DNA of 55,743 nucleotides from Candidatus Hermodarchaeota archaeon. GTDB lineage: Archaea > Asgardarchaeota > Hermodarchaeia > Hermodarchaeales > Hermodarchaeaceae. Location: NCBI GenBank assembly GCA_016840065.1, contig JAEOTB010000095.1, positions 1 to 55,743 on the forward strand, read 5' to 3'. The notes beneath the pieces are model-generated. The model did no database searches. It worked only from the letters and a program-made list of their open reading frames with translations, and was not told the origin of the DNA. A program made the translations under genes and the position numbers. Positions 1-55,743 of the stretch are shown one piece after another. How positions within the stretch are numbered: position 1 is the stretch's first letter; the number at the start of each line of letters is the position of its first letter.

Positions 1-1869
1 CAACAGGACCTATCAAAGCAGCAGTCAGCTCTTACCGAGAATATCGAAAGCATAGCCAACCAAGTCACAACCGAAACATCCACACAAATAACCAACCTCC
101 ACCAAACCACCCAAACAACCATACAGAATCTGCAAAAGGGTGTAGCTCATCAAGAGAGACTAATTCGTGATTTAGAGCACCAAATGCAAGCGATTCTACA
201 AAACCAAATATCCTCGGTAACCAAAGAACTGGGTATTGCATCTACCCAAATTCGAGAATTCATCCAAGATAAAGTAAGACAGACAGAAAAAACCGTTGAA
301 CAGTTGGGTGCAACAAGCACGGCTAAAATTACCGAGTATCGAAATGCATTCGAAATACAAATGAGAGCGTTCGAAACCGATGTGAATACAGAAAGTGACA
401 AATGTATGTCCTCCCTTCAGCGAGAGTTAGCTCAGTTTATCAAGACAGTAAACAAGATAGTAAATACAACTGAAACCGCAGCTGAACAACTTCAATTAGA
501 ACTAGATTCACAAGCATCCAAGTTCACACCAGCCTATCGAACACAAGTCAATCAGCACCACAATATTTTTCGAGAATACTTACTAAATGAGATACAGAAA
601 ATCATTACAAGATTTAGTGAAGTAGAAAATACACTACTCCCCCACATTACTAGAATTGGACAAGAAACACGCCAATCCCTTGAAGACTCGCTTACCTACA
701 CAACAAACTCGATTGAAGAGAGTAAAGGGAAGATTCGTTCGGAAAGCGAGAAACTTGTGATTGAGTGCAAGGCAGCAATGAAGTCTACAATCGATAATGT
801 GAGAATCAATTTTTCTGAGAAACTTGCTACGATGAAAGACAGTTTGATCAGAGTACACAATCAAACTCTACAAAAAGCCATAGATATCTTGACTGCATTT
901 CAAAGTGAAACGACCAAAGCACTAGCGAATGCTGAGCGCTCTTTTGATAGTGAAATTTCATCTTCGAGAGGAACTATTGAGCAAGAACTAGTCCAATCAA
1001 CCCAAGAGTTCGCCAAAGGCGTAGAAAACATCATAGAAGTATTGAAAGGCAACTCAGAGGAAGCGTTGAAGATAACCAATGAGACATTGAGGGCAGCATA
1101 CGAAACGTCAGGGTCAGAAATTCAACAGCATCTTAGTGAAATCATCTCGATTATCACACAATTATCGAATTCTACAAAAGAAAATCTTCAGACACAAACA
1201 CAGAAAATCAAAGATAACATGGAAAGTCGAATTGAAGAGAAGAGGCGTTCCTTAGAAACCGAAACGCAGACCTCTTCACAAACTATCACAACAGCTATCG
1301 CTGAATCAAAAGAATTAGTAACCTCTATACTCAACAAGTATACAAAAAACGTTGTTCCTCTTACACAGAGCATCCAGGCAAAATCAGAGACTGCCCATAC
1401 CATGTTATCAAATCTGTGGGAGTTGCTAGGTACTATTCAAGTTTCTGAAATCGAGAGAACATGGCGCATTGTCTCTAGCGAGAAAGTCAAAATCCGGCTA
1501 AAAGACATGCTAGAGCGTGCTAAATCTACAATAACACTTGTTTTCCCTAACTACGACGAGATTCCCCAGAAAATCTTGATGAAGATATCACCTGATGTCC
1601 GAATTCACCTCATCACAAAGATAGATGAAAAACACACCCAGCATGCTCAGAAACTACTAGAAAAGGGTAATATCCGGATCTGGCATACAATACACATGCC
1701 GTTCTATGCAGGAGCCAGAGACAGCGAGGAGGTTCTCATAGCGCCTGTCCACGGTGATCCTCAGGAAATAGTGGCAGTTGTTAGTGATCAAGAAAGCTAC
1801 ATCTCCCTATTCAACAAAGCCCTTGGTCCTAGATGGATCTCCAGTGCTAAGGAAATCCGTCGAAATTAG
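1..1869 (+). CDS. Long coiled-coil protein with C-terminal TrmB-effector/PLD-like domain (5'-truncated by window)
   Basis: Frame is open from base 1 to the ATG at 184. Q/E/T/S-rich helical body; C-terminal ~130 aa (LKDMLERAKSTITLVFP...ARDSEEVLIAP) resembles the TrmB sugar-binding/PLD-like fold. Confidence 0.65.
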   Translation, partial: QQDLSKQQSALTENIESIANQVTTETSTQITNLHQTTQTTIQNLQKGVAHQERLIRDLEHQMQAILQNQISSVTKELGIASTQIREFIQDKVRQTEKTVEQLGATSTAKITEYRNAFEIQMRAFETDVNTESDKCMSSLQRELAQFIKTVNKIVNTTETAAEQLQLELDSQASKFTPAYRTQVNQHHNIFREYLLNEIQKIITRFSEVENTLLPHITRIGQETRQSLEDSLTYTTNSIEESKGKIRSESEKLVIECKAAMKSTIDNVRINFSEKLATMKDSLIRVHNQTLQKAIDILTAFQSETTKALANAERSFDSEISSSRGTIEQELVQSTQEFAKGVENIIEVLKGNSEEALKITNETLRAAYETSGSEIQQHLSEIISIITQLSNSTKENLQTQTQKIKDNMESRIEEKRRSLETETQTSSQTITTAIAESKELVTSILNKYTKNVVPLTQSIQAKSETAHTMLSNLWELLGTIQVSEIERTWRIVSSEKVKIRLKDMLERAKSTITLVFPNYDEIPQKILMKISPDVRIHLITKIDEKHTQHAQKLLEKGNIRIWHTIHMPFYAGARDSEEVLIAPVHGDPQEIVAVVSDQESYISLFNKALGPRWISSAKEIRRN

Positions 1870-1875
1870 CATCTA

Positions 1876-3609
1876 CTATGTAGGTGGCGTACGACCGACT
1901 ACGTTAGTAGATGCCTTCCTGATAAATTGCGCCTCGAAAATCTCATTCACACGCTGAATAGTATCAGCTTCCTCCGGCGATTTATCATATCGGATTTGTT
2001 TGATTCGTGCAAACCTCAAGGCTTTCCCAGATGGATATCTTACCGAACGCTGGATTTCATCATATTCAACTTCTACTACGATTTTAGGTTGTACAAATAC
2101 AACATTTCTGCGTTTTCCCACCTGAATTTCTAGAAGGCGTGTAGTAATCTCTTCGAATTCTGCATCAGTAAGACCTTTGAATGTTTTACCTAGCATCATG
2201 AACTCTGCAGTTTCTGGATTCCATGCCCCTAGATGATAATCAGAAAGCCAACGATGCCTACGTCCAGTTCCGTACTCTGCTGCGATGATTACCAAATCCA
2301 ATGTTTCTAAACTCTCTTTGATTTTCAACCATGCTTTTCCCCGAATGCCAGGTTTATAGAGACTATCCGTCCTTTTAGCAATTAATCCCTCGTGACCCTT
2401 CTGAATAGTAGAAGCGAAGAAGGCTTCTGCTTCCTGAAAATCAGTTGTGATGATTTGAGGAACAAGCGGAATGGAGCCACATACGGTAGACAACCGTTGT
2501 CGCCTTTCAGTATATGGATGGTCGATGAGTACTTCTTCGTTGAGCATTAATAAATCGAAGAGGAAAAGACTCACAGGAATCTCTTTTACGAGTCTTTCTA
2601 CATCACGAACTCGTCGAAACCGCCGCATGAGATGTTGAAAGGGAAGTGGGCGACTGTCTACCCCTACAGCAATAACCTCCCCCTCAAGAATACAACTAGG
2701 TTCTGTTACTTCTTCAAGAATTAAAGTGACAACATCAGGAAGACTGGTAGTAACATCTGAAAGCCTGCGACTGTAGACCTTGATTTTAGGCTGTCCATTT
2801 CGTTTTAAGTGAATTTGTACACGAGCCCCATCTAATTTCATTTCAAAAGCAGATTCGCCATTGTGATGCAATAGAGCTTCTGATACATCCTTTGCCTGTG
2901 CTGCTAACATCGGTAGTAATGGAGTAAAAGACCGGAGGCGGACCTTTTGCAGCCCTATTTCTCCCTCTTCTCGAGCGATTCTCGTGACCTTTCCAATATC
3001 ACCCGTGAGCATATTAGCACGCTGAACTAGTGGTAAAGAAAGTTTGAATATACGAGCAATAGTCCCTTCTAACATACCCTCACTAAAGCCTATTCGCTGA
3101 TCCCCGAGTAGGATTTTTGTTAAGTATTTAGCCTCCAAAGGTGTTGCACGCATGAAAAGTGACCGTAAAAACGCTATTTTCTTTCGTCTGGATCCTGTTC
3201 CCAACGCATCTGCTATTGCAGTAAAGGTTTGGAAGACCTCTATTATTGTCAAAGGCGAAGTGAATAATGTTGTTTGCGCTACTCGACCAGTTTTTTGATA
3301 CAAACGACGGACAACTTCCCCTAAATCACCTGACTCTCGAAAAAGAGAACTAATTTCATCTGTGGAGGGCTTATACAATTCTTTTAGGACATTGAAGAGG
3401 CCCGACCAACTAAGAGAAAGAACACGATGACTAGCTCTGGGAAATGGCTGTCCTATGATGAGGAGCGCAGCAGCCTCTACCTCCTCAAGGGGCAATTTTG
3501 TAAGAAGTTCCCCTACTAGAGCCATTTTCTCCAGCCGTTTTGTAGTGGAAACCACCTTTTCACATAGTTCTGACAACTTGCTAAACGCGGTTTGTGTTAC
3601 TGGTGACAT
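1876..3609 (-). CDS. lig: ATP-dependent DNA ligase
   Basis: Motif I EMKLDGARVQ, EGE, FDLL, EGLIAK, WLKIK, LRFARI; 577 aa, typical archaeal size. Confidence 0.97.
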   Translation of the reverse strand: MSPVTQTAFSKLSELCEKVVSTTKRLEKMALVGELLTKLPLEEVEAAALLIIGQPFPRASHRVLSLSWSGLFNVLKELYKPSTDEISSLFRESGDLGEVVRRLYQKTGRVAQTTLFTSPLTIIEVFQTFTAIADALGTGSRRKKIAFLRSLFMRATPLEAKYLTKILLGDQRIGFSEGMLEGTIARIFKLSLPLVQRANMLTGDIGKVTRIAREEGEIGLQKVRLRSFTPLLPMLAAQAKDVSEALLHHNGESAFEMKLDGARVQIHLKRNGQPKIKVYSRRLSDVTTSLPDVVTLILEEVTEPSCILEGEVIAVGVDSRPLPFQHLMRRFRRVRDVERLVKEIPVSLFLFDLLMLNEEVLIDHPYTERRQRLSTVCGSIPLVPQIITTDFQEAEAFFASTIQKGHEGLIAKRTDSLYKPGIRGKAWLKIKESLETLDLVIIAAEYGTGRRHRWLSDYHLGAWNPETAEFMMLGKTFKGLTDAEFEEITTRLLEIQVGKRRNVVFVQPKIVVEVEYDEIQRSVRYPSGKALRFARIKQIRYDKSPEEADTIQRVNEIFEAQFIRKASTNVVGRTPPT

Positions 3610-3706
3610 GAAATAGCCTCTTCTTTCTATGCAAATCTAGCTTAACAAGGTTTTAAAGGGAATTATTCTAATTCGTTTGTAACTCGTTTTACGAGGTTCC
3701 TATAGT

Positions 3707-4051
3707 ATGAAAGTATCCGAATTAACCTCCGCATCTCGTCGCGTTGATATTAAGCTTCGAGTACTCTCGGTTGAGACTCCGCGCGATGTACGAACCGCCC
3801 GGGGTTCTGCCCGAGTGGCTACAGCCCTTGCTGGTGATGAAACAGGCACCATTAAACTATCTCTTTGGAACGATGACATCGATCAAGTGTTTGAAGACGC
3901 TGTAATTCAAATCACGAACGGCTACGTCAAGACCTTCCAAGGAGAAAAACAACTCTCAAGCGGCATATATGGCGAGCTTGCAGTTGTAGACGACCCGATG
4001 TTTCCTAGCCGTGAAGCAATCACGTCTGGGGAAACACCAGTAGGAGAGTGA
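3707..4051 (+). CDS. ssb: Single OB-fold ssDNA-binding protein (crenarchaeal SSB/RPA-like)
   Basis: GDETGTIKLSLWN, IQITNGYVKTFQG. Confidence 0.85.
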   Translation: MKVSELTSASRRVDIKLRVLSVETPRDVRTARGSARVATALAGDETGTIKLSLWNDDIDQVFEDAVIQITNGYVKTFQGEKQLSSGIYGELAVVDDPMFPSREAITSGETPVGE

Positions 4052-4128
4052 ATTTTAACACAATTATGCTCATCTTATTTGATTACAAGATTTGATGTTT
4101 CGATGGGCAATGTTGGAGATGGGATAGC

Positions 4129-4857
4129 ATGATAATAGATGTTTTTGTTAGCTGGCTTCATGCCATAGATTTGTGGATAGAGGGCCTGCTACAACTTATT
4201 ATTTTCTGGGTTCAAGTTCTAGGACCAATTGGTGTTTTTCTAGGAGTCATGATTGAGACACTGATTGCTCCTATTCCCTCTCCAGTAATAATGATGGCGG
4301 CAGGATTTCTTCTAACGCAGAACCAACCACTCCATATGGCTCTACTCATCATCGCTGTGGATGTGATGTTAGTAGGTGCATTAGCTTCGACTATTGGTTC
4401 CTTTTTTGGGTATGGAATTGCCTATCTTGGAGGCTATCCCATCATTGAAAGGTACGGTAAATATTTGGGAACTTCAATAGAAGAAGTTGAATACATGCGC
4501 CAAAGATTCGAGAAGTCGTCTCGTGACGAGGTTTTTCTTTTCGCTGCTCGTGCTATCCCAATTATTCCTCTTTCTGTTGTATCTATTGTTGCTGGTGCAA
4601 TTCGAATGGATGGAAAGCGGTTCGCAATTGTCACATTTCTTGGTGCGCTACCCCGATGTTTGATATTGGGACTCTCTGGGTTTCTGGTCGGGGCTGCTTT
4701 CACACAAATTGGAGAGATGGTTGATTTCCTTGAGACTATAACTCTATTACTTCTAATTCTCTTCATCCTCGTATTCATAGTCTTTCGACTTGTTTTACGA
4801 CGAAGAGCCAGAAAGGTAACACAACCTACTAGTGAATACTCCGCTACCTCTAAGTAA
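4129..4857 (+). CDS. DedA/VTT family membrane protein
   Basis: IETLIAPIPS, GSFFGYGIAYLGG, ARAIPIIP; multiple TM helices. Confidence 0.88.
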   Translation: MIIDVFVSWLHAIDLWIEGLLQLIIFWVQVLGPIGVFLGVMIETLIAPIPSPVIMMAAGFLLTQNQPLHMALLIIAVDVMLVGALASTIGSFFGYGIAYLGGYPIIERYGKYLGTSIEEVEYMRQRFEKSSRDEVFLFAARAIPIIPLSVVSIVAGAIRMDGKRFAIVTFLGALPRCLILGLSGFLVGAAFTQIGEMVDFLETITLLLLILFILVFIVFRLVLRRRARKVTQPTSEYSATSK

Positions 4858-4858
4858 A

Positions 4859-5152
4859 TCAGTTGGGCGCATGGAGGTCGCCAACCCGAGTAAGCCTAAC
4901 CTCAAAATAAAACAGAATCCGATGTCCCAGCTGTCGAAGTTGTGTTTGGAGCAAGACAGCACGGTCCCTAGCCTCAACGATGGTTCTGTACCATGGAGAA
5001 ACACAAATTCGTTCCTGTTCATCTGTTTCACAGAGAAAATCGTTGGGGACCTCTGCATGTTCAGGTACTCGAACTGAAACGCGATACTTACCGTTTTTTG
5101 TACTGAGCCAGATTTCGCAGTACCCAACTGTGAGGGGCTTTGAACTTCCCAT
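4859..5152 (-). CDS. Small hypothetical protein
   Basis: Fills the gap between the DedA stop and the real rnhB start; protein-like composition. Confidence 0.5.
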   Translation of the reverse strand: MGSSKPLTVGYCEIWLSTKNGKYRVSVRVPEHAEVPNDFLCETDEQERICVSPWYRTIVEARDRAVLLQTQLRQLGHRILFYFEVRLTRVGDLHAPN

Positions 5153-5210
5153 TGCTGGTCGAATACAGAGAGAAGTCAGTGAATTAATAAGCTTGCTTAT
5201 CTGCTATCAA

Positions 5211-5879
5211 ATGATGAGTGAAGTGCCTTCCCGATGCATAGCTGGTGTAGATGAAGCAGGTCGAGGCCCAGTGATTGGCCCATTAGTTCTTGCTGGGATA
5301 GTTATCAAGGAAGAACACTCAGAGGCACTGATTGAATGGGGAGTTCGGGACTCGAAGCGCCTTACTCGAAAAAGACGCGAAGTATTAGAGCTAACTATTC
5401 GACGAATAGCCCTTCAAGTAGAAGTACTTGAAATCAGTGCTGCTGAAATCGATTTACGACGTTCATCGAAACAGAGCCTCAATACCCTAGAAGCCGAATG
5501 GATGTCAACAATACTCAAACATCTCCAATGGGATATCGCCTATGTTGATGCGGCTGATGTTATTGCTGAACGCTATGGACGTATCATCCAAACTCATCTT
5601 CAAACGGAAAAGCCTATAGTGAGTGAACACAAGGCCGACCAGAATTACCCAGTAGTTGCTGCTGCATCGATATTAGCAAAAGTGCGAAGAGACCGTCGTA
5701 TTACAGAGCTTCACAAACAGTACGGTGACTTTGGTAGTGGCTATCCAAGTGATTCAAAAACCCGCCTATTCCTAAAGAAGTGGCTATCCAAGCACGACAC
5801 TTTCCCAGAGATAGTGAGGCAATCGTGGGAAACCGCACGAAAACTGCTTGCAGCCCGGAAGCAGGAAACCTTACAATAA
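5211..5879 (+). CDS. rnhB: Ribonuclease HII
   Basis: GVDEAGRGPVIGP, DSK, HKAD, AAASILAKV, GSGYPSD; start moved to ATG 5211. Confidence 0.97.
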   Translation: MMSEVPSRCIAGVDEAGRGPVIGPLVLAGIVIKEEHSEALIEWGVRDSKRLTRKRREVLELTIRRIALQVEVLEISAAEIDLRRSSKQSLNTLEAEWMSTILKHLQWDIAYVDAADVIAERYGRIIQTHLQTEKPIVSEHKADQNYPVVAAASILAKVRRDRRITELHKQYGDFGSGYPSDSKTRLFLKKWLSKHDTFPEIVRQSWETARKLLAARKQETLQ

Positions 5880-5926
5880 CTGGTTCAGAAGAGCAGTACC
5901 AATACCCAAACGGCTGCTACCCCTAG

Positions 5927-7259
5927 CTATTCTTCTGTCGTCTTCTTTTTCCGCCTTCTTCTTTTCGGTTTTGGCTTCTCTTCAGCTTCTTCAGTTTTCG
6001 TCTCCTCAACAGGCTCAGCAGGAGGGGCTTCGCTAGGCTCAGCAGATGGTGCTTCACCAGGCGCTAGTCGGGGCTCAGGCTCATCCTTAGGCCTCTTCCG
6101 CTTCTCTTTTATTTTTTCTCGCATACGCATATAGTGCTCAGCGAGGAGCTCAAGATGGCGCTTAGCAATATCTGGGTGAATATCCTTCTGGGCGAGTCTT
6201 TCTTCAAGACGAAGAACCAAGAACTCGGGGAAGAATGATTCGAAGTGGATATCTGAAAGAAGCATGACAAAGGGATCGTCTCCTCTCTTCACCTTTAGAG
6301 TGGTTGATCCCATCGTTGTGATAATCTTGGAGGATTCTAGTCGACGAATGACTGTATCAAGTGCTGCTTTCTTCTCTACTATCCCAGCTAGCTCGGATTT
6401 ATGAACTATACGTCGCCTTAGCACCTTTGCGACATCATAGATATCTGGATCAAGGAGGAGTTGACCCAGTTGAAGAGTATCATTCTCTGTCCAAGCATAG
6501 CTACTGAAAAACTCTGTGACTCGCTTCTCATACTCAGCAGCCTGTTCAGCAGTTAAACCTCCGGACTTTGCTAATTTGAGTGCTTGCTCTGGTGGATAAC
6601 GGGCACCAAACAAGTCATTTACCATAAACACACAGTTATCTGAGACCGCGTTAACCCAGTCCTCATCTACTATTCCGCTGCGTAGTAAAGGCAATGTCAA
6701 AAGACCAAGGTCAGGATAGTGCTTCCCAGTTTGTAGCTCTAACCATTCACGCAGCTCCTCACCAGGAATCCCTCCACGCGATAACTTATGCATAAGAAGA
6801 CGCGTCTCCTGATCTACAAACACTTTCGCCAAGCGCTGCTCGATGCTCAGCTCAACCATCCTTTTCAGCTTGTCAAACATCTCACCGAGATACTCAGTGA
6901 ACTCTGGTTCACCAATATTCTCAACAATCTCATTTGAAGCAAGCGTCAAACCTTCCTCATAAGCGCGGGCCTCCTCATCCAACTCCAAGAAGAGCATCAC
7001 GCAAAATTGATCCTTACCTCGGCGAATACCTGAATACCAGCTTGAAACAGCAAGCTGTGTACCTTCAAGAGTCATCGTCAAGAATCCAGCCTCAGGTTTA
7101 CCCATGGCATGAGCCGTAAACACCCGAAGCATGTTCTCCTCAGACACATCAAGATCAGAAGGAAACACACCAACAACGCGTAAACCGCTTTTGTCATTGG
7201 GGGACGAGGTGAGTGACACCTGTCCAATCCCAGCGGGTGACTCCTAATCCTAGTGGCAT
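5927..7259 (-). CDS. uDENN/longin-like domain protein, two exons (7259-7227 and 7195-5927), 433 aa after splicing
   Basis: GGTGA SD 7 nt before ATG 7259. Exon 1 MPLGLGVTRWD joins DKSGLRVVGVFP after removing 31 nt; 1302 nt remain, in frame. Collinear with the N-terminus of the 8256-9233 product. Confidence 0.85.
7196..7226 (-). other. Candidate BHB/BHL-type pre-mRNA intron (31 nt)
   Basis: 4-bp central helix UGGG/CCCA, 3-nt bulge AU^U, 9-bp intron stem (GGAC-AGGUG/CACCU-c-GUCC), 3' site AU^G; excision restores the frame. Confidence 0.8.
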
Positions 7260-7395
7260 TTTTTTCTCACCATTATCAAGTTTGTTTGGTTTCTCTTGGT
7301 TTATCTTGTATTAAATTGTTTCTATATTCCTTTATTTGGTCAACCTGTTTTCGGCGATTGTTTAGGCGTGCCTAATTTCGCCTAGTTTCGGACCC

Positions 7396-8259
7396 CTAAT
7401 CACCTGTTGCTTCGGCAACAGCACCCACAAGGACTTTGAAGAGAACCTCTCTATATCTGGGGTCGATTGCAACCAAGCCATAGGTCTGGACTCCGAGAAT
7501 CCGTTGGACAAGCTTGGCAGACAAGGCACCAGGAAGGTCCTGTTTATTCGCTATTGCCCAAACTATGGCAGAGGAGGCGTTCTTCCTTACCATCTCAAGT
7601 ATGTCCCTTGTCGCCAATACATTTCTCAAAGTGGAATCAGTTACCAATAACACAGCGTCCGCGTTGCGGAGATAATAACCCCAAAGGGACCGAAACCTCT
7701 CCTGTCCAGCGAAATCCCAGACGACTAATTCATATGGTCCGAAGCGTACACCCTGCAGCTTCTCTACGTCAACAGCGACCGTTGGGACATAGATTCCATC
7801 GATTACTGCGCCAGTGAGGAGTTTTAACATTGTGGATTTTCCTACTCCTCCTTGTCCGAGTAGACAGATTTTCAGCATCGTAACTATGACATCGTCGAGT
7901 TCGCTGGCGAAGCCTTGGAAGGCGTTCTGATGGGGGCTTGAGAGGTAGGATTCCACCTCGTGTTGATACTTTCCTAGGAGGAGCTGTTGAGTTCTGTTGA
8001 TTAACTCTCTTATGCTAGCTTCATCATCACTCGAGTCAACGGCAAAGACGAGGATGAGTTTTTCACCAATTGCGGAATAGAGGAATTTTACTTGGCTGAC
8101 ATGAATAGGGAGGTCTACGCTTGGACCGATTTCTGTTTGTAGTGCAGTCAGGGTAATTAGGAACTCTTGGATAATCTCATTGGTGATGTCTATTGACCAG
8201 TATTGTCTATGGAAGACGCGCCGACCTGTTTTGGTGAGAATGAAGACATTGTGGATCAT
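7396..8259 (-). CDS. Longin-like domain fused to Arf/Rab-like small GTPase
   Basis: G1 GQGGVGKS, G2 YVPT, G3 WDFAGQE, G4 NKQD; N-terminal MIHNVFILTKTG..VFHRQY resembles adaptin sigma/mu longin domains. Confidence 0.9.
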   Translation of the reverse strand: MIHNVFILTKTGRRVFHRQYWSIDITNEIIQEFLITLTALQTEIGPSVDLPIHVSQVKFLYSAIGEKLILVFAVDSSDDEASIRELINRTQQLLLGKYQHEVESYLSSPHQNAFQGFASELDDVIVTMLKICLLGQGGVGKSTMLKLLTGAVIDGIYVPTVAVDVEKLQGVRFGPYELVVWDFAGQERFRSLWGYYLRNADAVLLVTDSTLRNVLATRDILEMVRKNASSAIVWAIANKQDLPGALSAKLVQRILGVQTYGLVAIDPRYREVLFKVLVGAVAEATGD

Positions 8260-9233
8260 GTGGTCATGTCACCCTCTATCGTATGGGTTTGTGTAACATC
8301 AGTTAGGAGAGGGGAGAGCTCTCTGCAGTTTCGGCGGAGAGCTGTCAAAGAACATCCAACAAGTTCGATTAAATCATTTTCGGACAACCTGTCCCCTGTA
8401 TGTTTCGCGCTGATGAAGGCAATGGATGCAGCGATAATTGGTCGTGGTACACCCTGAAAGCTACCTTTCTCACTGATTAATTCGGTGATATTAGATGATA
8501 AGTCTTTAGTGGTTCGTGAGACTGGTAGAAATGTGAAGAGGTGGTCTAGTATAGCATGAATTGGTTCACTCCAACTCTTCTGCTCTGACACCTTTTGACT
8601 GCGATGTTCATCTGCTTTGGAAAGAATCCGTTGTATGCCAGCTCGTACAATCCTCCGTGCGTTTGCCAATTGTTTTCGTCTTTGTCGACGGACATACCTA
8701 GGACACTGAGGGAAACCAGGCATCTGGTATTTTGTCAAGTAACATGGCTTCTTAACTACCCTGCAGAACGATGCCATTTCACCTTGATCGGAGGAACGCT
8801 CATAAAGAAAGGGACAAATTGATTTATCCCTTGAGCCGCCACGCCGTTTGATTTCCCTCGACATCTCAATGAGGATTCGGCGATATTTCCGTATACGTTC
8901 CTTTTTATCCCCCTCAATGGCGATTATTTTTTGGATTGTAGAAAGAAGTACTGTTTGGTAAGCTGTGGGCTCCTCCTCTGAACGAAGAAGCACAATTAGG
9001 CAGTAATAGTTTTCTGCACCAAATTTTTTTATTCGCCTAAAAGCAGCGGCCGCACGCAGGGAAACATCTGTGGAAGGAAACACTCGGAAAACAGTGTCAC
9101 GGTTAACCACAGCGCAACCATAGAAAATCTGGGCTAGCTCTTGTCGATCCACATCTAATGAGTTTGGGTGTTTCGCAAGCAGGACTAGACCAGTCTTTAC
9201 ATCCCAAGTGCTAGAGACTAACCCTCGAGGGAT
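8256..9233 (-). CDS. uDENN/longin-like domain + Cys-rich segment + TFB/TFIIB C-terminal cyclin-HTH-like domain; probable ATC start
   Basis: In-frame extension IPRGLVSSTWDVKTGLVLLAKHP upstream of GTG 9152, with GGTGA 6 nt before ATC 9233. C-terminus GVPRPIIAASIAF...LSENDLIELVGCSLTALRRNCREL resembles TFB repeat 2. Confidence 0.7.
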   Translation of the reverse strand: MPRGLVSSTWDVKTGLVLLAKHPNSLDVDRQELAQIFYGCAVVNRDTVFRVFPSTDVSLRAAAAFRRIKKFGAENYYCLIVLLRSEEEPTAYQTVLLSTIQKIIAIEGDKKERIRKYRRILIEMSREIKRRGGSRDKSICPFLYERSSDQGEMASFCRVVKKPCYLTKYQMPGFPQCPRYVRRQRRKQLANARRIVRAGIQRILSKADEHRSQKVSEQKSWSEPIHAILDHLFTFLPVSRTTKDLSSNITELISEKGSFQGVPRPIIAASIAFISAKHTGDRLSENDLIELVGCSLTALRRNCRELSPLLTDVTQTHTIEGDMTT

Positions 9234-9306
9234 TACAGTTCACCTTTACGCTCTTTTCCATCTACCAATTAATCTAAGTTTAAATGAATTTTATGCTGTT
9301 CCAACA

Positions 9307-10206
9307 CTACGCAGTCCCGACATACTTCTCAACTGCGTCTAGGAGGATTCGCATCATCTCAGCTCTTTTTTCAGGGTTCACCGCCACCATCCCAAAGGTT
9401 GGTACTCCCAATAATCGTTCAACTAAAGAGGGGCTCAAGGCACCTTCCAAATCCTGTTTGTTGGCAATGGCCCAAACTGGTACTCCAGGCGCATCCTTTC
9501 GTATGATATCTAGTATCGCCTTGGTGGCAAGGACATTGTTTAATGTCGAGTCGGTGATGAGGAAAACTATGTCACTACCTCTGAAGTAAATTGCCCAAAG
9601 CCTACGGAATCGCTCCTGGCCCGCAAAGTCCCAGAGGATAATCTTATAGGTCCCGTATCTTGTCGCCTCAATTTGTTCTATGCTAAGTGCAATCGTGGGA
9701 ACATACTCGGTTGGTGGATCACCCTCTTTGAGAAGCTTTAGGAGAGTAGTTTTTCCAACGCCGCCTTCACCCACTAAACTGACTTTGAGCTTACTCATTA
9801 TGAATTCGTCGATGAGTGATTCGATTTGTACCACATCTTCATCTCCAACGGGTTTACTGAACATATCAGCACCAAATTGTTCAATGAGCGAGCTAAGACA
9901 TGATTTCACTTTTTCAACAACCCTCTCGTCCTCATCTTGCATATGGGATACGAAGCCTAAGAGAAGCCCTTCACGAGTTGAGAAAATGAACTTATTTCCT
10001 TGGATATGGATCGGTAAAGAGGGAAGAATGGGAGATTGAACATGTGCCATAAATTCATGATATGCTTTTAGAAACTCGTTAATCATCTCGTCTGTGAGTT
10101 CAACTCGCCAGTATTGTTTACTGAATACGAGTTCCGCTTGTAATTTTGCTTCATCAGTGCTAGAGGATATTGATAGAAGGAAGGCATTATGAATCGTTCT
10201 GTCCAC
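9307..10206 (-). CDS. Longin-like domain fused to Arf/Rab-like small GTPase (paralog of 7396-8259)
   Basis: GEGGVGKT, YVPT, WDFAGQERFR, NKQDL; start trimmed to GTG 10206 by paralog alignment. Confidence 0.9.
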   Translation of the reverse strand: MDRTIHNAFLLSISSSTDEAKLQAELVFSKQYWRVELTDEMINEFLKAYHEFMAHVQSPILPSLPIHIQGNKFIFSTREGLLLGFVSHMQDEDERVVEKVKSCLSSLIEQFGADMFSKPVGDEDVVQIESLIDEFIMSKLKVSLVGEGGVGKTTLLKLLKEGDPPTEYVPTIALSIEQIEATRYGTYKIILWDFAGQERFRRLWAIYFRGSDIVFLITDSTLNNVLATKAILDIIRKDAPGVPVWAIANKQDLEGALSPSLVERLLGVPTFGMVAVNPEKRAEMMRILLDAVEKYVGTA

Positions 10207-10355
10207 CACCAAGCATATACTTGTGATAACTTCCTGCTCTTCTTTCCAAGAGTATGCAAAAATCTTTGGGTGAAGCGTTTTTGAAAGCCACCAAGCTATG
10301 TTTTCTTTAACTAAACCTTTTTTAGTACTTGTTCCTGAAGGGAGATGCACCAGAA

Positions 10356-11591
10356 ATGAAATCAATTGAATGTACTGAATTAGGAACATGGATAGCTGAG
10401 AGAACTGATGAGCTATTGGCAGATTATCGGTCCGACATCCTGCGCCCAATTGAGAAAATCCAACAGGCTTTATTAAAGATTGAAGAAAGTGCAGAGCTCC
10501 TTTTAGAAGAAGTTGTTATCGACGGAGAATTAACCGTTCCAGGAGCTGCAAGTAAACTATCAGAAGCGCTGAAAAGCAGGGGAGGCGACATCGAATTTCC
10601 AAAAAAGCCAACGTTTGCCTCTACACAAGAGCTGTTGGAAAAGCTTGAGTATTACCTACGAGGAAGCACCGAAGCGGGGCGGCGCTATGTTCCGAGACTT
10701 CCAAAAGCTCACAAGAGAGCGATTAAAGAGTTGGACTATCAGATTCGTGTAATCAGTAATGCTTATCAAAAAATCAAGAAGGTTTCAGAGAAGAACAAGT
10801 TACCGAAAGAGTTAGAGCTTCTTGCCCAAGAAGTAGAGGAGCTAGAACAGAAAGCACAACAACTCGTAAAACTTACAGCCGAGCTAGAAGAATTGAGGGA
10901 AAGACAAATCGAAATGGCAGGTAAGCTGAAAACTCATCAACAAGCCGTGGAACGCTTTCATTCTGATTCCGGATTAAGTGAGATTGAGAATATTCGTCGA
11001 GAGATAGATGCGATTCGGATGCTTGTCACAAATCAATTGAACTTTCTAAAAAAACCCCTCAAAAAACTGAGTCAAGCAGCGGGTGGTTCCATAATGCTCA
11101 CATCAATGGCAGTAGAGGGAGCTGAAGCGTATTCATCAAATCCATGGCAAGCTTTTACCCAAGATAGTGAAAAACTCTCAAAATTAAAGGCCTGTCTGAT
11201 CGCTCTAGGTGACGCAGTACAAGCAGGCAAGCTCAGGTTCAAACAGAGTATAGATCGAAGAATAGTTGAAAGGAGAACCGAAATCTGTGATAAAGCTGCC
11301 CTTGATGAATTACTAGAACGCTATTCAAGATTGGTTGAGAGACAACGGGAATTAGAGTCTAGCGTCTCAGCTGAAGAACAACGTGGTCTCCAAAAGGCAT
11401 TAGATCGAGCAAAATGGGAGCACCGAGATGTCGATGCTGAAATTGCTCAAGGAGAGGGGCAGAAATCAAGGCTAGTGAAGGTCCTTGAATCACTTAAACA
11501 AAAAATAGAGAAGATGATAGCACGAATTATAAGAGAGGACATCAGCATCACTTTTCCTGATCAAATTCAATCCCTCCTAGAAGAGAGCTAG
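10356..11591 (+). CDS. Coiled-coil protein of unknown function
   Basis: E/K/L-rich helical ORF; GGAGA-like SD before ATG 10356. Confidence 0.75.
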   Translation: MKSIECTELGTWIAERTDELLADYRSDILRPIEKIQQALLKIEESAELLLEEVVIDGELTVPGAASKLSEALKSRGGDIEFPKKPTFASTQELLEKLEYYLRGSTEAGRRYVPRLPKAHKRAIKELDYQIRVISNAYQKIKKVSEKNKLPKELELLAQEVEELEQKAQQLVKLTAELEELRERQIEMAGKLKTHQQAVERFHSDSGLSEIENIRREIDAIRMLVTNQLNFLKKPLKKLSQAAGGSIMLTSMAVEGAEAYSSNPWQAFTQDSEKLSKLKACLIALGDAVQAGKLRFKQSIDRRIVERRTEICDKAALDELLERYSRLVERQRELESSVSAEEQRGLQKALDRAKWEHRDVDAEIAQGEGQKSRLVKVLESLKQKIEKMIARIIREDISITFPDQIQSLLEES

Positions 11592-11668
11592 AGTTCAACA
11601 AGTCCAAAAATTATGGCGCAAAGGCTTTTTATCCTCTAACTGGAATGGATAATAGAGGAGACTGAACA

Positions 11669-11947
11669 ATGGCAGAGGAATATCAAGCAGTAACAGGCGT
11701 TCATCTTCTTCCCCGTACATCATATCTCATCGAGCTAGGAAAGATTGGGGAAAAGTGGGCCCTACGAGTATTTCGTGGTAAAACAGAAATTGGTACTACA
11801 CCACTTACTACTGATCTTAACCAAAACGAAATATTCAATGCTATTCAGACTAATATAACTTGGATGCCAATGTTCTCACCGCAAGAAATGTTTGGTACAA
11901 TTGGTCGATTAGTACAGGAAGCCCGTTCTAAATCTACAGGACCTTAA
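11669..11947 (+). CDS. Small hypothetical protein
   Basis: TATA-like TTTTTAT upstream, GAGGAG SD, globular composition. Confidence 0.7.
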   Translation: MAEEYQAVTGVHLLPRTSYLIELGKIGEKWALRVFRGKTEIGTTPLTTDLNQNEIFNAIQTNITWMPMFSPQEMFGTIGRLVQEARSKSTGP

Positions 11948-11988
11948 TGGTTACTTGAATAGCGAATAGATAGGTATGCCAAGCATGG

Positions 11989-13200
11989 CTATAGCTCTAC
12001 AAATTCTTTAATCGCACTCAAGGAATTTTCTAGTGTGTTTGGTGGTGCTAGAAACACTAAGCGAAAGTGTCCTGCTCCATACATTGGGTCAAATCCAGAG
12101 CCAAACACTACAAGAACTCCTGTTTTCTGAAGTAGTTCCATAACGAATTGCTCATCACTCTTCCAACGCTTCTGGAGATCTATTTTCGGAAAGATATAGA
12201 AAGCTCCTTCAGGCTTTGCAGCAGATATGCCCTCTATCTCGTTGAGTTGTTTCCAACAGAGGTCCCTTCTCAAACGGAGCCGTTCAATTACATCCTTGAG
12301 GTAGTTATCAGAGCCATTCAATGCAGCAGCTGCGGCATATTGGGCTGGTGCATTACAACAAATTCGAATTCTAGCCTGCTTGAGAATATGTTCACGAAGT
12401 TCCTCCAATTCACCGTTTGGATGGTGGAAGTACATGTACCCAACCCTCCAACCAGGAACTAGGTATACTTTAGAAAGCCCATTGAACCCAATTACCGGAA
12501 CATCTTTGGAGAGAGCCGCGGTACTTGCAAGCTTTTGGTCAAAGGTTATTCGGTCATAAACTTCATCGGATATAAGCGGAAGACTGTGCTCTCCAGCTAC
12601 ATTGATGAGGCTCTTTACAGTTTTGGAATCATAAAGAGCGCCTGTAGGATTGTTTGGGTTGATGAGAACTATTGCAGCAGTTTTATCGTTGATTTTTCCT
12701 CGCAAATCATCAACATCAGGCCGCCATCCCTCCTCCTCAATGCAACGATAAGTTCGAGGAACACCACCGAAGAAGCGTACAAACGCAAGATAGGGAGGAT
12801 ATGATGGTCCTGGTAATAGCACTTCAGAACCAGAGTGAACCAGTGCAGCCATCATCATCTGAATTCCTTCAGAGATTCCCGCAGTGGCAATAACATCTTC
12901 CTTTGCTATACTGACCTGGTTTATTCTTCGCTCCTTCTCTACCACAGCACCGAGGAACTCGGGAAGCCCAGCAGAGGCAGAGTAGCCATTCAGACCCTTT
13001 TGCGCGGCTTCACAGAATGCATCAACGATGTGGGGAGGAGTTTGAAAATCGTATTTCAATGGATCCCCAATATTCAGGTAGGAGATAGTTTGACCCTTCG
13101 CTTCTAGTTTCTTAGCAGCAACAACCACATCTCTAATAGCGTAGCTTATCGTCTTAGTTCGTTCAGTAATGATGTTTTCACGAAGGCGCACTTTCGTTAT
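11989..13200 (-). CDS. Class I/II PLP aminotransferase (alanine aminotransferase-like)
   Basis: LNIGDP, INPNNPTG, SDEVY, GLSKVYLVPGWRVG; start at ATA 13200 or GTG 13191 after GGAGGTG. Confidence 0.92.
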   Translation of the reverse strand: MTKVRLRENIITERTKTISYAIRDVVVAAKKLEAKGQTISYLNIGDPLKYDFQTPPHIVDAFCEAAQKGLNGYSASAGLPEFLGAVVEKERRINQVSIAKEDVIATAGISEGIQMMMAALVHSGSEVLLPGPSYPPYLAFVRFFGGVPRTYRCIEEEGWRPDVDDLRGKINDKTAAIVLINPNNPTGALYDSKTVKSLINVAGEHSLPLISDEVYDRITFDQKLASTAALSKDVPVIGFNGLSKVYLVPGWRVGYMYFHHPNGELEELREHILKQARIRICCNAPAQYAAAAALNGSDNYLKDVIERLRLRRDLCWKQLNEIEGISAAKPEGAFYIFPKIDLQKRWKSDEQFVMELLQKTGVLVVFGSGFDPMYGAGHFRLVFLAPPNTLENSLSAIKEFVEL

Positions 13201-13324
13201 AGCCGCCACCTCCAAGGCGTGTTTCACATCTAATACTTTAAGCCTTGGTGTTGTTCGTTCCCCTAGACAAGGAGGAAAGGATTCTGAAAAATTGTTGATG
13301 AATTCTTCTAAACTCGATTGGAGT

Positions 13325-13564
13325 TCAACGCCTGATTTTGGTCCACTGCTTGTACGCAAGTTTTACATCTTTGCGGGTTACAGTCTTTCGACCTGCGAAC
13401 TCGGATAATTCCTTTGCGATTGCTGCAATCTCGATTCCTAGCTCTTCAAGAACTTCGCCTAGTTCACCTGCAGCCTGTTCACTTACCCTTTCAGCCCCTG
13501 CTCGACGGATTAGCCGGTCAATTGGAGCTAAAGGTATTATTCTGGTTGATTTTTCTCTCGGCAT
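13325..13564 (-). CDS. Archaeal histone (HMf-like)
   Basis: IPLAPIDRLIRRAGAERVS...AGRKTVTRKDV; AGGTG SD before ATG 13564. Confidence 0.95.
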   Translation of the reverse strand: MPREKSTRIIPLAPIDRLIRRAGAERVSEQAAGELGEVLEELGIEIAAIAKELSEFAGRKTVTRKDVKLAYKQWTKIRR

Positions 13565-13686
13565 CAATTCACACCTATTTTTTGATATGAAGGGATAACT
13601 AATGCTACTTAAGCTTTTACGCTTCCTAGAACTGATAGAATCCCTTGAAAACCTCGGAGAATACACAAGATAGAAAAAGGACACCA

Positions 13687-14079
13687 TTAAGTCGATTGTC
13701 CGTCTTCCATCTCTTCTCTAGTTGTACTGGAGGAAAGTACTGAAGGAGCAGCAGCCTGCTGAATGAGTTCTCGAACCGGGTCCATCCAATCAACACCAAG
13801 TCTCCAAGATGATATTCCCTCATCTGACTTCTGAACCATTTTTTCGAGAAACCCCTTTCCTAAATGCTTTTGCATCCGAATTAGAATAGTACCAACCGTC
13901 ACTATACCAATGATTGGGTTACGCATACGTGCTCTCCGCGCAAGCTCTGTTGTCGAATGCCACAAACCATCAACTAAACAGCTCAGAAGTTCTCTTTTGA
14001 CCACATCTTGTTTGATAATCTGACGTAGAAGCAAAAGCTTGCGTTCTTCACCAGAAGATTCAGAAGTGAATGGGTCCAC
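13687..14079 (-). CDS. Probable winged-helix protein
   Basis: LSCLVDGLWHSTTELARR...WRL pattern; GGAGG SD before GTG 14079. Confidence 0.55.
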   Translation of the reverse strand: MDPFTSESSGEERKLLLLRQIIKQDVVKRELLSCLVDGLWHSTTELARRARMRNPIIGIVTVGTILIRMQKHLGKGFLEKMVQKSDEGISSWRLGVDWMDPVRELIQQAAAPSVLSSSTTREEMEDGQST

Positions 14080-14206
14080 AGAGATGCCCTCCCTTTGACA
14101 ATGAACAATAGAGGTTATTAACTGTTTTTGCGAGGAAAGGAGAACCTCCTCAAAGGTAAAACGACAACATTGAATTATCATCGAAGCAAGGAGCACTGGA
14201 AATAGC

Positions 14207-15001
14207 ATGACTCCGAGGAGAAGAAAAGAGAGAGAAGCAGTGTGGCCAGAGAGAAGTAATCCCCTTCTTGAGAAACTGTTTGAACAGAACGTGCTCCCTC
14301 GATTTCCTGAATTAAAACGCGACGAGTTCCGCCTTATTTTCGGAGTCACGAAGAAAGGAACACTAGCCCAGGTAGCCACCTTTCGCTTTAGAAGACGTGG
14401 GCACACTATAAGGCGCTACCATCTAATTACAGTGAATGCACATCAAATGGATTGGGAATCTACCGAGTTAATAGCCCTTATAGCACATGAAATGGGGCAT
14501 CTTGTGAACGACCTTGCTGGTATTCGACCAAAAACTTGGGAAGAGCAAGAGTTAGCAGCAACAAGTCAAGCAGTTGCGCGCGGTTTTCTTGTGGGATTTC
14601 AGCAAATTTTCCAGCGACTCTGTAAAACACCCTGCTGGGAGCAGATTGAAACAACACCAGATGGTAGAAGAATAATTAGGGGACGAAATCTGGGAGGCCT
14701 CTACTGCAATTGTGTTGGAGGAAATGGGATATTCAAGGCTTACTGTCCTTTTGCTGATGACTTCATAGGATTGTGGCTATCAAAGCCCACATTGATGCAG
14801 AGTGTGAAAAACATACAAGGAATCTGTGTATTATGTAAACGCGCGCTAAAGAAGAAAATTGCTGCATTCCAATGCAGTTCTTGTGGAATGCTTTATCACC
14901 AAGACTGCCTGCAATCATACTTGAAGCGAGCACATCTTGTTTGCCCTTCATGCCGCCTCGCCTTAACTACTATACCTCCGACAGATAATAGCGCGCGCTG
15001 A
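14207..15001 (+). CDS. HExxH zinc metallopeptidase-like domain fused to a C4HC3 (RING-variant/PHD) zinc finger
   Basis: LIAHEMGHL; C-x2-C-x12-C-x2-C-x4-H-x2-C-x11-C-x2-C at the C-terminus. Confidence 0.75.
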   Translation: MTPRRRKEREAVWPERSNPLLEKLFEQNVLPRFPELKRDEFRLIFGVTKKGTLAQVATFRFRRRGHTIRRYHLITVNAHQMDWESTELIALIAHEMGHLVNDLAGIRPKTWEEQELAATSQAVARGFLVGFQQIFQRLCKTPCWEQIETTPDGRRIIRGRNLGGLYCNCVGGNGIFKAYCPFADDFIGLWLSKPTLMQSVKNIQGICVLCKRALKKKIAAFQCSSCGMLYHQDCLQSYLKRAHLVCPSCRLALTTIPPTDNSAR

Positions 15002-15045
15002 AAATCTTTATAGAAGATATATCACCTGCCTCTTGTGATATCCTC

Positions 15046-15903
15046 ATGTCGGTTCCATTCATCTCTCTGATAGGTCTAGCGTTGCTTCAAGGAGTGATGG
15101 AGTTTCTTCCCATTAGTTCTGAAGGTCAGCTTTACCTAATAGCTGTTGGAATATACGGAATCGACGAAGGCATAGCATTTTCCATGGCTATATGGTTGCA
15201 TTTAGGCACAGCAATAGCGGTAATCATCTTCTATAGAAATGACATCTTTAACCCGTTTTTCAACAAAGCCTCTCTTCCTAGTGTCAAAACCGACTCGAAG
15301 GATGAACAGGTAAAGAAATTATTCGGTCCATTATTCAGGTTTGTTGCTATTGGTACAGTAGGTACAGTAGTTGTTGCTTTGCCTCTCTACTTCCTCATCG
15401 AAGGTCTCTTTGATATATTAATGGGGGAAATTATATCGCTCCTCGTTGGTGTTTTGTTACTATTTACAGGAGCAGTTCTGTATTTCCAGCGAAAGACTAG
15501 TGGGACCAAACTTCTGAGTGATATCTCCTTTTCCGAAGTGTTTCTCCTTGGACTTGTGCAAGGTTTTGCAGTATTGCCTGGTATTAGCAGATCAGGGATG
15601 ACTCTGACATGGCTTCTACTTCGCGGGGTTGAAGACGATGAAGCTCTACGACTAAGCTTCTTACTCGGAGTGCCAGCTGCATTGGGAGTTGTTGGATTGG
15701 ACTTCATCAGGGGTGAAGTATTTTGGGCACCAATACTAGTGCTGGCACTAATCACACTAATTGCCTTAGTAATAGGATTTGCTACACTAGTAGTTCTACG
15801 CTACACTGCCATTCGGGCGCCTTTCTGGGTATTCTGTTTCACTATAGGGCTTCTAGTCATAATCTTTGAAGCAATTGCAATAATAGGACTAGTCACTTTC
15901 TAG
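15046..15903 (+). CDS. uppP: Undecaprenyl-diphosphate phosphatase (BacA family)
   Basis: QGVMEFLPISSEG, LHLGT, LPGISRSG, LSFLLGVP. Confidence 0.93.
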   Translation: MSVPFISLIGLALLQGVMEFLPISSEGQLYLIAVGIYGIDEGIAFSMAIWLHLGTAIAVIIFYRNDIFNPFFNKASLPSVKTDSKDEQVKKLFGPLFRFVAIGTVGTVVVALPLYFLIEGLFDILMGEIISLLVGVLLLFTGAVLYFQRKTSGTKLLSDISFSEVFLLGLVQGFAVLPGISRSGMTLTWLLLRGVEDDEALRLSFLLGVPAALGVVGLDFIRGEVFWAPILVLALITLIALVIGFATLVVLRYTAIRAPFWVFCFTIGLLVIIFEAIAIIGLVTF

Positions 15904-16058
15904 CTCTATATCAGACTTGGAATGTTGTTGCTAGATTCTGGGTTCGAATTATTCTTGATATTTTTGAAACAATCTGAATATGATTGAGTAGCGCGCGGAA
16001 AATCGAATTCCGCTACCCTTTAATAGAAGCCTGCTGACCATCACGCGTTAACAGGGGC

Positions 16059-16721
16059 ATGGCAAACTTGACACTAGAAATGACTGGAAATCGAGCCGAA
16101 AACAAGGCGATAGGCATTGCGCAGGACCATGCAGCCGTTGTCCTGCAGGCTGCCAAGACGCTAAGAATGATGATTGAGGACTGGATGGAGGGACAGAAGG
16201 AACGACAAAAAGACCTGTTCAACAAGCTAGCTGATTTAGAACGACAAGCAGACAGTATCAAGAGAAGCTTACTCGATGAACTTTCCATTTCTGAAACAAT
16301 GCTACGCCGAAGCGACTATTTCCGATTAGCTATGACCATGGACGACATCGCAGACATCTGTGAAGCAACCGCCTGGGACCTCGCTGGACTCGAGGATTAC
16401 AAACCAAACAGCCAATTGAAGAAGCAGATAAAGACGATGCTTGACTCTATAGACGACGCAGTCTATAAAATGCGTCAGGCGATTCTTCTGCTCTCTCAGA
16501 ATTCATCAAAGGCGATAGAGTTAGCTATGGAAGTTGATGCTGCAGAGCGAGCCGTCGATGAGGGTCATAGGAAGATATTGCAAGAGCTTTACAAATCTAA
16601 CTTGGATGTTCTCGTGTTGCTTCGATTGAAAGACCTCACACAACATCTTGAAGAGATTGCTGACGCAGCAGAAGATGCAGCAGACGCCATCCGTATCATC
16701 GCTGTCGCCCGCGGACACTAA
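16059..16721 (+). CDS. DUF47/PhoU-like phosphate transport regulator
   Basis: LERQADSIKR, EEIADAAEDAAD; duplicated helical acidic motifs. Confidence 0.88.
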   Translation: MANLTLEMTGNRAENKAIGIAQDHAAVVLQAAKTLRMMIEDWMEGQKERQKDLFNKLADLERQADSIKRSLLDELSISETMLRRSDYFRLAMTMDDIADICEATAWDLAGLEDYKPNSQLKKQIKTMLDSIDDAVYKMRQAILLLSQNSSKAIELAMEVDAAERAVDEGHRKILQELYKSNLDVLVLLRLKDLTQHLEEIADAAEDAADAIRIIAVARGH

Positions 16722-16766
16722 AACCGCTGAAACAACAAGCCGGGCGCAAAATGCGAGCGAAAGGAT

Positions 16767-17324
16767 ATGACACCAACACAAAAGATTCCAGCCCAGATAA
16801 TTGAAAACAAAGTAGTGGTTTGGAAACCCGCGGATGGCTCGTCACTCTATGCTAAAGGCTTCTTCGGCAAACCCTTGGGTATCCGCAAACCCAAAACAGC
16901 AGAATTCGATCGCCCATCCCAATTATCGTTCTTTGAAGCACTCTATCTGCTCCGAAAAGGCTTTCTTGTTATCTATCAGGAGGAAATATCAAAGCCCCTA
17001 TCAGAGAAAGCGGTAGTGGAAATCGCCGAGTACCACCACGCCAGCTTTTCACAGAAATACCAAGTCTACGAAGATCTCAGGGCCCGCGGTTTTGTTGTAA
17101 GACCAGGCTTGAAATTCGGTGCAGATTTTGCAGTCTACAGGCAGGGCCCTGGCATCGACCACTCAGTGTTCATAATCCAAGTGGTTGCTAACTCTCAAGA
17201 AATTTCAGCTATAGAAGTTGTACGTGCCGGTCGTCTCGCTACATCAGTTAGAAAGAGGTTCGTACTCGCAACACCAAGAAAAGGGAAAACCCAATACTTC
17301 GTATTTTCTTGGATGAAGCCCTAA
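16767..17324 (+). CDS. endA: tRNA-splicing endonuclease, catalytic subunit
   Basis: VYEDLRARG, GLKFGADFAVY, GPGIDHS, RLATSVRK (Tyr/His/Lys triad). Confidence 0.96.
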   Translation: MTPTQKIPAQIIENKVVVWKPADGSSLYAKGFFGKPLGIRKPKTAEFDRPSQLSFFEALYLLRKGFLVIYQEEISKPLSEKAVVEIAEYHHASFSQKYQVYEDLRARGFVVRPGLKFGADFAVYRQGPGIDHSVFIIQVVANSQEISAIEVVRAGRLATSVRKRFVLATPRKGKTQYFVFSWMKP

Positions 17325-17399
17325 CAGGACCCTAAATACTACAATTTTTAATACCGTTTGATAATAACTGATGAATAGTCAGAACAGGGTGTCCAAAGG

Positions 17400-17723
17400 A
17401 TGAGCAAGCAGGAGAATGCCGCAAAGACACTAGCAATTCTTGAAGAGGCATGGAAAACCAAGTCAGCAACCTTTCTCACTGACGACTACCTTTACGTACT
17501 TGTCAACAAAGGACCAGGAAAATGGCAGGAAACAAGCTTTGTATTCTCTGATGGCAGCCTACAGGTTCGCGAACTCGAATCAGAGAAAGCTCTAATGTTC
17601 CTTATAGAAGAAATAACAACAGGGCTAGCCGGCTCCCTAGATTCAGGGAAAGACTACACTATCGTCTCCAACCCCGCAAGCCAAGCTAAGGTTACAGAGC
17701 GAATCAAATCAATGACTAAGTGA
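17400..17723 (+). CDS. Hypothetical protein
   Basis: TATA-like TTTTAATA upstream; globular composition. Confidence 0.7.
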   Translation: MSKQENAAKTLAILEEAWKTKSATFLTDDYLYVLVNKGPGKWQETSFVFSDGSLQVRELESEKALMFLIEEITTGLAGSLDSGKDYTIVSNPASQAKVTERIKSMTK

Positions 17724-17769
17724 ACACTCTACCAAGCTTTCTTTCCTGCTACAAGGATTAGACCAAGTC

Positions 17770-18651
17770 TTATTTCGCTTTGCTAAGGAATTTCCTGACA
17801 GGCTCCACCAACTGGGTGAATTCCAAGGGAACTACCCATTTAGTGCTCGGACTCGCACCCAACGACTCCAAAGTACGCAAGTATTGTAAAGTCATAGTTT
17901 TTTCATCGACTTTACGAGCAATCTCGAAAACCTTCTGCAAAGCAAGCGCCTCACCCTCAGCACGGAGAATAGCTGACTGCTTCGCACCCTCAGCCTTCAG
18001 AATAGCAGACTGCTTCTCACCCTCAGCAACCACAACCGCCGCCTCACGCTGACCCGCAGCCTCAATCACCATCGCACGCCGACTACGCTCACTCGACATC
18101 TGCTTAATCATCGCCTCATTAACCGCAGCAGGCGGAAGAATCTCACGAATTTCAACCTTAGTAACTTTGACTCCCCAGGTTTCAGTGCTTTCGTCGAGTT
18201 TCTCGCGTAGTAGGGAGTTGATGTATTCACGTTTGCTCAATACGTCATCTAATGTGATATCTCCGACAAGCGCACGGAGAGTTGTTTGGCTTATACCGAG
18301 GGCGGCGCCGCTGAAGTCTTTGATGCGGAGGACGCTGTCTCGGGGGTTGACGACTCTATGGTAAATGAGCAGGTCTATGTCTACTGGTGCGTTGTCCGTT
18401 GTAATACAACGCTGGTGCTCTATCTCGAAGAACTGTTCTCTTAGGTCGATTTTGGTCATTTTGTCTAGTATGGGTATTAGGATGATGACGCCGGGCCCTT
18501 TCACGCCAGGGACTGCTCGTCCTAGGCGGAAGATGACTGCGCGTTCGTATTCTTTGAGCACGCGGATCATCGGCAGAATGATGACTAGTATGGCGACTAG
18601 GATGATGACCACGATGATCGGTAGCCAGAACATGATATCAAATTGGAGCAT
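17770..18651 (-). CDS. SPFH/band 7 (stomatin/QmcA-like) membrane protein
   Basis: YERAVIFRLG, QTTLRALVG, WGVKVTKVEIREI. Confidence 0.95.
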   Translation of the reverse strand: MLQFDIMFWLPIIVVIILVAILVIILPMIRVLKEYERAVIFRLGRAVPGVKGPGVIILIPILDKMTKIDLREQFFEIEHQRCITTDNAPVDIDLLIYHRVVNPRDSVLRIKDFSGAALGISQTTLRALVGDITLDDVLSKREYINSLLREKLDESTETWGVKVTKVEIREILPPAAVNEAMIKQMSSERSRRAMVIEAAGQREAAVVVAEGEKQSAILKAEGAKQSAILRAEGEALALQKVFEIARKVDEKTMTLQYLRTLESLGASPSTKWVVPLEFTQLVEPVRKFLSKAK

Positions 18652-18781
18652 TTGCCATCCCTCGAAAATAACTTCAGGATTAAGTTAGGATGACTAGAAT
18701 AATACCTTTTGGGTAGCTCTGCTTTGCCTTCTACCCCTAATCCCCTAATTATTTATTGTAGAAATAACAGGATTTCTGCAG

Positions 18782-19558
18782 GTGAATAAGTTGGCACCAG
18801 TGTGTAGTAGCTGTGGGAACACTGTTAAGAGTACGGCTAAATTTTGTAAGTATTGTGGTCGTTCTTTGAAGTCTCCTTCACGGGGTGTTTCTCGGCGAGA
18901 TCATCCCTCTCCCTCGACTAGAGTTTCTAGGTCTAGATCTGTAACTGCGTCTAGGCCTGTAACCGAGATACCTTCTGATGTTTTAGCACAATTGGAATTG
19001 CGTGGACAATTGCTTGAACTTCAGAAAGAAGAGAAGGGGTTAATGGAGGAAATAGATCGGTTGCAGGCCGAGTTAGAGAAGGGTGAGCAATCGATTTCTG
19101 AGCTAGAAGAGAAGATGAAGCCTCTGAAGAAGAGGATAAAGGAGCTTACAAGTCGCGAGAAGAAGCTTAAGACGAAAATTAAGCCGTTCCCCTTTGAGGA
19201 GGCAGGGAAGGCGCGCCATTTGTGGTCTGAAAGGCTAGATAAATTGGAGGAATTGAAACAGGAGGGGACGACTCGCGAAAGTGTTTATCGGCGATTGAAG
19301 GGAGAATACGAGACTGGTCTTCGCGATGCTGAAAGGAAGTACCAGGAGCAGTTGATACTAACTAAAGAATGGCTTCTTCTATTGAAATCCCAATATGCAG
19401 CTGCAAGGGATGAGCTGGCAATGTTGGAAGCCCGACATGGAGTTGGCGAGGTCGGTGAAGGGGCGCATGAGAAGAGTAAAGAAACGCTTGAGAAAAGGAC
19501 GAAACAGCTTGGCAGACAAGTAGAGATACTTGAAACGATTCTTCGCGGGATAAAGTAA
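18782..19558 (+). CDS. Zinc-ribbon + coiled-coil protein with CdvA-like C-terminal region
   Basis: CSSCG...FCKYCG; coiled coil; VYRRLKGEY and LEARHGVGEV motifs. Confidence 0.65.
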   Translation: MNKLAPVCSSCGNTVKSTAKFCKYCGRSLKSPSRGVSRRDHPSPSTRVSRSRSVTASRPVTEIPSDVLAQLELRGQLLELQKEEKGLMEEIDRLQAELEKGEQSISELEEKMKPLKKRIKELTSREKKLKTKIKPFPFEEAGKARHLWSERLDKLEELKQEGTTRESVYRRLKGEYETGLRDAERKYQEQLILTKEWLLLLKSQYAAARDELAMLEARHGVGEVGEGAHEKSKETLEKRTKQLGRQVEILETILRGIK

Positions 19559-19646
19559 TCATATAAGTGATGCTTGTCGCTGCGCAAAGTCTTTTAAATA
19601 CTGAAGCCTCTCTTGAACTTCAAATTGTGGGAGGCTGTTGAATCCC

Positions 19647-19793
19647 ATGAATCGACGTATAATCGCCATAGCTCTCATATGTATTGGTCTTTCAGCCATA
19701 GCTTTTGGTCTAGCATTAGGTCAACATGAAATGATTCATTATTGGCTTCAACGTATCTCCGATGCTTATATTTTCCCGCCACCACTTACGTAG
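19647..19793 (+). CDS. 48-aa single-pass membrane peptide (missing from ORF track)
   Basis: MNRRIIAIALICIGLSAIAFGLALGQ...; GGAGG and a TATA box upstream; ends 12 nt before the 4Fe-4S protein. Confidence 0.7.
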   Translation: MNRRIIAIALICIGLSAIAFGLALGQHEMIHYWLQRISDAYIFPPPLT

Positions 19794-19805
19794 GAGAGAG
19801 CCCGA

Positions 19806-20915
19806 GTGACAGCTAAGGAAGAAGAAACTTCAAGAGAGAAGCCGAAACGACCCAGACGAACGGCTGGTAATATTCTAACCAGGATCAAGCTTGGGATTCT
19901 AGAACGCACCCGCCCGTATAGGCGAATTCACTACTGGACTAAGAAAGCGTTTGATGAATTGCTTGGCATCCGCATCACCCGGTTCTTCACCCAACTGATA
20001 ATGTTTCTATTACTTAACTGGGTAGCAATAACTTGGATTTTAGGCTACGATCCCCTGTTTTCCTCTCCATTGCTCCTAGGAGTTGGCTGGCTAGTTCCTA
20101 CATTTGGCTACATACCCCTCCCCTATGTGATGCCTCACGGTAGTCCTGCCGGAACTGGTGTTGGTTTCCTAGATGCACTTATGCTAATTGGTGCAAGTGG
20201 TGTCTTTCCGTATTTGGCGCTTGGTATCGCCCTATTAGTACCTGCGCTCTTGGGTCGAAGCTTTTGCGGCTGGATTTGTCCTTTTGGGTTTGTTCAAGAT
20301 ATGTGCTCTCTAACCCCGATACGGACAAGAGTTACTTCCCGGCAGACAAATGAAAATCTTTCATCCATAAGATACGTCGTTTTAGGGATTACTCTATTAT
20401 TCACTACGTGGCTTGGATTCTGGACCTTTTTGGGTATCGACGAAGCCTTCCGAACTACTTTGGGTCCATTTGCCACGGCATTTTGGAGCGTCCTTAGTCC
20501 TGAAGCAACTTTCTTTGTGTTGATTCCTCTCCTTGCAATTCAAGGCAATATCTCACCCTTCATCACAAGATGGGGGTTGATGCTATCATGGGGAACGCTT
20601 GTGTGGTTCCGTTTAATCTTCCTTGTTATTATCCTCATACTGGCGCTCTTCATTCGCCGCCCCTATTGCCGGTGGATTTGCCCCACGGGGGCCTTGATGG
20701 GGCTTTTCAGTCGATTCAGTCTCCTGGGGATTTCACGGCGCCCCGCCGAATGCCCTGGAGGGTCATGTGAATCGCAACGCTGCCAAAAGGAGTGCCCAAT
20801 GGCTGTCCGAGTGATGGAGGCGCCATGGGGTCGCCTATACAACGGAGATTGCATCCTTTGCCTAGATTGTCGCGCTAAATGTCCAAGAAACGCTATTGAA
20901 GTGGTGTTTCCATAG
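19806..20915 (+). CDS. Membrane 4Fe-4S binding protein (NapH/MauN/YccM-like)
   Basis: GRSFCGWICPFG, RPYCRWICPTG, CILCLDCRAKCP. Confidence 0.9.
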   Translation: MTAKEEETSREKPKRPRRTAGNILTRIKLGILERTRPYRRIHYWTKKAFDELLGIRITRFFTQLIMFLLLNWVAITWILGYDPLFSSPLLLGVGWLVPTFGYIPLPYVMPHGSPAGTGVGFLDALMLIGASGVFPYLALGIALLVPALLGRSFCGWICPFGFVQDMCSLTPIRTRVTSRQTNENLSSIRYVVLGITLLFTTWLGFWTFLGIDEAFRTTLGPFATAFWSVLSPEATFFVLIPLLAIQGNISPFITRWGLMLSWGTLVWFRLIFLVIILILALFIRRPYCRWICPTGALMGLFSRFSLLGISRRPAECPGGSCESQRCQKECPMAVRVMEAPWGRLYNGDCILCLDCRAKCPRNAIEVVFP

Positions 20916-20931
20916 CTAAGAGGAGTCACAA

Positions 20932-21147
20932 ATGGTAAAAGAAAAAGTTTGTAGTGTAGAAGGTTGTAGTGAGCCTGGTGTCCGATCGTTCGCTCGCGCT
21001 AAAATCTCTGAGGCACTTCAAAAGGCATCCCTTACTTTGAAGAGTGGTCGATCACGTAGAGCCTACCTCTGCTCTGAACACTATAAAATATACAAGAAAC
21101 AGACCCGGAAAGAGAAACGCGTGAATAAATGGCGCTATGGTACCTAA
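20932..21147 (+). CDS. Small basic zinc-finger protein
   Basis: CSVEGC...YLCSEHYK; AGGAG SD. Confidence 0.75.
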   Translation: MVKEKVCSVEGCSEPGVRSFARAKISEALQKASLTLKSGRSRRAYLCSEHYKIYKKQTRKEKRVNKWRYGT

Positions 21148-21155
21148 AAAGCGCT

Positions 21156-21824
21156 TTAGTCCTCTTCTGGTGAACTAATAACTGATTCAATAAGTTGCTT
21201 GATGGATTTCTTCCACCGCAGCAGGAGAAGTGCCAACTCTTCATGTTCAGTCTTTGGAATCTTACCAGTTCGTCCAGCAAGCGGCGTAAGAGCAGCCCCC
21301 ATTTGCAGAGTAAGCGGATCAAAACCTCCTAAACGAATTAGTCGCTCGCGAGCATCAGCAACAATCACGTAGACCTTTTGGAATTCTGCATCATCAAAGA
21401 GTTGATCGATTGCTTCGTCAAGCTTACGTTCAACAATCACTGCCTTGGAAGCCTTCGAAAGCGTGACTCCAGAAACCTGACTAAACCGGTCTATGGTTTC
21501 AGTTATTCGCTGGGCAATTTCGTCAAGATACGTTTTCAGCTTTGAGTCTTCTACACCCGAAATTTCAAGTACAAGGTTTGGTGCAGAAGAATCTACTTTG
21601 AGCACCACTTCCAAATGCTTTTCTGAATCGGGAATAGGTGAGGAAAAAGTTGCGTTCCCAATGAAGCCGTCCTTCGTAAAAGTCTCATTTATACTGTTGA
21701 GACGAGTTCTGATGGAAGATATAGAATAGTAAGCCGCGCCAAAGGCAAGGCTAGGGGACAGCTCCTTGGTTGGGATTTCTTTTGAGGCCCTCAATATGAC
21801 AGCACCCTCATCTAGATAAAGCAT
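21156..21824 (-). CDS. Hypothetical protein
   Basis: Long ORF; ATG 21824 avoids overlap with the divergent ATPase. Confidence 0.7.
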   Translation of the reverse strand: MLYLDEGAVILRASKEIPTKELSPSLAFGAAYYSISSIRTRLNSINETFTKDGFIGNATFSSPIPDSEKHLEVVLKVDSSAPNLVLEISGVEDSKLKTYLDEIAQRITETIDRFSQVSGVTLSKASKAVIVERKLDEAIDQLFDDAEFQKVYVIVADARERLIRLGGFDPLTLQMGAALTPLAGRTGKIPKTEHEELALLLLRWKKSIKQLIESVISSPEED

Positions 21825-21901
21825 ATCTGGGAGGCAAAAAGCTTTACGACGAACTCTTTTAGGGGTGAACTTTACATTTCTAGTAAGCGAGGAGTTATAA
21901 G

Positions 21902-23374
21902 TTGCCACCAAAAGCATCAAAACCCTCAACTGAACCAGTTGCAGATATAATTGGGCGTACAACAACAGCGAGCATAAATATCCGTGTAACTGACCTAAAG
22001 GCAGTTGGTCGAAACGAATTCCTTACCCTATTGCATGAAGGCGAAGAGTACCTCCTTCTGGTCAAAGAAATATGGAGGGAACATCATGAAACGAAGGGAA
22101 CTTGCACTGTTGTAGGCTCCATGCCACGAACGCCTTTCAATCCTGATGTATCCGTCTATAAAGCATCACCAAGTATTGTAGGGGAAGCTCTTGGAATCGA
22201 TATTCCTCGCGACGAAGCAGTTTATGCTGGGCTTCTATCAGGCTATGACGAAATTCAGGTGCTTCTTCCCATTAAGAAACTGGGACGCCTATTCATTGTA
22301 GGTAAGACAGGGAGTGGCAAGAGTTACAGTGCTGCAGTGATTATGGAGGAATTTCTTGAAAGAGGGATACCTATTGTAGTTCTAGATAGGCATGGTGAAT
22401 ATTCTAGTCTAAAAATACCGGCGGAGAAAGGGAGCAAGCGGTTCGATGTGAAACCGAAGAGTTACGAAGAGAACGTCATCGAGTTCGCTGACCTTTCCGC
22501 AAATCCTGGTGCCGATCTTCCCATAGAAGCAGTACTGGGCACTAAACCTAAAGATTTGGTGGTTTCGGGTCAAGGGACAATCCTAAACTTCCGTGGTCTT
22601 GATCTAAGCGTCCAAGAAGCACTTTCTACTGAAATCCTACACAGCTTGTATAAAGCTGCAACCAACAGAGAGATACCTCCCTTCTACTGTTTCGTGGATG
22701 AGGCACATCTGCTAGCACCTAATCGAGGAAAGGCAGCAACCACGAAGATGATGCGGCTCTTAGCCCAAGAAGGCCGCAAGTTTGCAGCTAATCTGGTAGT
22801 AATCACTCAGAAACCCCAATTACTTGATACTCATGTTCGCAGCCAAGTTGGTACGTGGATTGTCCATCAACTTACTGACGTTCGTGATGTTGATATCACA
22901 ACCCAATCTACTGAAGGCCTCTCTCGCGAATGGGATGATGACATCCAACATCTTGATGTGGGTCAAGCAGTAATTGCTGGGGATGCAGTAAAAGTTCCGT
23001 TAATTGTTGATATTCGTATTCGTGAAACGACTCACGGAGCTATTGGATTCAACCCTCTTGATTTTGCTGCTCCTCAAGCAGCTGAGGAATTAGAAAGGCG
23101 CCGGAGCAGATTGCGAAAAAGCTTTGCAGACCGGATGAAGACGGCGGTGAAGCGGTTCGAAGAACTGCACGCTTCAATTGAGGGTGGTACTGGACGTGTC
23201 CCCAAAAGGATAGCAGCTCTTAGTGAAGAACTCAAGGCAGCTGAGCTGAAGCTGAGAGAGTTACGAGAAGAAAACAAGGTATTGAAGAAGGAACTGAGCA
23301 AGGTTAAGAAACAGAAGGATAAAGCCATCAAACTTGCTGAGGAAGCTTTAGCTAGATTGAAGAGAAGAAGATAG
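21902..23374 (+). CDS. HerA/FtsK-family ATPase with HAS-barrel-like N-terminus and C-terminal coiled coil
   Basis: GKTGSGKS, DRHGEY, FVDEAH, QEGRKF, ITQKP. Confidence 0.9.
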   Translation: MPPKASKPSTEPVADIIGRTTTASINIRVTDLKAVGRNEFLTLLHEGEEYLLLVKEIWREHHETKGTCTVVGSMPRTPFNPDVSVYKASPSIVGEALGIDIPRDEAVYAGLLSGYDEIQVLLPIKKLGRLFIVGKTGSGKSYSAAVIMEEFLERGIPIVVLDRHGEYSSLKIPAEKGSKRFDVKPKSYEENVIEFADLSANPGADLPIEAVLGTKPKDLVVSGQGTILNFRGLDLSVQEALSTEILHSLYKAATNREIPPFYCFVDEAHLLAPNRGKAATTKMMRLLAQEGRKFAANLVVITQKPQLLDTHVRSQVGTWIVHQLTDVRDVDITTQSTEGLSREWDDDIQHLDVGQAVIAGDAVKVPLIVDIRIRETTHGAIGFNPLDFAAPQAAEELERRRSRLRKSFADRMKTAVKRFEELHASIEGGTGRVPKRIAALSEELKAAELKLRELREENKVLKKELSKVKKQKDKAIKLAEEALARLKRRR

Positions 23375-23402
23375 AACCCAAAAGAAGTCCACCATGAAAG
23401 TA

Positions 23403-23744
23403 CTACTTTGCTTGCCAAGCTTTTGTAGTTACCTTGTCCACTAGCCCTTTCTCTTTTAGTTCATTTAAACTTCGGATAATCTCATTTTGGGGAATATCTA
23501 CTCCACCTACTCCACTAATGATTGTGCGAATAGCTCGGGGTCGTTGCGCGCGCTCCCGAATTGTTTCTAAAACTGCGGCTTGGAGTACTGTGAGACGAGT
23601 TCTTCCCCTAGAGGACGCCTGTTCCTTGCGCTTCGGCTTCTCTTTCGCTGGTGCAGCAGAGGGAGAAACTGCTTCAGTTCCCTCTTCATCACTGGAAGGT
23701 TTGGGCTCTATTGTTTCATCAGTTGGTGTGTCATTTTCTGACAT
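23403..23744 (-). CDS. Small winged-helix protein with disordered N-terminus
   Basis: LTVLQAAVLETI...IIRSLNELKEKGLV. Confidence 0.65.
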   Translation of the reverse strand: MSENDTPTDETIEPKPSSDEEGTEAVSPSAAPAKEKPKRKEQASSRGRTRLTVLQAAVLETIRERAQRPRAIRTIISGVGGVDIPQNEIIRSLNELKEKGLVDKVTTKAWQAK

Positions 23745-23890
23745 GCCTTGACAATCTCCGAAGGGACTATAATAGGTGCCCGAAAACCTATCGTCAATTT
23801 AAGTTTTCCTCCAGCAATAGACGTTTAGTTCCGCAAGCTTGAAATAAGGAAAGATATACCACGATAACGCCATCAGGCAGGAAGTCAATC

Positions 23891-25264
23891 ATGCCGCCGA
23901 AGCGTCGTCGCAAACGAAAACGTCGAGAGAAACGACTAGAACGATTGCCTGAAAAACTCCAACGAAGACGAGAGCGTCGTGTTTCATATCGAATCCGACG
24001 CATGCCCAATTGGGTAAAAGGAACTCTTGTAATCGCTGTTATCGTTGCCATTTCCGTTGCGGCTGTTACTGGGATTGGAATTCTTTACCCTCCACAATCA
24101 GCAGATGTAGCTTCCCCTGATATTTATTTCCTGCAGCAAGACATATTCTACTTCAGTGTTGGCGCGGACAGTAACCTTACATTGGAGTCTATGGATGCTC
24201 TTTTTGGTATAGGGTCCCAAGGGAGCGAGAAATCACTTAACTTCAGTCTAATCGATACCTTCAACGAGGATCACAATATCACTCTAAATGATATTATAGT
24301 CTGGGATTATTTTGGGAATGCCTATCTCCTCAACACAATAATTGAATCTCAGAGTATCAACTTCACATTTAATGACATATGGCCTCCAATGAACTCCACT
24401 AGGGAACTTGAGGGTGTCCCAGAGGGCTATTGGTCTCTCCTCTTTGGTTACACATTAGACAGTGCCAATGACGATGTAATCCAAACCGAAACTCTCGATG
24501 ACTTCATTACCGCATTCAACTGTACTGTTGTTCCTGAGAATGGAAAACTCGAATATAATACTTCTACAATCGTGCATTGCAACATCGTCCTTGAAACATT
24601 CCCTGATCCCATGATCAACTTTGCTTACGGAAGAGCCCACCTAGAATTCCCAAGGCATGTCTACAATGGCAGTACGCTTCTTGCAAATATATCGATAGAC
24701 GAGGTAACAATGACCGGAACAGATAATCCTCCAGACGATGAATACAGTGAAACTGAGGATCTCATTTCATTCGACACTGATTTTACATTCATGAGCAATG
24801 ACACTTGGGGCTTCATATTCGACTTAAACGTGACCACCTTTACCAATGATTCCTTCTGTTTGCTAGACCTTTCAACGGCCCAATGCGAATTCTATGTCCA
24901 ATCGGGCTATCAAGAAGCACCATTGGTCATCGACCAACCCATGCACTTCCCCAAGGCTACCTTCAATATCAACTCGGATTATAATCAGACGTTCGTGGCA
25001 AATTACACTGACATCCATTTCCAACTCCCCCAGATTTGGGTAGAAATAAATTCCACACCATCAACACCGACACTTACTTTACAACCACGAGTCAGTGAAA
25101 CTATGCGCAGACCGTTTAATCACAGACTTCCCTCAATCTCAGATATAGAAAAACAACCGTGGAACCAAACTTATAACTCGGACTCAGAGGCGGTCTTTGA
25201 AGCGTTGGCTCTGATAGCGCCCAAACCTATTCTAGCTTGTCGTTGTCGACCGTTGCGGTTCTAG
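23891..25264 (+). CDS. Membrane-anchored extracellular glycoprotein with poly-basic cytoplasmic N-terminus
   Basis: MPPKRRRKRKRR..., one TM helix, acidic beta-rich ectodomain with many N-x-S/T sequons. Confidence 0.75.
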   Translation: MPPKRRRKRKRREKRLERLPEKLQRRRERRVSYRIRRMPNWVKGTLVIAVIVAISVAAVTGIGILYPPQSADVASPDIYFLQQDIFYFSVGADSNLTLESMDALFGIGSQGSEKSLNFSLIDTFNEDHNITLNDIIVWDYFGNAYLLNTIIESQSINFTFNDIWPPMNSTRELEGVPEGYWSLLFGYTLDSANDDVIQTETLDDFITAFNCTVVPENGKLEYNTSTIVHCNIVLETFPDPMINFAYGRAHLEFPRHVYNGSTLLANISIDEVTMTGTDNPPDDEYSETEDLISFDTDFTFMSNDTWGFIFDLNVTTFTNDSFCLLDLSTAQCEFYVQSGYQEAPLVIDQPMHFPKATFNINSDYNQTFVANYTDIHFQLPQIWVEINSTPSTPTLTLQPRVSETMRRPFNHRLPSISDIEKQPWNQTYNSDSEAVFEALALIAPKPILACRCRPLRF

Positions 25265-25678
25265 AAGTCGTTGTACCTTATGCAGATGACGTGCGGTCTT
25301 CACAGTCACTCCATCTATGCTGTATACCTTGCCACGTTCAATCACTAGGTGTTTCACTCCCGTATCTAGGTCGAAGTAGCGTCGTAGGTCTTCAGCAATC
25401 ACATGTAGTTGAAAGCAGTGGGGGCTGCCGTCAACAGTCAGTACAAGTAATTCGGTTGGTTGATGAATCTTGACCATACAGGCTAACTTTGTTTCGACCA
25501 TATTCATGTGATAGGTCTCTAAACACACATGCAAACATACCCTATCTTTAACGAATTCCTCTAGAATCTTCGGATGCTCCTGTAATAGACAGGAACCAAC
25601 TATAAGGAATTGATTGGATTGACGCAGATATCGTGCTCCAACATTAGTTGATAAAAGCATTGAACATTGCATAGCCAA
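25232..25678 (-). CDS. Cys-containing putative Fe-S binding protein
   Basis: IVGSC, HVCLE, TVDGSPHC motifs. Confidence 0.7.
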   Translation of the reverse strand: MAMQCSMLLSTNVGARYLRQSNQFLIVGSCLLQEHPKILEEFVKDRVCLHVCLETYHMNMVETKLACMVKIHQPTELLVLTVDGSPHCFQLHVIAEDLRRYFDLDTGVKHLVIERGKVYSIDGVTVKTARHLHKVQRLLEPQRSTTTS

Positions 25679-25761
25679 GGCACCTCTCTAACGTTAGGTC
25701 TCCGAGCCTTTAAATTGACGATGCACTAGATTGTAATTAACCTGTATAATGGGGATAACAG

Positions 25762-26403
25762 ATGCCTGAAGAAGAAAATGACGAACTAGACGAGGCTTAT
25801 AGGCGCTTCAGTCAGCATTTGAAGAGAAGACTTGCAGAGCGTGATCCTGTAAGAGATGCTGAGCTTCGCGCTCGTGTTGAACGCATAGACGCTGAAGCGC
25901 CTAGCCGAACAAGGCTTTTCGCAGAAGGGGAGGAAACTCTTAGTCGATTAAAGAGTGACTTCCAAATTGCACTAAGACCGCCCAGCAACTTGGAGGAGTA
26001 TCTTGTTTATCTGCTTGCATTAGAGCGTTCAGGGATTGCAACGACAGTTACAGCAGCTGACTTATTTTCCCAACTTCTTGAGGCAAGTTATTTTTCAGAT
26101 GTTTCCATCAAGGATTTCCGTAGAGCATTGGCTAAACTGGAGAAAGAGAAGGTACTTACTCTCTATGAACGCCAGGGCACGATAATGATTCGCGTCCACC
26201 AAGAATTCCTAAGTGACGATGCAGCTGAACTGCTAGACTTGGCTGCACGCAAAGGTGGGGTACTTTCCCTAGAGCAAGCTATGCTAGCGACAGGGTGGCC
26301 CCAAGCGCGAGTACGTACAGCTCTTGATACATTGTTAGAAAAGAATCTAGTTGTGCAGAAGCGAAGCTTCGTACATGGAACAAGGTTCCAAACAACGGAT
26401 TAG
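25762..26403 (+). CDS. Tandem winged-helix protein, ESCRT-II Vps22/Vps36 (EAP30)-like
   Basis: VSIKDFRRALAKL; GGVLSLEQAMLATGWPQARVRTALDTLLEKNLV resembles the Vps22/36 C-terminal winged helix. Confidence 0.6.
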   Translation: MPEEENDELDEAYRRFSQHLKRRLAERDPVRDAELRARVERIDAEAPSRTRLFAEGEETLSRLKSDFQIALRPPSNLEEYLVYLLALERSGIATTVTAADLFSQLLEASYFSDVSIKDFRRALAKLEKEKVLTLYERQGTIMIRVHQEFLSDDAAELLDLAARKGGVLSLEQAMLATGWPQARVRTALDTLLEKNLVVQKRSFVHGTRFQTTD

Positions 26404-26579
26404 AGCTAGAATTTATAGCGTTACCCAAGGGAAAAGATGTAAATCAAGCGCCAAATATCTTATTCATTTATATGGTACCCCCTCTAGGTTTAAATAGGGA
26501 AAAGGGGGTTTTAGTCGGCGTAGAAGAGAGTGGTGGATAGGTCAACACATCGCTCTTCGACTCGAAGAAGTGTCAAAAT

Positions 26580-26792
26580 ATGGCGTCCGCTGCGTCACCA
26601 ATCCCGACAAATCATCAGATTCCCCAGAAAGTGAAGGTAAATGATATTCGTCGAGAGAAAAGGTTACTACTCAAGGCTATTGCCGCAACTCGTGGTCAAC
26701 ATCGGATTAGACTCCAGCGAGAGCTAGCCGCTCTTGAAGCATACGAACGTAACCAGCACAAGCGCCGCCAAGAAAATTCCGTCTTCACATAA
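26580..26792 (+). CDS. Small basic helical protein
   Basis: Follows TATA TTTAAATA (~26489) and a structured leader. Confidence 0.55.
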   Translation: MASAASPIPTNHQIPQKVKVNDIRREKRLLLKAIAATRGQHRIRLQRELAALEAYERNQHKRRQENSVFT

Positions 26793-26829
26793 TTAGTTGT
26801 AATCCAGAACTTTGGTAGTGAATTATTAG

Positions 26830-27150
26830 ATGACTATTGATACAGAAGAGAACAAGATTGCTTGTGTAGATGAATGCCCGCTCCTTGCGGTAGTCCTCAA
26901 ACATTTGGTTAGTAGAGCTAAGAGTAAAGACCGCGAAATCCTTATCGCTACAATTCAGGAGAATAGTCCTAGAGGATGGCTACTACCAGAAACCGATGAC
27001 AAATCCTTTCGTGCTAATGGAACCGAAACCGATTTCATGGATATAGGCTGCACATGCCCAGTCCTTGATACTAAAGTTTCTGAGCTCTTAACACAAATAG
27101 AATCTATTACCCTCTGCGACGCCATTACCCAAGAATTCGAAGAGGAATAG
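26830..27150 (+). CDS. Small acidic Cys-containing protein
   Basis: CxxxCP, CTCP; co-oriented with the previous ORF. Confidence 0.6.
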   Translation: MTIDTEENKIACVDECPLLAVVLKHLVSRAKSKDREILIATIQENSPRGWLLPETDDKSFRANGTETDFMDIGCTCPVLDTKVSELLTQIESITLCDAITQEFEEE

Positions 27151-27243
27151 TCAAATTATTATGGAGTGAAGAACCGTTTTTTAATCCCCTCTTCGCATGT
27201 CTTCTTGACGAGACAGTCTAAAACATTTCGTAGATGGCCGACT

Positions 27244-27834
27244 GTGACCCAAGCACTAGCTATCTCAGGAACCCCAGGATCAGGGAAAACTGCAGTAGGT
27301 GCATTATTAGCCGAGAGGCTCGACGTGGAGGTACTAGAGTTGAGTCAACTTGTGGAGAGGGAGAAAATGTATTCCAATCAAGATGTGGCACGAGCCACCT
27401 TAATTGCCAATGTAGAGATTCTAGAGAAGTATTTAGCAACGCTATTATCTCAAGCAAAACGAATCCATTTAGTGTTAGGACACTATGCCGATATTGTACC
27501 TGACGCGTTTCTGAAGAGCCTTGTGGTTCTTCGCTGCCATCCAAAGATATTGACAGAAAGACTTAGGGAGCGCCAATGGTCAACCACGAAAATCTTGGAA
27601 AATATACAAGCGGAGATTTTGGGTGAATGTACTTCTCAGGCTTTGCTCCGTCACCCTCCCGAAAAAATCTTTGAGGTTGATGTTAGTCACAAATCAAAGG
27701 AAGCAGCAGCTGACTGTATTGAAATGATTTTCTCAGGTAAAGGTACAGAATATAAACTAGGCAGAATCTCATGGCTCAAAACACTAGATGCTCAGGTCCT
27801 CCACCGAATAATGGAGGAAGGAGAGCTGCCCTAG
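27244..27834 (+). CDS. AK6/Fap7-type adenylate kinase
   Basis: ISGTPGSGKT, GHY, VLRCHP, KILENIQAEILG; GTG 27244. Confidence 0.9.
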   Translation: MTQALAISGTPGSGKTAVGALLAERLDVEVLELSQLVEREKMYSNQDVARATLIANVEILEKYLATLLSQAKRIHLVLGHYADIVPDAFLKSLVVLRCHPKILTERLRERQWSTTKILENIQAEILGECTSQALLRHPPEKIFEVDVSHKSKEAAADCIEMIFSGKGTEYKLGRISWLKTLDAQVLHRIMEEGELP

Positions 27835-27911
27835 TTGCAAACGCAAAACCCATAAGTGTCTCCCGTTCCCACAATAAGTAACTTGGAATCTCATTCAAAG
27901 GCGGATTCATT

Positions 27912-29633
27912 TTGACAAAAGACCAAATTCTAGAGCTTATCAGAAAATATAGTCTGGCAAACGCAATAAAATACGATGGTAAAGCCAATCCAAACGCGGT
28001 TATAGGCAAACTACTTGCTGAACGTCCTGATTTACGTCAGCAAGCACAAGAAATCGTCCCCCTAGTTAGAGAAACAGTAGCAACGATAAACACCTTATCC
28101 CTTGAGAAACAAATCGCACAACTCCAAGCTCTTGCTCCAGAATTGTTAGATGTGAGTCATGAACGCCGAGTAAAACAGTTACCACCTTTGCCCGGTGCAG
28201 AGATGGGAAAGGTTATGACTCGATTACCACCAGAACCTAGCGGGCACCCTCATTTTGGACATGCATATGCAGGCTTCATCAATTGGTTTTATGCACGCAA
28301 GTACGAAGGAAGTATCATCCTTCGTTTCGAAGACACCAACCCGCGTCTTGTAAAACCTGAATTCTATGATGCATTCAGAGAAGGATATCGCTGGATGGGG
28401 ATAGATTGGGACCGGGAAATCAAGGTTTCAGATGACGTGCCACTCTTCTATAAGCGGGCTCGAGAACTTCTTGAAAGGGAGGATGCTTACATCTGTTTTT
28501 GTCCAGTAGATACTATTAAGGAGAAACGGCGAGAAGGAGCCTCCTGTCCTCATCGCGATACTACAAAGGAAACAAACCTAGGGATATGGGATGACATTCT
28601 AGAGGGCAAATACAGCGAAGGAGAGTTGGTCTGCCGGCTGAAAATAGATATGAACCATGAGAACGCGGTAATGCGGGACCCCAATATCTTTCGTATTATT
28701 GATAGTCCACATCCCTTTCAAGGAGAGCGGTTTAGACTCTGGCCAACCTACGATTTTGCTGTGGCATTGGAAGATTATCTTAATGGTATCAGTCATATAC
28801 TTCGAAGTAACGAATTCGCTAGTCGCGGCGAACTGCAAGCCTACATCAGGGATCTCTTCGATTTATCTCAGCCAATAATTCAAGAATTTTCCCGTGTCTC
28901 TATAGAGGGGTCGCCAGTAAGTAAAAGGCGAATACGCCCCCTCGTTGAATCTGGAGTAATATCTGGATGGGGTGACATCAGACTTGCTACACTCTCAGCT
29001 CTACGGAATCGAGGAATCGTCCCCGAAACGATAAAGGAGATTACGCATGAGGTTGGTATGAGTGTAGCTCAGCCAATTATTGATTGGTCGCTGATTTTGG
29101 GAATTAATCGTCGGATAATAGATCCTTTGGCAAATCGATACTATTGTGTAGCTAATCCAGTGGCTGTTATAATCGAAGATCATCAGTCCGTTGATGCTGC
29201 ATTGCCACTTCACCCTGATTATAAAGAGCGGGGTACGCGAACCGTTCACGTTGACCAACAAGTTTTCATTGATGGTGCAGACGCCCAAAGACTGACGAAG
29301 GGGGATATTTTCCGTCTGAAACACCTATTCAATATTCGTGTAGAACGAAAAGGTCGGAAGGGATTAAGCTGTACTTACGCTGGTGAAGACCTTGATGCAG
29401 CTGCTCTAAAGATTCAATGGGTGACCAATGATTCGGTTCCAGTGTTGATGAATGTCCCTGAAGTATTATACATTGATGATAAATTAAATCCCAATAGCCT
29501 TAAGGTGGAGCAAGGGATTGGTGAAAGGCCTCTAGGCACGCTAGAACCAGGCACACTTGTACAATTAGAACGGAAAGGCTTTGGAATAATAAAAAGCGCA
29601 GAAACCAAAGTTGAAATCAATATGACAGGCTAA
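27912..29633 (+). CDS. gltX: Glutamyl-tRNA synthetase (archaeal type)
   Basis: RLPPEPSGHPHFGH (HIGH variant), RFEDTNP, WPTYDFA, VSKR. Confidence 0.96.
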   Translation: MTKDQILELIRKYSLANAIKYDGKANPNAVIGKLLAERPDLRQQAQEIVPLVRETVATINTLSLEKQIAQLQALAPELLDVSHERRVKQLPPLPGAEMGKVMTRLPPEPSGHPHFGHAYAGFINWFYARKYEGSIILRFEDTNPRLVKPEFYDAFREGYRWMGIDWDREIKVSDDVPLFYKRARELLEREDAYICFCPVDTIKEKRREGASCPHRDTTKETNLGIWDDILEGKYSEGELVCRLKIDMNHENAVMRDPNIFRIIDSPHPFQGERFRLWPTYDFAVALEDYLNGISHILRSNEFASRGELQAYIRDLFDLSQPIIQEFSRVSIEGSPVSKRRIRPLVESGVISGWGDIRLATLSALRNRGIVPETIKEITHEVGMSVAQPIIDWSLILGINRRIIDPLANRYYCVANPVAVIIEDHQSVDAALPLHPDYKERGTRTVHVDQQVFIDGADAQRLTKGDIFRLKHLFNIRVERKGRKGLSCTYAGEDLDAAALKIQWVTNDSVPVLMNVPEVLYIDDKLNPNSLKVEQGIGERPLGTLEPGTLVQLERKGFGIIKSAETKVEINMTG

Positions 29634-29691
29634 TGTTGCGCAAACATTAAAGAACGAAAAACCACAGTATCAATTAAACATCAAAAGGGAT

Positions 29692-30474
29692 ATGTGCCTA
29701 GTCTTGTCGGAGGAAATACGCCGAGCCCTTGACAACCTGCGATTTGATCGCATGGTGAAAGCATTCTGTATCGTGTCTCCCGATAATCAAGTTCATCAAA
29801 GCACATTGGACACTAGCACTGAACAGATGGTCCAGAGAACTGTCACGTTGTACGAAGGTAAGATCAGCCAACTAACAGTCAACACAGAACAAGGTCTCGT
29901 TATTATATCAAAGATAGTTGGTGATTGGCTGCTGGCGGTATTATTTCCGACAAACCTTTCATTGGGAATAGCTGTTGTTAAGACAAAGGCAACACTCCTA
30001 GCTCTTCGAGATATTGATCTCGAAGTAGTAAAGACTATGGCCCCGATTGAAAAACCAGCCGAGACAACTAGTCCTGCAACAACTGTGTCAGCTAGTCCAG
30101 CGACAACCCAAGGCACCACTAGTCCCGCTTCAAGTGTATCATCAGTTTCACCTATAGCGTCCGGCTCTGCATCACCCACAGTAACATCTCCCGAAATCTC
30201 ACCCTCCGCTTCATCTGAACCCTCTATTACATTGTCCTCTATTCCTCAAGGTGGTGAAACGCTTTTAGCAGCCCTTGACAAAGGCTCGACGCTGGGAAAT
30301 TCACTCTTCGATAAATTTGGACCCTATGCTCGCGATGTTCTTTTTCTTATAGACGGTAAACGAGATGTCAAGACTATTGCATTCCTCCTTGGACTCCCTG
30401 AGTACGCGATTGTTGAGGTACTCGAGTTTGCAATAACTAAGAAGATTCTCCTCCCTGTAAGTGAAGCAGCATAG
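29692..30474 (+). CDS. Roadblock-like domain + S/T/P-rich linker + winged-helix
   Basis: N-terminal roadblock-like pattern (LTVNTEQGLVIISKI...LSLG); C-terminal LFLIDGKRDVKTIA. Confidence 0.65.
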   Translation: MCLVLSEEIRRALDNLRFDRMVKAFCIVSPDNQVHQSTLDTSTEQMVQRTVTLYEGKISQLTVNTEQGLVIISKIVGDWLLAVLFPTNLSLGIAVVKTKATLLALRDIDLEVVKTMAPIEKPAETTSPATTVSASPATTQGTTSPASSVSSVSPIASGSASPTVTSPEISPSASSEPSITLSSIPQGGETLLAALDKGSTLGNSLFDKFGPYARDVLFLIDGKRDVKTIAFLLGLPEYAIVEVLEFAITKKILLPVSEAA

Positions 30475-30541
30475 AAGTTGGAGCTGATAACCCACTTCGC
30501 TCACCCACTATAGGGACACAGTTCAGTTCGACTCGGTTTCT

Positions 30542-30560
30542 AAAAAATGATTAAAAAATG
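30542..30560 (-). terminator. Tandem oligo-T terminator of the ncRNA
   Basis: Minus strand CATTTTTTAATCATTTTTT directly after the terminal stem. Confidence 0.65.
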
Positions 30561-30562
30561 AA

Positions 30563-30710
30563 GCCGGGGGCAGCAAGAGGAAGGAGGGAGGAGGGCGAGG
30601 AAGCCCAAAGGGAGGACGACTCGGGCCAAGGTCCCTTGGGAGGGATTCTGCCTATTTGTGAGGGATTCGGGATCGGGTCAGTTTAAAATAGGACTGCTGC
30701 CCCACTCGGC
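30563..30710 (-). ncRNA. Unassigned ~150-nt structured RNA
   Basis: GC-rich island; the ends pair (GCCG-agu-GGGGCAGCAG / UUGCUGCCCC-CGGC); three internal hairpins; TATA upstream, oligo-T downstream. Confidence 0.75.
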
Positions 30711-30734
30711 ATTAAGGATTATTGTTACTAGTGG

Positions 30735-30750
30735 ATATAAATCTTTGGTT
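30735..30750 (-). promoter_or_regulatory. BRE/TATA promoter of the ncRNA
   Basis: Minus strand AACCAAAGA-TTTATAT, 24 nt before the terminal stem. Confidence 0.65.
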
Positions 30751-30820
30751 TTCGCAACTTCCATATACACTTATTGGGTTTTTCTTAATTGAATTCAGTA
30801 ATATTACATGTATTCTTATT

Positions 30821-31420
30821 TCATTCGGAAGTTTCTCGTTCAGTTCCGCATTCAATGCATACTAGAGGCTTAGATCGAAAGGTAGCACCACACCCCTTAC
30901 AGGCGAATAGAACACCTTCAGTGACTGCTACTGGCTCAGAGCGACGCCGATTCACTAGCCATAAAGGTATGCAGAGTAGAAGAGTCCCTAACACTATTAC
31001 ACCTAAAGTTGTTAATAACCGATAAAGAAGGAAAAACAGGAAGATGGTGAGAGGGAATGCGGCAATGTTAGCATATTTGAAAGTGAAAATTAGCCACACT
31101 CCTCCAATGAGGAGCGGGGATGTCAAAGTCATCTTGAACGAGCTGGCAGGTTTACGAAAGGCTACAATCCCAAGGATAACAGCGCACAACCAAAGTAGAA
31201 GTGATAGGATAGATGACAAATCGAGTAAGCGCTCAAAAGTGGCTAAGAGCCAAGCAACTTCGAAGAATTTTGTAGAATTACCCGAATCCACTAATCCGAA
31301 ATAGGTCGAGTATACGAGTGGGTTCAATGCCCCTTGGTCCAAGATATAAACGACAAGAGCTAACACAAAGGCTATGGCTACCCCCAAAGGAATAGGTGCT
31401 GAACTTCGGATATCAGACAT
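30821..31420 (-). CDS. Membrane protein with C-terminal zinc ribbon
   Basis: About 4 TM helices; CKGCG...CIECG. Confidence 0.75.
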   Translation of the reverse strand: MSDIRSSAPIPLGVAIAFVLALVVYILDQGALNPLVYSTYFGLVDSGNSTKFFEVAWLLATFERLLDLSSILSLLLWLCAVILGIVAFRKPASSFKMTLTSPLLIGGVWLIFTFKYANIAAFPLTIFLFFLLYRLLTTLGVIVLGTLLLCIPLWLVNRRRSEPVAVTEGVLFACKGCGATFRSKPLVCIECGTERETSE

Positions 31421-31452
31421 AGCATACGCCTTTGCGTTCTGATTGCTAACTG

Positions 31453-31956
31453 CTACCGAGTTTCTCTTTGAGACGTTAATGTCCCACCAACAGCACCGCC
31501 AACCCCAGCGATTATCCCAGCAAGAACTCCGTTGATCACCCAGCCTAACAGTTGGTCAAGAAGTATCTGGTTCAGCAGTGCCATGACATCAGGAAAATAG
31601 CCGTCTATGACCCAGACCACAATCCAGCAGACAAGTGCCATAGAGATTGCGGATACTAGACCCGCTGAAACGCCTTTGACAACATCTCGGGTGAACAGGC
31701 CACCAATCAATCCACTTAGTAACCAGATAATTGAGCCGAGAATGTAGGCGCTGGTAACATTCAGCAGTAATTGCGCTATCGCAAATCTGATTTGCTGAAA
31801 AATAGATACCATCATGAACGTGGTCGCCAAATCTGTTGGTATCCAACCGCTTCCCCAAAACGGAAGACTTAGCATAATACTACCGTAAATAACAGCAAAT
31901 GCAAGGATGATTGCAGAAAAGAATCCTACTATGGTCCCTGTTGCAGTGTTACCCAT
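31453..31956 (-). CDS. Gly-rich membrane protein
   Basis: About 4 TM helices, GLIGG and GAVGG motifs; GAGGT SD. Confidence 0.75.
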   Translation of the reverse strand: MGNTATGTIVGFFSAIILAFAVIYGSIMLSLPFWGSGWIPTDLATTFMMVSIFQQIRFAIAQLLLNVTSAYILGSIIWLLSGLIGGLFTRDVVKGVSAGLVSAISMALVCWIVVWVIDGYFPDVMALLNQILLDQLLGWVINGVLAGIIAGVGGAVGGTLTSQRETR

Positions 31957-32079
31957 TTAACATAACCTCGTGTATATTTCCATGAAAGATAGACGTTTCG
32001 TAGAGATAAAGTTATAGATTATTTCATAGCTGAATTGAAAATACTTCCTATCATTGGAAATGTCTCGTTTGTTATTTAA

Positions 32080-33303
32080 TCAGACCATCTTTAGCTTTCG
32101 CAGTTCTCTCATCAAAGATATGAGTTTTCGATCCCGAGTTGCCATTGCCTTAGCAAAAATCTTTACCTTTCGGGCTGAAGCCATTTTCACGACGGAGTCG
32201 CCCGTAACGATTCTTGCTAGCCTGTCAAGGGTTTCGTCTTCAGTTTCGATGAGAAGGTCTCTAAGCTTCAGAGACTGAGCGAATTCATCGCCATAACGTT
32301 TACGCCATTTCGTTTCGTATTCCTGGAGTCTAGCAGCTGAGACATCGCCTTTTGACACGCACTTGGATGCGACTTGCCCAGCAATACTACCACAAACCAT
32401 AGCATAACCCATCCCGCCGCCAGTAATAGGATGTACATGGCCTGCGGCGTCGCCTACGAGGAGTGCGCCGTCTACTACGTTTTGTTCGTTTGGTCCGCAT
32501 ACGGGTAGTGCTCCTACTCGACATTCTACAATCTTTGCTTTGGCTAGTTGGCGTTTAGCGATTTCGTGGTGTTTTATGAAGTGGTCTAGATACTGTTGTG
32601 CTGTGTGTTCTCCGAAGCCTCCACCAATACCGATACCTACATTGGCGCGTCCCTCGCCTTTGGGGAAGATCCATATGTAGCCTCGGGGGCATAGGTCGCT
32701 TCCTAGTAGAAACTCCATTAAATCAGGGAATTCAAGGTTGCAGTTGACCATTTCGTATCCAAAGCAGGAGTCGATATCTGCGGGTTTGAAAGAACGTCGT
32801 AATCCTGTAAGGCGAGCTATCTCGCTGTTTACTCCATCAGCACCGATAACGACATTTGCTTTGATGGTCTTGCGCTCTCCATTATGTCGCACGACAACTC
32901 CACTGACTGTGCCTTTAGAGCGCTTCAAACCAATGACTTTGGCGCCAAGAAGTACATCTGAGCCTGCCTCGGCGGCACGAGCTAGTAATTCTTTGTCAAA
33001 CACACGTCGATCAATGATATAGCCACTGGGCTCTTTCTCAGCAAAGTCAACTGAAATAAGAGCCGGACTATATACTCGAAATCCACGGATGGGAACACGA
33101 ATTGATTCTTCAGGTATCTCGATTTCAGCAATACCTGGCCCAGTTTTTCCAATAGCTTCGCCGCACTGGACTGGAATCCCAACGTGTGTTTTCCTGTCAA
33201 CAATGGTAACTTCTGCGCCCTCTCGCCGTGCAGACAGCGCAGTGGCAGACCCTGCTGGGCCTCCGCCGACAATTATTATATGATTATCGCTCGACAAGTT
33301 CAA
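32080..33303 (-). CDS. Geranylgeranyl reductase family flavoprotein (DGGGPL reductase-like)
   Basis: VGGGPAG, PVQCGE, PRGYIWIFPKG, VGDAAG, PITGGG. Confidence 0.92.
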   Translation of the reverse strand: MNLSSDNHIIIVGGGPAGSATALSARREGAEVTIVDRKTHVGIPVQCGEAIGKTGPGIAEIEIPEESIRVPIRGFRVYSPALISVDFAEKEPSGYIIDRRVFDKELLARAAEAGSDVLLGAKVIGLKRSKGTVSGVVVRHNGERKTIKANVVIGADGVNSEIARLTGLRRSFKPADIDSCFGYEMVNCNLEFPDLMEFLLGSDLCPRGYIWIFPKGEGRANVGIGIGGGFGEHTAQQYLDHFIKHHEIAKRQLAKAKIVECRVGALPVCGPNEQNVVDGALLVGDAAGHVHPITGGGMGYAMVCGSIAGQVASKCVSKGDVSAARLQEYETKWRKRYGDEFAQSLKLRDLLIETEDETLDRLARIVTGDSVVKMASARKVKIFAKAMATRDRKLISLMRELRKLKMV

Positions 33304-33490
33304 TCGCCTCCACCGGGCAGACTTTTGTGCAAGTGCCGCAACCGTTGCACTTGTCAGGTAATATTACAATGTAATGCTCAAAGACGTCAATAGCATTCTT
33401 GGGACAAACAGTTGCACAGGCCTGACATATTCCGCAGATTTCACCGTTTACTTCTGCCAATTTTTTAGAAGGTTTTCCAGTTGGGGACAT
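33284..33490 (-). CDS. 2[4Fe-4S] ferredoxin
   Basis: Two CxxCxxCxxxCP motifs; overlaps the reductase start. Confidence 0.93.
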   Translation of the reverse strand: MSPTGKPSKKLAEVNGEICGICQACATVCPKNAIDVFEHYIVILPDKCNGCGTCTKVCPVEAIELVER

Positions 33491-33681
33491 GTTACTGCGG
33501 CTCCAATTTCGAATTATTGAGGAACACGGCTATTGCGCCTTTTCAGCCTTTCTGTATTCTAAATTGTTCAAGAAGGATTATCTCTTTCTGTCATCCTTCT
33601 TTATCGAGTGCAATCTAACGGAATCAAAAGTTACTTTCCACTATGTAAAAACTGATTCATTAGAGATAAGGGAAGTTGTAC

Positions 33682-34374
33682 CTATTCTTTCGGAAGTTTT
33701 CTGATGACTTTGACCCATTCTTTGATACGAGATTCCGGAATTCCAGTTAAGAGAGAGAGGTCACGCGCATTTTCTGATTTGAGCTCATCAAGACTAGTTA
33801 CACCGAGGTCTTTCAACTTTCGTAAATCGCCCCGACTGATTTCGGGCAGATGTTTCAGTTCAGTGATTTTTGGTTTCTGAGCCCTTTCTTCACGAGCAGC
33901 ACGAGATAATTCACGAATGTGAAGCTTTGCAGTGTCAACAAGTTTCTCGGCTCGCTCCCGCTTCAAGTCAGTAACCCTGGTAAGACGACGCGGCGAAGTT
34001 GTAGAGAGGGCGTGAATACTTGTAACGCCTGCAGCTACTAGGGTGTCTACTACCTTCTTTGTGATTTGTGGTAATTCGGTCAAGTCTGTTTCCACTGGTA
34101 CTGGAACAGGCTTTGGGGCTTCTTGCTCTACAGGTTTCTCTTTCGGTTTGACAGGCTTGGACTCTTCGCTTAGTTTCCTAATTTGTTCAAAATAATCCTT
34201 GAGTAATGTTACATTGTCAGGGTAATGAGAGCTTCGCCGACGATCAATAGGAATAGCCATCCATCTGGCATCGCTTAGGGATAAGCCAGCGTCCTTCAGC
34301 TCCTTTAGAGTGAACCCTCGTCCATACCGTTTTTGTCCCGTTTTTGGTGAGTGGATTTCTGGTCTGAGAGCCAA
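33682..34374 (-). CDS. rpl13e: Ribosomal protein L13e fused to two helix-hairpin-helix domains
   Basis: RYGRGFTLKELKDAGL...IPIDRRRSS; then LTELPQI...LVAAGVTSI and LKHLPEI...LKDLGVTSL. Confidence 0.85.
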   Translation of the reverse strand: MALRPEIHSPKTGQKRYGRGFTLKELKDAGLSLSDARWMAIPIDRRRSSHYPDNVTLLKDYFEQIRKLSEESKPVKPKEKPVEQEAPKPVPVPVETDLTELPQITKKVVDTLVAAGVTSIHALSTTSPRRLTRVTDLKRERAEKLVDTAKLHIRELSRAAREERAQKPKITELKHLPEISRGDLRKLKDLGVTSLDELKSENARDLSLLTGIPESRIKEWVKVIRKLPKE

Positions 34375-34539
34375 GATATTATCTCCTGTTTAACCAAGTG
34401 CAGGAAAGGAGAATCAGACCAGCTAAAAATCTTTTGACTCTTATCATCAAATACTTCCTTGCTTACAGTAATTGCTAAACAAGAAAACTTAAATTGTTAA
34501 TGTAGATTGGCAGAGACAAGAAGTGTATGAGGGTAAACA

Positions 34540-35160
34540 ATGATGAGACGCCAAGATGATGGACAGCGGCTAATGTCCCATACTACAACAGTTGCCGTGA
34601 GATGTACTGATGGAGTAGTTTTAGGAACTGAATCCCAAGCTACGATGGGCTATACTGTAGCAAGTGATACTGCACCTAAAATCCATCAAATCACGGATAA
34701 TATAGCAGTAACGATTTCTGGATCTGTTGCGGATTGTCAAGCGATAATAAACAGTGTGCGCGCAATTACTAGACTGGAAGCCCTAGAGATTGGACGCGAG
34801 TTATCGGTGAAGGCGGTTTCCCGTCTTACTTCATCTATCCTCTTTCGAAATCGTATGTACCCCCTTATTTCCATGCTCATTATTGCTGGTGTAGACAATG
34901 ATGGTGCGCACATCTATGCTCTGGATCCTTTAGGTAGTATGCTTGAAGAGGACAAGTTCACAGCAACTGGTAGCGGTTCTGTTGTGGCATTTGGTGTCCT
35001 TGAAGATGAGTATGAAGACAAGATGACCCTCACCAAGGGAAAGGATCTTGTTAAACGTGCAGTAAATGCAGCTCGAAGACGGGACATCGCTTCGGGCGGT
35101 GCTATACAAGTAGCTGTAATCAGCTCAAAAGGCGTAGTGATTACAACCCTTAAAGAGTAA
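34540..35160 (+). CDS. psmB: Proteasome beta subunit
   Basis: TTTVAV, Glu17, Lys33, SGSVAD, ATGSGS, RRDIASGG. Confidence 0.95.
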   Translation: MMRRQDDGQRLMSHTTTVAVRCTDGVVLGTESQATMGYTVASDTAPKIHQITDNIAVTISGSVADCQAIINSVRAITRLEALEIGRELSVKAVSRLTSSILFRNRMYPLISMLIIAGVDNDGAHIYALDPLGSMLEEDKFTATGSGSVVAFGVLEDEYEDKMTLTKGKDLVKRAVNAARRRDIASGGAIQVAVISSKGVVITTLKE

Positions 35161-35205
35161 CTGAATCATACAGGCACTCACTTTTAGTCCCAGCTAATGT
35201 CGCTC

Positions 35206-36171
35206 TTATTGTACGACACAGCAGGCCTGTTGAGCATAAGTTTTGTAGCCGTTGCTTTCAAGGTATTTTACGGTAGATTGGGTTGGGACTGCAATACGTG
35301 TGACACCAGCATTAACGGCTAGTCGTTCCATCTCTTGACGAGTTTTCCCTCGAGGTCGCATACAACCAAGAGCGATTTCGGTTTTCGGGAACAAGACCCT
35401 CGCGATTGCACATACTCTAGCTATATCATGGTTAGCTGGAGGTGTAATTGATTCCATTGCTGTTTCTTGACTTGGCACCAAGGCAATTATCACAATTGTT
35501 GAAGGGGCTATTGTTTCATGGATGATTTGGAGTGCATCTAGCTCACCTACTAACTTGCCAAAGTGTAGACCGACGCAGATATGAGGTGAAATTAATACAC
35601 CAGAAGAGTTGAGAGCTTGAAGGGTTGCTCGATAGTCTTTGGTTGACCGGTGTGGAAGACCATAGACCTGATGAATTGTATCATCATCACCAACGATGTC
35701 AACAGAAGCACAATCAATTCCTGTTTCCGCCAGATATCTGGCTTCATCTACTGTTAGAAAACCTGTATGGACATTGATGTAGAGACTGGTAGATTGCTTT
35801 ATTTCTCTAATGGCGGGGAGAAATGGCAGAAGCGGTACACGACCCTCAGTATCGCAGCCTCCGCTTATCAAACACCCCACGCCCTTATTGGCGGCAATGT
35901 TTTGACAATAGGATATTAGTTGATTTGGTCGAGTTAGAGGTTTCATATGTCGCAGATATCTTCCTCCACAATGCTGGCAATCTAACTTGCAGCTCCGACC
36001 AGTGATGGAAATTGATGGGAAGGCATCACTAGGGGCAAAGAAAGAAACACAGCGTCCAAAGGCTGCGTCAGTGATTCTGCGAGCTTTGTGGAAAAGCGGT
36101 TCCAATTCTGTTATAGGAGCAGTGAACCACTTACGAAGTTGTTTCAATGTCGTGTTAGATAATGACTTCAT
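35206..36171 (-). CDS. lipS1: Radical SAM lipoyl synthase component LipS1-like
   Basis: SITGRSCKLDCQHC, GCMRP, terminal ACC; next to a lipoate ligase. Confidence 0.8.
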   Translation of the reverse strand: MKSLSNTTLKQLRKWFTAPITELEPLFHKARRITDAAFGRCVSFFAPSDAFPSISITGRSCKLDCQHCGGRYLRHMKPLTRPNQLISYCQNIAANKGVGCLISGGCDTEGRVPLLPFLPAIREIKQSTSLYINVHTGFLTVDEARYLAETGIDCASVDIVGDDDTIHQVYGLPHRSTKDYRATLQALNSSGVLISPHICVGLHFGKLVGELDALQIIHETIAPSTIVIIALVPSQETAMESITPPANHDIARVCAIARVLFPKTEIALGCMRPRGKTRQEMERLAVNAGVTRIAVPTQSTVKYLESNGYKTYAQQACCVVQ

Positions 36172-36178
36172 TTTTATG

Positions 36179-36964
36179 TCATCGCCGGAAATTCCATTTT
36201 GAAGAAGCATATTGTGTTTTTGCGATATATTGTGCTGCTCTTGTTTCTTCAGCTGTCAAGGTTTTCTCTTCGAATTCTGTATCTAACACTTTTGTGAATC
36301 CTGCCAGTAATGAATCTTCTATGTGCTTGAATTTTGGAAGAACGTCAAGCTCCTCTTCGAGGGATGTTAGGCGGGTTGCAGCGCGTTTTAGTGTTAAACA
36401 ATCCGCTTTGGTTCGATCAACTTTCAAAACGGAAAACATCAAATCTAAATCAATGCGTCGAAGAATAGTACCATGCTGGAGGAGTGCTTGGCCACTTCGG
36501 GATTGGGCATTTCCTGAAATTTTCCTCCCCTTGACGAAAAGGTTAGGACATGCTCGCTCTGAACCACCTGAGAACTCTGCTTGTACACCAAGATGCCTGA
36601 AGCCTTCAATTATCCCTGTACAGAGATGCTGATATGAGGCAATAATATCTCTAGGGATATTTGTCCCATCTCTACGACAAACAATAGTGTAGGTCAGTTC
36701 CCCTTCAAAATCATGGTATACAGCACCACCGCTGGACCTGCGCCTTACTATATCAATTCCTTTCTCCTTACACGTGTCAACATCAACCTCATCGTGTACC
36801 CGCTGGAACTGCCCTATTGAGACCGTGGATGGAAACCAACGGTAGAACCGTAAGGTATTCGAAGCCTCCCCTTTCTGAATACAATCCAACAGCATATGGT
36901 CGATTGCCATATTATCGAAGGCTGTGTGCTGTTCAGTCCGGATCAGCCGCCAAGGACCTTGCAT
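36179..36964 (-). CDS. Lipoate-protein ligase/octanoyltransferase
   Basis: NMAID, RRRSSGGAVYHD, KISGNAQ, LQHGT. Confidence 0.92.
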   Translation of the reverse strand: MQGPWRLIRTEQHTAFDNMAIDHMLLDCIQKGEASNTLRFYRWFPSTVSIGQFQRVHDEVDVDTCKEKGIDIVRRRSSGGAVYHDFEGELTYTIVCRRDGTNIPRDIIASYQHLCTGIIEGFRHLGVQAEFSGGSERACPNLFVKGRKISGNAQSRSGQALLQHGTILRRIDLDLMFSVLKVDRTKADCLTLKRAATRLTSLEEELDVLPKFKHIEDSLLAGFTKVLDTEFEEKTLTAEETRAAQYIAKTQYASSKWNFRR

Positions 36965-36967
36965 AGG

Positions 36968-37960
36968 TTAAATCACTCCTTCTAATTGCTGTCGAATTTC
37001 ATGCAACTTTTCAACTGGAAGGGAAGTAGGATAATTATAGATTTCACTGGGCCTTTCAGTGAAGAATGGTCGATTACATCCACTACACCCTGCTGTTTGG
37101 AATGCCTTCCCAGTGTCAACGATAGCCGACAATTCCTCTCTAGTGATGCCATAGGACGATATTATTTGAGTCTGTTTATCGAATTTAAAATCCTCTACTC
37201 TAGCAATATGATGTTTCAAGATGAAATGTGCTAATTGAATCCGGCGATAGGCTTGAATAGAGGGTTTCGTCCGGTGTGCAAGGGGAGTACCAGCTATTGG
37301 TGTGAACGGGAAGAGCCCGATTTCTATTCCCCGATTAGTCATTTCTTGAATTAGGTTAACAGTTTCCTTCTCTGTTTCGCCAAGCCCCATGATGAGATGC
37401 GTAGTTGTTTTACCCCTTCCAAAAACAACGAGGGTGTCCTCAAGGGCTTGAATATGAGTTTCCCAACGAAATGGTCCTTTTGTACCCCATCCTTTTATTG
37501 CTTGGAAAATTACAGGTGATACAGCATCTAGAGAGATGGCGACGCGCTCGAGCCCTAACTCTTTAAGTTTGTATAGAAAGGTTTGAGGAAGGGGAGGCAG
37601 TGCAGCGGAAAGGGGTAGGGAAGGCACGGTTTCGTGAATTGTATCTATCAGGTGGACAAGATCCTCCTTCAACCGAGGATAGATTAGGGTTTGGAAACAC
37701 AATCGCTGAAAGGGAGAATCACTACCAAGCAAGGAAAGCTTTGTAAGTACTTTAGAGAGTGAATATTCTGGCCATGTCACACGAGAGAGACGATTCGCAG
37801 ATGTTTGACTTTCGCGCGCTTGAGCACAAAAGGCACAATTCGCGGCACAGCGAACTGGAGTGTACATCATTGTATACGCGGTTGTTGGAATAGCGTCGAC
37901 CTTGCATTGAATTAATCCTAGAGCAGCTGCTGTTCCAATAGAGAGCCGTATCTTCTTCAG
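36968..37960 (-). CDS. lipS2: Radical SAM lipoyl synthase component LipS2-like; probable CTG start
   Basis: CAANCAFCAQ, LSRVTWP, TAGCSGCNRP; conserved-looking IRLSIGTAAALGL lies upstream of the first ATG. Confidence 0.8.
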   Translation of the reverse strand: MKKIRLSIGTAAALGLIQCKVDAIPTTAYTMMYTPVRCAANCAFCAQARESQTSANRLSRVTWPEYSLSKVLTKLSLLGSDSPFQRLCFQTLIYPRLKEDLVHLIDTIHETVPSLPLSAALPPLPQTFLYKLKELGLERVAISLDAVSPVIFQAIKGWGTKGPFRWETHIQALEDTLVVFGRGKTTTHLIMGLGETEKETVNLIQEMTNRGIEIGLFPFTPIAGTPLAHRTKPSIQAYRRIQLAHFILKHHIARVEDFKFDKQTQIISSYGITREELSAIVDTGKAFQTAGCSGCNRPFFTERPSEIYNYPTSLPVEKLHEIRQQLEGVI

Positions 37961-37993
37961 TAGTATTCCACCTAGATTGTCAACCTATTAGTT

Positions 37994-39214
37994 TTAATTT
38001 GAACCTTTTGCCCTTCCCAAGCCACAGATGCGCTGCCAAAGAAGAAACGGTAAAGCCTGTAAAACTGTATCCCGGTAAGGACGGAAGCCTACAATCAAGT
38101 CTGCTGCCAATTTTAGAAACCTATAATCCAAGCTCATTCCGGTACCGATGTTTTCCGTTTGAGAGCCCCTGAAGAATAGATTCCTGAGGCGTACCCCCCA
38201 TTTCAAATCATTACCAATTTCGCACTGCCAAAGCCGTTCATATCTACGAAGTCTTCTCGCTGAGACATCACTTCGCGTCAAACAATCAGCACTAACCTGA
38301 CCCGCAATGCGCCCCGCCGCAATGGAATAATGGAGGCCTTCGCCTGTTATTGCACTGCAATGACCAGCAGCGTCACCAACTAGGAGTACTGCTTCACCGT
38401 AGGAGTCATTCTGAAAAGTTAGAGGTACAAGAGCCCGTTCGATTTTGCTCACTCGACCTCCTTCTAGTTGGGCACTGGCAATAGGATGGCCTTGTATGAA
38501 ATAGTTCAAATAAGAGTCAAGACTGCTAGTTGTTGCCGAGAGTAGGGACCCAATACCTACGTACAAACAATCGTGTTTTGGAAAAATCCACGCGTAGCCA
38601 AAGGGGCAAACATCACTTCCGTAGTAGAATTCCATACGTCCCCCGAAACGTTCTGTAATAGTCGCGGGAGATAATTCTACCCTAGCTTGTATTGTGATTC
38701 CTAGTTGATTTCGAGTAAATCGACGCCGTAACCCAGTTAATCGCGCTACTGTTGACGATACTCCATCGGCACCGATGAGCAGGGGAGATTGAAACTTGTA
38801 GGGGGCATTTTTGACAGTTATATTCCAACTGCCTTTATCCCGTATACATTCTGTAACCTTGTGATTTAGAAAGACTTCAACACCACTCTTTCTAGCGCGC
38901 TTACAAAGATGGGTTCCTAAAGCTTCCCTCGTTAGTTGAACACCTACAGGGTTCCCGTAATCCACTTGGCGAAGAGGTTGGTTGGGTATACTAATTGAGA
39001 TACCCGAAGTGACGCGTTCGACCAGTGAAAGAGGAATCTTGCCATCCACCATTCCCTTGGCTGTTAGATAACCGCCGCAGGGCTTCTCCTTCCCCGGTAT
39101 TTGGTCTCTCTCGAGAACCGCGACGTGTACATCCCGTTGTGCTAATTCTTCAGCCGCAAGTAGCCCAGCAGGTCCTGCTCCGACTACAACTACATCGAAA
39201 TTTTTTACCTTCAT
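37994..39214 (-). CDS. GGR-family FAD oxidoreductase (LipT-like by context)
   Basis: VVGAGPAG, KPCGG, YAWIFPK, VGDAAG, GEG. Confidence 0.85.
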   Translation of the reverse strand: MKVKNFDVVVVGAGPAGLLAAEELAQRDVHVAVLERDQIPGKEKPCGGYLTAKGMVDGKIPLSLVERVTSGISISIPNQPLRQVDYGNPVGVQLTREALGTHLCKRARKSGVEVFLNHKVTECIRDKGSWNITVKNAPYKFQSPLLIGADGVSSTVARLTGLRRRFTRNQLGITIQARVELSPATITERFGGRMEFYYGSDVCPFGYAWIFPKHDCLYVGIGSLLSATTSSLDSYLNYFIQGHPIASAQLEGGRVSKIERALVPLTFQNDSYGEAVLLVGDAAGHCSAITGEGLHYSIAAGRIAGQVSADCLTRSDVSARRLRRYERLWQCEIGNDLKWGVRLRNLFFRGSQTENIGTGMSLDYRFLKLAADLIVGFRPYRDTVLQALPFLLWQRICGLGRAKGSN

Positions 39215-39287
39215 CTATTATCGTCCTATTTCGACTTTGCCTAAAACTCTTGTAGATGTTATGTTAATGGAGAGTGTTGGTGCTGAT

Positions 39288-39836
39288 ATGCGAATCTCAG
39301 GTTCGGAAGAAGAAACAAAATCAGTAATTGAAGTTGCTCGACTAATGCTTCTTGCAGCTCGCACCGCGCCGAAAGGAAAGGGCGCTGATGACATTGAGAC
39401 TATGATTCTCACGGGAAAGGACAAGGATGCAGTAGCCCATGAGATGCGGAAAATTACTGGAAAAACTGACGACCATTGGTTTCGAGATGCTAAGAATGTA
39501 GACCAATCACCTGTATTAGTGCTCATCGGGCTAAAGGGCCCAAGAATCCTCGGCACAAATTGCGGGGCTTGTGGCTTCGGATCGTGTTCAAAACTTCAAG
39601 AAGCAGGTCCGAAGGAAGGTAAGTTCTTCACAGGACCTACCTGTATTATCAAAGCTCTCGACTTGGGCATTGCTCTAGGTAGTGCTGTCAAGACAGCACA
39701 GATTCATAACGTTGATAATCGGATCTTTTTTAGAGCAGGTGCAGCCTCGCATCGACTTAAACTCCTACCTGAATGCAGCATAATAATGGGCATTCCGCTT
39801 TCGGCGACTGGTAAAAGTGCCTTCTTCGACCGCTAA
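39288..39836 (+). CDS. DUF2148 ferredoxin-like domain protein
   Basis: ARTAPKGKG, NCGACGFGSC, DLGIALGSA, VDNRI. Confidence 0.88.
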   Translation: MRISGSEEETKSVIEVARLMLLAARTAPKGKGADDIETMILTGKDKDAVAHEMRKITGKTDDHWFRDAKNVDQSPVLVLIGLKGPRILGTNCGACGFGSCSKLQEAGPKEGKFFTGPTCIIKALDLGIALGSAVKTAQIHNVDNRIFFRAGAASHRLKLLPECSIIMGIPLSATGKSAFFDR

Positions 39837-39857
39837 ATAATCATACTTTAGAAATAG

Positions 39858-39980
39858 TGGTAGCCCGGCGCGGATTCGAACCGCGGTCCCAAGGTAACTC
39901 CACAGTACCAATGATACTGTTCCAGAGCCTCGGATGATTGACCAATTTGCCCTCTAACGAGAGGCCTACACTACCGGGCT
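39858..39980 (-). tRNA. tRNA-Gln(CUG) with encoded CCA and two introns (39945-39965 at 15/16; 39896-39921 at 37/38)
   Basis: Acceptor AGCCCGG/CCGGGCU, T-arm CGCGG-UUCGAAU-CCGCG, anticodon stem CGAGG/CCUUG; 123-21-26 = 76 nt mature. Confidence 0.95.
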
Positions 39981-40049
39981 TCCTAGTTGATTTCTCAATG
40001 TGGGTTATTTATAGGCTTTTTGGCTCACTCCAATTTAGTGGAGCCTTTC

Positions 40050-40259
40050 CTATGGTGATTCAACAGGGGCAGGGTCAGTTGTGCTTGGTGAGATACGGCT
40101 GATTAAGAGACCTGAGTCGAGATATACTGTAAAAGTGTGATCGCCGTGAATTACTTCAAATGGCACAGGAAACTGAGCTGCGTCTTTCACGACATCTTTA
40201 GTGACTTTGAATGCGACACGTTCGCCGCAAACTGGACATTTTAATGCTTTCAGGGGCAA
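40050..40259 (-). CDS. Small zinc-binding protein
   Basis: CPVC...HGDH; GGAGGT SD, TTG start. Confidence 0.7.
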   Translation of the reverse strand: MPLKALKCPVCGERVAFKVTKDVVKDAAQFPVPFEVIHGDHTFTVYLDSGLLISRISPSTTDPAPVESP

Positions 40260-40283
40260 TTACAGGAAACCTCCATTGAATTT

Positions 40284-41174
40284 TCAGAGTATCTCATTAA
40301 TAGCATCTTTTATTACAGGAGCCACGGAGACCAAACCGATTGGTGAACTTACTGTATCGGTGCCTACCACATATCGGGCACCAGCCTGAAGGATGCGGAT
40401 AAGCGCATTTTTAACCAGCAAGGGGTGTGCACAACCTACGTAAATATCCCTGGCGCCATGCTGTTTTAAGACTTCGATTGCCTTAATGATAGTGTTGCCA
40501 GTAGATATTATATCGTCGACAATTAAAACATCACGTTCCTTGACATCCAGTTTACGTGGACGGACTTCCACAGTCTCTGCATCAAACCGCTTCTTTTCAA
40601 GAGCATCATAATCAGCATTTATAGTATCAGCTGCGATTTTTGCCCAAGCCTCAGCCTCTGCATCAGGACCAATAACAGCTGGATTGTGTAGGTCAAAAGT
40701 ACTCGTCACATGCTTTGCCAACACTCCCATAGCACTAACATCAATAAGCGGAATTTTCGTGAGTTTGGCGACATCAATGACACGGTGACGGTGGGAGTCA
40801 ATGGTGAAGATATGATCTGCTCCAGCCACTTCAATTAATCGGGCAATCGTCTGGAGGCTTATTGCTTCACCCGGCTTGAATCGCTCGTCTTGGCGAGCAT
40901 AAGCAAAATATGGGGTGACAACAATCACCTTGCGCGCCTTTAGGTCCTTTAGCGCATCAAGCATTAGGAAGAGTTCAATGAGATACTGGTTCGGTTTGTG
41001 TCCCATAGACTGGACTACGACTAAGTCCTTTCCTGAGACATCATCAAGGAACCGCACATAGAGTTCCCCATCTGGGAACATTTTAACCTCAGTGTCTAGG
41101 TATTCAGCATTTAGTGCCTGAGCTGTTCTCCAGGCAAGTGTTTTTGATGAGCTGCCGCTTGTTACTATTACCAT
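40284..41174 (-). CDS. prs: Ribose-phosphate pyrophosphokinase
   Basis: FPDGE, PYFAYARQD, VDDIISTGNT. Confidence 0.97.
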   Translation of the reverse strand: MVIVTSGSSSKTLAWRTAQALNAEYLDTEVKMFPDGELYVRFLDDVSGKDLVVVQSMGHKPNQYLIELFLMLDALKDLKARKVIVVTPYFAYARQDERFKPGEAISLQTIARLIEVAGADHIFTIDSHRHRVIDVAKLTKIPLIDVSAMGVLAKHVTSTFDLHNPAVIGPDAEAEAWAKIAADTINADYDALEKKRFDAETVEVRPRKLDVKERDVLIVDDIISTGNTIIKAIEVLKQHGARDIYVGCAHPLLVKNALIRILQAGARYVVGTDTVSSPIGLVSVAPVIKDAINEIL

Positions 41175-41257
41175 TGTTTTATCCCTCGCGGGTTTCCACT
41201 AAAAAGTACCGAACACAAATAAGGTTACTGTCTGTGAAGTATAATTGCTAAGATTCA

Positions 41258-42094
41258 TTATTTTACTGATAGCATTCCTTCAAAGAAGTTAAGAAGAGCA
41301 CGAAATGCCTTACCAGAAAGCCTAGGACCATAAATCAGGATAGAACCCCTAGCATCAAGACGGCACGCATAAGACCGCCCCGTTTCCCTGATAAGAGGAG
41401 TGATGAAATTAATAGAGCGGATTTGGTCCGCACCCTCCTGAATAGTCCTGTAATGAGGTTGTGTGTGCAATTCTCGGGCCTTCAGACTTACAGATTCCAG
41501 CTGGCTTTGGCCAATCTTGACATCACTAAATACTGAACGAACTAATTCTCCAGCCCCACCTTTCCCTGGTTTCGTGATGAAATCAATGATTGCACGCATT
41601 TGATTAGAGTCTAGCTCATAAGGGCTTAGCCTACCAGGATATCCTAAAACTGCTGTTGAAAGCAACCACGTTGCTGCACCAATTGCTCGGCGGGGAAGAT
41701 CTTGTATGAAACAGAAACCTGTTTCAGGCCGCCAGAAAATCTCAGAAGACATATTGAAACTAATAGTTCTGTAATGCCTTTCACGAGCAAGGGATTGGGG
41801 AACTCGCATTTGACCTTCATAGGAAAGAACCAACTCCACAATTTCCTTTGAAGCCTTCTGACAACGAAGTTCTGCCTTTGGAATCAGCTGACTAAGCCGT
41901 CGTGTGCTCATTCGACCACGAGTCGTCCTGCTAGATGCTTCTCTGCCCTCTGCAGAAGCATCATCAACACCAACCAAATCTTCCAAGGAATACCGTAGAG
42001 AAGATAGTGTTCTTGTGACCGAGAGAATAGCCCGGGATTGAGTAACATGAACCGTTTGCATACCTAATCTCACTCCCTTGATTTGAGTACTCAC
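41258..42094 (-). CDS. Hypothetical basic protein
   Basis: 278-aa ORF with AGGT SD; no recognised motif. Confidence 0.7.
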   Translation of the reverse strand: MSTQIKGVRLGMQTVHVTQSRAILSVTRTLSSLRYSLEDLVGVDDASAEGREASSRTTRGRMSTRRLSQLIPKAELRCQKASKEIVELVLSYEGQMRVPQSLARERHYRTISFNMSSEIFWRPETGFCFIQDLPRRAIGAATWLLSTAVLGYPGRLSPYELDSNQMRAIIDFITKPGKGGAGELVRSVFSDVKIGQSQLESVSLKARELHTQPHYRTIQEGADQIRSINFITPLIRETGRSYACRLDARGSILIYGPRLSGKAFRALLNFFEGMLSVK

Positions 42095-42233
42095 ACCTTT
42101 TCGTTCTCATTCTATTTATTTCTGAGCTTATACCTCGTTTGAAGCGTCTCTGTGCCATTACCATTGCAAAATGGAAACTCTGATAAGGTGTTGAGAAGGA
42201 CCTTCAACAAAGTCAAGTCCTAGAGGCTAAGAA

Positions 42234-42989
42234 ATGCCACAACCAAAACGAAAAGGTAAGAGAATCATAATAACGCCCGATGAAGGGGAGCATCACCACG
42301 ATCATCATGGACACCACCATCACCATGATCAGCCCTCATCGTCAACTACTGTTGATATCGAGTTAAAGGAGAGCTTTCTAGAATATAATCGAAGACTGGC
42401 TCAAGAGAATCGTGCCTTCTTTGATGAGCGTGGTATCCGAGCCTTCAACATTCTTGGAAGTGTTGGTTCTGGAAAAACATCTCTTATTGAGGCTATTGTT
42501 GAGCGCCTTAAAGATCGACGTGAAGAAATCTTAGTAATCGCTGGGGATGTAACTACTACAATTGATGCCGACCGCATTGGAAAGCACGAAGTGCAAACGA
42601 TTCAGGTAAATACTGGAGTTGAGTGCCATCTAGATGCCAAATTGATTCGAAAAGCCCTCCAGTCCGTTGATCTTGACGGAATAAGAATCCTAATTATTGA
42701 AAACGTTGGCAACCTCATTTGCCCTGCTGATTTTCCTTTAGGTAGTCATCTGAGAATTGTAGTAGTCAGCGTAACTGAAGGACCTTGGATGATTCAGAAG
42801 CACCCTATCATGTTTCGCGATGCAGAGTTGCTTGTGATAAACAAGATTGACTTGGCTGAAGTAATGGATGTTGATATTGACCAGTTAGAGCGAGATGCAA
42901 AACAAATCAACTCTTCACTCAAGGTTATACGCACCAGTGTCCGGAAAGGACTTGGTATAGATGATGTAATCCAGCAACTCGGATTATAG
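42234..42989 (+). CDS. hypB: Hydrogenase nickel-incorporation GTPase
   Basis: His-rich N-terminus, GSGKT, CHLDA, ENVGNLICP, NKIDL. Confidence 0.95.
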   Translation: MPQPKRKGKRIIITPDEGEHHHDHHGHHHHHDQPSSSTTVDIELKESFLEYNRRLAQENRAFFDERGIRAFNILGSVGSGKTSLIEAIVERLKDRREEILVIAGDVTTTIDADRIGKHEVQTIQVNTGVECHLDAKLIRKALQSVDLDGIRILIIENVGNLICPADFPLGSHLRIVVVSVTEGPWMIQKHPIMFRDAELLVINKIDLAEVMDVDIDQLERDAKQINSSLKVIRTSVRKGLGIDDVIQQLGL

Positions 42990-43004
42990 CGAGCCGAATA
43001 GGTT

Positions 43005-43400
43005 TCAACCAAAACCAAGAAGCTTTTCAAATTTCTCTGCGGTTCGCTTAAGTTCAAGTAACAAAGGACCCAGGCGCGCCTCCTCCTTCGTAATGAAGAC
43101 AACTACAGCTAATGGGCCACTGTAACGAAGTAATATGAAACCACGCTCAGCCTTCACATAAAGTGAGTCAAGCCTGCCTTTCTTCAGATTTTCAATGGCA
43201 TTTGCCCCAATCGCCAACATTGATGAGGCGAGAGCAGCTAGCTCTCCTTCACCAATTTTTGCATCAATAGAGCTGGCCATGGGTAGCCCATCTGTTGAGA
43301 TGATTGCAACTCCCTGAAGCCCTGGTACATTGATTTGGGCCTCTCTAAGCACTTCCATGATTGCCTTCATCGGGTCATCCGACGGACCAGGCTCAGCCAT
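43005..43400 (-). CDS. Roadblock/LC7 domain protein
   Basis: GVAIISTDGLPMAS...LAALASSML...ARLG. Confidence 0.92.
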   Translation of the reverse strand: MAEPGPSDDPMKAIMEVLREAQINVPGLQGVAIISTDGLPMASSIDAKIGEGELAALASSMLAIGANAIENLKKGRLDSLYVKAERGFILLRYSGPLAVVVFITKEEARLGPLLLELKRTAEKFEKLLGFG

Positions 43401-43448
43401 AAGGCATTATTAGTTAATAATAGGCTAAAAACATGTTCCACGTTTTGC

Positions 43449-44216
43449 TCAATTTATCCATCCCAAGCCCACAAACGCCTTACGAACTCGCTCATTTACA
43501 GGAAGGGCTACCATTATGCCTGCGATTACTTGGACTAGGTTCACTGGTACCTCGATAATCGCAGCCATCCCAAGTACAAACCTTTGAAAGAGAAAATAAC
43601 CCGTTATCATAAGGCAGCCACCTAGAAGCATTGCTGTTGCACTCCAAGCTGATTCAGGGTCGTATCGCAAAGTCAGTACAATTGTAACTATCCCGATATA
43701 GGCTCCCATGATAAACCAGAGCAAAGGTGGAACATAGAGTGTGGCGAACCACCAGATTTGTAATGCTGAACCACCTGAAGCCTCAACCAATCCGCTGAGA
43801 AGGAACCAACCAATTATTCCTAGAGATAAAGCTAGTACAGACCCTATGCACACACCTAGGTAGCGAAGTTGTTTTGGCGAAAAATTCTGTCGTAATCTAT
43901 TGCCTAAATACCCAACAACGAATCCCTCAAGGCCTTTGATAAAGAATGTGGCAAGTGCGTAGTGAGGATAGCCTAGAAAGATATCTGCTAACATGGAACC
44001 GATTCCAGCTGCACTAAAACCAATAATTGGACCAAAGAGAATAGCAGTGATGTATATTGCTATTTCTCCTAGATTGAAATAACCCGTGGTGGCAGGCACG
44101 TAAATCTGGAACATCATTGTCGCAATACAGCAAAGCGCTCCCATCACTGCACCCAAGGAGATCAGGAGCACCATCGGCATTTGGGGGAAGAGAATACTAT
44201 CACTCTTAAGACCCAT
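43449..44216 (-). CDS. ECF transporter S component
   Basis: PATTGYFNLGE, GIGSMLAD, TFFIKGLEG, NLVQ. Confidence 0.88.
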   Translation of the reverse strand: MGLKSDSILFPQMPMVLLISLGAVMGALCCIATMMFQIYVPATTGYFNLGEIAIYITAILFGPIIGFSAAGIGSMLADIFLGYPHYALATFFIKGLEGFVVGYLGNRLRQNFSPKQLRYLGVCIGSVLALSLGIIGWFLLSGLVEASGGSALQIWWFATLYVPPLLWFIMGAYIGIVTIVLTLRYDPESAWSATAMLLGGCLMITGYFLFQRFVLGMAAIIEVPVNLVQVIAGIMVALPVNERVRKAFVGLGWIN

Positions 44217-44445
44217 ATACTCACTTCCTTCTCCCCTCTTTTTTCCTAGTCCTTTAGTGTATCTAGCAGTTCAACATCTGAAGATGGAGGCTCTTCTGAC
44301 TGCTGCGAGAACCCTGCCAACCAAGACTTCGTAAAACAGCAAACATCTTAATAAATTTAAATAATATATGTTTCTTGTGCGAAATATTTATTTCGAGAAA
44401 TTCTTTCCGCCCTGCTTAGACAAGAGACTTCAGAGGCTCATTTAA

Positions 44446-45363
44446 TTGAAAAGAAGCAGAGCATTCTCCCCAGGTCATATTACTGGTTTCTTCCAAATCT
44501 TTGACGATTCAGAGAATCCTCTAGAGAAAGGCTCTCGTGGAGCAGGGGTTTCTGTTGAAAGAGGAGTCACTACAAACGTGGAGATAACACGGGCTAAAAA
44601 AACCTCAATAAGAATACAAATCAACGGACACCCAACCACCTCTGCAATAGTTTCAGAGAAGGTGGTAGCCGATTTTCTTGAATTGGTCAGTGACAGGCCA
44701 TATTTGATTAATATTGAACACGAAATCAATCTTCCAATCGGATGTGGATTTGGAATCAGTGGAGCTGGAGCACTAAGTCTAGCCTTGGCACTCAATGAAG
44801 GGTTCGAATTAGGACTTTCGCGGTTAAAAGCGGCTCAGATAGCTCACATCGCTGAAGTGAAATGTAAAACAGGGCTAGGTTCAGTAATTGCAGAATTCCA
44901 TGGAGGAATTGAAATTCGGATAAAATCAGGCGGCCCCGGAGTAGGGGAAATCCAAACAATTCCATCCGATGATGAAAGTTATGTTTTCAGCTTACCCTTT
45001 GGACCGTTATCAACGGCAAGATTCTTGACCAATGAAGATGACCGCCACCGAATTAACGAATTGGGCGGAGAATTAACTGACTCCTTAATTTGTCAACCAA
45101 GCCTATCTAATCTCCTGAATTTTTCCCGTCAGTTTGCGGAGCATATACAGCTCATAACAGCTAGAGTAAGAAGAATGATACAAGATGCAGAGGATGCGGG
45201 GATTATTTGTAGTACTGCTATCTTTGGCGAGAATGTGTTTTCGATAGTCCACAAGGACCAAATTCCAACAGCTGAAGATATATTCAGACATCACTTACCA
45301 GAGGGACACGAATTAATGGTTATGAAAATAGATGAACAAGGAGCTCGTGTAATCAATGGATGA
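44446..45363 (+). CDS. Pantoate kinase (GHMP family)
   Basis: AFSPGHITGFF, GSRGAG, PIGCGFGISGA, AHIAEV..KTGLG. Confidence 0.93.
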   Translation: MKRSRAFSPGHITGFFQIFDDSENPLEKGSRGAGVSVERGVTTNVEITRAKKTSIRIQINGHPTTSAIVSEKVVADFLELVSDRPYLINIEHEINLPIGCGFGISGAGALSLALALNEGFELGLSRLKAAQIAHIAEVKCKTGLGSVIAEFHGGIEIRIKSGGPGVGEIQTIPSDDESYVFSLPFGPLSTARFLTNEDDRHRINELGGELTDSLICQPSLSNLLNFSRQFAEHIQLITARVRRMIQDAEDAGIICSTAIFGENVFSIVHKDQIPTAEDIFRHHLPEGHELMVMKIDEQGARVING

Positions 45364-46153
45364 AGAAGTTTCACCAGATCACCCAAGGGCAACATCACTA
45401 CGAATCCGTGCGAAACTCGCTCACGGCTTCAAAATCGGAATAACCTCTACGTTTGGCCTGTTCGCCCATGGTAGAGGCGAAGCCTTTGATTATCTGATTG
45501 GAGAGGAAACAACAGATAATGCGGAAAGAGCGATTAGAGCAGCTGCAGCAAGCCTCCTATTAGCCCGCCATCCAGTTCTTTCTGTAAATGGTAATGTTGC
45601 AGCCTTAGTACCCCTAGAACTAGTTGAATTAGCTGCAGCCGCTGAAGTGAAACTTGAAGTGAATCTTTATCATCGAGGGGGTGGTCGTGAAGAAGCTATA
45701 GCAAGTGTGCTTAGAAAATCAGGCGCTAAGGAGATTTTAGGGATAGGAGAATCAGCATCTGCAACTATACCTGAAATTTGTAGTGATCGTCGCCGCGTTG
45801 ACCCTAAAGGGATATTGATTGCAGACACGGTCTTTGTACCTCTCGAAGATGGTGATAGAACGGAGGCCCTTGTCAAGCTTGGGAAAACTGTAATTACCGT
45901 CGATTTAAATCCCCTTTCACGGACAGCTCAAATGTCAACCATAACTATTGTCGACAATGTTGTCCGAGCAATGCCTCTACTCGTAGAAACAGTGAAACAA
46001 CTTAAAGATGAATCAAAAACCGCCTTAAAAGAAATTGTGAAGGTATTCAGTAATGAACAGAATCTGAGCGAGGCTATAGGAATAATAAACACACGTTTGA
46101 CACGACTCGCTAGACAGAAAAGAACCAGTAACAGTGGAGAGGATGAAGGATAG
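45356..46153 (+). CDS. Phosphopantothenate synthetase (4-phosphopantoate--beta-alanine ligase)
   Basis: HPRATSL, AHGRGEAFDYLIGE, PLEDGDR, DLNPLSRT. Confidence 0.95.
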   Translation: MDEEVSPDHPRATSLRIRAKLAHGFKIGITSTFGLFAHGRGEAFDYLIGEETTDNAERAIRAAAASLLLARHPVLSVNGNVAALVPLELVELAAAAEVKLEVNLYHRGGGREEAIASVLRKSGAKEILGIGESASATIPEICSDRRRVDPKGILIADTVFVPLEDGDRTEALVKLGKTVITVDLNPLSRTAQMSTITIVDNVVRAMPLLVETVKQLKDESKTALKEIVKVFSNEQNLSEAIGIINTRLTRLARQKRTSNSGEDEG

Positions 46154-47043
46154 CATTTCAGCAAATAGTTATACTTGGGGCAGGCGCAATAGGATCCACC
46201 TATGGTGCTCTCCTATCTCAATCTAATGATGTGTTACTCGTTGGGCGCCAAGCGCATATTGAGGCTATCAATACAAGTGGTCTAGTAGTCGAAGGAGACT
46301 ATGAAGGAATCTACTCTCCAGCTGCAATAACTAGTCTAGAGACAATACTCCCAGAGACCCTTCTCATCATTGCAACTAAAGCCTACGATTTAGCAGCAGC
46401 CCTTACATCTATCCAGTCATTACTGCAAGATGACACAACGATTCTACTTCTACAAAACGGGTTGGGTATCGAGGGAATCGCCAAAGGAATCGTGAAGAAC
46501 CAGTGCCGGATTGTGCGAGGGTTAGTGACTTTGGCTTCAGAGATGCTTTCTCCAGGACGCGTCAAGGCTTGGCGTGGTGAAACTATCCTCGGCTCTGATG
46601 AATTATCTGAATCAGTATCTCACCTATTGGAAAAGAGTGGAATCAAAACCAAAACCTCTAACACACTTAGTCAAGAGATTTGGAGGAAGTGTATAATAAA
46701 CAGCATAATAAATCCTCTTACAGCCATCTTGCAAGTTCAAAATAACAAGATTAGCACTCCAGAGCTGGCTTGGATTCGCTATACAATTGGGAGAGAGAGC
46801 ATAGCGGTTGGTAATGCAGAGGGAATTGACTTCAAGGCAGATTTGATAGAACACATTGAAGAGATAATCCCAAAATATACGAATTATTCGTCAATGTGCC
46901 AAGACATACAGAAAGGAAGACCAACCGAAATCGAGTTCATCAATGGCAGAATAGTGGAGTTGGGCGAACAGCACGGCATTCCAACACCCATCAATAAATG
47001 CCTCACTCAACTTGTTCGTTTCCTGGAGGTTCGAAATTCTTGA
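46150..47043 (+). CDS. panE: Ketopantoate reductase; probable ATA start
   Basis: IVILGAGAIG upstream of GTG 46231; ATKAYD, LQNG, SSMCQD, TEIEFING. Confidence 0.92.
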   Translation: MAFQQIVILGAGAIGSTYGALLSQSNDVLLVGRQAHIEAINTSGLVVEGDYEGIYSPAAITSLETILPETLLIIATKAYDLAAALTSIQSLLQDDTTILLLQNGLGIEGIAKGIVKNQCRIVRGLVTLASEMLSPGRVKAWRGETILGSDELSESVSHLLEKSGIKTKTSNTLSQEIWRKCIINSIINPLTAILQVQNNKISTPELAWIRYTIGRESIAVGNAEGIDFKADLIEHIEEIIPKYTNYSSMCQDIQKGRPTEIEFINGRIVELGEQHGIPTPINKCLTQLVRFLEVRNS

Positions 47044-47807
47044 ACGTAGATGAAATACGCGCATTGAAAGGAAAACGTAAAATCATAATGTTGACTGCAT
47101 ACGATTACCAAATAGCGAAAATTCTGGATAACTTGGAAGTTGATATAATACTCGTCGGAGACAGCGTAGGCATGGTTGTACAAGGCCACCCTGACACAAA
47201 GAGCGTTACAATCGAAGATATGATGTATCACACACGTAATGTATCTCGTGCAACAACAAGACCACTTATTGTAAGCGACATGCCAATTAACAGTTACAAT
47301 ACGCCCCAACAAGGGCTAAAGAATGCCCAAAAACTCCTTGAGGCTGGCGCTCACGGAGTGAAAATTGAAGGAAGTTATCCAAAGATTGTGACAACTCTGT
47401 TGGAACACGATATTCCTGTAATGGGACACATTGGCCATCTCCCCCAGACTTCAGAGAAAGTACGAGTTCAGGGTAAAAGACCAGAACAAGCAGATCAAAT
47501 ATGGCGTGACGCTTTGCAATTGGATAAACTTGGAGCCTTCGGAATGGTGATTGAACTAGTACCTCTGTGGTTAGCCCGAAAAATCACTGCAGATGTAAAA
47601 TCTCCAACAATCGGAATCGGCGCCAGTAAATACTGCGATGGACAGGTCCTAGTCACTAATGACTTGTTAGGCTTAGATGCGGATTTCAAACCAAAATTCG
47701 TTAAGCGCTACGCGAACCTCCACGAAACAATTAGCGAAGCCGTACAACGATTCATCAAAGAAGTGAAGACCTGTACATACCCCGATAAACGCCATACATA
47801 CCACTAA
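47040..47807 (+). CDS. panB: Ketopantoate hydroxymethyltransferase
   Basis: MLTAYD, LVGDS, VKIEG, IGIGA, DGQVLV; TTG overlaps the panE stop. Confidence 0.96.
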   Translation: MNVDEIRALKGKRKIIMLTAYDYQIAKILDNLEVDIILVGDSVGMVVQGHPDTKSVTIEDMMYHTRNVSRATTRPLIVSDMPINSYNTPQQGLKNAQKLLEAGAHGVKIEGSYPKIVTTLLEHDIPVMGHIGHLPQTSEKVRVQGKRPEQADQIWRDALQLDKLGAFGMVIELVPLWLARKITADVKSPTIGIGASKYCDGQVLVTNDLLGLDADFKPKFVKRYANLHETISEAVQRFIKEVKTCTYPDKRHTYH

Positions 47808-47808
47808 C

Positions 47809-48984
47809 TTGGTGACTGAACTGCAAGAAAAAGGTGTATCTAGAAGAGTTTTGCTGAAGGAACTCGAAGCACAGTTGAGCGAGGATTTAGCATACGAGTC
47901 TGGGAGAATTCTAGGCTCTATGTGTACAAAGCCCCATTCTTTTGCTGCACAAGTTTACAGGAAATACATCGAGAAGAACCTTGGTGACCCTGGGCTTTTT
48001 CCTGCCTCTAAGCAAATCGAGCGTGAAGCCATTCAGATGTTAGGATCACTACTCGGAAAAACTGACGCTGTAGGACACATCGTTACAGGGGGCACAGAAG
48101 CGAACATACTAGCTATCTGGGCTGCCCGCAATCTCCATGGAGGAAAACAAGGAGACTTTATTGTACCAGCTTCAGCTCACCATTCATTTGACAAAGCGGC
48201 TGATTTACTCGGGTGCAAACTTGTTCGAGTACGCTTAAATGACAATTTTCAGGTTGACCCGGCAGCAGTCAGAGAAGCCATAAGTCCACGAACCTTTGCC
48301 ATTGTAGGAGTCGCAGGAACTACTGAGCTAGGGGTAGTAGACCCCATCAACGAGCTAGCTGAAATCGCAGAAAAGCGTAGTCTCCATCTTCACGTTGACG
48401 CAGCCTTTGGGGGTTTTGTTATCCCCTTCTTGGACAATGCAGTGAAAGAGCATCTTGAATTCGACTTTCGTCTTTCCGGTGTTTCCTCGATTACTATGGA
48501 CCCTCACAAGATGGGAATGTGTCCAATTCCTGCAGGTGGTATTTTCTTCAGGGATGAAGAGATGGCTTCTGCTATTAGCACTAACTTCACATACCTCTGC
48601 GGTGGTGAAACGGTGCATCAAACAATCGTTGGTACCCGTTCAGGGGCACCAGCTCTTGCCACTTGGGCAATGCTAAAGCATCTAGGTCGGGCAGGATACC
48701 GAAAAGTATTGAAGCGTTGCATGAAGTTAACCCATCAACTTGTCGCAGGGATTGAGGAAATAGAAGGATTGGCGGTAGTTAGTCCGCCGACTATGAATGT
48801 TGTTGGGATTAAATCAGATGTCATAGACGCTGAGATACTAGCCCAACAGATTCGTACTTTGAAGTGGGCTGTCGCGCTATTCCCTAAACACATCCGTGTT
48901 GTGGTTATGCCACACGTTAAATCATCGCATATCAAAAACTTCTTGGATGATTTGAAACAGATAACAGAAGCACTCAACAGGTGA
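47809..48984 (+). CDS. mfnA: PLP-dependent aspartate/tyrosine decarboxylase (beta-alanine supply)
   Basis: ILGSMCT, NLGDPGLFP, GGTEAN, HVDAAFGG, DPHKMG. Confidence 0.93.
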   Translation: MVTELQEKGVSRRVLLKELEAQLSEDLAYESGRILGSMCTKPHSFAAQVYRKYIEKNLGDPGLFPASKQIEREAIQMLGSLLGKTDAVGHIVTGGTEANILAIWAARNLHGGKQGDFIVPASAHHSFDKAADLLGCKLVRVRLNDNFQVDPAAVREAISPRTFAIVGVAGTTELGVVDPINELAEIAEKRSLHLHVDAAFGGFVIPFLDNAVKEHLEFDFRLSGVSSITMDPHKMGMCPIPAGGIFFRDEEMASAISTNFTYLCGGETVHQTIVGTRSGAPALATWAMLKHLGRAGYRKVLKRCMKLTHQLVAGIEEIEGLAVVSPPTMNVVGIKSDVIDAEILAQQIRTLKWAVALFPKHIRVVVMPHVKSSHIKNFLDDLKQITEALNR

Positions 48985-48991
48985 GTTAAAG

Positions 48992-50236
48992 ATGACACAT
49001 CCATCCAAAGACATCAAAGAGAGCCTCGGAACAGAACTCCGTGGAAAGGTCATTGTACTATGCATCACAGGTAGTGTTGCAGCGGTTCAATGTCCTGAAA
49101 TCGCTAGGAAACTAATGCGCCACGGTGCAGAGGTATATGCAGTGTTCTCTGATGCTGCCCAAACAATCATTCACCCCTATTTGATGGAATGGTCCACTGG
49201 AAACCCAGTTGTTACCGAGTTGACTGGTAAAATCGAACACGTAGCGCTAGCCGGCAATCACAGCTACAAAGCTGATCTTGTGCTTGTCGCACCAGCTACT
49301 GCGAATACGATTTCGAAAATAGCGATGGCGATTGATGATACACCTGTAACATCTACGGTAACAACAGCGTTTGGAGCAGGAGTTCCCATCATGATTGTTC
49401 CTGCAATGCACGCATCAATGTACAATCATCCAATCTTGAAGGAAAATATTCAGAAACTTGAGAGCATAGATGTCGAGTTCGTTGGACCAAGGCTAGAGGA
49501 AGGAAAAGCTAAGATAGCCACTCCAGATGAAATTATTCATTCTATTATTCGTAAGCTTGGCGCTAAACAAGACCTAGCCAAAGTTAAAGTTCTGGTGACA
49601 GCGGGACCAACCATTGAATATCTAGATCCAGTACGTATTCTTACAAACCGAAGTTCAGGTAGAATGGGGGTAGAGATTGCACGAGCAGCCTGGAATAGAG
49701 GTGCTGATGTAACTTTGGTCTTTGGACGAGGAAGCGTTCCACCCCCAGACGAAGTCAGTGTAATTCACGCTGAAACTGGCCAAGAAATGTATGATTCAGT
49801 TGTTTCCGAGCTTAAATCCAAAGAGTATAGAGTTGTAATAGCTGCTGCCGCTGTTGCTGATTGGACGCCTAAGACTCCTAAACGGGAAAAGGTTGCTACC
49901 AGAAAGACGGCCACGCTTTCTATTCAACTCCGACCTACTAAAAAGATTGTAGACAAAGTCAAAGAGATTAGACAGGAAACCTTTCTCGTATTATTCAAAG
50001 CTGAACATGGTGTTTCGAATGACGAGTTAATAGATCGCGCCTATCAGAGATTGCAGACCGCGAATGCAGATTTAATTGTCGCTAATGATGTTGGTCGCCC
50101 CGAGGTAGGTTTTGAAGCGTTAACAAACGAGTTGTTCATCATTGACAAGGAGAAGAATGTTGTACATATCCAGCTAACCTCCAAACAAGAGGCAGCCCAA
50201 CGTCTTCTAGACATTATTGTGTCAAAACTTCCTTAA
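48992..50236 (+). CDS. coaBC: Bifunctional phosphopantothenoylcysteine decarboxylase/synthetase
   Basis: TGSVAA, APATANT, PAMH, DPVRILTNRSSGRMG, VAND. Confidence 0.96.
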   Translation: MTHPSKDIKESLGTELRGKVIVLCITGSVAAVQCPEIARKLMRHGAEVYAVFSDAAQTIIHPYLMEWSTGNPVVTELTGKIEHVALAGNHSYKADLVLVAPATANTISKIAMAIDDTPVTSTVTTAFGAGVPIMIVPAMHASMYNHPILKENIQKLESIDVEFVGPRLEEGKAKIATPDEIIHSIIRKLGAKQDLAKVKVLVTAGPTIEYLDPVRILTNRSSGRMGVEIARAAWNRGADVTLVFGRGSVPPPDEVSVIHAETGQEMYDSVVSELKSKEYRVVIAAAAVADWTPKTPKREKVATRKTATLSIQLRPTKKIVDKVKEIRQETFLVLFKAEHGVSNDELIDRAYQRLQTANADLIVANDVGRPEVGFEALTNELFIIDKEKNVVHIQLTSKQEAAQRLLDIIVSKLP

Positions 50237-50265
50237 TCGGAAGGCTTGTAGCTAGCTGAGATACG

Positions 50266-51291
50266 TTAAAGCGGATTGACCAAGGCTTGCCATAGAGCGT
50301 CTTCTTTTGGTTGAGGCAGCGGATTCTGTGAACCATCCAGTTCAGTGATGAGACGAGTCTTTGGATTCTCCACCAATTTCCCGATTATTGAGGCATCAAT
50401 CCCAATTTGATTCAAGGCAGCGAGAACCTTCTGAGTTTTAGAGGATTTCACAGCCATTAACATTGCACCACTAGCAATCAAGTTGAGTGGGTTAATTTCA
50501 AGGAGACTACATATCTGGCGTGTTTCTTCGTGAATAACAAGGGCCCCCCGTTTTATGATAAACCCTAACTGCGATGCGTCAGCCATTTCGTGAAGTCCGT
50601 TTGCAACTCCGCCCTCGGTTGGGTCATGCATTGCAGTTACTGCCCGCAAATCCATAACTCGTATTGCTTCTTTTACTACACTTATTTTTTTGAGAAATCT
50701 CTTAGCTCGCTGAATTGTTGAATTGTCAAGATGTTTAGAAAGATCGTTAGCACGGTCAGTGGCTAGGATGGCTGTGCCTTCAATGGCAACGCCCTTGCTG
50801 AGGATTAATACATTGTTTGGTTTGGCAGAAGCAGATGTTACATATCTGCCTTTTTCAGCAACACCAAGCATAAAGCCGATGACAATAGGGCGAGGAATAC
50901 CCGGGGTGACCTCGGTATGCCCTCCAATGATAGAAACATCAAGACTTAGAGCTGCCTCATGCATAGACTTCATGATGTTTCTTAGAAGACTTTCGTCCGT
51001 TTTTTCAGGGAGAAGAATGGTAGCTAGAAACCATCTAGGGCGTATACCGAAGGTAGCAATATCATTTGCGCAGATATGAAGCGCATAAGATCCTATACCT
51101 TCAAGTGCACCAGTTATAGGATCGGTAGTAGCAGCGATAACACGACGCCCTACTCGAACAAGAGCAGCGTCTCGTCCTATTCCTGGTCCATAGAGTATAT
51201 CTGAATCAGGCTTGCCTAGAAAGTGAAAAACACTATCAGTCAATATTTTTGGAGGAACTTTTCCTGCACGTATTAACGGCACTGAAATCAC
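50266..51291 (-). CDS. AIR synthase-related (HypE/PurM-like) protein
   Basis: GPGIGRDAA, TTDPIT, GGHTE, HDPTEGG. Confidence 0.88.
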   Translation of the reverse strand: MISVPLIRAGKVPPKILTDSVFHFLGKPDSDILYGPGIGRDAALVRVGRRVIAATTDPITGALEGIGSYALHICANDIATFGIRPRWFLATILLPEKTDESLLRNIMKSMHEAALSLDVSIIGGHTEVTPGIPRPIVIGFMLGVAEKGRYVTSASAKPNNVLILSKGVAIEGTAILATDRANDLSKHLDNSTIQRAKRFLKKISVVKEAIRVMDLRAVTAMHDPTEGGVANGLHEMADASQLGFIIKRGALVIHEETRQICSLLEINPLNLIASGAMLMAVKSSKTQKVLAALNQIGIDASIIGKLVENPKTRLITELDGSQNPLPQPKEDALWQALVNPL

Positions 51292-51480
51292 AACTTCAGA
51301 TACTTGAATTTAGTACTACGGAATTCTTATTCCTTTGTCTGAGGAGTAGCATAAAAAGGAGAAGCATAAAAAGGACGATTTCACACAACTTTATCAGCAA
51401 TTAAGTAAGAAGTAGTATAGAAGACTAAAGTAAGATAGGATAGTCTAACAGCAGTTGTACTCTAAAATTGGAGTTGAAAA

Positions 51481-52350
51481 ATAATACCAAGCAAAAGGAC
51501 TTCCATTATAGCAGGTCTGTTCTTGATATGTGCGTTAGCACTAGTAGCAGATATGCTCTTCCTAGGGGGAGGTTTCTTAGACTCGCTCTTGCCCGGTCTT
51601 AATTCACTCTTGAATATTCTGATTATTCCTCTTTTACCGATTTTTGTAGTTAGTGCGATTTTAGATAGACGAGGGGCTGGTGAAACAAGTCCGCCGCCTA
51701 GAACCCGACAGACACGGAGACGCCCCAGTGGAGTCCGATCCGCTTCAGGACAGGCTGTCCCTCAAAGGACACAAACAAGAATCAAGCGAGGAAGACAGGC
51801 AAGGAAGTTAGAAACGATTGTGGTTGAAGGTGATGAAAAACCGACAACTCCAACACGACCTGTTCAAACCCAGCCAACTACTGAGCAAACTAGACCCCAG
51901 CCGACAAGAACACAACCTACACCACAGCCAGAAAGCAGCCCTGCTACCCAAGCTACTACAGAGAAGCCTGTTCTTGATGTTGAACAACAATTAGCAGCAA
52001 TCGAGCAGGAGATGGCTAAACTCGAAGAAGAAATGGGAGAACCAGGAACAGAATTCCCTTCCTCACCATCCCCCACCGAACCTGCGGCAGCGCCAGAAAC
52101 AGAAATACCATCCTCACCTCTACCTACCGAGTCCGTTGACCCAGGACAGACAGAACCAACGACGGATATGGAATCTCTCTTTCCTTCTTTTGATTTACCA
52201 CAAGAAGACAAATCTTCTGAGCTGAAAGCCCTAGACGAGCTTCTTGCTCGTTTAGAACAAAGGCGAAAAACAGGAAGTATCTCCGAAAGCACCTATGAGC
52301 GGCTTAAAACTCGATATTTGAAACGGAAAGCAGAGATTTCCAGTAGTTAA
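51481..52350 (+). CDS. Membrane-anchored protein with P/T/E-rich linker and SHOCT-like C-terminus
   Basis: Two N-terminal TM helices, disordered linker, GSISESTYERLK; start uncertain (ATA 51481/51484 or TTG 51523). Confidence 0.7.
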   Translation: MIPSKRTSIIAGLFLICALALVADMLFLGGGFLDSLLPGLNSLLNILIIPLLPIFVVSAILDRRGAGETSPPPRTRQTRRRPSGVRSASGQAVPQRTQTRIKRGRQARKLETIVVEGDEKPTTPTRPVQTQPTTEQTRPQPTRTQPTPQPESSPATQATTEKPVLDVEQQLAAIEQEMAKLEEEMGEPGTEFPSSPSPTEPAAAPETEIPSSPLPTESVDPGQTEPTTDMESLFPSFDLPQEDKSSELKALDELLARLEQRRKTGSISESTYERLKTRYLKRKAEISSS

Positions 52351-52364
52351 CCTTGTTTGACGGC

Positions 52365-53153
52365 TTAGAATCGATAAAGCGCTTCACGACGTAATTTTAA
52401 CGCGGGTAGCTGCTCTTGGACTTGCGTGATACGGTTGAGGTCTATCACTGCACTTATTATCTGTGGTGTATTATCCGCTTGGGCTAGTGCCTTACCTTCT
52501 GGGTCGATAATCGCACTTCGCCCACCAAAAGTGTGTTTACCATCGCTTCCAACGCAATTGCACCCGACTACAAACACTTGATTTTCAATAGCTCTCGCTC
52601 TGAGTAAAGTCGCCCATATTGAAATCCGTTCTATTGGAAACTCAGCGGGTACAAAAATAACCTGGGCGCCGCGAAGAGCAAGAGATCGCGTGAGTTCAGG
52701 GAAGCGAATATCAAAACAGATTGCAGCCCCAAACATCCCAAGATTCGTCTTGAAGAGAGGTAGTGCTGTTCCTGGAGTTAGATACTGATTTTCCGCAAAG
52801 GGAGGAAAAAGATGTATTTTGTCATAACTTCCGAGTATCCGACCGTCTTTTGCTATCATCTTACAAGTATTGAAGATGTGTTTTCCGCGCTTCTCCAGTA
52901 AGCTACCTGCAACAAGGAATATGTGATACCGACTAGCTAATTCCCGAAGTAAATTAATGGAGTAACCATCTTGTTTTTCAGCAAGCACACTTGCCTTGTC
53001 TAAGCAGTAACCCGTCGTGAATAACTCAGGCAGAACTAGTATATCAGCCCGAAGGCGTGACGCCTCGTGGATTGCTTGAACAACTGATTTCAGGTTAGAC
53101 TCCTTATCTCCGAATATAACATCAATTTGCGCACAAGCAATATGCAATTGCAT
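52365..53153 (-). CDS. Carbon-nitrogen hydrolase (nitrilase/omega-amidase family)
   Basis: LPELF, YDKIHLF, ICFDIRFPE, RARAIENQ. Confidence 0.95.
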   Translation of the reverse strand: MQLHIACAQIDVIFGDKESNLKSVVQAIHEASRLRADILVLPELFTTGYCLDKASVLAEKQDGYSINLLRELASRYHIFLVAGSLLEKRGKHIFNTCKMIAKDGRILGSYDKIHLFPPFAENQYLTPGTALPLFKTNLGMFGAAICFDIRFPELTRSLALRGAQVIFVPAEFPIERISIWATLLRARAIENQVFVVGCNCVGSDGKHTFGGRSAIIDPEGKALAQADNTPQIISAVIDLNRITQVQEQLPALKLRREALYRF

Positions 53154-53255
53154 AACATATCAAACATAGATATGTTTCACTCAAAACTCTAGCGATGACC
53201 TCAAACCTCAGAAAGCTTTTTGTCCAAAGTGCAAATAGCACACAAGGTTGATTAT

Positions 53256-53615
53256 ATGACTGAAGTTGACCTCAAGCCCGCAGTACTCATGAAAATCAAA
53301 GACTTTACCAACTTGATTCGTTTAGTTAGTTTTTGGACCATGCGGGAGCGAACTGCAACTTTGTTTCACTTTCAGAAAGGCAAGAGGAACATTATTGGAA
53401 CATACACCATTCTTCCAGGCTACTACAAATTAGAAGGTTTGCCCCTTTTCATCTATATTGAACAAGAGGAAGCCCCCAAAGGACCATTTGTTAAATATCG
53501 CGCTGATCCTGCAGAGGAATGGGGTTATACAGACGGAACCTTTGATAGGCAATTTCCAATTTACATACCTTTGATTACACTAGACGAGGTACCTATCTTC
53601 TTATCAAATGTCTAG
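53256..53615 (+). CDS. Hypothetical protein
   Basis: AGGTTGA SD before ATG 53256; globular composition. Confidence 0.7.
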   Translation: MTEVDLKPAVLMKIKDFTNLIRLVSFWTMRERTATLFHFQKGKRNIIGTYTILPGYYKLEGLPLFIYIEQEEAPKGPFVKYRADPAEEWGYTDGTFDRQFPIYIPLITLDEVPIFLSNV

Positions 53616-53682
53616 GACTTCACCCGGAGTAATACTCCATTAGAGCAAATGCATTCTAAGTATTCATCAAGAAGTGCTGCCG

Positions 53683-54753
53683 CTACTCACCTAAATCTTC
53701 CGAAGCTGGGAGGGGCGAAGCTTCATCAGAGGCTGCGAAGAAGCTGATGACATAAGCGATAACGAAGATAAGACTTGAACCAACAATTAGAATCTCCTTT
53801 AAGAGGAATATGTCGAAATTACGAAAGAGTTCAACGAGTGCAAAGGGAAACAGGAACAGGATGCCGAAAAGAGAAAGCTTTCTCTCACCCTCAATTCCTG
53901 CACAGAATTTTGTGATGTATGTAATCACAACGATAGCCAAACACGCCATGTTGATGTAGAAGATTAAACCTAGCGTCCCTCCAATTGCTAGTGGATCGAT
54001 GAGATACAATTTGAACCCAAAAGGATCAAACCAACGATTAAGGAAGACAAACAGCAGACCTGCTATAATTGCTTCGATAAACCAAATTACCCAAACTATA
54101 CCTCCCTTCTCTGTTCGTACTTTACCTCTTGCGTCTAGCGTACCATAAGAAAGATGTAAGAGAGAGCCAATAGCTAAGGCGTTGACTAAGCAGCAGGATA
54201 CGAAGTAGATGGGGTCCACAAGGACAATCCATGTAGAGAAGACGAGTGGCCCAATGGAACTTAGAAAGTATGTGAACCAGAAAAAGAGGAGATAGACTGG
54301 GAGCGCTGCTATGAGACAGAAGAGAAGAGCCGTGTAGAGCAGACGGGCACCAGACCCTTTATTCCAAATAAACTCAGAGTGGTAGACTATTCGCCATGCA
54401 AGGACAAGAGCAGCGAAGACGGCGAGAGGCGGCGAGATGAAAGGGAATAGGAAGAAGGATACAATAATGAGAGTGTTGAAGCCATAGAACAATCGCCACC
54501 GAAATGGGATGATTGTAGTTTTTTCCGATAAATTAGAAAATGCTTTGGTTGTTCTCTCTTGGAATATGAAGATAAACAAGACCCAAGGAAAAGCGAATAC
54601 TACAGGCATTATTCCATAGCGAATAGCGCTGGGGGCAGGTACTAGAGTTAAATGAAAGAGTACCGCGAAGTAGATTATCAGACCCACAGCTGCGATTATA
54701 GGTGTTAGTATCCTTGACGCTTTGGCGCGCGCTTCAACTGACATACTCACCAC
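53683..54753 (-). CDS. Polytopic membrane protein
   Basis: About 9-10 hydrophobic segments. Confidence 0.78.
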   Translation of the reverse strand: MVSMSVEARAKASRILTPIIAAVGLIIYFAVLFHLTLVPAPSAIRYGIMPVVFAFPWVLFIFIFQERTTKAFSNLSEKTTIIPFRWRLFYGFNTLIIVSFFLFPFISPPLAVFAALVLAWRIVYHSEFIWNKGSGARLLYTALLFCLIAALPVYLLFFWFTYFLSSIGPLVFSTWIVLVDPIYFVSCCLVNALAIGSLLHLSYGTLDARGKVRTEKGGIVWVIWFIEAIIAGLLFVFLNRWFDPFGFKLYLIDPLAIGGTLGLIFYINMACLAIVVITYITKFCAGIEGERKLSLFGILFLFPFALVELFRNFDIFLLKEILIVGSSLIFVIAYVISFFAASDEASPLPASEDLGE

Positions 54754-54889
54754 CTTATTGGAACATGGATTTTAACTTGATGGCAAGCACGCGTTTCATC
54801 TTCGTTTCATTAGAAACGCTTAAATGGCTCGCCCATTAAGAGCCACAAATACTTTATCACCATAAATTAATTGCTAGAAGTGTATTATT

Positions 54890-55743
54890 ATGGGACCGAT
54901 TAAAGTCGCAATCGCCGGATTAGGAAACTGTGCATCCAGCCTCGTCCAAGGCATTTTTTATTACAAAGACGTAACTGGGAAAGAAGAACGTGTAACCGGA
55001 TTGATGCACCCCGACTTCGGTGGCTATTTACCACGCGACATCAAGTTTACCGCAGCCTTTGAAATTAATAGAGATAAAATCGGTAAAGACATTGCTGAAG
55101 CAATCTTCGTCCCACCAAATTGCGTCGCTGAATTCGCTGAAGTACCTAAATTAGGTGTAAAGGTCCAAGCGGCTCCAATAAAGGACGGCGTTGCTAAGCA
55201 CATGCAGCAACCTTTCGTCTGCTATGACCCCAAGGAAATCAAACCTGTTGATGTAGCAGATGAACTGCGTCGCAGCGGCTCTGAAATCCTAATCAACTTC
55301 CTACCAGTCGGGAGTGCGAAAGGCTCACGATTTTACGCACAAGCTGCATTAGAGGCAGGATGCGGCTTCATAAATTGCATACCCGAGTTCATCGTCTCTG
55401 ATGCTGGTTGGCAGAAGAAATACCACAAAGCAGGCTTACCTATGGCTGGAGACGATATTAAAAGCCAAGTAGGCGCAACAATACTCCACCGAGTCTTAGC
55501 TACTCTACTAATGGATCGAGGCATCGACATCAAGGAGACGTACCAACTTAATTTAGGGGGGAATACCGATTTTGAAAACATGTTGGCTGAGTATCGTTTG
55601 AAGAGTAAGCGTATTAGTAAGACTGAGGCTGTGACGAGTTTGCTTCCTCATCCTGTTCCTACTCGTATTGGTCCTAGCGATTATGTCCCGTTCTTGAAGG
55701 ATAACAAGATCTGTTATATCAGTTTGCGGGGTGAGAAGTGGGG
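54890..55743 (+). CDS. ino1: Myo-inositol-1-phosphate synthase (3'-truncated; missing from ORF track)
   Basis: MGPIKVAIAGLGNCASSLVQG, NFLPVGS, GDDIKSQVGAT, LNLGGNTDF. Confidence 0.95.
   Translation, partial: MGPIKVAIAGLGNCASSLVQGIFYYKDVTGKEERVTGLMHPDFGGYLPRDIKFTAAFEINRDKIGKDIAEAIFVPPNCVAEFAEVPKLGVKVQAAPIKDGVAKHMQQPFVCYDPKEIKPVDVADELRRSGSEILINFLPVGSAKGSRFYAQAALEAGCGFINCIPEFIVSDAGWQKKYHKAGLPMAGDDIKSQVGATILHRVLATLLMDRGIDIKETYQLNLGGNTDFENMLAEYRLKSKRISKTEAVTSLLPHPVPTRIGPSDYVPFLKDNKICYISLRGEKW

What the first reader, a model, noticed from the sequence alone, without database searches (positions are those of the whole stretch)
7196..7226. Candidate BHB-type intron in an mRNA encoding a eukaryotic-signature protein
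Seen: GGTGA SD plus ATG 7259 gives MPLGLGVTRWD-WTGVTHLVPQ*, out of frame with the 430-codon ORF. The RNA folds into a 4-bp helix UGGG(7232-7229)/CCCA(7201-7198), a 3-nt bulge AUU, and a 9-bp intron stem closed by a 5-nt loop. On the 3' side AUG opens a larger loop before an outer CCGC/GCGG helix (relaxed BHL form). Established: archaeal EndA cuts after the second nucleotide of each bulge. Applying that rule removes exactly 7226-7196 and gives MPLGLGVTRWDDKSGLRVVGVFPSDLDV. This aligns without gaps to the intronless paralog IPRGLVSSTWDVKTGLVLLAKHPNSLDV (9233). The well-established archaeal mRNA intron case is crenarchaeal cbf5. Inference: this probable Asgard archaeon splices an mRNA for a GTPase-regulator-like protein, which bears on intron origins and on IRE1/XBP1-like regulated splicing.
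Basis: partly seen in the sequence, partly recalled or inferred. Interest (0 to 1): 0.95.

Follow-up and report, generated by a model that had tools for sequence, protein, structure and literature searches.

The report
tRNA-type mini-intron in Asgard mRNA
A conserved longin-domain gene of an Asgard archaeon is split after codon 11 by a 31-base hairpin shaped like a tRNA intron; the same genome has such inserts in its only EF-1alpha gene, so its protein messages are very probably spliced by the tRNA-splicing enzymes.

Summary
On the minus strand, SD GGTGA and ATG 7259 open 11 codons (MPLGLGVTRWD). Then 31 nt (7226-7196) break the frame before the 422-codon remainder.

Sixteen full-length copies in family genomes, and further metagenomic homologues, are uninterrupted. 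The closest start exactly MPLGLGVTRWDDKSGL, which is the predicted spliced product. Independent contigs from two DNA runs carry the insert.

The fold is a relaxed bulge-helix-bulge (BHB): a 4-bp central helix, a 3-nt 5' bulge and a 9-bp intron hairpin. Both cuts fall two bases 3' of the central-helix strands. The 3' cut lies in a 9-nt loop rather than a 3-nt bulge.

The same genome has inserts of identical layout (26-31 nt) in its only EF-1alpha gene (two), dnaG, two acs copies, moxR and tRNAs. The dnaG insert is conserved in all 12 family genomes examined.

No RNA data exist, so splicing is inferred (about 0.85). The regulated-splicing idea is untested.

This scan has reported similar introns in other Asgard genomes. 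In print, I found only crenarchaeal cbf5.

The parts
7267..7271 (-). Shine-Dalgarno GGTGA, 7 nt upstream of the start codon
   Evidence: Read directly from the sequence. The same position is conserved as GGTGG in relatives (alignment A1).
7227..7259 (-). Exon 1: ATG plus 10 codons, MPLGLGVTRWD. It encodes strand beta-1 of the longin domain.
   Evidence: 11 of 11 residues are identical to relatives, and all three differences specific to this genome are synonymous. P2, G4, L5, W10 and D11 are invariant in alignment A2. The AF2 model places a strand at residues 4-11.
7196..7226 (-). 31-nt intron (phase 0, between codons 11 and 12). It contains the stem GGACAGGUG / CACCU(C)GUCC with loop UCACU, and the 3' strand of the central helix.
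   Evidence: It is absent, exactly, from L002-L005 and from the full-length copies of this gene in 16 other family genomes. It is present in the Logan contigs of DNA runs X1 and X2. It is unique in the genome and the family.
7229..7232 (-). Central helix H, 5' strand UGGG (in exon 1). It pairs with CCCA 7198-7201.
   Evidence: formed in the local MFE fold.
7198..7201 (-). Central helix H, 3' strand CCCA (the last-but-two nucleotides of the intron).
7226..7228 (-). 5' bulge AU|U. The cut is after the second base, between 7227 and 7226.
   Evidence: Geometry read. The same rule gives seamless junctions in acs (profile positions 412|413) and in tuf.
7195..7197 (-). 3' cut site AU|G, two bases 3' of helix H. 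It is the start of a 9-nt loop (7190-7197 plus G7195 context) rather than a 3-nt bulge.
   Evidence: This is the relaxed (HBh'/BHL) form.
7186..7189 (-). GCGG, the 3' strand of a displaced exon-exon helix. It pairs with CCGC 7233-7236.
   Evidence: present in the MFE fold. It is not in the canonical h register.
5927..7195 (-). Exon 2: 422 codons plus the stop. It encodes the rest of the longin domain, a helical/winged-helix part and a charged tail.
16767..17324 (+). EndA catalytic (alpha-type) subunit, the presumed cutting enzyme.
   Evidence: PF01974 at 102.9 bits. TIGR00324 and a match to the C-terminal half of alpha'2 models. The best PDB hit is the A. pernix alpha subunit 3P1Z_B, E 6e-45, gap-free over the CSL with the K44 equivalent conserved.
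7396..8259 (-). Upstream neighbour: a longin-like N-terminus fused to an Arf/Ras-family GTPase, the probable partner of the interrupted gene.
   Evidence: Pfam Arf 1.2e-20, Roc and Ras. The same gene order is found in relatives.

Best explanation
The 31 nt at 7226-7196 (minus strand) are an archaeal endonuclease-type (bulge-helix-bulge, relaxed HBh'/BHL form) intron inside an mRNA.

Proposed mechanism:
- The pre-mRNA folds so that exon bases UGGG pair with intron bases CCCA, forming the 4-bp central helix.
- AUU bulges out on the 5' side, and the intron body forms a 9-bp hairpin.
- The heterotetrameric (alpha-beta)2 EndA cuts two bases 3' of each central-helix strand, at 7227|7226 and 7196|7195.
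- RtcB joins the exons.
- The result is an mRNA encoding MPLGLGVTRWD-DKSGL..., a longin-domain protein that sits beside a longin-Arf-type GTPase.

Shown here: the insert, its exact absence in relatives, the fold geometry, the enzymes, and same-layout inserts in essential genes and tRNAs of this genome.

Inferred: that this particular insert is actually cut out of the RNA. The intron was gained on the branch leading to this species.
For: 1. Orthologs. P0001-P0004 (91-94% identical) start exactly with the predicted spliced sequence. DNA alignment A1 shows a clean 31-nt gap in four related loci. Sixteen other family genomes give full-length matches from residue 1 or 2; only this genome is interrupted.
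2. DNA. Contigs assembled independently from two DNA runs carry the insert with no differences.
3. Geometry. The local MFE fold equals the BHB-constrained fold, at -22.1 kcal/mol. The chance rate of such a motif is about 1.4e-4 per position.
4. EF-1alpha in the same genome. The only EF-1alpha gene matches PF00009 in three pieces: profile positions 1-38, 41-86 and 85-187. The pieces are separated by 29- and 31-nt inserts of the same layout. The other strong GTP_EFTU hit of EF-1alpha-like size (420 aa) is aIF2-gamma.
5. Other genes in the same genome. The acs exons abut at profile positions 412|413 across a 31-nt insert. dnaG and moxR are split likewise. tRNA introns of 26-33 nt have the same layout.
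6. Conservation. The dnaG insert is conserved at one site in all 12 family genomes examined. Of the pair cells, 96.8% are paired, against 41-54% when the partners are slid, and two pairs show compensatory changes.
7. Enzymes. There are two EndA paralogs, one alpha-like and one beta-like. The CSL lysine is conserved; its role in broad specificity is shown in PMC3241643. RtcB is present.
8. Literature. Asgard EndA is (alpha-beta)2 with the L1 loop (PMC5829648). The crenarchaeal heterotetramer cleaves relaxed motifs outside a tRNA context, as in cbf5 (PMC2738675).
9. Exon 1 encodes invariant residues and strand beta-1 of the longin domain.
Against: - There are no RNA data for this organism, so excision is not observed.
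- The 3' cut lies in a 9-nt loop, not a 3-nt bulge, and the canonical exon-exon helix h is missing. However, tuf intron 1 and the acs intron also lack h.
- The insert is unique to this genome. Its own structure therefore cannot be tested by covariation, and a very recent unspliced insertion cannot be excluded.
- The motif alone is not enriched genome-wide over a reversed-sequence null. Only homology-anchored cases count.
- The genome is a MAG, 83.9% complete with 5% contamination.
Confidence: 0.85

Rival explanations
1. The insert is an unspliced insertion mutation. The gene is either dead or makes an N-terminally truncated protein from GTG 7219 (MSLTSSPNDKSGL...). The upstream ATG then yields only a 21-residue peptide.
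For: The insert occurs in this genome only. No RNA evidence is available. An in-frame GTG exists at 7219. A paralogous module nearby (8256-9233) might compensate.
Against: - A random 31-nt insert would fit the H/bulge/hairpin layout at the frame-restoring cuts with probability of about 1e-4 to 1e-3.
- The length and layout equal those of inserts in the single EF-1alpha gene and in tRNAs of the same genome, which must be removed.
- The SD, the ATG and all 11 exon-1 codons are intact, and changes specific to this genome are synonymous only.
- A product starting at GTG 7219 would lack the invariant residues P2, G4, L5, W10 and D11 and strand beta-1.
- There is no clear SD before GTG 7219.
Confidence: 0.09
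2. The insert stays in the mRNA and the ribosome deals with it by translational recoding. One route is a bypass from GAU 7229-7227 to GAC 7195-7193 (both Asp), as in T4 gene 60 or the Magnusiomyces 'byps'. The other is a +1 frameshift in the overlap of the two frames.
For: The take-off and landing codons are both Asp, and a hairpin lies between them. Short hairpin inserts bypassed by ribosomes are known in yeast mitochondria (my own knowledge, not checked here).
Against: - A bypass would give WDKSG, one residue shorter than every ortholog (WDDKSG).
- The codon after the take-off site is UGG, not a stop.
- A +1 shift would add about 10 residues that no ortholog has.
- In tuf and dnaG the inserts split codons (AA|C and C|TC), which a codon-matched bypass would not join as the orthologous sequence requires.
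- Inserts of the same layout sit in untranslated tRNAs.
Confidence: 0.03
3. The 31 nt are an assembly artefact, or a minority allele that is not representative of the population.
For: The genome is a metagenome bin with 5% contamination. The two runs that hold the insert come from one study and may be the source of the assembly.
Against: Two separately assembled Logan contigs (depth 8.6 and 14.3) carry it with no differences, and no alternative joint is reported. An artefact would not pair with the flanking exon in BHB geometry.
Confidence: 0.03

Closest known systems
BHB intron in the cbf5 pre-mRNA of Crenarchaeota (Watanabe 2002; Yokobori 2009, PMC2738675)
   Same: It is a short intron inside a protein-coding sequence. 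The exon-intron borders often carry a relaxed cleavage motif. A heterotetrameric EndA cleaves it outside a tRNA context. Exon ligation by the tRNA ligase is presumed.
   Different: The phylum (Asgard) and the gene differ. Here the intron is one of at least seven inserts in six protein-coding genes of one genome, including EF-1alpha. This one is a species-specific recent gain, 33 nt after the start codon. Splicing of cbf5 was shown by RT-PCR; here it is inferred.
Non-canonical tRNA introns with relaxed BHB (HBh', hBH, BHL) cut by CSL/L1-bearing (alpha-beta)2 EndA (PMC3241643, PMC5829648; Asgard tRNA census, bioRxiv 10.64898/2026.10.13.758758)
   Same: The layout is identical: a 4-nt helix strand, a 3-nt bulge cut after base 2, a hairpin, the complementary 4 nt, and a second cut after base 2. 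The size range is the same as the tRNA introns of this very genome (26-33 nt). The enzyme type is the same.
   Different: The host RNA is an mRNA, so there is no tRNA body to help recognition. The product must keep a reading frame.
IRE1/RtcB splicing of XBP1 / HAC1 mRNA in eukaryotes
   Same: It works in a similar way: a short intron in an mRNA is removed by a protein endonuclease cutting at stem-loops, and the exons are joined by an RtcB-type ligase, which changes the reading frame.
   Different: The nuclease is unrelated (the IRE1 kinase-RNase domain, not EndA), and it recognises loop sequences rather than a BHB. Nothing here points to stress regulation. This is not a member of that system.
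Programmed translational bypassing (T4 gene 60; mitochondrial 'byps' of Magnusiomyces)
   Same: Short hairpin-forming inserts interrupt reading frames without killing the gene.
   Different: Those inserts stay in the mRNA and need matched take-off and landing codons. Here the ortholog spacing, the split codons in sister introns and the presence in tRNAs argue for removal at the RNA level.

Membership tests
Archaeal EndA-type (BHB) intron | A 4-bp central helix H formed between the exon and the intron end | tested here: met
   UGGG 7232-7229 pairs with CCCA 7201-7198, with 4 Watson-Crick pairs. It is formed in the local MFE fold.
Archaeal EndA-type (BHB) intron | Two 3-nt bulges on opposite strands flanking H (strict hBHBh') | tested here: not met
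   The 5' bulge AUU is 3 nt. The 3' site sits in a 9-nt loop, and helix h is displaced by 6 nt. The strict form fails, so this is the relaxed HBh'/BHL form.
Archaeal EndA-type (BHB) intron, relaxed HBh'/BHL form | H plus one proper bulge plus intron helix h', with the second cut at the symmetric distance (2 nt 3' of H) in a loop | tested here: met
   h' has 9 bp with one bulged C. Both cuts lie 2 nt 3' of the H strands. tuf intron 1 and the acs intron of the same genome have the same h-less form.
Archaeal EndA-type (BHB) intron | Excision at the rule-given bonds restores the sequence found in intron-less homologues | tested here: met
   The predicted product MPLGLGVTRWDDKSGL equals P0001-P0004 and the G002/G003 loci. 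There are no extra residues in the 16 full-length family copies.
Archaeal EndA-type (BHB) intron | The host encodes a splicing endonuclease able to cut relaxed motifs, and an RNA ligase | tested here: met
   There are alpha-like and beta-like EndA paralogs. The nearest solved structure is the A. pernix alpha subunit, and the CSL Lys is conserved. RtcB scores 566 bits.
Archaeal EndA-type (BHB) intron | The intron is absent from mature RNA (spliced junction, circular or linear intron) | not testable with these tools
   No RNA run holds the locus. Neither the spliced nor the unspliced junction was found in JGI metagenome contigs.
Archaeal EndA-type (BHB) intron | The structure is maintained by selection (covariation across homologous introns) | tested here: inconclusive
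   This intron has no homologue. The sister dnaG intron shows 96.8% paired cells and 2 compensatory pairs in 12 genomes. The two acs copies differ by an A-U to U-A swap in h'.
Programmed translational bypass element | Matched take-off and landing codons that give the orthologous protein length, and a stop right after take-off | tested here: not met
   GAU and GAC match as Asp, but the product would be one residue short of all orthologs. The next codon is UGG, not a stop.
Longin-domain GTPase regulators (FLCN/FNIP, NPRL2/3, Lst4 type), for the host protein | An N-terminal longin fold (beta-beta-alpha-beta-beta-beta-alpha-alpha) | tested here: met
   In the AF2 model, residues 1-126 have pLDDT of about 89 and exactly this order of elements. 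Foldseek hits include a Lokiarchaeal longin domain (8YQG), Lst4, Sec22b and NPRL2/3.
Longin-domain GTPase regulators (FLCN/FNIP, NPRL2/3, Lst4 type), for the host protein | Full-length similarity or GAP/GEF activity towards the neighbouring GTPase | tested here: inconclusive
   The best hit is FLCN 6ULG_N, with E 9.5e-4, TM 0.25 and rmsd 25 A. The middle of the model has pLDDT below 50. No Pfam family matches. Activity cannot be tested here.

The most novel reading that the evidence does not exclude
This Asgard species is in an ongoing burst of EndA-type intron gain into protein-coding genes.

- The intron studied here and both EF-1alpha introns are absent from congeners, so they are terminal-branch gains.
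- EF-1alpha intron 1 is a near copy of the family-wide dnaG intron. It is inserted after the same GCCUAC hexamer.
- This suggests that existing introns are copied into new mRNAs wherever the exon can supply the 5' half of the BHB.

If so, it would be a mobile-intron-like spread through mRNAs in close prokaryotic relatives of eukaryotes. An intron 33 nt after the AUG might also gate translation of this GTPase-partner gene.
Probability: 0.5. Interest if true: 0.85.

Novelty: new member of a known kind. Interest (0 to 1): 0.72.

Why it matters
In the papers I could search, splicing of an archaeal coding sequence by the tRNA endonuclease is documented for one gene, cbf5 of Crenarchaeota.

Here an Asgard archaeon carries such introns in at least six protein-coding genes, including its only EF-1alpha gene and dnaG. 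The intron studied here is a datable, species-specific gain in a gene of a eukaryote-like longin/small-GTPase module.

This gives three things:
- A concrete system for asking how protein-spliced introns arise and spread in mRNAs without a nucleus.
- A practical warning that gene callers truncate or split such genes. This one is called from GTG 7219 and loses strand beta-1.
- Short, defined substrates for testing the specificity of Asgard EndA.

Tried and rejected
- **Motif-only genome scans.** A loose scan gave 70,885 hits against 71,223 in reversed sequence. A strict scan gave 7,044 against 7,041. ORF-joining filters gave 418 against 395-421, and 75 against 54-72, in shifted-cut controls. The motif alone has too little information, and only homology-anchored cases were kept. 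The first pure-Python scan timed out.
- **RNA evidence.** No RNA holder is listed for the locus. The spliced junction ACCCGCTGGGAT|GACAAAAGCGGTTTA and the unspliced junction were both absent from JGI metagenome contigs.
- **Donor search for this intron.** There is no second copy in the genome and none within 3 mismatches in 18 family genomes.
- **P0029.** Its truncated N-terminus looked like a second interrupted ortholog. It turned out to be an ATT codon at the Met position.
- **P0001.** Its DNA could not be fetched because the file is too large.
- **Longer fold.** The 96-nt context fold was not unusual against shuffles (z = -1.4).
- **Pfam.** It gives no family for the host protein or its paralog.
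- **Not attempted.** I did not make a whole-genome census of insertions specific to this genome relative to its congeners, because it would be too much sequence to fetch.

Full report
**What is in the sequence.** On the minus strand, GGTGA (7271-7267) is followed after 7 nt by ATG 7259. That frame reads MPLGLGVTRWD and then WTGVTHLVPQ-stop. The long ORF (5927..7219, 430 codons from a GTG) lies in another frame. Deleting 7226-7196 (31 nt) joins the two frames as MPLGLGVTRWD|DKSGLRVVGVFPSDLDV. Because AT precedes both junctions, three cut registers give the same product. Only one of them obeys the bulge rule.

**Comparison with relatives.**
- A protein search found 35 homologues, all from Asgard metagenome bins. 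Their sources name them Promethearchaeota, Thorarchaeota, Hermodarchaeota and Odinarchaeota.
- The four closest (91-94% identical) begin exactly MPLGLGVTRWDDKSGLRVVGVFP. More distant ones begin MPxGLxxxRWDDKxGL.
- At the DNA level, four related loci align with a clean 31-column gap at 7226-7196 and conserved flanks (A1).
- In a search of 40 relatives, 16 other family genomes gave full-length matches starting at residue 1 or 2. Only this genome started at residue 10, in the other frame.
- The nearest relatives are 80-83% identical in DNA, so they are other species of the genus. The three differences in exon 1 that are specific to this genome are all synonymous.
- The insert is therefore real, precise and specific to this lineage.

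**Is it in the DNA?** Two DNA runs from one marine-sediment study each yield an independently assembled 1,853-nt contig covering 6900-7500. Neither has any difference or alternative joint. They may be the source samples, so this excludes an assembler artefact but not a minority allele.

**Fold.**
- In the local 55 nt, the minimum-free-energy structure (-22.1 kcal/mol) equals the BHB-constrained one.
- An outer helix forms between CCGC 7236-7233 and GCGG 7189-7186.
- The central helix pairs UGGG 7232-7229 with CCCA 7201-7198.
- The bulge is AUU 7228-7226.
- The intron hairpin pairs GGACAGGUG with CACCU(C)GUCC, closed by loop UCACU.
- This is the strand order of a canonical tRNA 37/38 intron: the 5' exon pairs with the intron's 3' end, and each cut falls after the second base 3' of a central-helix strand.
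- The 3' site (AU|G) opens a 9-nt loop instead of a 3-nt bulge, and helix h is displaced. The motif is therefore the relaxed HBh'/BHL form, not strict hBHBh'.
- At a fixed length of 31, a motif of this strictness occurs about 1.4e-4 per position (742 in 5.2 M positions).

**The decisive context: the same genome.** Earlier notes of this scan pointed to similar inserts elsewhere in the genome, and I tested them.
- **EF-1alpha.** The gene on contig C10 matches PF00009 in three pieces, covering profile positions 1-38, 41-86 and 85-187.
  - Its third exon matches EF-1alpha models from position 102 to the end. The other strong GTP_EFTU hit of EF-1alpha-like size (420 aa) is aIF2-gamma. This is therefore the only EF-1alpha gene in the assembly, which is 83.9% complete.
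  - The breaks are a 29-nt insert (H GCCU/GGGU, bulge AC|A, 9-bp hairpin, AA|G) and a 31-nt insert (H CAAG/CUUG, AA|U, 10-bp hairpin with a UACG loop, CA|C, plus h UCAU/AUGA). Removing them restores SFKFAYVMDRL and DFIKNMITG.
- **acs.** A 31-nt insert separates exons that abut at profile positions 412|413. A second acs copy has the homologous insert with an A-U to U-A swap in the stem.
- **dnaG and moxR.** Both are split in the same way.
- **tRNAs.** tRNA genes of this genome carry 26-33-nt introns of the same layout.
- An essential single-copy gene cannot tolerate unremoved inserts, and tRNAs are not translated. Removal at the RNA level is therefore the parsimonious common mechanism. The insert studied here has the same length and layout, and like tuf intron 1 and the acs intron it lacks h.

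**Enzymes.**
- Window 16767-17324 is an EndA catalytic-type subunit. A second, beta-like paralog lies on C10.
- The closest solved structure is the alpha subunit of the Aeropyrum pernix heterotetramer (E 6e-45). The alignment is gap-free across the Crenarchaea-specific loop, and the equivalent of Lys44 is conserved.
- That lysine and loop confer broad substrate specificity (PMC3241643).
- Asgard EndAs were reported as (alpha-beta)2 with this L1 loop (PMC5829648).
- RtcB is present.

**Evolution of sister introns.**
- The dnaG insert sits at the same site in all 12 family genomes examined, at 28-31 nt. Of the pair cells, 96.8% are paired, against 41-54% when partners are slid, and two pairs change on both sides.
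- Both tuf inserts are absent from all relatives: their matches are 60 nt shorter.
- tuf intron 1 is nearly identical to the dnaG intron of the sister genus, and it follows the same GCCTAC. This suggests the intron was copied from dnaG into tuf.
- This species therefore seems to be gaining mRNA introns, and the one studied here is another terminal-branch gain. No donor was found for it.

**Host protein.**
- An AF2 model built with 22 homologues gives a confident N-terminal domain (residues 1-126, pLDDT about 89) with the longin order of elements. Exon 1 encodes strand beta-1.
- P2, G4, L5, W10 and D11 are invariant, even in the paralog.
- Foldseek matches are weak (E about 1e-3). They are FLCN, a Lokiarchaeal longin domain, NPRL2/3, Lst4 and Sec22b.
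- The gene follows a longin-Arf-type GTPase gene, and the pair is duplicated upstream.
- 'GTPase-regulator-like' is a fair but unproven label.

**Rivals.**
- An unspliced, truncating insertion (0.09) is disfavoured by the geometry, the intact exon 1 and the analogues in the same genome.
- Ribosomal bypass or frameshift (0.03) would give a product of the wrong length, and it cannot explain the split codons or the tRNA introns.
- An artefact or minority allele is given 0.03.
- My overall confidence that this is an EndA/RtcB-spliced intron is 0.85.

**Known or new.**
- The library searches returned only cbf5 as a spliced archaeal coding sequence. A 2026 preprint on Asgard tRNA introns does not treat mRNAs.
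- This scan has already reported similar mini-introns in other Asgard genomes, some said to have RNA support. I did not check those reports.
- I file this as a new member of the BHB mRNA-intron kind, in a new phylum and a new gene, within a multi-gene set.
- The regulated-splicing idea has no support so far.

Noticed in passing
window 9231-9233 (minus strand): The paralog 8256-9233 has no ATG, GTG or TTG before its conserved N-terminus IPRGL..WDVKTGL. An ATC sits 6 nt after a GGTGA SD, exactly where the orthologs' Met aligns (BLASTP from residue 1, E 7e-11). This is probably a non-canonical ATC start. Gene callers start it at GTG 9152.
   Followed up: partly
L046:1441-1443: A metagenomic ortholog (P0029) was called from an internal GTG. 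Upstream, ATT follows a GGAGGT SD at the Met position and the frame reads IPNGLSVCRWDDKVGL. This is a second case of an AUU/AUC-type start in this family.
   Followed up: partly
G000:C10:75524-75552 and 75365-75395 (minus strand): The only EF-1alpha gene of the assembly is split by 29-nt and 31-nt BHB inserts. The second is a textbook hBHBh' with a UACG loop. Both are absent from all relatives searched; their matches are 60 nt shorter.
   Followed up: yes
G000:C10:107682-107712; L073-L083: The dnaG primase gene carries a BHB insert at one site in all 12 family genomes examined (28-31 nt), with compensatory stem changes. EF-1alpha intron 1 of this genome is nearly identical to it and follows the same GCCTAC, which suggests the intron was copied from dnaG into tuf.
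   Followed up: yes
G000:C113:13561-13591 and G000:C105:254-284 (minus strand): Two acetate-CoA ligase copies each carry a homologous 31-nt insert before the YWQTETGG motif. The exons abut at profile positions 412|413. The two stems differ by an A-U to U-A swap.
   Followed up: yes
G000:C10:39546-39571 (plus strand): A MoxR-type ATPase gene is split before its Walker A motif (GHILLE / GVPGIAKT) by a 26-nt insert, with H UGCU/GGCA and the UAA stop in the hairpin loop.
   Followed up: partly
window 39858-39980 (minus strand): A tRNA-Pro(TGG) gene of 123 nt is found only when ARAGORN searches for introns; the default scan of the window found no tRNA. A 26-nt BHB (39896-39921, outer helix 7 bp) lies inside it. 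ARAGORN finds only 28 tRNAs in the whole genome, 16 of them with introns, so many are probably hidden by multiple introns.
   Followed up: partly
window 5927-10449 (minus strand): There is a tandem duplication of a two-gene module: a longin-like N-terminus fused to an Arf/Ras-family GTPase (9307-10449 and 7396-8259), each followed by a longin-domain partner (8256-9233 and 5927-7259). The stop and start of each GTPase and partner pair overlap by 4 nt at 8256-8259.
   Followed up: partly

What the first reader, a model, noticed from the sequence alone, without database searches (positions are those of the whole stretch)
30542..30750. Novel independently transcribed ~150-nt ncRNA displaying C/U-rich, anti-SD-like motifs
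Seen: BRE/TATA, a ~14-bp terminal stem with a 3-nt bulge, and hairpins CCUAUUU/AAAUAGG, CCAAG/CUUGG and GCCCGAG/UUUGGGC. G-U pairs favour the minus strand, and a double oligo-U terminator follows. Loops and linkers repeat GAAUCCCUC (twice), UCCUCCC and CCCUCCUCCCUCCUUCCUC. It does not look like tRNA, 5S, SRP, RNase P or a C/D guide. An ATG at 30712 gives a 9-codon leaderless ORF (MPSGAAVLF). Inference: a multi-site protein sponge or an sRNA pairing with GGAGG ribosome-binding sites.
Basis: partly seen in the sequence, partly recalled or inferred. Interest (0 to 1): 0.75.

Follow-up and report, generated by a model that had tools for sequence, protein, structure and literature searches.

The report
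Conserved Asgard small RNA with anti-Shine-Dalgarno tract
This is a real, uncatalogued gene for a roughly 150-base non-coding RNA of Hermodarchaeia (Asgard archaea) that holds open a C/U-rich strand copying the ribosome's mRNA-docking sequence. It is the local version of an older small RNA kept at the same chromosomal spot in at least five further Asgard lineages; its function is still untested.

Summary
On the minus strand (about 30712 to 30553) lie a BRE/TATA promoter, a 4+10 bp closing stem with a 3-nt bulge, a mostly unpaired interior with 8 CCUC motifs, and two T6 runs. It matches no Rfam family and carries no conserved ORF.

A covariance model finds exactly one copy in 19 of 19 Hermodarchaeia genomes, always between a zinc-ribbon membrane-protein gene (downstream of geranylgeranyl reductase) and convergent p260/GluRS genes. 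This scan reported the same family before on other Hermodarchaeia DNA (e1-5477888, e1-5553653, e1-5477898). I reached the same core reading independently.

New here: the RNA is not class-restricted. Atabeyarchaeia, Baldrarchaeia, Jordarchaeia and families f8 and f20 carry an 80-110 nt RNA at the same syntenic locus; Freyarchaeia has a weaker-scoring copy beside the reductase gene. These share the core CGCCCUCCUCCC (up to 18 identical nt). Their closing stem is a covarying kink-turn, which Hermodarchaeia have lost. This links the Hermod RNA to the scan's "kink-turn-clasped C-rich RNA" (e1-5425307).

Function is inferred only. Most likely it masks GGAGG-type ribosome-binding sites. A decoy for proteins that bind the 16S 3' tail or C-rich RNA is nearly as likely. 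It is not SRP RNA, RNase P RNA, a Ro-type Y RNA or a C/D guide. RNA-seq could not be consulted.

The parts
30553..30712 (-). The small RNA itself (about 155-160 nt). The 5' end is inferred at 30712-30710 and the 3' end lies within the first T run.
   Evidence: CM R1 match at 30553-30711, 113.5 bits, E 4e-24. The alignment of 18-24 homologues ends at these borders. No conserved ORF. The ends are inferred from promoter and terminator geometry, not measured.
30734..30746 (-). Archaeal core promoter: BRE-like AAAGA plus TATA box TTTATATC.
   Evidence: Sequence. TATA at a fixed distance is conserved in all aligned homologues of both genera and upstream of the related RNAs of other classes.
30749..30757 (-). 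Conserved upstream element TTGCGAAAA (TTGAGAAAA in the sister genus). Possibly a second BRE-like or regulator site.
   Evidence: Conserved column block in the upstream alignment. Its role is inferred.
30707..30710 (-). Outer closing helix P1a, 5' strand (GCCG).
   Evidence: Pairs with 30563-30566. 96.7% of cells are paired over 18 sequences.
30563..30566 (-). Outer closing helix P1a, 3' strand (CGGC).
   Evidence: present in every MFE fold.
30704..30706 (-). 3-nt bulge AGU between P1a and P1b. It occupies the place where relatives in other classes carry the GA of a kink-turn.
   Evidence: Comparison with kink-turn relatives.
30694..30703 (-). Inner closing helix P1b, 5' strand (GGGGCAGCAG).
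   Evidence: Pairs with 30567-30576. Compensatory changes occur at two pairs: C-G to U-A in 5 sequences and G-C to A-U in 1.
30567..30576 (-). Inner closing helix P1b, 3' strand (UUGCUGCCCC).
30682..30689 (-). Near-invariant U-run motif AUUUUAAA (AAUUUUGAA or AAUUUUAAA in the sister genus). Resembles an Sm-type site.
   Evidence: Conserved in 17 of 18 sequences. A purine-flanked U4-6 run also occurs in the relatives of most other classes. Binding by an Sm-like protein is inferred.
30643..30655 (-). Near-invariant block AUAGGCAGAAUCC. Its GGCAG repeats the 5' strand of P1b and could pair with the 3' CUGCC instead.
   Evidence: The alternative pairing is broken in 2 homologues and never covaries, so P1b is preferred.
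30632..30645 (-). Small hairpin H1: UCCCU-CCCA-AGGGA (CCUCC-CAA-GGAGG in the sister genus).
   Evidence: U-A to C-G covariation between the genera. Lost in 2 homologues.
30612..30622 (-). Invariant unpaired block GAGUCGUCCUC.
   Evidence: Invariant columns.
30603..30626 (-). Genus-specific hairpin GCCCGAG...UUUGGGC, created by a roughly 15-nt insert.
   Evidence: Present in the 4 genomes of this genus only.
30577..30602 (-). Main C/U tract UUCCUCGCCCUCCUCCCUCCUUCCUC, unpaired. It contains the pan-family core CGCCCUCCUCCC, which resembles the 16S 3' end ACCUCCU.
   Evidence: Unpaired in all folds. The 18-mer UCCUCGCCCUCCUCCCUC is identical in Atabeyarchaeum. The 16S 3' end of a same-genus genome reads GGAUCACCUCCU.
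30542..30558 (-). Two T6 runs (30558-30553 and 30547-30542), an archaeal oligo-T terminator.
   Evidence: Sequence. A T6-T8 run directly after the stem occurs in nearly all homologues.
30821..31420 (-). Upstream neighbour p199: Asgard-specific membrane protein with a C-terminal zinc ribbon. It lies directly upstream of the RNA in five other lineages too.
32080..33303 (-). Geranylgeranyl reductase gene, the conserved anchor of the locus.
   Evidence: Pfam GGR_cat 4.6e-23. Synteny.
29692..30474 (+). Convergent neighbour p260 (no Pfam family). Its stop lies 79 nt from the RNA's first T run. Read-through of this gene would be antisense to the RNA.
27912..29633 (+). Glutamyl-tRNA synthetase, the convergent anchor of the locus. 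It is directly convergent with the RNA in Atabeyarchaeia and Baldrarchaeia.
   Evidence: Pfam tRNA-synt_1c 2.7e-72. Synteny.

Best explanation
The stretch is a stand-alone gene for a stable non-coding RNA of about 155 nt, transcribed from the minus strand by the archaeal polymerase from its own BRE/TATA promoter and ended at an oligo-T run.

A two-part closing stem joins its ends and holds open a largely unpaired interior of about 120 nt. That interior shows 8 CCUC motifs, including the core CGCCCUCCUCCC, which copies the 3' end of 16S rRNA (the anti-Shine-Dalgarno sequence).

It is the Hermodarchaeial orthologue of an Asgard small RNA kept at one locus: geranylgeranyl reductase, zinc-ribbon membrane protein, RNA, convergent GluRS. 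In Atabey-, Baldr- and Jordarchaeia and in f8 and f20 the closing stem is a kink-turn, the standard L7Ae binding site. Hermodarchaeia have replaced it with a plain bulge or internal loop.

Most likely mode of action (inferred, not shown): the exposed tract pairs in trans with GGAGG-type Shine-Dalgarno or other purine-rich sequences of mRNAs. It would so compete with the 30S subunit and lower translation initiation, as C-rich bacterial sRNAs and Methanosarcina sRNA41/sRNA154 are reported to do.

Shown: gene-like anatomy, conservation, structure, distribution, orthology by synteny. Inferred: expression, exact ends, protein partners, targets.
For: Gene anatomy: TATA sits 31 nt before the stem and a T run directly after it, conserved in two genera.

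Distribution: one copy in 19 of 19 class genomes.

Non-coding and uncatalogued: no conserved ORF and no Rfam family.

Structure:
- The closing stem is in every MFE fold.
- Covariation score 0.131 against 0.093 in shuffles, reached by 0 of 500.
- CCUC is enriched 4-9-fold over shuffles in all homologues.
- The tract is unpaired in all folds.

SD context: this genome uses GGAGGTGA Shine-Dalgarno sites at -14 to -8. The 16S of a same-genus genome ends GGAUCACCUCCU.

Orthologues elsewhere:
- The identical 18-mer tract occurs in Atabeyarchaeum.
- The pattern tract+GGCRATGA gives 21 hits in 400 Asgard genomes against 0 for the reversed control.
- In the kink-turn helices 99% of cells pair and 5 of 9 pairs carry compensatory changes.
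- CM R2 hits f7 5/5, f8 1/1, f12 3/3, f14 3/4, f18 6/6 and f20 2/3.
- The GGR / p199-like / GluRS neighbours are the same.

Precedent for RBS masking by archaeal sRNAs: PMC5867862.
Against:
- Predicted pairing is no stronger at translation starts than inside genes. At -20 kcal/mol there are 205 start regions against 245 internal regions.
- The genome holds no extended complementary site. Hits of 11 nt or more are about as many as chance predicts, and the longest is 16 nt.
- The RNA complements only the GGAGG half of the local GGAGGTGA consensus; the Hermod RNAs lack UCACC.
- Seven to nine motif copies, and near-invariance of about 90 nt, are more typical of protein-titrating RNAs or RNP scaffolds than of a seed-pairing sRNA.
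- Covariation inside Hermodarchaeia is modest, since most stem positions never vary.
Confidence: 0.45

Rival explanations
1. Protein decoy or sponge. The repeated, exposed CCUC/CCUCC units titrate a protein that recognises the 16S 3' tail or C-rich single strands. Candidates are the two-KH-domain aDim2p/Pno1-type biogenesis factor, Nob1, or another KH protein. The U-run would recruit an Sm-like protein. The RNA would then tune ribosome maturation or the availability of an RNA-binding regulator rather than pair with mRNAs.
For: - It carries 4-9 motif copies per RNA, 4-9-fold over chance, as multi-site sponges do.
- Long unpaired blocks are near-invariant, more than a pairing seed needs.
- The core resembles the 16S 3' end.
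- No mRNA target signal was found.
- A solved complex of archaeal Dim2p with the 3' end fragment of 16S rRNA exists (PDB 3AEV, listed in PMC12127562).
- This genome encodes a 197-aa two-KH protein.
- Relatives carry a protein-binding kink-turn.
Against: - No binding was tested.
- No KH or other candidate gene is linked to the locus; the neighbours are a membrane zinc-ribbon protein, GGR and GluRS.
- Which residues of the 16S fragment the KH domains read is recalled from memory, not checked here.
Confidence: 0.3
2. RNA core of a dedicated ribonucleoprotein with another task, for example an assembly chaperone or a particle working with the adjacent membrane zinc-ribbon protein. On this view the C/U tract is a protein- or RNA-docking surface unrelated to Shine-Dalgarno sites.
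For: - It behaves like a housekeeping gene: one copy in every genome of seven families.
- Its position directly behind the p199-like gene is fixed across classes.
- Relatives combine a kink-turn with a U-run, which are two classical protein sites.
Against: - It has no complementarity above chance to 16S pre-rRNA or 23S rRNA.
- It has no C/D or H/ACA boxes.
- p199-like genes exist in Thor-type genomes without the RNA behind them.
Confidence: 0.15
3. A mainly cis-acting element. The RNA gene sits between convergent genes, and its transcript, or transcription through it, acts as antisense or terminator-insulator for read-through from p260/GluRS. It could also be processed from the p199 mRNA.
For: - The convergent arrangement with GluRS or p260 is conserved, with gaps of 50-110 nt.
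- There is no T run of 5 or more on the plus strand between the p260 stop and the RNA gene, so read-through would be perfectly antisense.
Against: - Cis-antisense action does not explain the invariance of the C/U tract across classes whose neighbouring coding sequences differ.
- The RNA has its own TATA box in every lineage.
- In f7 and f20 no GluRS gene was found in the roughly 1.5 kb of flank fetched on either side of the RNA, so the convergent partner may be missing there.
Confidence: 0.07
4. Not an RNA gene. The conserved block would be a G-rich plus-strand 3' UTR or DNA element (for example quadruplex-forming) of p260, and the promoter and terminator look-alikes would be chance.
For: The plus strand folds as well as the minus strand, z -2.53 for both. 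The plus strand has several G3+ runs.
Against: - G-U pairs in the stems would become A-C mismatches on the plus strand.
- TATA spacing and the T run are conserved only for the minus strand.
- The kink-turn of the relatives reads only on this strand.
- Relatives keep the RNA without p260.
Confidence: 0.03

Closest known systems
Kink-turn-clasped C-rich small RNA of other Asgard classes. Uncatalogued; noted by this scan as e1-5425307. Found here in Atabeyarchaeia, Baldrarchaeia, Jordarchaeia, Freyarchaeia, f8 and f20.
   Same: - Same locus: GGR, zinc-ribbon membrane protein, RNA, convergent GluRS.
- Own TATA box.
- Two-part closing stem (GCCAGC/GCUGGC there, GGCAGC/GCUGCC here).
- U-run.
- Same core CGCCCUCCUCCC, with up to 18 identical nt.
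- One syntenic copy per genome.

   Different: - The Hermod RNA has no tandem G-A pairs and no RAU-GA bulge strand, so no kink-turn.
- It is about 50 nt longer.
- It has extra invariant blocks (AUAGGCAGAAUCC, GAGUCGUCCUC).
- It is not found by model R2, nor the others by R1.
C-rich, Shine-Dalgarno-targeting bacterial sRNAs (RsaE/RoxS, LhrC, csRNAs) and Methanosarcina mazei sRNA41/sRNA154 (PMC5867862).
   Same: Trans-encoded small RNA with its own promoter and terminator. Unpaired C-rich motifs are complementary to GGAGG-type ribosome-binding sites. The proposed action is masking of the site.
   Different: - There is no sequence or Rfam relationship.
- It has 8 motifs in one long open loop closed by a terminal stem, instead of 2-3 motifs in hairpin loops.
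- No target is known.
- Relatives carry an L7Ae-type kink-turn, which none of those RNAs has.
Y RNAs (Ro60-associated; also bacterial Yrl RNAs).
   Same: About 100-150 nt. The 5' and 3' ends form a bulged terminal stem, with a pyrimidine-rich internal region just 5' of the 3' strand and an oligo-U tail.
   Different: - No TROVE/Ro60 gene in any of the 19 class genomes.
- No Rfam Y_RNA match.
- The conserved bulged-helix Ro site is absent.
Multi-site protein-titrating RNAs (CsrB/RsmZ, CrcZ).
   Same: Many copies of one short motif are displayed in accessible regions of a small stable RNA.
   Different: The motif is CCUC, the complement of the GGA-type SD mimic of CsrB. No CsrA, Crc or Hfq counterpart has been identified, and binding is untested.
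Internal C'/D' kink-turn of archaeal box C/D sRNAs (this applies to the relatives).
   Same: In the relatives the 5' strand reads NNGA and the 3' strand GC-RAU-GA, flanked by helices. This is the K-turn geometry bound by L7Ae.
   Different: There is no second box pair and no guide placed 5 nt upstream of a D box. The 70-90 nt loop is C/U-rich. The Hermod RNA lacks the motif altogether.

Membership tests
   113.5 bits, E 4e-24, model positions 1-147 of 147. The window sequence was in the seed alignment. The 4 class genomes left out of the seed scored 123-152 bits; a fifth, G018, gave only a contig-end fragment of 34.5 bits.
Hermodarchaeial CCUC small RNA | Single copy at the p199 / p260-GluRS locus | tested here: met
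   One hit per genome in 19 of 19. Identical neighbours in all 17 loci compared.
Hermodarchaeial CCUC small RNA | Closing stem around an open loop with several CCUC motifs | tested here: met
Kink-turn-clasped C-rich Asgard small RNA (model R2) | Kink-turn: tandem G-A/A-G pairs, a 3-nt bulge, and flanking C and NC helices | tested here: not met
   The Hermod loop between P1a and P1b is AGU (this genus) or UGU/UU and the like (sister genus), without GA on either strand. R2 finds nothing in G000 at E<=0.01.
Kink-turn-clasped C-rich Asgard small RNA (model R2) | Core tract CGCCCUCCUCCC in the loop | tested here: met
   Present at 30596-30585. The 18-mer is identical to that of Atabeyarchaeum.
Kink-turn-clasped C-rich Asgard small RNA (model R2) | Position downstream of GGR and the zinc-ribbon membrane-protein gene, and/or convergent with GluRS | tested here: met
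   It holds in f7, f8, f12, f14 and f20, and for the second copy in f18.
Y RNA | Ro60 (TROVE) partner encoded in the genome | tested here: not met
   PF05731 absent in 19 of 19 genomes, while the controls ring.
Y RNA | Match to the Rfam Y_RNA models | tested here: not met
   No match at E<=10.
Box C/D sRNA | C box RUGAUGA and D box CUGA near the ends, with a guide upstream of D | tested here: not met
   No C box. The CUGA at 30681-30678 is genus-specific. No Rfam snoRNA hit.
Archaeal SRP RNA / RNase P RNA | Match to RF01857 / RF00373 | tested here: not met
   SRP RNA is on contig C10 of this genome. RNase P RNA is found elsewhere in 17 of 18 relatives over the cut-off. The window has no hit.
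RsaE/RoxS-type C-rich sRNAs | Sequence and structure membership (Rfam RsaE and relatives) | tested here: not met
   No Rfam match. The likeness is one of proposed mechanism only.
RsaE/RoxS-type C-rich sRNAs | Demonstrated pairing of the C-rich motif with Shine-Dalgarno regions of target mRNAs | not testable with these tools
   In-silico scans showed no enrichment at translation starts. This needs experiments.

The most novel reading that the evidence does not exclude
The RNA is the core of an ancient Asgard-specific ribonucleoprotein. In most lineages it would combine an L7Ae/Snu13-type kink-turn, an Sm-type U-run and an exposed mimic of the 16S 3' end. Such a particle would act globally on ribosome-mRNA docking or on maturation of the small-subunit 3' end. 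It would be a regulatory RNP built from the same protein-RNA modules as eukaryotic snRNPs and snoRNPs, possibly working with the adjacent membrane zinc-ribbon protein.
Probability: 0.1. Interest if true: 0.85.

Novelty: new variant of a known kind. Interest (0 to 1): 0.66.

Why it matters
Almost nothing is known about regulatory RNAs in Asgard archaea, the closest prokaryotic relatives of eukaryotes.

- This is a small RNA that behaves like a core gene. It occurs as one copy in every sampled genome of seven GTDB families and has kept the same locus since before those classes split.
- It presents a copy of the ribosome's anti-Shine-Dalgarno sequence.
- If it masks ribosome-binding sites or titrates 16S-tail-binding factors, it would be a lineage-wide post-transcriptional control of translation in archaea.
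- Linking the kink-turn form with the kink-turn-less Hermod form gives a natural experiment on what the L7Ae site contributes.
- It also gives Rfam-style models (R1, R2) for annotating Asgard genomes.

Tried and rejected
Known families
- Rfam, whole window at gathering score and 500 nt at E<=10: only chance-level eukaryotic lncRNA/miRNA hits. The same held for a sister-genus copy and for the relatives.
- SRP RNA and RNase P RNA are found elsewhere.
- Ro-type Y RNA: no TROVE gene.

False leads
- The two weak R1 hits outside the class (L051, L052) lie antisense inside long ORFs and are false.
- No C/U-rich RNA lies near p260 or p199 homologues in four Thor-type loci.

Target searches
- Extended antisense targets in the genome: exact complements of 11 nt or more are about as many as chance predicts, the longest is 16 nt, and the 12-mer GAGGGAGGAGGG occurs only in the gene itself.
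- RNAduplex against start regions versus internal regions showed no enrichment. The method is uninformative for such a C-rich query.
- Complementarity to 16S pre-rRNA and 23S rRNA is not above shuffles, so an rRNA guide role is not supported.

Other checks
- Coding potential: no shared frame.
- The alternative helix between the internal GGCAG and the 3' CUGCC is broken in 2 homologues without compensation.
- The neighbour proteins p260, p199 and p167 match no Pfam family. p199 has only close Asgard relatives.
- KH_1 proteins in the genome are ordinary in number.

- MAFFT could not align the 5' strands of the f12 RNAs until the sequences were trimmed to the helix ends.
- A first script timed out.
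Full report
**What is there**

Read on the minus strand, the flagged stretch has the anatomy of an archaeal RNA gene.
- A conserved element TTGCGAAAA lies at 30757-30749.
- AAAGA plus the TATA box TTTATATC lies at 30746-30734.
- A purine start region lies 28-31 nt downstream (AUG CCG..., 30712-30710).
- Two T6 runs lie at 30558-30553 and 30547-30542.

- GCCG pairs with CGGC (4 bp).
- A 3-nt bulge AGU follows.
- GGGGCAGCAG then pairs with CUUGCUGCCCC (10 bp, ending in a G-U pair).

ViennaRNA places this stem in the minimum-free-energy fold. The z-score against shuffles is only -2.5 and is the same on the plus strand. Energy alone therefore proves little.

**Conservation and structure within the class**

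BLAST of the 201-nt stretch found one copy in the window's own genome. It also found full-length relatives in the three other genomes of the genus (87-92% identity) and partial ones in the sister genus.

The alignment with flanks shows the following.
- The TATA box stays at a fixed distance.
- Both strands of the closing stem are conserved.
- Several unpaired blocks are conserved: AUUUUAAA, AUAGGCAGAAUCC, GAGUCGUCCUC and CCCUCCUCCCUC.
- The T run is conserved.
- The 5' third varies.

A covariance model built on this alignment (R1) finds exactly one copy in 19 of 19 genomes of the order and class, which are 72-91% complete. Record titles identify the class as Hermodarchaeia/Hermodarchaeota, Asgard archaea.

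All 18 full-length copies fold with the same closing stem and leave the 3'-proximal C/U tract unpaired.

Pair counts give 89.8% of cells paired. Compensatory changes occur at two pairs of the inner closing helix and two pairs of a small hairpin. The covariation score is above all 500 shuffles and above every slid control. Most stem positions never vary, so within the class the support is real but modest.

G-U pairs in the stems fit the minus strand only.

CCUC occurs 4-9 times per RNA against about 1-2 in shuffles.

- CCUAUUU/AAAUAGG occurs only in this genus.
- GCCCGAG/UUUGGGC rests on a 15-nt insert found only in this genus.
- CCAAG/CUUGG is peculiar to this genome.

**What it is not**
- There is no Rfam family at gathering score or at E<=10.
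- The genome's SRP RNA is on another contig.
- RNase P RNA is found elsewhere in 17 of 18 relatives.
- The overall look (bulged terminal stem, pyrimidine-rich region before the 3' strand, oligo-U tail) recalls Y RNA. However, no genome of the class encodes a TROVE/Ro60 protein.
- There are no C/D boxes.
- Complementarity to 16S pre-rRNA and to 23S rRNA does not exceed shuffles.

**Context**

In all Hermodarchaeia the gene order is the same.
- On the RNA's strand: geranylgeranyl reductase, a membrane protein (p167), a membrane protein with a C-terminal zinc ribbon (p199), then the RNA.
- Convergent with these: p260 (no Pfam family) and glutamyl-tRNA synthetase.

**The family is wider than the class**

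R1 found nothing credible in 132 other Asgard genomes. Its two weak hits lie antisense inside ORFs.

However, the BLAST had listed a 20-nt identity in a complete genome of another family. That site is intergenic. It has a TATA box, a closing stem, a U-run and the same tract UUCCUCGCCCUCCUCCCUC in a loop.

Three searches extended this.
- Searching 400 Asgard genomes for the 18-mer with up to 2 mismatches gave mostly chance or coding hits. It also gave gene-like intergenic loci in several families.
- In these loci the closing stem is a textbook kink-turn: a 4-6 bp helix, GA, then GCC... on the 5' side...GGC, a 3-nt bulge RAU, GA, and the helix on the 3' side.
- The pattern CCCTCCTCC-N(3-40)-GGCRATGA hits 21 sites in 18 of 400 genomes, against none for the reversed control.

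On an alignment of 12 such RNAs, 99% of helix cells pair and 5 of 9 pairs show compensatory changes. The covariation score is 0.399 against 0.149 in shuffles, with slid controls at or below 0.098.

Model R2 gives these counts in a sample of 151 genomes.

| Family | Genomes with a hit |
|---|---|
| f7 | 5/5 |
| f8 | 1/1 |
| f12 | 3/3 |
| f14 | 3/4 |
| f18 | 6/6 |
| f20 | 2/3 |
| f2 (Odin-sized genomes) | 0/4 |
| f4 | 0/14 |
| f6 (Thor-type) | 0/26 |
| f9 | 0/25 |

These are samples, so "not found in those searched" is the right wording.

Record titles name the families as follows.
- f12 is Atabeyarchaeia (Ca. Atabeyarchaeum deiterrae, CP147780).
- f14 is Baldrarchaeota.
- f7 is Jordarchaeia.
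- f18 is Freyarchaeia (CP147778).

The decisive point is synteny.
- In f7, f8, f12, f14 and f20 the kink-turn RNA lies directly behind a p199-like zinc-ribbon gene that follows geranylgeranyl reductase, and/or converges on GluRS.
- In f18 three lower-scoring copies (32-40 bits) lie within about 1 kb of the reductase gene. No p199-like or GluRS match was found in their flanks.
- This is the arrangement seen in Hermodarchaeia.

Shared features are the core CGCCCUCCUCCC, a similar inner helix (GCCAGC/GCUGGC against GGCAGC/GCUGCC), a purine-flanked U-run and their own TATA boxes. Together these make the Hermod RNA the orthologue of the kink-turn RNAs.

Hermodarchaeia have replaced the kink-turn with a plain bulge or internal loop (no GA on either strand). 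They have also lengthened the loop.

**Earlier notes of this scan**

After my own analysis I looked up this scan's notes.
- Three earlier follow-ups on other Hermodarchaeia genomes describe the same RNA with the same reading (e1-5477888, e1-5553653, e1-5477898).
- One describes the kink-turn-clasped RNA (e1-5425307).
- As far as the notes show, the two were treated as separate, class-limited families.
- The notes also list C/U-rich small RNAs in Thor, Hel and Heimdall lineages (e1-5447935, e1-5447936, e1-5470019, e1-5444084). I did not test these.

I found no paper on any of these RNAs.

**How it may work**

The genome uses GGAGGTGA Shine-Dalgarno sites centred at -14 to -8. The 16S rRNA of a same-genus genome ends GGAUCACCUCCU. 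The pan-family core ...CCCUCCU... therefore copies the anti-SD end of 16S.

Two mechanisms follow naturally.

*(a) RBS masking.* The tract pairs with GGAGG-type sites and masks them. This is reported for C-rich bacterial sRNAs and for Methanosarcina sRNA41/sRNA154 (PMC5867862).

*(b) Protein decoy.* The tract decoys proteins that read the 16S 3' tail or C-rich single strands. An archaeal Dim2p-16S 3' fragment complex is solved (PDB 3AEV, cited in PMC12127562). This genome has a two-KH protein of the right size.

The evidence bears on both.
- For (a): the complementarity, and the precedent.
- Against (a): predicted duplexes are no stronger at start regions than inside genes. There is no extended target. 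The Hermod RNAs do not complement the GGUGA half of the local consensus.
- For (b), or for a dedicated RNP: there are 7-9 motif copies, about 90 nt of unpaired sequence is near-invariant, and relatives carry a kink-turn plus a U-run.

The U-run (RAU4-6R) looks like an Sm-type site. Binding by an Sm-like protein is inference.

I rate the gene itself at about 0.9. I rate RBS masking at about 0.4-0.45, a protein decoy at about 0.3, another RNP role at about 0.15, and cis or artefact explanations below 0.1.

**Limits**
- No expression data could be consulted, so the ends are inferred.
- All genomes are metagenome-assembled.
- Relatedness inflates the shuffle statistics.
- E-values from the short calibration are rough.
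- The homology between the Hermod form and the kink-turn form rests on synteny plus a 12-18 nt shared tract and similar architecture, not on a joint alignment.

Noticed in passing
window 29692-30474 (+): p260, the convergent neighbour, has no Pfam family. Its N-terminal (1-120) and C-terminal (186-260) domains are 70-87% identical between the two Hermod genera, more than the adjacent GluRS (about 53%). They are joined by a variable Ser/Thr/Pro-rich linker. Homologues at about 30% identity occur in all 26 Thor-type (f6) genomes sampled, often as two paralogues 3 kb apart.
   Followed up: partly
window 30821-31420 (-) and 31453-31956 (-): p199 has several transmembrane helices plus a C-terminal CxxC...CxxC zinc ribbon and belongs to an Asgard-only family. 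A p199-like gene sits directly upstream of the RNA in at least six Asgard families. Whether it works with the RNA is unknown. p167 is a further small membrane protein without a family.
   Followed up: partly
L135 (G024:C3 about 371.2 kb), L136 (G086:C6 about 14.2 kb), L120, L121: Jordarchaeia (f7) carry a second, different C/U-rich RNA candidate. In the two genomes where both RNAs lie on one contig it sits about 6 kb from the kink-turn RNA. It has a TATA box, a 5' tail containing the full anti-SD UCACCUCC, and a long GC-rich hairpin (GGGGGCGGCCC/GGGCCGCCCCC) with UCCUCUCCCUCCUCCCCCC in its apical region.
   Followed up: partly
L223, L226-L228 (Freyarchaeia, f18): Freyarchaeia genomes hold two R2-type RNAs. 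The better-scoring copy is not next to GGR or GluRS, and the weaker one is. This suggests a duplication in that lineage.
   Followed up: no
L061 (G012:C71:619-4212): The 16S rRNA match of a sister-genus Hermod genome spans 3.6 kb for a 1.48-kb model. This implies large insertions (introns) in the rRNA gene.
   Followed up: no
G000 contigs C50 and C78: ARAGORN found only 15 tRNAs in the 2.6-Mb assembly, among them a 'tRNA-Stop' on C50 and an unassigned tRNA on C78. Intron-rich tRNA genes are probably being missed.
   Followed up: no
G012:C33:30165-30246: A weak R2 hit (28 bits, E 0.002) in a Hermod genome away from the syntenic locus. It may be an unrelated kink-turn RNA.
   Followed up: no
L259 (JAPDJY010000053.1): A record titled 'Thermoproteota archaeon S9B3_HD70' carries the Jordarchaeia-type kink-turn RNA. 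The public label looks outdated.
   Followed up: no
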